Below are positions 1-32,000 of a stretch of DNA of 32,000 nucleotides, in pieces. The notes beneath the pieces were generated by a model. That model saw only the letters and a list, made by a program, of their open reading frames with translations, did no database searches and was not told the origin of the DNA. How positions within the stretch are numbered: position 1 is the first letter of the stretch; every line of letters starts with the position of its first letter. Both the position numbers and the translations under genes were made by a program. Origin of the DNA: Propionibacteriaceae bacterium (lineage in GTDB: Bacteria > Actinomycetota > Actinomycetes > Propionibacteriales > Propionibacteriaceae); the NCBI GenBank assembly GCA_031256725.1, contig JAIRQE010000015.1, positions 90,001 through 122,000 on the forward strand, written 5' to 3'.

Positions 1-1
1 C

Positions 2-274
2 GAACTCCCCATCTTCTCTGATGCGGCACTCAAGGATTACCAGACATGGATCGAGCCTTACATCAATGTTCCTGTGGATCAGATGACTCCTTTCACTTCA
101 CAGATCGGTTCAGCGAAACTCGTCAACGAGCCACCAGTGTCGACACAGGATGTTTATGCTGCACTTGACCCGGTCGTACAGGCAGTACTGACGGATCAGA
201 ATGCTGATATTGATGCTCTTCTCGCTGAAGCGAACGTTGCTGCCCAGCGTGAGATCGACAGAGCTCAGTCATAA
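2..274 (+). CDS. ABC transporter solute-binding protein, C-terminal end (5' partial; gene begins upstream of window)
   Basis: Frame is open from the window edge to TAA 272-274. Same strand and 25 nt upstream of two MalF/MalG-type permease genes. Product call rests on operon context only. Confidence 0.45.
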   Translation, partial: ELPIFSDAALKDYQTWIEPYINVPVDQMTPFTSQIGSAKLVNEPPVSTQDVYAALDPVVQAVLTDQNADIDALLAEANVAAQREIDRAQS

Positions 275-298
275 CGGATCTACGGTATAACTAAGGTT

Positions 299-1249
299 AT
301 GAAGCGCTCGGAACAGCCGGTAAGGGATGCAGCCACTGTGTCCCAAACCCGGCTGCCCGAGCGCTTCAAGCTTTGGTTCCGCAAAGGCGGGCTGTCTGCT
401 CTGCTGTTTGCTCTTCCCATCATTGTGGTCTTTGGGGGATTCTCATGGTGGCCAATTCTTCGTGCCATGGTCATGGCCTTTCAGGATACCAACCTCATTG
501 GGGATGCCACATGGGTTGGGCTCGACAATTTCCGGTGGGTTCTCACAGATCCTGATTTTCCGAAAGCATTACGCAACACCGGTTACTTTGCCTTGTTGGC
601 TTTGATTATTGGTTTTCCGATCCCCCTGATTGGTGCAGTTCTGATGAGCGAGGTGAAGAAACTACGGGGTTTGTTCTCTGTTCTTGCTTATCTTCCCGTT
701 GTGATCCCACCTGTGGTCTCTGTACTACTGTGGAAATTCTTCTACGACGGGGCACGAACTGGGGTTTTCAATACCCTTTTAGGCCATATCGGTCTCGGTC
801 CCTTCCCCTGGCTCAATGACAAGCATTGGGCTATGCCCTCCCTCGTTCTAGCTGCGACATGGGCAGGTGCAGGGGCCACAGTGATCATCTACCTGGCTGC
901 GTTGATCTCTGTACCGGCCGAACTTTATGAGGCCGCGGAGCTGGATGGGGCTGGCATCTGGCGTAAAATTTGGCATGTCACCCTACCCAAACTCCGCGGC
1001 GTCCTTTTCATCACCCTAATCCTTCAGATCATCGCTACTGCACAGGTCTTCTTGGAGCCGTACCTTTTCACAGGTGGTGGGCCGAATAAGGCCACACTCA
1101 CCATCCTGCTTATGATCTACAACTATGCCTTCGGAGCATCACTGGGAGCCGATTATGGCCCCGCGACCGCCTTATCGTTGATGCTCGCGGTCTTCCTCGC
1201 AATCTTCTCACTGATCTATTTCCGCTTGACAAGGGGGTGGAGTCAGTGA
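299..1249 (+). CDS. carbohydrate ABC transporter permease (MalF/UgpA-like subunit)
   Basis: 316-aa ORF with multiple hydrophobic spans. EAA-loop motif YEAAELDGAGIWRKIWHVTLPKL is typical of binding-protein-dependent transport permeases. Its stop overlaps the next start (TGATG). Confidence 0.9.
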   Translation: MKRSEQPVRDAATVSQTRLPERFKLWFRKGGLSALLFALPIIVVFGGFSWWPILRAMVMAFQDTNLIGDATWVGLDNFRWVLTDPDFPKALRNTGYFALLALIIGFPIPLIGAVLMSEVKKLRGLFSVLAYLPVVIPPVVSVLLWKFFYDGARTGVFNTLLGHIGLGPFPWLNDKHWAMPSLVLAATWAGAGATVIIYLAALISVPAELYEAAELDGAGIWRKIWHVTLPKLRGVLFITLILQIIATAQVFLEPYLFTGGGPNKATLTILLMIYNYAFGASLGADYGPATALSLMLAVFLAIFSLIYFRLTRGWSQ

Positions 1250-2157
1250 TGAAACGAAGTACGAAATCATCCAAGCCCGCCCTTGAACGGGGAATCGTCT
1301 CCGCCTATGAGCGTCGCCAAACAGGGACACGCATCAGTGTAGGCGCGATCAATGTCTTCCTCTTCCTCTTCCTGATGTTGGCATGCTTAGGGCCAATGTA
1401 CCTGCTCATCAAGTTCGCCATTACCCCCACCCAAGACATCATTCGTACCCCGTTGGCCATGTTCCCCAACGGAGTCGAATGGTCAAACCTCTCGCGGGCC
1501 TGGACTGAGGTGCGAGTCTCACGCTACTTCATGAACACGATTCTGATAGCATCCGGTTCTTGGTTCTTCCAATTGCTCGTGGCCACCACTGGAGGGTATG
1601 TACTATCGGTACTCAGACCCAAGTACGCTTCCATCTTGAACGCGCTGGTCATCTGTACCTTGTTCGTTCCAAGCGTGGTATTGCTCGTACCGCTGTATCT
1701 CACCATTCTTAACCCACCAGTCATCAATACTTCGCTGGTCAACACAGTATGGGCAGTATGGCTTCCCGCAGGCGCATCAGCCTTCAACGTGGTCATCGTC
1801 ACCCGCTTCTTCGACTCATTGCCTAGGGAGATCTTCGAGGCTGCTCGGGTTGACGGAGCTGGGCCTTTCACCCTTTTCTGGAGGGTGGTACTTCCAATGT
1901 CCAAGCCCATCCTTGGTGTTGTCTCAGTATTCGCCTTTATCGCCGCATGGAAGGACTTCCTGTGGCCCATGCTGGTCTTGAAGGATCCGATGATCCAACC
2001 CCTATCCGTACGGCTACCCGCCATTCAGGCCCAAACCGAGTTGGGGGTCTTCCTCGCTGCCTTGGCGATCTCAACAGCCGTACCTGTGGTCTTCTTCCTG
2101 GTCTTTCAGAAACTCTTCCTCTCTGGTGCTGGTCTGGGCGGTGCACTCAAGGGGTGA
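1237..2157 (+). CDS. carbohydrate ABC transporter permease (MalG/UgpE-like subunit)
   Basis: 306-aa ORF with EAA loop FEAARVDGAGPFTLFWRVVLPMSKP. The in-frame ATG at 1249 overlaps the upstream TGA (1247-1249) and is an equally likely start. Confidence 0.9.
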   Translation: MESVMKRSTKSSKPALERGIVSAYERRQTGTRISVGAINVFLFLFLMLACLGPMYLLIKFAITPTQDIIRTPLAMFPNGVEWSNLSRAWTEVRVSRYFMNTILIASGSWFFQLLVATTGGYVLSVLRPKYASILNALVICTLFVPSVVLLVPLYLTILNPPVINTSLVNTVWAVWLPAGASAFNVVIVTRFFDSLPREIFEAARVDGAGPFTLFWRVVLPMSKPILGVVSVFAFIAAWKDFLWPMLVLKDPMIQPLSVRLPAIQAQTELGVFLAALAISTAVPVVFFLVFQKLFLSGAGLGGALKG

Positions 2158-2170
2158 GGCCGCGGAGAGT

Positions 2171-2280
2171 GGAGTACATCTGTTCCAAACACATTCGCGC
2201 AGTTGTTTTCCCTTAGGGGAAAGCAACTCCTCCATTCGCTGGGTTTGGAATAGATGTACCCCACCCTCCGCTTGGGTGGG
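2171..2280 (+). repeat. Intergenic structured repeat, family 1, copy A (full length)
   Basis: Aligns over about 110 nt with 19347-19455 and over its 3' part with 10559-10636 and 24390-24458. Core is AGTTGTTT..-loop-..AAGCAACTCCTCC. Outer helix is 2174-2190 with 2243-2259. Terminal hairpin is CCCACCC/GGGTGGG at 2260-2280. Confidence 0.8.
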
Positions 2281-2283
2281 CTG

Positions 2284-2292
2284 TGAGAGAAT
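2284..2292 (+). promoter_or_regulatory. Candidate extended -10 element (TGaGAGAAT) for a leaderless transcript starting at ATG 2299
   Basis: TGA+GAGAAT ends 6 nt before ATG 2299. No properly spaced SD is present (GGGGG lies only 1-2 nt from the ATG). The same TGAGAGAnT+6 nt+ATG layout occurs at 24488-24505. Confidence 0.3.
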
Positions 2293-2298
2293 GGGGGT

Positions 2299-3225
2299 AT
2301 GACAACAGTTGTGCCTGGTGAAACTCCAGAACCTGCGGATTTCCCAACTGATCTTTCCTGGGGACCGGAATTTCTTCCCCCAGCAGAGCAGGTTAGGCCC
2401 TCCATGTTGCCGGAGTCTCACCCACCGAAGGTCAAGCCAACCAAAGCACCGAAAGCGCCTAGGACTCCCAAGCCACCCAAACAACCCAAGCCACCAAAAG
2501 AAGCTAAGTCTCGCAGACAACCCAAGACTGAGGTGGCCACTCAAGTTCCACAGGCTCCCCTAGCTCCAGACGGGAACCTTGGTACCTCTCCTTGGGCGGT
2601 ACCTCTCCTCATACATGCTAAAGATGACCAGGTTGCCCAGGTCAAGGAGGACAAACCCAAAAAAGACAAGAAGTCGGGGAAGTCATGGGGGCTGATCATC
2701 GTACTGGCGCTGATGGTACTCCTGATCTCTGGGGGGATTGGTGCCATCGCGGGGAGTAATGTGGTCGCCAGAGCCGGCTATGAATCCCGATTGGCTTCAT
2801 CGATGACAGTGGCTGTACTCAAGATTCCTCGACTCGGTGACGACTACGCGGTACCCATCCTGGAGGGGACAAGCTGGGCTGAACTCAGACAGGGTGTCGG
2901 ATGGTACGCAAAAACCGGTCGACCAGCTGAGATTGGGAACTTTGCTCTTGCGGGTCATCGTCTTGGATGGGGCCAGCCTTTTGCCAACCTGGACTCTCTT
3001 GAGGTGGGAGACGAGATCCAGGTCGTAGTCAATGGGAAAACCTTTACCTATCTTGTGATCACAGGCCCTACGGTCTTCTCAAATGAGTCTGTTGATGTCA
3101 TAGCTCCTGTCCCAGGTGATCCTGACCGTCTGCCAACGAAACCTCTCATCACGTTGACGACCGCAGCCAGTATGCTGCCTTCGCCGGATCGACTGGTTGT
3201 GATTGGGGAACTGGTACTCGACTGA
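2299..3225 (+). CDS. class E sortase-like membrane protein lacking the catalytic cysteine (TLTTA instead of TLXTC)
   Basis: 308 aa. Pro/Lys-rich N-terminus, TM segment WGLIIVLALMVLLISGGIGAI, then a sortase-fold pattern: IPRLG..PILEGTS, NFALAGHR (His codon 2956-2958), ITLTTAAS (3151-3171) and DRLVVIGEL. Confidence 0.75.
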   Translation: MTTVVPGETPEPADFPTDLSWGPEFLPPAEQVRPSMLPESHPPKVKPTKAPKAPRTPKPPKQPKPPKEAKSRRQPKTEVATQVPQAPLAPDGNLGTSPWAVPLLIHAKDDQVAQVKEDKPKKDKKSGKSWGLIIVLALMVLLISGGIGAIAGSNVVARAGYESRLASSMTVAVLKIPRLGDDYAVPILEGTSWAELRQGVGWYAKTGRPAEIGNFALAGHRLGWGQPFANLDSLEVGDEIQVVVNGKTFTYLVITGPTVFSNESVDVIAPVPGDPDRLPTKPLITLTTAASMLPSPDRLVVIGELVLD

Positions 3226-3251
3226 GACAGCGAACCCATTAGACTGATCAC

Positions 3252-3791
3252 ATGTCTGATCGTGATGCCCTTATTGACGCTGTAAAAACCCTCGGAGTCA
3301 TCCATGGACGGGTGACCCTAGCCTCGGGACGTGAGGCCGACTATTACGTGGATTTGCGCCGGGTTACCCTTGATGGCCATGCTGCTCCTCTTGTGGGGCG
3401 TGTGATGAGAGAACTCACTGCTGATTGGGATTTCGATGCCGTGGGTGGGCTGACCTTGGGTGCAGATCCTGTGGCAACAGCCATGCTTCATTGTGCAGCT
3501 GCATCTGGGGAAAAACTGGATGCCTTTGTTGTACGAAAAGAGGCCAAGTCCCACGGGATGCAACGCCAGATTGAGGGGCCTGAAATTGAGGGCCGACGGG
3601 TACTTCTGGTGGAGGACACCTCGACCACAGGGGGATCAGTGATGCAAGCGGTGGAGGCTGTCAGAGCCCGTGGCGGAATCCCAGTCGGTGTGGCCGTCAT
3701 CGTTGATAGGGCGACGGGGGCTAAGGAGAAGATCGAGGAAGCCGGTCTCGACTATCGTTATGCGATTGGCTTGGACGACTTGGGTCTCTAA
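3252..3791 (+). CDS. pyrE: orotate phosphoribosyltransferase
   Basis: 179 aa with PRPP-binding motif VLLVEDTSTTGGS and the LASGREADYYVDLR pattern typical of PyrE. Confidence 0.9.
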   Translation: MSDRDALIDAVKTLGVIHGRVTLASGREADYYVDLRRVTLDGHAAPLVGRVMRELTADWDFDAVGGLTLGADPVATAMLHCAAASGEKLDAFVVRKEAKSHGMQRQIEGPEIEGRRVLLVEDTSTTGGSVMQAVEAVRARGGIPVGVAVIVDRATGAKEKIEEAGLDYRYAIGLDDLGL

Positions 3792-4792
3792 TGACAGCTA
3801 AACGCGTCAGGATTCGCGAGGTCGCGGCTCGTGCAGGGGTCTCGGTTGGTACAGTCTCGAATGTCTTGAATCATCCCGAGGCGGTCTCAGATCGTACCCG
3901 TGAGCATATTCTGGGCGTGATGGCCCAGATGAACTTCGTCCGTGATGCTTCAGCACGTCAACTTCGAGTCGGAAAATCCCAGACTGTTGGGGTTGTTGTA
4001 CGAGACCTCTCCAACCCCTTCTATATGGAGTTGGCTAGGGGAATTGAGGACCGCCTTGCTCAGGATGGGTACCTGATGATGGTGAGCAGTTCCGATGAGG
4101 ACCCGGCTCGCGAGTCGCGGTTTGTGCGCCTCTTTGCCGAGCAGGGAGTACGGGGAATGCTCATCACCCCATTCCACAACACCTCCGAACAAATCGGCTT
4201 ATTGAAGGCTCTCCAGATCCCTGTTGTGTTGATGGACTCCATCTCGGATGAAGCCAAATCAGTGAGTGTGGATCATATTGACGGAGCCAAGCAAGCCATC
4301 ACCCATCTGCTTGAGCAGGGACATCGCCGGATCGGGTACATCGCAGGCCCGATGAGCATTCGCCCCTGCTGGGAACGTACCGAGGGGGCACGACAGGCCA
4401 TAACTGAGTACGGGTTGAACGTGGACGAGGTACTCGTGACCACAATACTTGATGTCCTCAGTGCCGATGCGGGCCAGGCTGGGATGGCTGCACTCCTCAA
4501 CCAGGGGCCAATCACTGGGATCTTTTGTGTTAACGATTTCGTAGCGATGGGGGCTCTACGGGAATTGCGTAACCGTGGGTTAATAGTGCCCGCCGACATC
4601 GCCGTCATTGGCTATGACGATATCGTCTTTGCCAGGGAGATGACTGTACCCCTGACCTCGGTACGACAGCCGATGCATCAGCTTGGGGGTACTGCTGTAG
4701 AAATGCTTCTCAACCCCACCCAAGGTACAGACCACATCAGTTTCCAGCCACAGTTGATCAAGCGCGAATCCTCACTATTGACCCGATACTAG
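3791..4792 (+). CDS. LacI-family transcriptional regulator
   Basis: N-terminal HTH IREVAARAGVSVGTVSNVLNHP followed by a periplasmic-binding-protein-like sugar-binding core (GYIAGP, FCVNDFVAMGA, IGYDD). ATG overlaps the pyrE stop. Confidence 0.9.
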   Translation: MTAKRVRIREVAARAGVSVGTVSNVLNHPEAVSDRTREHILGVMAQMNFVRDASARQLRVGKSQTVGVVVRDLSNPFYMELARGIEDRLAQDGYLMMVSSSDEDPARESRFVRLFAEQGVRGMLITPFHNTSEQIGLLKALQIPVVLMDSISDEAKSVSVDHIDGAKQAITHLLEQGHRRIGYIAGPMSIRPCWERTEGARQAITEYGLNVDEVLVTTILDVLSADAGQAGMAALLNQGPITGIFCVNDFVAMGALRELRNRGLIVPADIAVIGYDDIVFAREMTVPLTSVRQPMHQLGGTAVEMLLNPTQGTDHISFQPQLIKRESSLLTRY

Positions 4793-4944
4793 TCGTGACT
4801 ATTGCGAGACCGGTGGTACTTCGTCACCATGGGTACAACCACCTGAGGTACCATAATCAAAAAGTGGCCAAAATGTGACTTGAGACAGGTATGATGGTTC
4901 GTGCAGTTTTCTGTATCTCTATGAATCAGCAAAGGTGGGAATTA

Positions 4945-5442
4945 ATGAAAATTCGTAAACTATTAGCCGGGGTCGCTGCGTTGTGCCTCCTTGGTGTAAC
5001 GAGCGGTTGTTCGCTCTTGGGCTTAACCCAGTCCCGTGATCCCAACGCTGAAGTGACTGCCTCAACGAACGTTGATGCCTTCTCCTTGCGTCTTGGCGAT
5101 TGCATTCTGACTGAGACCCTGATGCAAGAAGAGGTTGGTTCCGTTCCAGTGGTACCCTGCTCTGAGCCTCATGATGCAGAGGTCATCTACATCTTCGATG
5201 TCAATTTCGAAGACTTCGATGCATACGCTCTTGAAGAGGCTGCTGAAGAAGAGTGCTACCGCGCTGTCGAGGAATATGTTGGCCCCAACTGGGAAAGCGT
5301 TTCTTCTGGGGGTCTTGAAGTGAACTACCTGACCCCAACTGAGGGTTCATGGAGTAACGGTGACCGCGAGATCGACTGCATCGCGTATTCACTTGGCGAG
5401 GAACTTGAATTCACTTCTTCGATGAAGGGTGCGGGCGCTTAA
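4945..5442 (+). CDS. lipoprotein, septum-formation-family-like
   Basis: MKIRKLLAGVAALCLLGVTSGCS is a lipobox signal peptide. Paired Cys pattern GDCI...VPCSEPHDAEV...C...CI follows. AGGTGG lies 7 nt upstream of ATG 4945. The track ORF starts at 4891 but that N-terminus lacks an RBS. Confidence 0.6.
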   Translation: MKIRKLLAGVAALCLLGVTSGCSLLGLTQSRDPNAEVTASTNVDAFSLRLGDCILTETLMQEEVGSVPVVPCSEPHDAEVIYIFDVNFEDFDAYALEEAAEEECYRAVEEYVGPNWESVSSGGLEVNYLTPTEGSWSNGDREIDCIAYSLGEELEFTSSMKGAGA

Positions 5443-5464
5443 TCCCATCCCCTAATCTTCTAAG

Positions 5465-5509
5465 AGCCTGTCGGGAGTACATATGCTACTCCTGACAGGC
5501 TTCTTGTTT
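5465..5509 (+). terminator. Rho-independent terminator after the lipoprotein gene
   Basis: 15-bp stem AGCCTGTCGGGAGTA (5465-5479) with TACTCCTGACAGGCT (5487-5501), containing one G-T pair. Loop is 7 nt, followed by TCTTGTTT. It lies 22 nt after the stop. Confidence 0.75.
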
Positions 5510-5556
5510 GAGAAGCTTTTTGCCTATCCAGAAGAATTTTCACAGTCGTCAAACCA

Positions 5557-5585
5557 TTGACAGATTGCGGTTTTTTGGCTAGAAT
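5557..5585 (+). promoter_or_regulatory. Sigma-70-type promoter upstream of the ArsB/NhaD-like permease
   Basis: TTGACA (5557-5562), a 17-nt spacer, then TAGAAT (5580-5585). This predicts a leader of about 140 nt before GTG 5732. Confidence 0.55.
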
Positions 5586-5731
5586 CAGCCGCAACTGTTG
5601 ACGGTTCCCCTGATCCTCCAGTAACTCGCTCGTGTGCTCAGGTTTCTCCTGAGGCAGCACCAAAATAGGCCAACCCAATGTCGGAGACCTAGAGATCGGA
5701 GCAGACCATTCTCGTCTACGTAGCCGTATTC

Positions 5732-7000
5732 GTGTTTGTGGTCTCGTATGTTCTCATTGCAACAGAAAAGGTACACAGGGTAGCAGCCGCCCTCGGCGGT
5801 GTGGCTGTTATGACCCTTCTGGGGTTGGTGGACGCCGACTCTGCCTTCTTCGATCACACAACAGGCGTTGACTGGAATGTACTCTTCCTACTCTTCGGGA
5901 TGATGGTGATCGTCTCTATTCTGCGTCATACTGGTCTTTTCGAGTTCATTGCCCTGTGGGCGGCGCGTACCTCCCAGGGAAAACCGACGAGACTCATGGT
6001 CCTGCTCATCTTGGTCACCGCAGGATTCTCACCTATTCTTGACAATGTCACCACAGTGTTGCTGGTCACACCGGTGACCCTTTCCGTATGCCAGAGGCTA
6101 CGCATCGATCCCATGCCCCATCTGATCGCCTTGATTCTTGCGGCCAATGTTGGTGGTCTATCGACCTTGATTGCTGACCCTCCCAACATCATCATTGCCT
6201 CCCGTGCTGGCCTGACCTTCAACGACTTCCTGATTCATTCCCTTCCACTGTGCATCGTTCTTCTTGTCGTTTTGGTCTTCCTCTTGCAAATCCTTTTCAG
6301 GAAGCACCTCAGGGTGACGATCGATGTCAATGAGGTACTTGAGGGGATTCATCCAACTGATGCCATCACCGACAAGCCTCTCCTTGTGCGTTGTCTGGTC
6401 GTCTTATCGATGACAATGGTTGCCTTTGGTTTCCATACCATTGTTCATGTGGACCCATCCATCATTGCTTTGCTTGGTGCAGGAGCAATGGTCCTTGTCA
6501 GTCGTACCACCCCTCAAGAGTTTCTTGGTGAAGTTGAGTGGATGACTCTCGCCTTCTTCATGGCCCTCTTCGTACTCGTCGGCGCGCTAGTCAAGGTCGG
6601 AGTAATCGGGAAACTGGGTCAAATGGCCGCCAACCTCATGGACGGAAACGAGTTGCTTGGGGCAACCGGGCTCCTAGTCTTCTCTGCGATTGCTGGTGCC
6701 ATCGTTGACAATATCCCCTATACCACAGCCATGACCCCTGTCGTCGAAACGATGATCGCCTCCACAACTCATGTGGGCGCTGAATCCCCCCTATGGTGGG
6801 CCTTCGTCTTCGGAGCCGATCTTGGTGGGAATAGCACAGCCGTTGCCGCTGGTGCCAACGTCGTAGTACTTGGCGTTGCAGCTAAGTGGGGTCGTCCTAT
6901 CAGTTTCTGGAAGTTCACTAAGTACGGCCTAGTCGTGACAGCCACCACCGTCACCATCGCATGGTTCTATGTGTGGCTACGCTACTTCGTACTGGTCTAG
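5732..7000 (+). CDS. ArsB/NhaD-superfamily (SLC13/CitMHS-like) ion transporter permease
   Basis: 422 aa, highly hydrophobic throughout. N-terminal YVLIATEKVHR motif and internal repeat architecture are typical of this superfamily. GTG start; an in-frame TAG at 5690-5692 limits any upstream extension. Confidence 0.8.
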   Translation: MFVVSYVLIATEKVHRVAAALGGVAVMTLLGLVDADSAFFDHTTGVDWNVLFLLFGMMVIVSILRHTGLFEFIALWAARTSQGKPTRLMVLLILVTAGFSPILDNVTTVLLVTPVTLSVCQRLRIDPMPHLIALILAANVGGLSTLIADPPNIIIASRAGLTFNDFLIHSLPLCIVLLVVLVFLLQILFRKHLRVTIDVNEVLEGIHPTDAITDKPLLVRCLVVLSMTMVAFGFHTIVHVDPSIIALLGAGAMVLVSRTTPQEFLGEVEWMTLAFFMALFVLVGALVKVGVIGKLGQMAANLMDGNELLGATGLLVFSAIAGAIVDNIPYTTAMTPVVETMIASTTHVGAESPLWWAFVFGADLGGNSTAVAAGANVVVLGVAAKWGRPISFWKFTKYGLVVTATTVTIAWFYVWLRYFVLV

Positions 7001-7033
7001 GACCCCTGCGAATAGAGGTCACGAAAACCTGGA

Positions 7034-7618
7034 TCAGGTGGGTTGATCTCCCGGCTCAGGTTGCGTACCTTCACCTTTGCCTTCCACGTCTCCCTCTTCA
7101 GGAGTGGGAGTAGGCGATGGCGGGAGGCATACCTGGCCAGAAGGGATCTCAAGACTGGTGACAGGTTCAGCAACCCATCCCAGCTTCTCATCGAAACTGG
7201 AACCCACGATGACCTCAACAGTGTGATCCGTACGTCCGTCTGCTTCGATCTTTGCTTCAGTAAACCAGCCGGCAATCAATTGCACCTCAGGGTTGTCGAC
7301 GGCAGCGCCAATAATAAGGACCGTGAGTACCTTTGCTTCTGTGTTCCCGACCTTGTCGACGATGAACCCGGACTCACCCAGTTTCTTTGCGACACGGCCA
7401 GCCATCCCTCGACGGGTACCAGCGTTGTACACATGGACCGTCACAGATGAAGGTTCGAGTACAGACAGGGACACAGTCTCACACACTGGAAGGGCCGGGC
7501 CTGGCACCTTGGCGGTGATGGCTTTGTACCCCCAAAAAACCCCACCTGCCAGAAGGCTTAGGAGGAGTACCAGGGTGATCGGGGTCGACAGACTCCTCAT
7601 CACTCTTTTGCTGTCCAC
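7034..7618 (-). CDS. LytR_C domain-containing membrane protein
   Basis: N-terminal TM (ITLVLLLSLLAGGVFWGY), then VTVHVYNAGTRRGMAGRVAKKLGESGF...VLIIGAAVD, the LytR C-terminal domain pattern. Pro/Glu-rich tail. Confidence 0.75.
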   Translation of the reverse strand: MDSKRVMRSLSTPITLVLLLSLLAGGVFWGYKAITAKVPGPALPVCETVSLSVLEPSSVTVHVYNAGTRRGMAGRVAKKLGESGFIVDKVGNTEAKVLTVLIIGAAVDNPEVQLIAGWFTEAKIEADGRTDHTVEVIVGSSFDEKLGWVAEPVTSLEIPSGQVCLPPSPTPTPEEGDVEGKGEGTQPEPGDQPT

Positions 7619-7651
7619 TAGGCCTCCTCGTTGTTTCAGATCGTCACAAGT

Positions 7652-8041
7652 TTACTGGATTCCTGGTCCAGCCATTTCCAAGACTCGAGCATGGATGGTT
7701 TGTCGGCCCTGGAGGGCAGCTCGAAGAGTCCTCTGAAGGCCATCCTCAAGGTAGAGGTTCCCATTCCAGGAGATGACATGGGGAAACAGATCACCGTACA
7801 GGGTCGAATCCTCAGCCAGGAGTGTACTGAGATCAAGCATGCGCTTTGTTGTGACAAGGTGGTCGAGCCTCAGCTCCTGTGGTTCGATCTTCACCCAGTC
7901 TTTCATGGTCATGTTATGACCAGGGTACGGGCGCGTGTCACCCACTTCCTTGAAAATCACACTCATGAGCATAGCGTAGGTAGTGAATAAGGGCTGATTC
8001 GGGCCCAATCTGGTAGAGATTATGAAAGATTCAGGTGTCAC
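7652..8041 (-). CDS. conserved hypothetical protein (family not recognised; weak ParB/Srx-like LYLEDGLQR motif)
   Basis: 129-aa ORF with coding-like composition, 33 nt from the LytR_C gene on the same strand. True start may be an internal Met. Confidence 0.45.
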   Translation of the reverse strand: MTPESFIISTRLGPNQPLFTTYAMLMSVIFKEVGDTRPYPGHNMTMKDWVKIEPQELRLDHLVTTKRMLDLSTLLAEDSTLYGDLFPHVISWNGNLYLEDGLQRTLRAALQGRQTIHARVLEMAGPGIQ

Positions 8042-8159
8042 TCAGAAACCTAGAGTATAATCTGTTGGGATAGCGACTTTAACCACTACGCTATCCTCAT
8101 TAGTCACGGGTATTTACTTAATCTGGTGCAGTGGGGGTAGTGGTGCGGGAGGAGGTTTA

Positions 8160-10442
8160 ATGCTCTGGTGGAAAGAAAACCAAGCAGATGATTCGAATAC
8201 AAGTGACGGCGATGCGCGCGAAATAGAGGCAGTCGCTGAAGATGATGCTGCCCAAACACCCGACGCAAAGACCAAGGTCGACTCCGTCGCCAGCGATGGT
8301 ACGGATAGCGATGGTACGGATAAGGAAAGCGCTGAAGAACCTGCCGAAGCCTCAGCTAAAGAAATCGTTGAAGGGTCCAAAGATTCTTCCGAGACCCCCG
8401 AAGCTATCGAAGAGAGCGTGTCCGAAGAGCCGACTAAAGAGGCCACGGGTAAAGCTGATGATGTTCCTGCTGCATCCGAAGACGTGACGACGAAGTCAGT
8501 CGATACCAGTACAGCCAGGGTTGAGGAACCCTCAGAAGTTAAAGAACCAGCAGCAGAAGACAAGTCCACTAAGAAGACCGCTAAGGGCAGTACCAAGAAA
8601 GAAGCTCCTGAAGCTGGTACCCCTACAAAGATTAAAGCGGAAACCAAACTCACATTCGACTGGGGGGTTTCAGACCTCAAGCCGGAGTCGATGCCTCACA
8701 GCATCTGGGCTATTCAGGGAGTACAAGGCCTGGAATTCCTTGCATCTGAGGAAGCGGTATATCTCGAGTCCGAACTTCACACTGGGAAACCCCAGGAAGT
8801 GGCCGAAACCCTAACGGAAACCCCGACTGTGGAAAACCCAGTCGGCGAAACAAATGAGAATGAGACAGTATCGGGCACCGCCGATCAGGCGAAATCTGAG
8901 GAGGCAGCCACCGAAGAGATGCCAACCTTCATGGCGCCCATCGCTTCGACAATGCCAGACGTCTTCGTCTCGGATGCTGCCTCTGGTACCACCGAGACCC
9001 CAGTGGAACCCGTGAAGTTCAAGGTACCTCTGCGGGAAGCCAGTGATACAGATTCACGAAGCAGAGGGTTGGTCACAGCCATTGTGAGCGCCTTATCGGT
9101 GGTTCTGGTCCTGGTCGGTATCTCCGCAACCGGGTTCTTCTTCTTCGAGTCTCATGCAAAGCCGGGTACCCAACTCGCAGGCCACAACATCGGTGGCTTC
9201 TCCGAGGCGCAGATCCGTGACGTTGCTGCGAATATCGCCAAAGGCTACCAGGTGTCCTTCGATCATGAGGGTGAGGTGGTTTCCGCAAAACCCAAGGATC
9301 TGGGCATCACCTTCGACTACAACAAGACCGTATCTCAGGTCATGAGTTCCTCCTCCAACGCGGGTGTAGCCATGAGGTACAACCCCTTCAAGGTCAAGGC
9401 CGTACCCATGGCGATGACCATTAACCAACTCGAATTGGAGGACTACCTCAACGGGTTCTTCGTAGCTGAGGAAGACAGGTCCGTACCAGCTGGGGTCACC
9501 TTCAGCGCGGAGGCTGGGCACTTTGTTCTCGTCCCCGGCATTGAGGGTACCCAAATCGATGCAGTCCAGGCCTCCAAGGCGCTCAACGCTGGTGAAGGTA
9601 CAACCGACCCCATCAAGGTTGTCACTACCACCGAACCTCCAAGGGTCCTTGACGAGGATGCCCAAGTGGTGGTTGATGAGGCCAATGCGCGCCTGAACAA
9701 TGCTCCCTATCTTGTTGGAAACGGTAAAGAGTATTGGATCCCTTGGGATCGACTCGCAACATGGATGATCTTCACCCCAGACATTGACTCTGGAACGATC
9801 GATATCGGTATCGACGAGGAGAAGATTGCAGCCGAGTTGCCTGAGCTTTTGGCGGGCCACTTCACTCAGCCCATGATTGAAGGTGAGCAACTGATACGAC
9901 CAGACGGCGGGGTACTCATCACAAAGAGGGCCGGCAAGAATGGTACAAGGGTCGAAGATCCCAGTGCGGCAGTCGCTGGAGTCGTGGCCGCTCTGACCGA
10001 AGGAAAGCAAGCAGCAATTCCCGTCAACATCGTCGTCCATGAACATACCTCCAAGAGGGTTCCCATGGAGGACAAGTACCTCGTTCCCAATGGCGCAAAA
10101 TGGGCTGAAGTGAATCTTACGACCAGGGTAGTCACCCGCTGGGAGGGTACGACCTATATCAACGAGTGGCCAGTCGTCATCGGTGCACCTGGTACACCCA
10201 CCGTCCCAGGAGTACATCGTGTCTGGCTCAAGGTTAGAAGCCAAAACATGAGTGGTCCTGGTTATTCTATTGACGGTGTCCCCTGGATTGCCTATTTTGA
10301 TGGTGATCGGGCATTCCACGGGAACTGGTGGGCATCCCCAGGAAGAGCAGCCTCCCATGGTTGCGTCGGTCTCACCATAGACCGAGCCAAGGTCATGTTC
10401 GACTGGATCGAGTACGGCACAATGGTTATTGTCCATAACTGA
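8160..10442 (+). CDS. L,D-transpeptidase (YkuD domain) with long acidic N-terminal region
   Basis: 760 aa. GGAGG RBS before the ATG. About 310 aa of acidic low-complexity N-terminus, then TM (VTAIVSALSVVLVLVGISATGFFFF). C-terminal YkuD catalytic motif is HGNWWASPGRAASHGCVGL. Confidence 0.85.
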   Translation: MLWWKENQADDSNTSDGDAREIEAVAEDDAAQTPDAKTKVDSVASDGTDSDGTDKESAEEPAEASAKEIVEGSKDSSETPEAIEESVSEEPTKEATGKADDVPAASEDVTTKSVDTSTARVEEPSEVKEPAAEDKSTKKTAKGSTKKEAPEAGTPTKIKAETKLTFDWGVSDLKPESMPHSIWAIQGVQGLEFLASEEAVYLESELHTGKPQEVAETLTETPTVENPVGETNENETVSGTADQAKSEEAATEEMPTFMAPIASTMPDVFVSDAASGTTETPVEPVKFKVPLREASDTDSRSRGLVTAIVSALSVVLVLVGISATGFFFFESHAKPGTQLAGHNIGGFSEAQIRDVAANIAKGYQVSFDHEGEVVSAKPKDLGITFDYNKTVSQVMSSSSNAGVAMRYNPFKVKAVPMAMTINQLELEDYLNGFFVAEEDRSVPAGVTFSAEAGHFVLVPGIEGTQIDAVQASKALNAGEGTTDPIKVVTTTEPPRVLDEDAQVVVDEANARLNNAPYLVGNGKEYWIPWDRLATWMIFTPDIDSGTIDIGIDEEKIAAELPELLAGHFTQPMIEGEQLIRPDGGVLITKRAGKNGTRVEDPSAAVAGVVAALTEGKQAAIPVNIVVHEHTSKRVPMEDKYLVPNGAKWAEVNLTTRVVTRWEGTTYINEWPVVIGAPGTPTVPGVHRVWLKVRSQNMSGPGYSIDGVPWIAYFDGDRAFHGNWWASPGRAASHGCVGLTIDRAKVMFDWIEYGTMVIVHN

Positions 10443-10558
10443 TCCTTAGTTACCGATAATCCCGTCATCCTGCAGTAGGCTTCGTACTTCATTGCGCGCT
10501 CCTTCTTCAGCCATCCTGCGTTCTTCTTTCCCGTCGTCCTGCGCGTAGTCGCTGGATC

Positions 10559-10636
10559 CAGTTGTTTCCTTTGGAAACAACTCCTCCGTTCGGGGGGACA
10601 GTTTGAGACAGATGTACCCCACCCTCCGCTTGGTGG
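10559..10636 (+). repeat. Intergenic structured repeat, family 1, copy B (5'-truncated)
   Basis: AGTTGTTTCC-TTT-GGAAACAACTCCTCCGTTCGG...AGATGTACCCCACCCTCCGCTTGG. Positions 10610-10633 are identical to 2252-2275 of copy A. Confidence 0.8.
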
Positions 10637-10744
10637 CTACTAACCCGAAATGACTCATGAATGCTTGCACGCTTAGAGAAATGTCAGTGATGGATGAGTC
10701 ATAATGGGTAGTGCGACCAGCGATATTTCTCGAAGGGAGATGGC

Positions 10745-11719
10745 ATGGCACAACAAGGATGGTATCCAGATCCGGGTGGACAGCCTGGGATGTTTCGGTA
10801 CTGGGATGGTAGCGCTTGGTCTGAGTCCCTATCGCCCACACCACTGCCAGGACCTCCTCAGCAGTCTGGTGCTGCTCCGGGCCCTGCCAGTTCGAGTACT
10901 CCTGGATATGATCCGACGAAACCCCTGATCATGGGGCAGTCGTACGCCACAGGTCAGGCTCAATCCCCCTATGGGCAATACCAAGCTTCCTCGGAGGCTT
11001 CCCCCAAGAAGCGTGTGGGACTGTGGGTCACTGCGGGTATCGGAGTTGTCGTATTAGCCCTTGTGATCTATGCGGCTGTGAACATCTTTAAACTTGCTTC
11101 GATTGATCCCCTTGAGGATCCTGATCCTGGGGTAGGGGTACCCACCACTGCGATGTGCCCCGAGCGAAAGTTCGACCTAGAACGGCGAGAGCATCCCATA
11201 GATGGACGAGTTTATGGGGGTTCGCTGTCATACCCCATGCTCGGTTCTCCCTGGAGCAAAGTGCGTACCCTAGAAACCCGACTCCCCTTCGGGCGTGATA
11301 TTGCTGATCAGGTTATTGTTATTCACGAAGACTATGAACCATACTCGGACTGGGTTACTTCTGTGCTGGTGGGCGAACTTTATGCTGGCGATGGATTCTA
11401 CAACCCAGAAAAGGGCTCAGAAATCGTCAACAAATGTATTATCGGCGGTGGATTCTATGGCGAAAATAACCTGATCACTTCAGAGGTTTTGGTTTCAGAG
11501 CGCTTCGATATCGACGGGTACCCAGGCTGGATCACCAAAACAAACCTGAGCTTCGAGATTCCCAATCTTCCAACAACCTCAGAATTATCAATCGTGATCA
11601 TCGTAAAAACCTCAGAGATGTCCTCATCAATCTTCTACGCTTCAATCCCCAATGATGCGATGGAGTACCTACCTGACATAGAACGAGCAATCGAAGAACT
11701 ACAAGTCACCCCATCCTAG
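10745..11719 (+). CDS. DUF2510 domain-containing membrane protein
   Basis: N-terminal GWYPDPGGQPGMFRYWDGSAWSE (DUF2510 signature), a Pro/Gln/Ser-rich linker, a TM (VGLWVTAGIGVVVLALVIYAAV), and an unassigned extracellular domain of about 200 aa. GGGAGA RBS. Confidence 0.75.
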   Translation: MAQQGWYPDPGGQPGMFRYWDGSAWSESLSPTPLPGPPQQSGAAPGPASSSTPGYDPTKPLIMGQSYATGQAQSPYGQYQASSEASPKKRVGLWVTAGIGVVVLALVIYAAVNIFKLASIDPLEDPDPGVGVPTTAMCPERKFDLERREHPIDGRVYGGSLSYPMLGSPWSKVRTLETRLPFGRDIADQVIVIHEDYEPYSDWVTSVLVGELYAGDGFYNPEKGSEIVNKCIIGGGFYGENNLITSEVLVSERFDIDGYPGWITKTNLSFEIPNLPTTSELSIVIIVKTSEMSSSIFYASIPNDAMEYLPDIERAIEELQVTPS

Positions 11720-14700
11720 CCGGTAGCGTACGAAGGGATGAGAGTGTCGATTGAGAAAGCGTCGAACTCGACACGGTTGGCTTGGGCGTCGCTCATAGCG
11801 AAATAGGTCTCGACGTTCCCTCGTACCTGTTCCCAGACATTCGAATTCCAAGTGGGATCGATAATCAACCATCGTCCATCAAGCTTCACCTTGTTCCAGG
11901 CATGACCCAGGGAGGGATCACCGTCGGTGTAGCCGGTGATGTTTATAGCTGTCAGACCAGCGGTATCAGCAAGAAGTTTGAAGGAGGCACTATAGGAGGA
12001 GCAGACCCCCTTGCCGTCAAGGAGTACTCCTTCGGCATCCCAAGCATTAGGGTGGTTCTCCAGGAATTCATCACGGGTACGACTCTTGCCAGTGGCCCAA
12101 TTCGCAGCAGCATTATCGTAAACAGCATTGGTGGCGAGGTACCGGTTGATGGCGGATGCCTTCTGCCAATCGTTCATTCCGGGGTTAATGATTGCAGCCA
12201 TGATGGAGTCAACTTTGGCTTTGAGTCGTGCCGCAGATTCGATGCGTTCCTGGTAGGTCATCTCGTAGTGAACATAGAGGATGGTACCCCTGACACCAAC
12301 AACCGGGAACATGTCTGTGATGTAAGGGTTCTGGAGGTAGGCCTCATTCGCGGCATCGTAGATGAGTGGTGCCTGCGGGTCGTCAAGGAATTGGCTCAGG
12401 TCTATGGCGGCCTGTCCAGCGAAAAGGTTGGCGGCGATGTACTTCACCATCTCGGAACTACCGTTCCAGGTATAGGGAGCCTCAGGGGCCTGGGTCGAAA
12501 CTGTCAGTCCTTGCGCATATATCTTGAGTTGGGCATCGTCTAGGACTGTGAGGTCTTCAGCCACTCCCCGTTCATAGAGGGTACGCAAGCCGAGGCTGCT
12601 TCCCAAGTTTGAGATTTCTGTGTACGAGGCCCCACCTTCGGTGGTGATCATCTCGGTGAGGAGGGTGCCCTGTACCCCGTATGTGAGGGCGATGGTTGAC
12701 CTGTCGGGCGCAGAGACCAGGGTGCGTGCCTGGGTGGGATAGAAGGAGGTACTGCAGTCACCCATCGTGACAGGGAATTCTTCAGGAATCAGGATCGGGT
12801 TCTTTGAGGTTTCCTGGATCTCGGTGAGAGTGTTGATGGCTGTCTTTGTGGGTGTCTTGCGAATCAGGTCTCGACCGTCATGGAATTGGGCGAAAGAGGT
12901 CTCCTGATCTTCGCTGACTGCAAGGACTGTGAACTGTGGGTACTGCAACATGGAGTCGTCCCAGGCAGGGGGCTCTAGTCCCTGATAGGAGTCATCCTGG
13001 GGGGCGCAAACCCCATAGTCTGAGGTGTAGGCCGTGAATACAGAGTTGTAAGAGGAAGCAGGTTGGCTGTTTTGACGCTGGTTGTGGTAACCCATGTCGT
13101 TGCTGCTTGCCAGCCACTTGGTCGCTTCCCCATCCACGACACCGATGAGGGTCATCTGGGACGTGGTTTGATCGCCGAGGGGTCTGGGCATGGTGGTGAG
13201 AATGAAGTACTCTGTCGCATCCTCGACGGGTTCCCACTCGAATAAGGGTACCCCATCCTCACTGACTCTCATTGTGAAATTCGGGTTGCTTAGGGATCGA
13301 GCATGTGGTTCAACTGTGTAGATGTGAACCCTGGGGGTCTTGAGGGTTGTACCCCAGAATCCTTGAAGTTGGGCGACGTAATAGGTTCCGGCTGGCCATA
13401 ACCCAGTGATGCCGATGGAACGGTCCTTGCCCTGATAATTGGGGTTGGCTTCCAGTATTGAGGCTTTGGGGGAGAAGTGAACCTTGTGCCCGAGGATTGT
13501 GAAAGTATCACTTGTGCTGACATGGGTGAGGGGGACAGTGAGTTGCGGGTCGGAATAGACTTGTACAGCTTCAGACCATGGGTTGGGGGTTCTTTCATGA
13601 ATGTCTGAGACGAACCATGGCAAGGAGATTGACCAACTTGTATCAGCTGGTACTGCTTTCTGGGAGACGATGGTGTACCCATGTTCGGACTTTTGCCATC
13701 CCAGTCGTGGTAAAAAGGTGATCATGGCACCAATGAGTGCGATAGCGAGGACCACTGATCCTGCAACGGTCAAAATCCAGCGAACATTGACGGTTCTCTT
13801 CCTTGTGGGATGCTGGAGTGATTTCGTGGGTCGGTAGGGCTGTTGGCCTGGGGCGTACCCGTTTGTTGGGGGTCGGGATAAGGCTGAGGATAGGGGCTCT
13901 GTCAGGGGTGCCGAGAGGTTGATGGGGGAGGGTTGTACTCCTGGCCCAGGTGGTGGGAAGGAGACGAGTGAGCGCTGGTAGATGGGGGCCACGCCTGGTG
14001 TGGGACGTGGGCCTGTACCCTGGGTGAATTCTGGGGCTGGAGGTAGCTCCCAGTCAGAGGACTCGGTTTCGAGCGCATCGGAGATCCGTATGGTGTTAGT
14101 CGACTGACTAGGTGAATCAGGGGGTGGGCTTTGGCTTGGCGTAGAAAGCGGTGCTTCTCGTACGGGCGCTGGATTTGGTACAGGGGGAACTCTTGTGGGT
14201 TGACCACCGTGTGGTTCGGGTGTGATGGGTGTGGAACTAGGCGACGGTTCTCCGGGGTCAACGCGGGGAGGTTCAACAGGATTCTGTGATGGTCGAGGTC
14301 GTGGGCGTCGACCCACAGTGGGACGAACCCGAGGGGAGGGAGCTTCCATGGGCCGCCACGGTCGTGCTGGACGCGGAGGGCCTAAGGCTGTTGGATCACC
14401 AACCTCTTCCGATCCGACACCCGCTGGGGGTGTAACAATCCAAGGAAGGCTTGCTGGATTGGGTCTTTCCCTGGTCACTGGAGGTGGGGGAAAGGAATCA
14501 TCTACAGTGGGGGTTGGCGCTGTAACCGTGGCCTTATCTTCAGCAGGGGTTGATTCAGGTGTAGGTTCGTCCACAGGGGAGACCTGGACATCTACAGGTA
14601 CCCCAAGATCAGTTACGGGTGGTTCGGAGGTAAGGGCGCTTGCCCAGACCGCTGGGAGATCCCCAACTGGTTGTATCCGAGGAGTCTCTGGTGTTGCAGG

Positions 14701-14775
14701 TGTGGGGGTATCTGCGGGCAACCCATCATTTCCTGGCGAAAAACCAGGATCAAAGGGTCGTGTTCCTCCCTCCAC
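11716..14775 (-). CDS. transglutaminase-like domain membrane protein with proline-rich N-terminus
   Basis: 1019 aa. About 335 aa of Pro-rich N-terminus, then a single TM (WILTVAGSVVLAIALIGAMITFL). C-terminal transglutaminase core is GVCSSYSASFKLLADTAGL...GHAWNKVKLDGRWLIIDPTW (Cys-His-Asp). Confidence 0.85.
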   Translation of the reverse strand: MEGGTRPFDPGFSPGNDGLPADTPTPATPETPRIQPVGDLPAVWASALTSEPPVTDLGVPVDVQVSPVDEPTPESTPAEDKATVTAPTPTVDDSFPPPPVTRERPNPASLPWIVTPPAGVGSEEVGDPTALGPPRPARPWRPMEAPSPRVRPTVGRRPRPRPSQNPVEPPRVDPGEPSPSSTPITPEPHGGQPTRVPPVPNPAPVREAPLSTPSQSPPPDSPSQSTNTIRISDALETESSDWELPPAPEFTQGTGPRPTPGVAPIYQRSLVSFPPPGPGVQPSPINLSAPLTEPLSSALSRPPTNGYAPGQQPYRPTKSLQHPTRKRTVNVRWILTVAGSVVLAIALIGAMITFLPRLGWQKSEHGYTIVSQKAVPADTSWSISLPWFVSDIHERTPNPWSEAVQVYSDPQLTVPLTHVSTSDTFTILGHKVHFSPKASILEANPNYQGKDRSIGITGLWPAGTYYVAQLQGFWGTTLKTPRVHIYTVEPHARSLSNPNFTMRVSEDGVPLFEWEPVEDATEYFILTTMPRPLGDQTTSQMTLIGVVDGEATKWLASSNDMGYHNQRQNSQPASSYNSVFTAYTSDYGVCAPQDDSYQGLEPPAWDDSMLQYPQFTVLAVSEDQETSFAQFHDGRDLIRKTPTKTAINTLTEIQETSKNPILIPEEFPVTMGDCSTSFYPTQARTLVSAPDRSTIALTYGVQGTLLTEMITTEGGASYTEISNLGSSLGLRTLYERGVAEDLTVLDDAQLKIYAQGLTVSTQAPEAPYTWNGSSEMVKYIAANLFAGQAAIDLSQFLDDPQAPLIYDAANEAYLQNPYITDMFPVVGVRGTILYVHYEMTYQERIESAARLKAKVDSIMAAIINPGMNDWQKASAINRYLATNAVYDNAAANWATGKSRTRDEFLENHPNAWDAEGVLLDGKGVCSSYSASFKLLADTAGLTAINITGYTDGDPSLGHAWNKVKLDGRWLIIDPTWNSNVWEQVRGNVETYFAMSDAQANRVEFDAFSIDTLIPSYATG

Positions 14776-14821
14776 AAAACCTCCTAGAAACGATTCCTCG
14801 TAATTTTACCATTGGAATGTA

Positions 14822-16456
14822 ATGATATTCCCCGGAAACCAGGAATCCACTACACTTAGGTATACGAATGTTGTGAACGGAAATACTATGAGTTCCTTTG
14901 ATCCCGAGAATCCTATGTCGTACTCTAGGCCCCTGGATGGTATTCAACCCCCATATCCAGGAGAGATACCCCCGTGGGAGACCACTTCTCCCAGCCCTGA
15001 GGCTCCCCCGTGGGCTGCGGAAGTACCACCTCCTCCAGTTGAGGCTCCCGCATGGGCGCCTGCTTCAGCGGGCCCAGCACCCTGGGAGGTTCCTGCGACC
15101 CCTCCAATGGCGGTACAAGATCAGGTAGCCACACCAGAGCCCTATGGTGCTCCAGAGGCCGCACAGGTACCCCCGTGGGCAGTCCCCGCATCCCCTGAAC
15201 CCAATGTGCCCGAAACTCCCTGGACTCGACCATCTCCCGAACCTAGTGTGCCTGAAACTCCATGGACTCAACCTACCGATTCACAGGTATCCCCATGGGC
15301 TGCTGAGATTCCAGAGCCAACTCTTGATCCAACTGCCTACCAACCTTCGGTTGAGGTACCCGTGGCTCAGGATTATCCGCCAGTTGTACCATCATGGGAG
15401 GTGCCCTCTCCTGATCCTGTGGCCACACCAACAGACTTCCCACTAGTAGAGTCGGGATGGGGCGCGCAGCCTGGTATCCCCCCAATGGAGCCAGGGATTT
15501 CTTCGGTACCCTCAATGGATCTGGGGCCCATCCCTCCATTGGAAATGCCAGTCAGTGATCTGGGGTCTGTACCTTCCACGAATCCCATGGAGGCCTATCA
15601 GCCACCAGTATCATGGGAGGCATCCGTCGCTAATCCTACGATTACTCCACAGTGGGCTTCCGAGGTACCCGTCGTTCCCCAGGTAGCAGTTGAGGTACCC
15701 CAGGTACCCGAGATGCCCCATGTTCCTGAAGTTCCTCAGGTACCTGAGGTTCCCCAGGTACCCCAGTGGAGTCCCGGAAACGAATCAGAGGTCCCAGGAT
15801 TCGTCAGTCAAGCACCCGTGGAGCAGACACCTCCATTCGTGGTGGAGGTACCACCCCCCTGGGCTTCCGAGGTACCAACTGAGGTACCACCTGCATGGGC
15901 TTCCACCCAAGCTCAGCCACCTGCAGCGCCACCATGGGCACTCCCGGCAGACGAGGTGCCATCAGTACAGCCGCCAACTCCAGTACAGCAGCCTCTCCAG
16001 TGGCAGGCCGACCAAACTCAGGTCCCCTATTTAGGTCAGCCTGGTCAGTACCCGCCTATGGGTCAGCCTCCAACTGTGGGTTATGCTCAGCCAAAGATGG
16101 ATCTGGGGTTTCCAACTGCACCTGGTGGTGGGTACCAGCCCTATGATCCGGAGGCTCGGTATGCTCCGGTACCCGTACACGGCAAACTCATTCAGCCCTA
16201 TGCGACCTTGCCACATGAGAAGAATGGGATCTGTATCGCATCCATGGTTCTTGGAATAGTGTCCATCGTGACCTGTTTGGGTTTCATTACGGGTATCCCT
16301 GCGATTATCTTGGGTGCCCAGGGCCAAAAGTGGGCCGCTCAGGGCCGTGCGACGAATAAGTCGATGGCCACTGCCGGTCTGATCATGGGTGTCATTGGTA
16401 CTGTTCTTGCAGGAGCCATGTGGTACGTCGCAAGCGTGTTTCCTTATTACTTCTGA
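14822..16456 (+). CDS. proline-rich repeat protein with C-terminal DUF4190 membrane domain
   Basis: 544 aa. 17 Trp residues, nearly all in P/A/S-W-A/E/T context. C-terminus ICIASMVLGIVSIVTCLGFITGIPAIILGAQG...AGLIMGVIGTVL matches the DUF4190 pattern. Start is uncertain (ATG 14822 or 14888). Confidence 0.7.
   Translation: MIFPGNQESTTLRYTNVVNGNTMSSFDPENPMSYSRPLDGIQPPYPGEIPPWETTSPSPEAPPWAAEVPPPPVEAPAWAPASAGPAPWEVPATPPMAVQDQVATPEPYGAPEAAQVPPWAVPASPEPNVPETPWTRPSPEPSVPETPWTQPTDSQVSPWAAEIPEPTLDPTAYQPSVEVPVAQDYPPVVPSWEVPSPDPVATPTDFPLVESGWGAQPGIPPMEPGISSVPSMDLGPIPPLEMPVSDLGSVPSTNPMEAYQPPVSWEASVANPTITPQWASEVPVVPQVAVEVPQVPEMPHVPEVPQVPEVPQVPQWSPGNESEVPGFVSQAPVEQTPPFVVEVPPPWASEVPTEVPPAWASTQAQPPAAPPWALPADEVPSVQPPTPVQQPLQWQADQTQVPYLGQPGQYPPMGQPPTVGYAQPKMDLGFPTAPGGGYQPYDPEARYAPVPVHGKLIQPYATLPHEKNGICIASMVLGIVSIVTCLGFITGIPAIILGAQGQKWAAQGRATNKSMATAGLIMGVIGTVLAGAMWYVASVFPYYF
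15695..15766 (+). repeat. Eight tandem 9-bp (Val/Met-Pro-X) units inside the proline-rich gene
   Basis: GTACCCCAG GTACCCGAG ATGCCCCAT GTTCCTGAA GTTCCTCAG GTACCTGAG GTTCCCCAG GTACCCCAG, in frame (VPQVPEMPHVPEVPQVPEVPQVPQ). Confidence 0.85.
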
Positions 16457-16473
16457 TAATCCTGCAGTGTTGG

Positions 16474-16565
16474 GGGTGTCAGGGGACGTATCTCCTGACA
16501 CTCTGATTTCAAGACATCCTGGCACATCATCCTCAAAGTGCCAGGAGATACGTCCCCTGACACCC
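16474..16565. mobile_element. MITE-like palindromic element, family 2, copy 1 (92 bp)
   Basis: Perfect 24-bp terminal inverted repeats: GGGTGTCAGGGGACGTATCTCCTG (16474-16497) and CAGGAGATACGTCCCCTGACACCC (16542-16565). No coding capacity. A second copy lies at 19494-19584. Confidence 0.75.
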
Positions 16566-16747
16566 GTTCCCATCGAAAAGAGTTTGGAGGCTTTTCGGCT
16601 CGGTGTGGGGCGCCGAAACCCCACCACCGTGGGTGGGTCCTTGCCATTTGGGACAGTTGAACGGAGTTTCGCATGGAATCTTTTGGTCAGCTATTGTTAG
16701 TCTGAGTTGTCTATGCTTACTCCTAGTAGTTGAGGGAAGGTGACTGT

Positions 16748-17122
16748 ATGGCAGATTGGTCTCATGTGATGTTGGCCACCCAGGCATTGGTTAATAACGC
16801 GACATCTTCGGATGAGCTCGCCGAGATCGCGCGAGCACACAGAAGTCTATGGACCGAGATTGCCGCCCACCCGAAAGCCTCCGATGAGTTGCTCACCTGG
16901 CTTGCTCGTGACGGAGATATGTCTGTACGCGCACTGGTCACAATGAGGATTCTTAGACGCGACCCAGCTGATTCAGAATTCGAAGAATCAGATGACCCAT
17001 CACCATCTGTACCAACTCCTCTCAAGCCTGTCTCCCATGAAGAATCCGCAGAAACAGCAGAATCCCGCTTCCAGAAACTTCAGCAAGCCCTACAAGAGGC
17101 CATGGAAGAAGTTGGTCAATAA
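16748..17122 (+). CDS. small LRV (leucine-rich repeat variant)-like protein
   Basis: MADWSHV...SSDELAEIARAHRSLWTEIAAHPKASDELLTWLARDGDMSVRALV resembles LRV repeats. GGAAGG lies 7 nt before ATG 16748. Acidic C-terminus. Confidence 0.5.
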   Translation: MADWSHVMLATQALVNNATSSDELAEIARAHRSLWTEIAAHPKASDELLTWLARDGDMSVRALVTMRILRRDPADSEFEESDDPSPSVPTPLKPVSHEESAETAESRFQKLQQALQEAMEEVGQ

Positions 17123-17231
17123 TCGAGGTGAAATCCAACCCCATCGTGAGGAAACCGTCGAAAAAGGGGTGATGTTGCGAAGTTGTGCTGATTGACAACG
17201 TGAGAGTCACGAAAGTGGTTTACTTGTTCAC

Positions 17232-19178
17232 ATGAGTGGAATGGGTATGGGTGGCCGCGCCCGAGCAGCACGAATCTCTTCGGGGGATGTTGACGCACAA
17301 AAGGCCATCAACGCAGCAGCCCCGAAAGTGCCAGACTTAGGCAAAAGAATCATGGCGCTGTTCAAGCCGTACACCAAAGCTATCATCCTCATGGTCATCT
17401 TCGTACTCATCACTGCACTGATCTCAGTGTTCCCACCCCTTGTCACTCAGCGAATCTTCGACGAAGGGCTCTTCCCCACGGGTACCACTGGAGTCACCCT
17501 CGCCCCCAACATGCCCCATCTTCTGCGCCTACTCGGGATCATGGTACTGCTGTTGCTCTTCTCGAATGTCATCGGAATCTGGCAGACATGGTTGACCTCA
17601 AAAACCGGAAATCGTGTGATGGGCGATCTTCGAGTGAAGCTCTTCGACCATCTCCAGAAGATGGAGTTGGCCTTCTTTACCAAGACCAAAACGGGGGTAA
17701 TCCAATCGCGATTGGCCAATGATGTGGGCGGGGTTGCAACCGTACTGACGAACACAGTCTCCTCAGTTGTTGGCAACACTGTGACCGTCATCGCAGCCGC
17801 CGTGACCATGCTCATCCTCAGTTGGCAGCTTACCTTGATCGCATTCCTGCTGATGCCAATAATGGTCATCGTCCAGCGCAGAGTTGGTACGATCCGGGCC
17901 CGCGTAGCCGCTCAGACCCAGGAATCCCTGTCCACGATGACTGCCATTACCCAGGAATCCCTGTCAGTGTCGGGGATCCTTTTGGCGAAATCCTTCGGCC
18001 GCGCCAAAGACGAATCCGCTCGGTACTCCCAAGAAAACGACAACCAGATCGCACTCCAGGTTAAACAGATGATGACCGGGCAGTGGTTCTTCGCTTTGGT
18101 ACAGGTCTTCGTATCCCTGCTTCCTGCGTTGATCTACCTGCTTTCGGGGATCTTCATCCAGCGTGGAGACACCGGGATTACTGCTGGCACCTTGGTGGCA
18201 TTTACCACAGTCCAGGCACGTTTACTTATGCCGATGATGGGCTTGCTTCGGGTGGCCCTCGACCTTCAAACCTCGGCGGCCTTGTTTGCTCGAATCTTTG
18301 AGTACCTCGACATGGTGCCCTCGATCCAGGATGCTCCCAATGCCCATGAGGTCAACAAGAAACGGGTCGGCGAGATCGAGTTCAAGAACGTGGACTTCCG
18401 CTATCCCGATGCCAACGAGGACGAGCGACCAACATTAGGCAATGTGAGTTTCACGATCAAGCCTGGTGAGTTTGTTGCCTTCGTGGGTCCCTCAGGTGCA
18501 GGGAAGACGACCGTCGGTTACCTGATTGCCCGCTTGCATGAGGTTGCTTCCGGGCGGATACTCTTCGCAGGAGATGACGTACGAGAATTATCCCTCCAAT
18601 CATTGGTTGACCATATTGGGATCGTGTCCCAACAGTCGTACCTCTTCCACGACACGATTGCCGCGAACCTGCGCTATGCGAAACCCGATGCAACCGATGA
18701 GGAACTGCGGATAGCGTGTACCAAATCAAATATCCTCGCCACCATTGATGCGATGCCTGAAGGAATGGAAACAGTCGTCGGTGAACAGGGTTATCGCTTG
18801 TCAGGTGGGGAACGCCAGAGACTAGCGATCGCCCGAGTCATCCTCAAAGACTCCCCCGTGTTGATCCTGGATGAGGCCACCTCTGCCCTTGATACAGTCT
18901 CCGAGAGAATAGTACAAGAGGCTCTCGACGAGGCCAGCAAGAACCGTACCACCGTGGCGATCGCCCACCGTCTTTCCACGGTACAAAGTGCTGATCGGAT
19001 TGTTGTGCTCAAGGCGGGGGAGATCGAAGAATCCGGTACCCATGAGGAGCTCTTGGCTTTGGATGGTCTCTATGCTCAGCTTTATAGTCAACAGGAATCT
19101 GAACCCCATCCTGGGCAACTACCTAAGGAAGCTCTCCAGGGACATCAGTCGATTCCTTGGCAGCATGTTGATGAATAG
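17232..19178 (+). CDS. ABC transporter ATP-binding/permease fusion (exporter type, MsbA/MdlB-like)
   Basis: 648 aa. N-terminal six-TM exporter domain. Walker A GPSGAGKTT, signature LSGGERQRLAIAR, Walker B VLILDEATSALD, H-loop AIAHRL. Confidence 0.9.
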   Translation: MSGMGMGGRARAARISSGDVDAQKAINAAAPKVPDLGKRIMALFKPYTKAIILMVIFVLITALISVFPPLVTQRIFDEGLFPTGTTGVTLAPNMPHLLRLLGIMVLLLLFSNVIGIWQTWLTSKTGNRVMGDLRVKLFDHLQKMELAFFTKTKTGVIQSRLANDVGGVATVLTNTVSSVVGNTVTVIAAAVTMLILSWQLTLIAFLLMPIMVIVQRRVGTIRARVAAQTQESLSTMTAITQESLSVSGILLAKSFGRAKDESARYSQENDNQIALQVKQMMTGQWFFALVQVFVSLLPALIYLLSGIFIQRGDTGITAGTLVAFTTVQARLLMPMMGLLRVALDLQTSAALFARIFEYLDMVPSIQDAPNAHEVNKKRVGEIEFKNVDFRYPDANEDERPTLGNVSFTIKPGEFVAFVGPSGAGKTTVGYLIARLHEVASGRILFAGDDVRELSLQSLVDHIGIVSQQSYLFHDTIAANLRYAKPDATDEELRIACTKSNILATIDAMPEGMETVVGEQGYRLSGGERQRLAIARVILKDSPVLILDEATSALDTVSERIVQEALDEASKNRTTVAIAHRLSTVQSADRIVVLKAGEIEESGTHEELLALDGLYAQLYSQQESEPHPGQLPKEALQGHQSIPWQHVDE

Positions 19179-19346
19179 TTTGTCGACTTATCGTTCCTGA
19201 CTTCTTGGTACTTGGAGGGTTGGGTACAAGAAATTCACCAATAGTACATGGGGACAGACGGAACCACCGTTAAAGTCACGTTGCTTGGGTGCACAAGGGA
19301 CTTCACTCAGTACTGTGGGACGGACCTATAACCATTGGGATCACGT

Positions 19347-19455
19347 GGAGTGTATATCTATATAACGCACTTGCGCAGTTGTTTCTCGAAGGAAACAACT
19401 CCTCCGTTCGGGAAGACGGTTCACAACAGATATACCCTACCCTCCACGTCGACGT
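19347..19455 (+). repeat. Intergenic structured repeat, family 1, copy C (full length)
   Basis: GGAGTGTATATCT...GCGCAGTTGTTTC-TCGAAG-GAAACAACTCCTCCGTTCGGGAAGACGGTTCACAACAGATATACCC. Collinear with copy A. Confidence 0.8.
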
Positions 19456-19493
19456 TTCAGATTTCCCAAGAATGGTCATTCTTCAATGATGGT

Positions 19494-19584
19494 GGGTGTC
19501 AGGGGACGTATCTCGGACACTCGGAACGCAGGACATCCTGGCACATATCATCCTCAGAGTCAGGAGATACGTCCCCTGACACCC
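19494..19584. mobile_element. MITE-like palindromic element, family 2, copy 2 (91 bp)
   Basis: Same termini as 16474-16565, with a 2-nt deletion in the left arm (..GTATCTC--GGACAC). The internal segment CATCCTGGCACAT..CATCCTCA is conserved. Confidence 0.75.
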
Positions 19585-19677
19585 TCAGATTCCCACGGAT
19601 GATCGGAGATTCCGACTTCCGTATCAGGGTTGTCCACCCGCAATGATGACTTCTTTTCATGGAGTACGCTGCTTATC

Positions 19678-20613
19678 ATGAGCACGACCCCTTCATTTGG
19701 TGACCAGGGTTCTGTGCGTGTACGCGTACCCGCCAAGATCAACCTTGCCCTGTGCGTTGGCGGTAACCGCCCAGACGGGTACCACGAGTTGGCGACCATC
19801 TTCCAGGCGGTGTCACTCTATGACGATGTGACTGCCACGCGTACCCCATCCGCGATCACCTGCGAGATGCGTGGAGCTGAGGCACACAAGATCGGCCCTG
19901 GTGAGGACAACCTTGCCCATCGTGCCGCCCGCCTATTGAAGAATGAGTACGATGTCCGCGAAGGGGTACATCTCACCATCGACAAGCGCATCCCTGTTGC
20001 AGGTGGAATGGCTGGGGGATCCGCCGATGCGGCTGGCGCGCTCTTGGCCTGTTCTCGATTGTGGGATCTGCGAGTGAGCCTCGACGACCTCATGACCCTG
20101 GGGGCACGCCTCGGAGCCGATGTACCCTTCCCCCTCATGGGTGGATGTGCTATTGGCCTCGGACGTGGTGAATCCCTGACACCCGTGTTGAGTCGAGGGC
20201 AGTACCATTGGGTTTTGGCTCTCTCGGCTTCCCAGTTGTCGACACCAGCGGTCTTCCAACGTTTCGATGAGCTCACGTCCTGTTTTGAGGTACCTGAGGT
20301 ACCCGAGATTCCTAAAGAGCTCATGATGGCCCTGGCCTCTGGGGATGCCGTCCAAGTCGGACGCAACCTTGTCAACGAGCTTTCAGCAGCTTCATGCTCC
20401 CTTGCTCCCGAGTTGCCCACCACTCTTCGTGCTGGATGCGAAGCTGGATGCTTAGGCTCAATCATCTCTGGATCAGGCCCCACTGTGGCATTCCTTGTCA
20501 AGGGTGAGGCCGAAGCTACCGAACTTGCGCTCTTCCTCTCAACACTGGGTATAGCCCGTGAGGTACGATTGGCGGTAGGGCCAGTACCAGGAGCAACAGT
20601 CATAGAAGAATGA
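19678..20613 (+). CDS. ispE: 4-(cytidine 5'-diphospho)-2-C-methyl-D-erythritol kinase
   Basis: VRVPAKINLALCVGGNRPDGYHEL and the GHMP kinase motif PVAGGMAGGSADAAGAL. The track ORF begins at 19630; the Met at 19678 gives the usual IspE N-terminus. Confidence 0.9.
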   Translation: MSTTPSFGDQGSVRVRVPAKINLALCVGGNRPDGYHELATIFQAVSLYDDVTATRTPSAITCEMRGAEAHKIGPGEDNLAHRAARLLKNEYDVREGVHLTIDKRIPVAGGMAGGSADAAGALLACSRLWDLRVSLDDLMTLGARLGADVPFPLMGGCAIGLGRGESLTPVLSRGQYHWVLALSASQLSTPAVFQRFDELTSCFEVPEVPEIPKELMMALASGDAVQVGRNLVNELSAASCSLAPELPTTLRAGCEAGCLGSIISGSGPTVAFLVKGEAEATELALFLSTLGIAREVRLAVGPVPGATVIEE

Positions 20614-20617
20614 CCAT

Positions 20618-20791
20618 CTTTGAACGTCCTATAACGTCGAGGGTCATGACCCAGAACTTCACAATTTCTATCCTCAAGTAGTCCACCAGCCGAGAGTTGT
20701 GAACTTTGAAGGTCCTAGAGCACCGAAATCGCAGTACAACTTCACAATTCGCCCAGGACTATCGAGAGTCGATGGATTTCTTGAAGTTGTG
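20618..20791. repeat. Diverged tandem duplication (2 x about 86 bp) filling a convergent intergenic region
   Basis: Units start at 20618 and 20704 (CTTTGAA[C/G]GTCCTA). Both share AACTTCACAATT (20655-20666 and 20739-20750) and AGTTGTG (20695-20701 and 20785-20791). Confidence 0.6.
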
Positions 20792-20804
20792 TCGCGGGTA
20801 CTCC

Positions 20805-22361
20805 TTATTGCCGTGGTCCGGGATGACGGGGGAAGACAACCGTGGTTTTGTGGAGCCGACTTTGTTTGACGTGTACAGCTAATGGCCTAGATCCGTGGGA
20901 GGGACCCTGTACATTTGCGCTCTTGAGTACATCGCGTGTTTCTGCTGCCTGAGCCCTGCGAGTGGTACGGGTACTGTGGCTCACCGGGCGCGAGGCTGAT
21001 GTTCGGGGGGAGAGCAGGGTCTTTGCGAGAGCCTGTTGGGCGGCTCGGGCGGTGCGCTTGGCTCCACGGATCTTCGGAAGTTCCCCGCCAATGACCTCGT
21101 AGTCGGTCAGGGAAAAGATGGGTTTCGTGATCCTCGTCCACAGGGAGCCTGCCGCGTTTGCAGCAGTACGCGCGACTGTGGTGGTGCGGTAACGCAGGCT
21201 GGCTTTCTGTTTGGCTTCGGCGACTGCAGCGCGCTCGGCTTCGCGGACCTCTCGATGAAGGACACGGGTCTTCGTTGACGGATCTGGGATAAGCCAGGGG
21301 TCGTAGAATTCTTCCACCTCGGATTCGTCGACCTTCGGTTCGACCTGGGGTTCGTCGACCTCGGGTTGGGGAAGGTCAAGGGTCTGTTCTGGCAGTTCTT
21401 TAGAAGCTGGTACCTCGCTCTGGGTGGGAGCCTCTGTGTCAGTAACCGTCGGCTTGCGATACTTGGGTACGAGCTTCCTGTCTTCTTCAATGGGTATGAG
21501 AACCAGAAGGTTGGCGAGGTTCCATGAACTCAACCAGAGTGTGAGGGTACCCGTGATGGAGGAGAGGGCAACCACAAGGGTGTTGGCCTGGGATCCTGGT
21601 CCAACGGTACCAAAGGCCCACGCGATATCGATAGACATCAGGGATACGGTCGGTACCACACAGAAGAGGAGGATCAACTGAATGTCTCGAATGGTCCGTC
21701 TGCGGAAACTATGATCTAAGGCTATGTACTTGAATGAGGGGAGGAATACTGGGCGCTTGAGGACGACAAGCACACCAACCAGAGCAATGAGGAAAACAAT
21801 GGGTATTGTTATCAGTAGTGGGACTGTGTAGAAGGAGCCAACGAAGGGGGTACGCATCCCCCAATCAAAGACTCCATCGAGATTCCAACTGTGAACCCAG
21901 GTACGGTTGTCCATGCTCGCCTCGGTGGCTGCCCAGATAGCTGTAAAAACCGCAAGCCCTATCATGAGTATCACGAGGATCAACAACGGCCACCAAAGGT
22001 AATCTTTAGCCCGCATTGCGGTCAACTTGCCCTGTGTGTCCCCAGGTGTACGCCCCAAGAGCCACCAGTCGCCACCAACAATGATCACCAATGTGATGAC
22101 TGCGAACAGGCTGGGGGCAACGAGTATTCCCTGGTTGTACTGTGTGGTCAGACCCACAGTGATTGCGGCGGTAAGACCGAGGGCAACCGCACCGATTCGT
22201 GTCCATCGAGTGATTTTGGTAATCCGGGGAAGCTGGTTGTAACGAATCTTCATCTTCCGCCAGTTGCGTCGGTGCCCGAACAGGGTGGCCAGGAAGATCA
22301 AAATGGACATAACAACGACCGCAGCTACTACCCAGCCTCCAAGCAGGGACGAAGCCGTCAT
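20805..22361 (-). CDS. hypothetical polytopic membrane protein with charged C-terminal region
   Basis: 518-aa ORF. About 8 hydrophobic spans in the first 300 aa, then an acidic followed by a basic low-complexity tail. No family recognised. Confidence 0.6.
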   Translation of the reverse strand: MTASSLLGGWVVAAVVVMSILIFLATLFGHRRNWRKMKIRYNQLPRITKITRWTRIGAVALGLTAAITVGLTTQYNQGILVAPSLFAVITLVIIVGGDWWLLGRTPGDTQGKLTAMRAKDYLWWPLLILVILMIGLAVFTAIWAATEASMDNRTWVHSWNLDGVFDWGMRTPFVGSFYTVPLLITIPIVFLIALVGVLVVLKRPVFLPSFKYIALDHSFRRRTIRDIQLILLFCVVPTVSLMSIDIAWAFGTVGPGSQANTLVVALSSITGTLTLWLSSWNLANLLVLIPIEEDRKLVPKYRKPTVTDTEAPTQSEVPASKELPEQTLDLPQPEVDEPQVEPKVDESEVEEFYDPWLIPDPSTKTRVLHREVREAERAAVAEAKQKASLRYRTTTVARTAANAAGSLWTRITKPIFSLTDYEVIGGELPKIRGAKRTARAAQQALAKTLLSPRTSASRPVSHSTRTTRRAQAAETRDVLKSANVQGPSHGSRPLAVHVKQSRLHKTTVVFPRHPGPRQ

Positions 22362-22561
22362 TTCACATCCTTTTCGGGCAACTGATGCGCATTACTGTAG
22401 TCACGACTAGGGGATCGACATGTCGAAACGCCGATTTGTTGCTTGTGAGCACCCCCACCAACGCGACGAACACTCAAGAACTCATAGGCGCTTATGGTCG
22501 AGTATGACTGGTGATCCTCCGAGAGTCAAGGCAAAACACCCTGGACTCGGTCCTTGACCGT

Positions 22562-24202
22562 CTACATGAAATCCGGGGGATGGATACCCAAGAGTTTCAG
22601 ACCAGTGGCAAGTACTCTTTGCGTGGCCCGACATAGCACCAATCTGGACGAGCGTTCCTCACTCTTCAGTACGGAACATTGCTCGTAGAAAATCGAGAAT
22701 TGGGAGGCCAACTCGAAGAGGTACCCACACAGTTTATGGGGTTGCAAACTCTCGGAAACCTCTTCCACGACCTGAGGAAACAGGGTGAGACTCAGAGCCA
22801 GGAGTTCTTCTGCTGGCTCAGTGAGAGCACTGATCTCAGCTGTCTGATCATCCACGACATCTCCTTGGGAGGCAGCGTCACGAAGGATCTTGGAGGGTCG
22901 TGCATGAGCATATTGAAGATAGGGCCCTGTATCACCCTTCGTGGCGGTCATCCTGGTCACATCGAAGACATAATCCTTGTGGAGGCCATTGGAGAGGTCG
23001 GCATATTTCACAGCAGCCATTGCCACTTCTGGTACTGCTACCTCCTCGGCGGCATCCAGCAGGGTTTCAAGGGTGACGGCTTTCCCATCTCGTGTCTTGA
23101 ACATCTTCCCATCCGAGCCAAGTACAGATCCGAAGCCCACATGCTCGGCCTTGACATCTGCCGGAAGCCAGCCTGCCAACCGAGCGGTGGTGAAGACTTG
23201 GGAGAAATGATGGGCCTGAGGGGAACCGACAACGTAGATGATCCGATTAGCTTTCAGCGTATCCACGCGGTACCTAATGGCGGCAAGATCTGTTGCCGAG
23301 TAGCCGTACCCTCCATCTGATTTGCGTACGATGACAGGAGCCTCATCATCAGGCAGGAACACGCACAGGGCCCCATCATCCATGGTGGCAATCCCCAGGG
23401 CCTCCAAGTCGGTAGCCACTGCATCCAGCATCGGGTTGTACATGGATTCCCCGGCCAGATCTGTATCAGTCAGGAGCACCCCAAGACGTTGGTACGCCTT
23501 ATTGAAACCCGCCTTAGAAACGTCAATCAGGGTCTGCCATACCTGTCGGGTTTCAGGGTCCCCGGCCTGGAGGGCCACCACGCGCTTGCGTGCAGCCTCC
23601 GCGAACCCCTCGTCGTCCCGGAAATGGGTCTGGGCTCGCTTATAGAGTTCAACTGAGGTTTCAAGTGTGAGGCTTGAGGGGTCTGTACCCTCGAAAAGGA
23701 TCTGCTCAACCAGCATTCCGAATTGGGTACCCCAGTCGCCGATGTGGTTTTGGGGGATGACCGTGTTCCCGGTGGCTCTCAGGACTCGTACCAAACAGTC
23801 ACCGATAATCGTTGAACGCAGGTTCCCGACATGCATGGGTTTGGCAACGTTAGGTGCCGAGTAATCGACAATAACTGTTGCTGGCGTCTCGGATTGGGTG
23901 ATGCCGCAGTGGGGGTCTGCAAGCAGGTCGGTGACCGCCGTACCGAGGCGATCCGAGCGCAAGCGAATGTTGATAAACCCAGGACCAGCGATCTCCAAGG
24001 GCTCACAGATGTCACTCATATCCAAGGAATCAACAATCTCTTGGGCGATCTCGCGAGGCTTCCGCCCCGAGTCGGCAGCCAGACGCAGAGCAGCATTGCA
24101 TTGATAGTGACCAAAGGCTGGTTTGGTTGATGCGCGAAGCTCTGGATCAATACCGATGATTTCTTGGATCCTTTGGGAGACTATTGCTGGGAGAGAAGCC
24201 AT
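22562..24202 (-). CDS. argS: arginine--tRNA ligase
   Basis: Class I motifs PMHVGNLRSTIIGD (HIGH-like) and GKMFKTRDG (KMSK-like). C-terminal anticodon-binding DALR-type region. Met at 24202 (MASLPAIV) is preferred over the track start 24268. Confidence 0.95.
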   Translation of the reverse strand: MASLPAIVSQRIQEIIGIDPELRASTKPAFGHYQCNAALRLAADSGRKPREIAQEIVDSLDMSDICEPLEIAGPGFINIRLRSDRLGTAVTDLLADPHCGITQSETPATVIVDYSAPNVAKPMHVGNLRSTIIGDCLVRVLRATGNTVIPQNHIGDWGTQFGMLVEQILFEGTDPSSLTLETSVELYKRAQTHFRDDEGFAEAARKRVVALQAGDPETRQVWQTLIDVSKAGFNKAYQRLGVLLTDTDLAGESMYNPMLDAVATDLEALGIATMDDGALCVFLPDDEAPVIVRKSDGGYGYSATDLAAIRYRVDTLKANRIIYVVGSPQAHHFSQVFTTARLAGWLPADVKAEHVGFGSVLGSDGKMFKTRDGKAVTLETLLDAAEEVAVPEVAMAAVKYADLSNGLHKDYVFDVTRMTATKGDTGPYLQYAHARPSKILRDAASQGDVVDDQTAEISALTEPAEELLALSLTLFPQVVEEVSESLQPHKLCGYLFELASQFSIFYEQCSVLKSEERSSRLVLCRATQRVLATGLKLLGIHPPDFM

Positions 24203-24389
24203 GGGTTCTATTGTACGACCCTGGGTGATGTACCCACGGCTTGTACGCGACTCTTCACGACCAGACACATGGATTGTTCACGTTGACGGTACTGATCAGT
24301 CATTGGTGGACCTCAATGATCCGACTTATGTCCTCTTCTTCTTGGAAGAGAGCGTACTGGTTGATGATTCTTCGATCTAGGCTTGTGAC

Positions 24390-24458
24390 GGAAACAACTC
24401 CTCCGTTCGGGAGAACGGTTCGCAACAGATATACCCCACCCTGCTCTTGTCGTTGGGT
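24390..24458 (+). repeat. Intergenic structured repeat, family 1, copy D (5'-truncated)
   Basis: GAAACAACTCCTCCGTTCGGGAGAACGGTTCGCAACAGATATACCCCACCCT. Lacks the 5' arm of the inner hairpin and the outer 5' arm. Confidence 0.8.
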
Positions 24459-24487
24459 AGTCAGTTTCACTACGTGGGTCCGTATCG

Positions 24488-24496
24488 TGAGAGACT
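24488..24496 (+). promoter_or_regulatory. Candidate extended -10 element (TGaGAGACT) for a leaderless transcript starting at ATG 24503
   Basis: TGA+GAGACT, then 6 nt (GATCAC), then ATG 24503. No SD sequence is present. Same layout as 2284-2301. Confidence 0.3.
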
Positions 24497-24502
24497 GATC
24501 AC

Positions 24503-25819
24503 ATGTCGTTCGTGGAGTTTTTGGGGGCATCGCCGTCGGCTTATCATGCTTGTGCAGAAGTCGCTCGCCAACTGCGGGAGGTTGGGTACCAGGAGCAACT
24601 GGAAACTGAGCCCTGGGATTCAACGCCTGGAGGTCATTTCGTATGCCGTGACGGAGCCATCGTGGCTTATCACCTGGGGGAAGTTGGGTCTCGATTCGCA
24701 ATCCTGGGGGCTCATACAGATTCCCCTGGATTCAAGCTGAAACCCCGTCCACAGCATTCATCCTATCGGTGGTCCCAGGCAGGGATGGAGGTCTACGGTG
24801 GGCCGCTGCTCAATTCTTGGTTGGACCGCGAGTTCGGTTTAGCTGGACGTGTTGTTTTGAGTACAGGCGAACAGCGCCTTGTGGCGACTGACCCCTGGCT
24901 GAGGATTCCGCAACTGGCTCCCCATCTAGATCGGTCGGTCAACGATGGATTGATTCTCAATCCGCAAAGACACCTCATGCCGGTCTACGCAGTGGGGGTA
25001 CGATCCCTCAAATCATGGAAGACCCCTCGCGCTGGTACTTCTGGTACCTCTGGGAACTCGGACTTCAGGCCAGTTGTTGATACGGCAGGTGTGGACATCA
25101 TCCAAGCTTTAGCTGAGGTATTAGGGTGCGCCGCAGACGAGATCATGGGTCACGACCTTTTCGCGTATATCACCCAACCTCCAGAGTATTTTGGTGTTGA
25201 CAAGCAGTTTCTCGCTGCCGGTCGTCTTGATAATCTGTCCAGCGTCTACCCTGGCCTGCAAGCGTTGATCGCCGCTGAACCCTCCATAGGTACCATTCCG
25301 GTCCTAGCCTGCTTCGATCATGAGGAAGTCGGATCTGAAACCCGTACTGGCGCTGGAGGTACTCTCCTCGACGATGTTCTCACCAGGATCTGCTTGGGTC
25401 TCAGCCTTACCGCCGACGAGGCCTATCAGGTACGCGCTCGCTCCCAGATGGTCTCGGCTGATGCGGGCCATTCGATCCATCCGAATTACCCCGAGAAGCA
25501 TGACCTCGATGAACATCCGCTGATGGGTGCGGGCCCGATGATCAAGATCAACGCCCAGCAGAGGTACACTTCCGACGGCCCCGGACGTCAACTGTGGGCC
25601 GCTATCTGCGCCGAAGCTGGGGTACCCCATCAAGTCTTCGTCTCCAATAATGCAGTACCCTGCGGTTCCACGATCGGCCCCATCGCCTCCACCCGCCTAG
25701 GAATCCCCACCGTGGATGTCGGCATCCCCCTATTAAGTATGCATTCCGCCCGAGAAATGTGCGCCCCCATAGATGTCGAGTACCTAACCCAAGCCCTCAC
25801 AGTCTTTTTCATCGGATAG
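24503..25819 (+). CDS. M18-family aminopeptidase (aspartyl aminopeptidase-like)
   Basis: 438 aa. FLGASPSAYHA, GAHTDSPGFKLKP, FDHEEVGS and LSMHSAREM are characteristic M18 motifs. Confidence 0.9.
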   Translation: MSFVEFLGASPSAYHACAEVARQLREVGYQEQLETEPWDSTPGGHFVCRDGAIVAYHLGEVGSRFAILGAHTDSPGFKLKPRPQHSSYRWSQAGMEVYGGPLLNSWLDREFGLAGRVVLSTGEQRLVATDPWLRIPQLAPHLDRSVNDGLILNPQRHLMPVYAVGVRSLKSWKTPRAGTSGTSGNSDFRPVVDTAGVDIIQALAEVLGCAADEIMGHDLFAYITQPPEYFGVDKQFLAAGRLDNLSSVYPGLQALIAAEPSIGTIPVLACFDHEEVGSETRTGAGGTLLDDVLTRICLGLSLTADEAYQVRARSQMVSADAGHSIHPNYPEKHDLDEHPLMGAGPMIKINAQQRYTSDGPGRQLWAAICAEAGVPHQVFVSNNAVPCGSTIGPIASTRLGIPTVDVGIPLLSMHSAREMCAPIDVEYLTQALTVFFIG

Positions 25820-25962
25820 TTGGCGTGACCCTAAGGGGCCAGAATCTTCCTCAGACTGGGCAGCCGATTCCGTAAGTTCGCAAATAAGGCTGGATTATGG
25901 ATGGGTCTTCGCACACCCTGAGGTTTGGGAACTTCTGTAGTGGGGTCGTTGGACTTTAGCTC

Positions 25963-26619
25963 TCATGGTTGGGGGGTCGCAGGCAGTACTAATCCGGCGA
26001 TGATCGTACCTGCTACTAACCAGGGGCCGAATGCGAACTGGCGTACCCGTGCTAGGGCAGAGTAGAGGACTGCGAGAAGGCAGCCGACTAGGAGTCCAGC
26101 GAAGACGGCGGTGGGAGAGATGAGGCCCAGCCACCATCCGCAGATTATGACGAGTTTGACGTCGCCAAGGCCAAGGTCGCCGCGGGTGAGCATGTGGATA
26201 GCGAGGAAGGCCACGCCACAGACGAGTCCTGTCGTAAATCCCATGAGCAGACGTACCGGGTCTGACCATGCGCAACCCAATCCAGCAAGGATGGTTGTCA
26301 CTGCGAGAAGGAACTGTGCTGGATCGGGCAGACGTCGTACATCCATGTCGACCGCAGCCATCCACGATCCGATCGCGCTGAATGCCATCCACCCTAGAAG
26401 GTGAGCCCAGTAGGTGAGGTCATATGTGGGCGGGATCAGCCATACTGTACTCCCCCAACAGGCGGCCAATGCACAAGGTACCCACCATCGAGTCCCAGGT
26501 GGTGCAAGACTTGTTTCATCACTATCTTCCCAAGTCACTCGATAGTTAAGCCTGTTAAGCCAACGTCGAATGACTTCGCCAACAATTAGTCCTGATGCGA
26601 TCCCGGCAGCGATCCCCAT
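25963..26619 (-). CDS. prepilin peptidase (A24 family)
   Basis: 218-aa polytopic membrane protein with the two catalytic-Asp contexts: AVDMDVRRLPD and LGLGDVKLVIICGWWLG. Also FGPWLVAG near the C-terminus. Confidence 0.8.
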   Translation of the reverse strand: MGIAAGIASGLIVGEVIRRWLNRLNYRVTWEDSDETSLAPPGTRWWVPCALAACWGSTVWLIPPTYDLTYWAHLLGWMAFSAIGSWMAAVDMDVRRLPDPAQFLLAVTTILAGLGCAWSDPVRLLMGFTTGLVCGVAFLAIHMLTRGDLGLGDVKLVIICGWWLGLISPTAVFAGLLVGCLLAVLYSALARVRQFAFGPWLVAGTIIAGLVLPATPQP

Positions 26620-26760
26620 CGCCCCCTCCCTTCATGGTTAGTACATCAATCCTTGCTAACCACAAAGCCCCATAGAAAGTTATCCACAGGTTTTCTGTTG
26701 GGAAGTGGACCCTCTTTTGAACATCGGGACTATCCGATAAACGGTGGGTGGCCCGGCATT

Positions 26761-27120
26761 TTAATTGCTACCTTCTTGGTTGAGTTGACTTGGGAAGGTG
26801 ATGGCGAACGCGTTTAACACTGGTTTCCGCCTGTTCATCCATCGTGCCTTAGCTTTCCCATGGGGGTCACGTGATCTGGCCACGAGATACAAGCATTTCA
26901 GTGCTGCTTGATCATTGGGGAAATGACCTCTGGCTTTCACAGCTCTTCTCAAACGAGCGTTCAACGATTCGATCGCGTTCGTTGTGCAGATCACCTGTCG
27001 GATCTCGGGATCATAGGCCAGGAAAGGAATGAACTCTTCCCATGCTGAACGCCTCAGGTTGATCGCAGCAGGATACTTTGATCCCCATTTCTTAGCGAAC
27101 TCATCGAACCGGAAGTTCGC
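26761..27120 (-). pseudogene. IS256-family (Mutator-type) transposase, C-terminal fragment only
   Basis: Minus-strand frame reads ..FDEFAKKWGSKYPAAINLRRSAWEEFIPFLAYDPEIRQVICTTNAIESLNARLRRAVKARGHFPNDQAALKCLYL.., the conserved C-terminal third of IS256 transposases. An in-frame stop lies just upstream (about 27136). About 280 N-terminal residues are missing. Confidence 0.8.
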
Positions 27121-27159
27121 GCTAGTGTCGCTAGGTTTGCTAGACTATCCTCTGCCCAA

Positions 27160-27232
27160 GCGCCTGTAGCTTAATGGATAGAGCATCTGACTACGGATCA
27201 GAAGGTTGGGGGTTCGACTCCCTCCAGGCGCG
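27160..27232 (+). tRNA. tRNA-Arg (anticodon ACG)
   Basis: Hand-folded cloverleaf. Acceptor GCGCCTG/CAGGCGC, D-arm GCTT..GAGC, anticodon stem TCTGA/TCAGA with loop CTACGGA, T-arm GGGGG-TTCGACT-CCCTC, discriminator G. CCA is not encoded. Confidence 0.9.
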
Positions 27233-27535
27233 CAGATTATGACGGCCCACTTCAATCGGCAGTACGACGGGGACATAACGCCCTTGCTCATCCACTGTTG
27301 GCATGATAGTAGTTAAATCAACTGAGAAGAATTCAACTACTTTGTAGATATCTTTGATGCTCCACGAGATTTTCCCGCTCAGTTTTCCACCCATTGCATG
27401 TGGTCCAACTCCAAGTGCTTCGCCTAGCTCTATGCGAGTAGTTTTACTTCTGAACATGAGCTGATTAACGGTCTCTGAGATGGCATGGTCAGGCGCATAA
27501 ACGGGATCAATTTCAATCGGTCTGGGTCTAGCCAT
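27191..27535 (-). CDS. XRE-family HTH regulator (cI-like repressor candidate)
   Basis: MARPRP...VNQLMFRSKTTRIELGEALGVGPHAMGGKLSGKISWSIKDIYKVVEFFSV fits the HTH_XRE pattern. The last 14 codons read into the tRNA-Arg 3' half (27191-27232). The track start at 27604 is rejected. Confidence 0.6.
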   Translation of the reverse strand: MARPRPIEIDPVYAPDHAISETVNQLMFRSKTTRIELGEALGVGPHAMGGKLSGKISWSIKDIYKVVEFFSVDLTTIMPTVDEQGRYVPVVLPIEVGRHNLRAWRESNPQPSDP

Positions 27536-27669
27536 GTGATGAATTGTATTCAGATCTAGACTAATAAGCAAGTAAAACCAGTAAATAGTTGTAGTGTGTC
27601 GCATAAAACTACTTCTACTCTAATTTAGTGACTTCGGAGCTGGTTTTTCTATTAAGCATGATCCAGATC

Positions 27670-27699
27670 TTGATAAAACTTGTCATTAGTTGTTATACT
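27670..27699 (+). promoter_or_regulatory. Sigma-70-type promoter for the xis-like/rep-like operon
   Basis: TTGATA (27670-27675), an 18-nt spacer, then TATACT (27694-27699), in an AT-rich divergent region. A GGAGG RBS precedes ATG 27758. Confidence 0.45.
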
Positions 27700-27757
27700 C
27701 TCGCGTAATGTCTATTACAAGCTACTTATGAACATTTAAAGACATATTGGAGGAATT

Positions 27758-27994
27758 ATGGACGGTGGTCACATGATTCGCCCTTCGCAAGCGGCCAAAA
27801 TTGTGGGAGTTCATTATCGAACAATGATGAAATGGATACATGGTGGATTAGCTCCGCATTCTCGGTTGCCGAACGGATTTTATCGAATTGATGAGAGGTG
27901 GGCTAGGAGCCAGGTAGTACCCGGTTTAGGAATCCTAGTCGATGCTGGCCGATGTTCTTCGGATACTTCCACGGGGTTAACTGATGTCTCTTGA
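27758..27994 (+). CDS. excisionase-family / MerR-like helix-turn-helix DNA-binding protein
   Basis: 78 aa. IRPSQAAKIVGVHYRTMMKWIHGGLAPHSRLPNGFYRIDERW matches the HTH_17/Xis pattern. It overlaps the next gene start. Confidence 0.65.
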   Translation: MDGGHMIRPSQAAKIVGVHYRTMMKWIHGGLAPHSRLPNGFYRIDERWARSQVVPGLGILVDAGRCSSDTSTGLTDVS

Positions 27995-29042
27995 AGCTAC
28001 TGGGTGGGCCTGGAATCAGACGGGGTTGAATACCTCGCAGAAAATTGTTTTGTTGGCCTTGGCTGATCAGGTCCGTTCTGCGGAGTCTGGGTGTTTTCCG
28101 ATGGTGTCGTCGTTGATGGCGAAGAGTGAGTTATCTAAGACGAGTGTTATCAGGGCGATCAGAGAGTTGGAGGCTCGTGGTTTGGTTGCGGCTTTTCCTT
28201 TACCGAGTCGTCATGGTGGGAGGCAGCATGCGAATTACTATTTGTTGGCTATTCATGGTGATTTAGATGTGAGTCGTATTGATTTAGACCGGGTGTATCG
28301 GTTGATTGAGAGGTCTGAGTTAACGGATCACGATCCCGAGTATTCCGCTTCTGTGAATAATAATGCCACCGAAATGATGGGTACCGCTGGCGACATGGGT
28401 ACCGCTAGCGGTACCCATGTCAATTTGACACCCATGGTTGACAAGGGGAAACAGGGTATGGGTACCGCTGGCGACACCCATACCGCGGACGACATGGGTA
28501 CCGCTGGCGATAGGGGTATGGGTACCGCTGGCGACACCCATCTATATAAGGAATTAACCAGGAATTTAAAACCTAACCTAACCGGTGTTGGTGAGGTTGG
28601 GTCGGGTGTGGATTTGAATGTGGTGTGGGAATGTTTACCTGCACGGTGGGGGGAGCATTTAGATTCGTCTGGGCTGCAGGTTGTGGGTCACCACTTGGCG
28701 GGGTTATTGGATGCTGGGTGGACTCCCCAGAGGATTCGATGTGTGCTGGAATCTAATCCGTTGCCGGAATCTCCAAAATCGTGGGTGGGTTTGATATCTC
28801 ATCGGGTGAAGGGTGTTCCTGCTGTCCCACCTCGTCTGGCTCAATCTGAGGCACCACGGTTACGGGTGGTGGAGGCTCCAGTGGTTCCTGACCCGTTGTG
28901 GGTTCAGGTTATGCGTACTGCGAAGGCTGCGGGTGAACTGGTGCCAGCTCCGTTTAGTCCTCGGTTTGGTGAGTGGTTGAAAGACCGTGACCAGGGTGCG
29001 TGGGAAGTGTGGTTGGCTGAGTCATCGGGGGAGGCTGCATGA
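27984..29042 (+). CDS. replication-initiator-like protein with N-terminal winged HTH (HTH_36-type)
   Basis: WAWNQTGLNTSQKIVLLALADQVRSAESGCFPMVSSLMAKSELSKTSVIRAIRELEARGLV is the typical phage/plasmid replication HTH pattern. A central repeat linker (MGTAGD x5) separates it from the C-terminal domain. Confidence 0.6.
   Translation: MSLEATGWAWNQTGLNTSQKIVLLALADQVRSAESGCFPMVSSLMAKSELSKTSVIRAIRELEARGLVAAFPLPSRHGGRQHANYYLLAIHGDLDVSRIDLDRVYRLIERSELTDHDPEYSASVNNNATEMMGTAGDMGTASGTHVNLTPMVDKGKQGMGTAGDTHTADDMGTAGDRGMGTAGDTHLYKELTRNLKPNLTGVGEVGSGVDLNVVWECLPARWGEHLDSSGLQVVGHHLAGLLDAGWTPQRIRCVLESNPLPESPKSWVGLISHRVKGVPAVPPRLAQSEAPRLRVVEAPVVPDPLWVQVMRTAKAAGELVPAPFSPRFGEWLKDRDQGAWEVWLAESSGEAA
28377..28541 (+). 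repeat. Iteron-like repeats inside the rep-like gene (candidate origin)
   Basis: ATGGGTACCGCTGGCGA occurs exactly at 28377, 28458, 28494 and 28518. A 24-bp perfect palindrome ATGGGTACCGCTAGCGGTACCCAT lies at 28395-28418. A 28-bp perfect direct repeat lies at 28454-28481 and 28514-28541. An AT-rich stretch follows at 28541-28580. Confidence 0.7.
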
Positions 29043-30190
29043 GTAAGAAAGTCAGCACGTGGCCAGAAATCCTTGTTGATTTCACGTTAGGGGCCGTGAC
29101 GATTGGGGGGTCATCGTCACAGTTTGATGACCCTGACACTGCCCACACTGAGGCGATTACGAGGATTCGGGGTTGGTCATCCCGGTTGAAGCGGGATTTG
29201 AATGCCACGGTGGTGTACTCAGATCGGCTGGCATCGTGGGTAGTGCCGTGTGACCCTGATGTTGAGGTTTCTGAGACTGTCACGAAAACTTTACGTGTCA
29301 AGATGCGACAGGTTCAGAAAAAAGTGGATCTCCCGAGGACAGTACCTAATCCTGCGGATCGATCTAAGGGGAAGAAGGAGTGTGAGGAACACGAGTTTTC
29401 GGATTTGTTGGAGCTTGATTCTGGGGATGATGTTGGTATTGATGGTCTGTTGGCTAGTGCTGGAGCTGCTGATGGGTACGTGGGAGGTATTCAGAATCGT
29501 GGCGTGAAAGTGGTGATTGGGTTAGGGGTTGCGGTTATTGGGGTCATGGTTGTGGGGGTGGGATGGCTGGCTCATATGCCGTTACCGGTGACTGAGATTA
29601 CTGCTACTGCAACTGTGACTGTGACTGGTAGGTCATCACCGTCGCCTCGGGTGTCGGTGACTCCAACTCCAACGAGTTCTCCAACTATGTTTGATACTGA
29701 GTCTAGTTCGGTTTCATCTGATGGTTCCGCTAGCGCGACTGTGACTCCTCGTGCGACAGCGGTGAATACTACGAGGGCTTCGAGTCAGGCCCCGGCAGTT
29801 CCTGTTCCTACTGTTGCAGCGCCACAACCTGCTCCAGCGACCACTCAAGTGGCACCTCCACCGGCTACTACAGCCCCACCACCTCCGCCACCTCCACCGC
29901 CTCCTGCTCCGGTGGCTCCGACGATTTCGAGTGTGACGTGTTCACGTTCGGGTACGAATATTTCGTCGAATGTGAGTTTCAATACGAATGGGACGAGTGG
30001 GACGGTGAGTATTAGTGTCTCGTATTCGGGTGGGGGCGCGGCTGGGTCTACTCAAAGTCGTTCGGTGAGTGGTGGGAATACGAGCGCGAATGCGGCGTGG
30101 GCGGGGATCCCATCGGACGCACCTGTGACATGTACCGCAACGATTTCAACAACGTCTGGCTCCAGCAGTAAGTCAGCCGCAACAACATGA
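29039..30190 (+). CDS. hypothetical single-pass membrane protein with Ser/Thr/Pro-rich extracellular region
   Basis: 383 aa. ATG overlaps the rep stop. TM is VKVVIGLGVAVIGVMVVGVGWLA. An S/T/P-rich region includes a run of 10 Pro. No family recognised. Confidence 0.5.
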   Translation: MSKKVSTWPEILVDFTLGAVTIGGSSSQFDDPDTAHTEAITRIRGWSSRLKRDLNATVVYSDRLASWVVPCDPDVEVSETVTKTLRVKMRQVQKKVDLPRTVPNPADRSKGKKECEEHEFSDLLELDSGDDVGIDGLLASAGAADGYVGGIQNRGVKVVIGLGVAVIGVMVVGVGWLAHMPLPVTEITATATVTVTGRSSPSPRVSVTPTPTSSPTMFDTESSSVSSDGSASATVTPRATAVNTTRASSQAPAVPVPTVAAPQPAPATTQVAPPPATTAPPPPPPPPPPAPVAPTISSVTCSRSGTNISSNVSFNTNGTSGTVSISVSYSGGGAAGSTQSRSVSGGNTSANAAWAGIPSDAPVTCTATISTTSGSSSKSAATT

Positions 30191-30240
30191 GCCTCGGTGG
30201 TCATCCACTGGGGATGGTCGAAGAAAGGAAAGGGGAGGGT

Positions 30241-32000
30241 ATGTATACCTCGTCAATGTGGAGAAGGAAGCTCCATCGCAACCGACCTTGTGTCGGTTTT
30301 ATGGGCAGGGTAGCCGCTTTTACTCTGTCTATTGCTCTGATTGGGATGATCGCTCCGACAGCTGTTGCTGTCGAGGTTGGCAACCGTGCGTATGGTTATA
30401 GTGTGAGTTGGAGTGGTGGGAAAATTGGTCGTTACGATGGGATGTGGATTGGATCCTATTGGACTGACATGGGTGAGGCATTTTGTGTGACTCCTCGTGG
30501 TACATCACCAACTAACGGTACTGGTTCGGGTGCGTGGTGGCTGGATGGGTGGTCGAACCAGGAGGGTGAGCAGATGACCACTCAGCAGTTGGCTCAGGCC
30601 GCGTTTCTGGCGTATTCGTATACGCAGTGGGAATCCAACCCACAAAATGCAGCTATCATTAAGTTGGCGTTGTTGAGTGTGTTGGGTTTGGATAACGCTG
30701 AGGTGTATGGGGCTAATGGTGCTCGTGCTAATTTTGATGTCCGAGTTCCTGGCAGTGATGGTCGTATTATTGCGGACCAGTTGGGTCTGACCAGTGTGAT
30801 TTTGGATTGGATTGCGCGCGCGCAGGCGCGGGCATCGACGTGGAATGGTGTCACGTCGGGGACGAAACATAACTTGAATGAGATTCGTTATCCGGGCGAC
30901 ACTATTAACTATGAGGTGAATTTTCCGGGTATTCCTGCCGGCTATGATGTCTTTTGGACTATCACGAAACCGGATGGTGCTACGGTGTCGGTCACGACAC
31001 AAACTAATGCTAGTGGTACTGCTGCGTTGGAGTGGGATACTCTCCCGGATCTACTTGGGGAGTATAAGGTGAAGTGGCAGATTTTGAATGTTCCACCTCG
31101 TATTCCTTTAGCGTTTTATGGGCCTGGTCGGCCCGCACAGTTGTTGTATATTGCTGTACCGGACACAGGACGGAAAGAGGACCCAGATAAGGTTTCATTC
31201 ATCCATGATGGTGAGTTGGGTATTGAGACCCAGATTTCTGATCAGGCTGCTGAACCGGGGTCCACGATTACTGATACAGTCAGGGCGACTGGTTTAGTGC
31301 CTATGGTGTATGGAAAGTCTGTGTCGTGGAAGTTCACGGGATCGATTTTTAAGACTGCACCTGATAGTTATGGTTCGTGTCAGGAAGCGGATTGGTCTAC
31401 GGGTAAAGCTGAGCAGGTTCATTCGTTTACAGAGCCGGTTCCTGCTGCGTCGATTGTTGATTATGCGGTTGAGATGACGATGGGATCGTATATGATCCCG
31501 GTGATGCACCCTGCGACGTGTTACACGTATCAGGTCAAACTGCATGGCACATATGATGGTATGAATGAGGATCTATCGGTATCGCATGAGTTGGGTATGA
31601 CGACAGAGACAACACTTGTTCGTAGTGATTTACCTGTGGTGACCTCAGCGGTGTCGAATCAGTCTGCGAATCCTGGTGAAACAATCACGGACACTGTCGA
31701 GATTACGAATATTACATTGAGGTCGGGTGTGACGTGGACACTGACGGGTACGCTCGTGGAAGCGGTCCCGGTTGATGGGGCATGTAGCAAGGTGGACTGG
31801 GGTAAGGGCACTCCAGTGAAAACGTATGAGACTGTGGTGACTGCGGCCCGGGTGTCGAATAAGACAGCGATACTATCTGGTTTGGGTGGATATGTGATTC
31901 CGAATCTACAGGAACAGATGTGCTACTCGTATGGGGCCACATTGACTGTGGTGGGTGCGGATGTGGATGTGACAGTGGAGCATCCGGTGGGTCATCCGAC
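30241..32000 (+). CDS. secreted/surface repeat protein, 3' partial (possible thioester-domain plus Ig-like repeat adhesin)
   Basis: Frame 1 is open from ATG 30241 to the window end (586 codons read by hand). It is absent from the ORF track because no stop is reached. Signal peptide is RVAAFTLSIALIGMIAPTAVAVEV. Modules of about 110 aa repeat, each starting ..PG(S/E)TITDTV... The start could be 30256 or 30301. Confidence 0.65.
   Translation, partial: MYTSSMWRRKLHRNRPCVGFMGRVAAFTLSIALIGMIAPTAVAVEVGNRAYGYSVSWSGGKIGRYDGMWIGSYWTDMGEAFCVTPRGTSPTNGTGSGAWWLDGWSNQEGEQMTTQQLAQAAFLAYSYTQWESNPQNAAIIKLALLSVLGLDNAEVYGANGARANFDVRVPGSDGRIIADQLGLTSVILDWIARAQARASTWNGVTSGTKHNLNEIRYPGDTINYEVNFPGIPAGYDVFWTITKPDGATVSVTTQTNASGTAALEWDTLPDLLGEYKVKWQILNVPPRIPLAFYGPGRPAQLLYIAVPDTGRKEDPDKVSFIHDGELGIETQISDQAAEPGSTITDTVRATGLVPMVYGKSVSWKFTGSIFKTAPDSYGSCQEADWSTGKAEQVHSFTEPVPAASIVDYAVEMTMGSYMIPVMHPATCYTYQVKLHGTYDGMNEDLSVSHELGMTTETTLVRSDLPVVTSAVSNQSANPGETITDTVEITNITLRSGVTWTLTGTLVEAVPVDGACSKVDWGKGTPVKTYETVVTAARVSNKTAILSGLGGYVIPNLQEQMCYSYGATLTVVGADVDVTVEHPVGHP

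Follow-up and report, generated by a model that had tools for sequence, protein, structure and literature searches.

Between the genes of one 32,000-nucleotide stretch of a metagenome-assembled Propionibacteriaceae genome (the whole of it is called the window here), four related non-coding sequences recur, all on the + strand. The question they raise is whether such short, hairpin-prone repeats, collectively family 1 (copies A to D), are RNA modules kept by selection for the structure of their transcripts, as a previous sequence-only reading had proposed, or mobile DNA bounded by inverted ends. Family 1 is read here, with a probability of roughly 0.6, as an old and lineage-specific family of MITE-like (or REPIN-like) elements.

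Detection and extent of the repeat family

The four copies lie where the sequence-only reading had placed them, in intergenic DNA and on the + strand, as motif, repeat, nhmmer and ORF checks agree. The core 14-mer GAAACAACTCCTCC, with up to 2 mismatches allowed, is matched four times against 0.29 matches expected, a count that 0 of 100 shuffles reached; the 3′ motif AGATRTACCCYACCCT has four exact + strand matches in the window; a repeat search of the window lists family 1 first among its direct-repeat families (D1); and a profile built on the four copies finds each of them by nhmmer with E values between 1e-23 and 1e-28. In the window this profile detected nothing beyond A-D except reverse-strand self-matches, which arise because the copies are palindromic. 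A fifth copy was found neither in the window by a covariance model with its filters disabled, nor in an extra 5 kb upstream of it.

The copies range in length from 64 to 122 bp and in G+C content from ~53 to 56% (window, ~54%). Pairwise identity amounts to 69-85% over the shared ~60 nt, and to 64% between A and C over their full length. Two subfamilies, A/B and C/D, can be distinguished, and both the 24-mer reported for the former and the motif reported for the latter are correct. The claim that these sequences form a genuine family, dispersed between genes and able to fold into hairpins, is confirmed.

Table 1. Coordinates of the repeat copies, their parts and their neighbouring genes (positions in the window).
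Feature	Position	Strand	Description
Copy A	2162-2283	+	full length, ~122 bp
A, left inverted arm	2162-2193		GCGGAGAGTGGAGTACATCTGTTCCAAACACA
A, right inverted arm	2240-2271		reverse complement GCGGAGGGTGGGGTACATCTATTCCAAACCCA
A, inner hairpin	2201-2212 / 2213-2216 / 2217-2228		5′ arm / loop / 3′ arm
A, CTCCTCC	2227-2233		
A, neighbours	2157; 2299		ABC permease gene stop, 4 nt before; sortase ATG, 15 nt after
Copy B	10559-10641	+	left inverted arm missing
B, inner hairpin	10560-10569 / 10573-10582		loop TTT
B, CTCCTCC	10581-10587		
B, right arm	10610-10629		AGATGTACCCCACCCTCCGC; tail to 10641
B, neighbours	10745 (ATG)		YkuD gene stop 116 nt before; DUF2510 gene ATG 103 nt after
Copy C	19343-19449	+	full length, ends decayed
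C, left end	19343-19350 + 19352-19359		ACGTGGAG + GTATATCT
C, right end	19428-19435 + 19442-19449		AGATATAC + CTCCACGT, pairing with left end
C, inner hairpin	19377-19385 / loop / 19392-19400		
C, CTCCTCC	19399-19405		
C, neighbours			ABC exporter gene 163 nt before; GHMP kinase gene 174 nt after
Copy D	24390-24453	+	right-hand ~64 nt only
D, neighbours	24268 (start); 24503 (ATG)	-; +	argS, divergent; M18 aminopeptidase gene, 49 nt after
Family 2, copy 1	16474-16565		~92 nt; 33-nt arms, 94% complementary (GGGTGTCAGGGGACGTATCTCCTGACACTC...)
Family 2, copy 2	19494-19584		~92 nt; 33-nt arms, 94% complementary (GGGTGTCAGGGGACGTATCTCCTGACACTC...)

Anatomy of the copies

Copy A is bounded by two inverted arms of 32 nt each, which are 88% complementary; only one inverted repeat in the window is longer. 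The outer helix described earlier for this copy does pair; it is not a unit of 17 bp, however, but the inner part of these longer arms. The right arms of A, B, C and D can be aligned with one another as well as with the left arm of A, and define a terminal inverted repeat of ~30 bp with the consensus, from outer to inner, GGAGGGTGGGGTAYATCTGTT..AAAC (family 1 end sequence, GGAGGGTGGGGTAYATCT). A and B continue alike for ~12 nt beyond the right arm (CTTGGGTGGGCT / CTTGGTGGCT), the tail of A to 2283 being A/B-specific. In C the inverted ends comprise 8+8 bp; the left arm is interrupted by a 5-nt gap and carries ~4 uncompensated changes in its inner part. The flanks of the two full-length copies (GC/GC for A, ACGT/ACGT for C) are palindromic, of unequal length and possibly inverted-repeat sequence themselves; B and D are truncated.

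Between the ends lies an inner hairpin, followed by a CTCCTCC that is invariant in all four copies. The stem of this hairpin had been taken to be the same throughout with only the loop differing, which is correct for B and C (AGTTGTTTCC/GGAAACAACT, 10 bp) but not for A, where a stem of different sequence (AGTTGTTTTCCC/GGGAAAGCAACT) has 12 bp, including one T.G pair. D starts exactly at the 3′ arm of the hairpin (GGAAACAACT) and is devoid of the 5′ arm and the loop, so that no inner hairpin can form there; B and D do lack 5′ sequence, as had been noticed, but in D the missing part amounts to ~60 nt rather than 35-45. Divergence is uneven along the element: the right half is present in 4/4 copies, the left half is lost or decayed, and B, C and D have an identical 22-nt block (GGAAACAACTCCTCCGTTCGGG; permutation P ~0.01-0.025). 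The inverted doublet is present in A only, where the arms are separated by a 46-nt spacer with its own hairpin; taken alone, an arm of family 1 folds, by inspection, into no more than a 6-bp hairpin that includes 2 wobbles.

Genomic context and coding status

The ORF downstream of each copy opens with the earliest start codon that follows an in-frame stop, and therefore no gene can extend into an element; the ORF lengths equal those of the public annotation for the sortase, the DUF2510 protein, the M18 peptidase and the ABC transporter upstream of C. Each of the four copies has the same direction as the gene that follows (1/16 by chance), the distance to the start codon ranges from 15 to 174 nt, and the genes concerned (sortase, DUF2510, GHMP kinase and M18 peptidase) are functionally unrelated. 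The cumulative GC skew of the window rises, all copies being on the G-rich strand. The window lies on a 141,148-bp contig of a MAG whose annotated proteins include MDR0488762-MDR0488783.

A coding role for the repeat itself was rejected, given that none of the six frames is conserved between copies and that indels are present. Over B and D, long ORFs on the minus strand are in different frames, and a short ATG-led ORF exists in A and B but not in C and D, which have ATA for ATG. A 70-aa ORF predicted by a public gene caller (P0035; 10446-10658, minus strand) runs antisense through copy B and is almost certainly an artefact of gene calling that the repeat gave rise to.

RNA structure or DNA inverted repeat

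The helices had been interpreted as selected RNA structure, a claim that is not supported by the folding of A on either strand, by the gap and uncompensated changes of C or by the covariation statistics. Copy A folds equally well as + and - RNA (z of -6.25 and -6.39, respectively), with a very stable hairpin (-59 kcal/mol), and C behaves similarly (z of -3.7 and -3.3 on the two strands); B folds better on the + strand (-2.8) than on the - strand (-0.7), and D has z ~0 on both. The three transition mismatches between the arms of A would give 1 G.U and 2 A.C oppositions in the + RNA and 2 G.U and 1 A.C in the - RNA, i.e. no preference for a strand. The C-G to T-A double change that distinguishes the outer repeats of A and C is real and the only one there, and matching changes in both ends would also be expected of transposon ends bound by one transposase. 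The outer ‘helix’ of A is a DNA-level terminal inverted repeat. For the inner hairpin, one double change was found, a level of covariation reached by 332 of 500 shuffles in a test that, with four sequences, has low power.

No Rfam match was obtained at A-D even at E<=5, in agreement with the sequence-only reading, which had recognised no RNA family in them, and at gathering score the window yields tRNA-Arg only. The absence of a T-tract is likewise borne out, since no + strand T-tract terminator occurs in the four copy regions. In three copies, pairing is possible between the C-rich right end and a stretch of G-rich sequence close by, namely CCCACCC/GGGTGGG in A (2262-2268 with 2276-2282), CCACC/GGTGG in B and TACCCCA/TGGGTA in D. 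None of the copies contains a sigma-70-like promoter, and ECF-type GGAAC...GTT spacing and the actinobacterial TANNNT box were not found in them by eye, so that promoters were rejected as the main explanation. A minus-strand terminator (TCTTCC-CGAAC-GGAGGA followed by GTTGTTTCC) was discarded as well, as no minus-strand gene ends there, and so were a retron, a group II intron and an IS200/605 omega-RNA, for which there is no Rfam signal and no adjacent RT or TnpB gene.

Distribution outside the window

A two-motif pattern had no match in 185,579 species genomes, JGI metagenomes and IMG/VR. The 19-mer GAAACAACTCCTCCGTTCG gave three matches in metagenomes, all dismissed as chance hits in unrelated, low-GC and apparently coding DNA. 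The nearest species representative, a Propionibacteriaceae MAG (isolate Lab288P4bin79), shares 76% ArgRS identity with this organism. The argS loci of 80 related genomes were collected, and in the 20-kb argS loci of the eight closest (argS at <=76% amino acid identity) nhmmer and the covariance model detected no copy; in the nearest relative (L002) gene order differs at 4/4 sites. With the six-frame translation of the element as protein query no match was retrieved, and when a profile of the minus-frame peptide was compared with 1.84 billion representatives, the sole matches were the ORF over B in the window itself and one unrelated repeat protein. Plasmid-collection searches with blastn found no match to an IS end, and the window encodes no transposase, RAYTs and Y1 transposases included. 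Logan contigs L082 and L084, which belong to an independent assembly of this organism, end and start inside the hairpin of B, a weak hint that the repeat also occurs elsewhere.

A probable MITE-like element family

The interpretation in terms of RNA overlooked that the element is built with terminal inverted repeats, an architecture indicative of a MITE-like element. The copies are non-coding and shorter than 500 bp, A and C have terminal inverted repeats, and four copies are dispersed over 32 kb. The MITE-like reading is favoured by their being short, dispersed and strictly intergenic, by the complementarity of the terminal arms of A, by the strand-symmetric folding of A and C, by the match of all right arms to each other and to the left arm of A, and by the mixture of full-length and end-truncated copies. 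The lack of an Rfam match and of any functional relation among the downstream genes agrees with it, and the absence of homologues from relatives and collections fits a lineage-specific selfish element and not a conserved RNA. The reading is further strengthened by family 2, likewise palindromic, which shares these intergenic regions (see below). Against it stand the lack of a consistent target-site duplication, the absence of a transposase from the window and of IS end matches from the plasmid collection, the small number of copies (n=4), the uneven divergence, with its invariant 22-nt block and a right half that is always kept, the co-orientation of 4/4 copies with the downstream gene, and a G+C content of ~53-56%, which is not AT-rich.

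The architecture and dispersal of the copies are observed; the history that would account for them may be drawn as follows. An intact element would consist of ~110-120 bp, with ~30-bp terminal inverted repeats around a core that contains a 10-12 bp hairpin. Family 1 would be a non-autonomous, type II MITE-like element, whose two ends would be recognised by a transposase encoded elsewhere in the genome that inserted the copies into intergenic DNA, the copies having since diverged to 64-85% identity. The left halves of B and D were presumably deleted, long palindromes being unstable, with the breakpoint of D at the apex of the hairpin. When RNA polymerase reads through, the transcripts would fold into long hairpins, which could incidentally affect the stability or processing of mRNA 3′ ends.

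Comparison with known repeat systems

Family 1 resembles type II MITEs in its size (<500 bp), its lack of coding capacity, its ~30-bp terminal inverted repeats, its intergenic position, the stable stem-loop that its transcript would form and the presence of truncated copies or copies without terminal inverted repeats. It differs in that no target-site duplication is seen and no parent IS is known, as well as in its G+C content (53-56%, MITEs being typically AT-rich) and in that only four copies are seen, which are 64-85% identical. The Correia elements of Neisseria (CREE/NEMIS) are another intergenic family, of 100-155 bp with 26-bp inverted ends, which are co-transcribed with their neighbours into long hairpins, with possible changes in processing and expression; they have a TA duplication and an IHF site and occur in hundreds of near-identical copies in either orientation. 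Family 1 is similar to them in size, inverted ends and intergenic location, with no similarity in sequence. REPINs are reportedly extragenic inverted doublets mobilised by RAYTs, which form a long hairpin, leave no target duplication and decay to singlets. The arms of family 1, in contrast, are not palindromic units, and no RAYT is seen in the window. Among actinobacterial repeats, the mycobacterial MIRUs are said to be intergenic, 40-100 bp long and oriented with the flanking genes. MIRUs are tandem and lack inverted ends, and their small ORFs overlap the stop and start codons of the neighbours, whereas family 1 forms no tandem array and has a short ORF in A and B only.

Prokaryotic MITE families (e.g. 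QMITE2 of Coxiella and Chunjie of Geobacter) also mix full-length and truncated copies, some copies of QMITE2 being devoid of ~40 nt at the 5′ end, and the direct repeats of MITEs wane with age (PMC10969869). In Streptococcus pneumoniae, BOX, RUP and SPRITE are MITE-type families bunched in the same intergenic regions (PMC10969869). A literature search found no paper that describes MITEs or REPINs in Propionibacteriaceae.

Alternative explanations

That family 1 is a cis-acting or small RNA module under selection on the + strand, the element possibly being a co-opted MITE, is unlikely. The conserved 3′ half (3′ arm of the hairpin, CUCCUCC and ...ACCCCACCCUCC) would then act in a 5′ leader or as an anti-Shine-Dalgarno RNA, as might be suspected from the common orientation of copies and downstream genes, the retention of the right half with the 22-nt block of B, C and D and the CTCCTCC of all four, the survival of the inner hairpin (with one double change) despite different loops, the better folding of B on the + strand and the pairing of the C-rich right end in A, B and D. 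Such a module would have to work, however, at variable distances from the start codons of unrelated genes and, in D, with a perfect 3′ arm and no hairpin; moreover, A and C are equally foldable on both strands, covariation is indistinguishable from that of shuffled alignments, Rfam gave no match and the sequence is not conserved beyond this genome in the relatives and collections scanned. Co-option of the right half as a lineage-specific RNA module (hairpin 3′ arm, CUCCUCC and ACCCCACCCUCC tract) is, as a separate claim, decidedly doubtful. Mobilisation as a REP/REPIN, i.e. as two inverted units that pair into a hairpin when the DNA is single-stranded and that a RAYT (an IS200/IS605-like Y1 transposase) moves, is quite improbable. 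B and D would be decayed singlets, and the strand bias would follow the direction of replication. The poor palindromes formed by the arms, the window without a gene for a RAYT or Y1 transposase, a spacer of 46 nt that, with its own hairpin, exceeds that of typical REPINs, and the fact that RAYTs are mainly reported in Proteobacteria weigh against this scheme, for which the inverted-doublet architecture of A, the lack of target-site duplications, the singlet-like truncated copies, the restriction of all copies to the G-rich strand in a window of rising skew and the co-resident family 2, whose arms are hairpins themselves, can be adduced.

It is very improbable that the copies are hairpins without a T-tract that end transcription or stabilise the mRNA of upstream + strand genes, having spread like SPRITE or REP. 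D has neither a hairpin nor a co-oriented gene upstream, no + strand T-tract is present, the genome uses a hairpin with a T-rich tail elsewhere (at 5464-5502), and ~60 nt are conserved beyond the stem that termination would not need; A, B and C do follow co-oriented genes, by 4, 116 and 163 nt, and the stability of the A hairpin would suit this function. The least probable reading, and a highly doubtful one, is that of an operator or array of binding sites for a DNA-binding protein, or of an outward-facing promoter within the repeat. The conservation of sequence blocks independently of the hairpin and the position of the copies upstream of genes speak for such sites, but the 60-nt conserved tract far exceeds the length of an operator, the neighbouring genes are unrelated, and the copies have no sigma-70-like promoter and, by eye, no ECF-type spacing.

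Significance

If family 1 is MITE-like, it is one more lineage-specific selfish repeat family, here in an uncultured lineage of Propionibacteriaceae, and of modest practical value: the assembly break may be due to it, it could serve as a marker for strain typing, and it advises caution before such hairpins are named riboswitches or sRNAs. Overall, it looks like a fairly ordinary kind of feature. A larger significance would arise only if the CTCCTCC-bearing right half were a co-opted regulatory module, in which case unrelated genes could come under joint control of translation or transcript stability through a C-rich sequence, an anti-Shine-Dalgarno leader or sRNA-like, that transposition had spread.

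A second repeat family and other features of the window

In both copies of family 2 each arm is itself a hairpin, i.e. the arrangement is a REPIN-like inverted doublet, and this family fits the REP/REPIN architecture better than family 1 does. One of the two lies ~40 nt downstream of copy C, and the genome carries several clustered palindromic repeat families. A 20-mer from the family 2 arm is absent from IMG/VR. A common origin of the family 1 ends and the family 2 arms was considered and not supported, the similarity between them not being significant (p 0.07-0.57).

Just after the Septum_form gene, at 5464-5502, a 16-bp hairpin is followed by a T-rich tail and then by a strong sigma-70-like promoter (TTGACA-17-TAGAAT, 5557-5585). 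The stem of this hairpin (TGTCGGGAGTAC...CTCCTGACA) resembles an arm of family 2 (p=0.003) and has GGAGTACAT in common with the left end of family 1 (p=0.006, uncorrected for 25 tests); it may be a repeat singlet that acts as a terminator. Between copy B and the DUF2510 gene, at 10643-10709, there is a 16-nt inverted repeat (ACCCGAAATGACTCAT / ATGAGTCATAATGGGT); it could serve as an operator or form a hairpin in the leader, independently of family 1.

A tRNA-Arg(ACG) gene at 27160-27233 is followed, to at least position 32000, by genes of the type found in integrated elements, which encode an HTH_17 excisionase-like protein, an HTH_36 protein, two products without family match and a surface protein with T-Q ester bonds; no integrase gene was found in the window. 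Independent Logan contigs break within this tRNA gene (L001 ends at ~27205 and L083 starts at 27234), pointing to an att duplication or to presence/absence polymorphism. Inside the HTH_36 ORF (27984-29042), the segment 28373-28541 is dense in direct and inverted repeats of ATGGGTACCGCTGGCGACA, with a perfect 30-nt palindrome at 28392-28421. It has the appearance of iterons or of an origin, and the ORF would then be a replication-initiator-like gene of the integrated element. Finally, the ORF at 14822-16456 encodes a proline-rich protein of 544 aa, with short repeats of the PEVPQVP type, a membrane segment at the C-terminus and no match in Pfam, and accounts for the direct-repeat families D3-D5.
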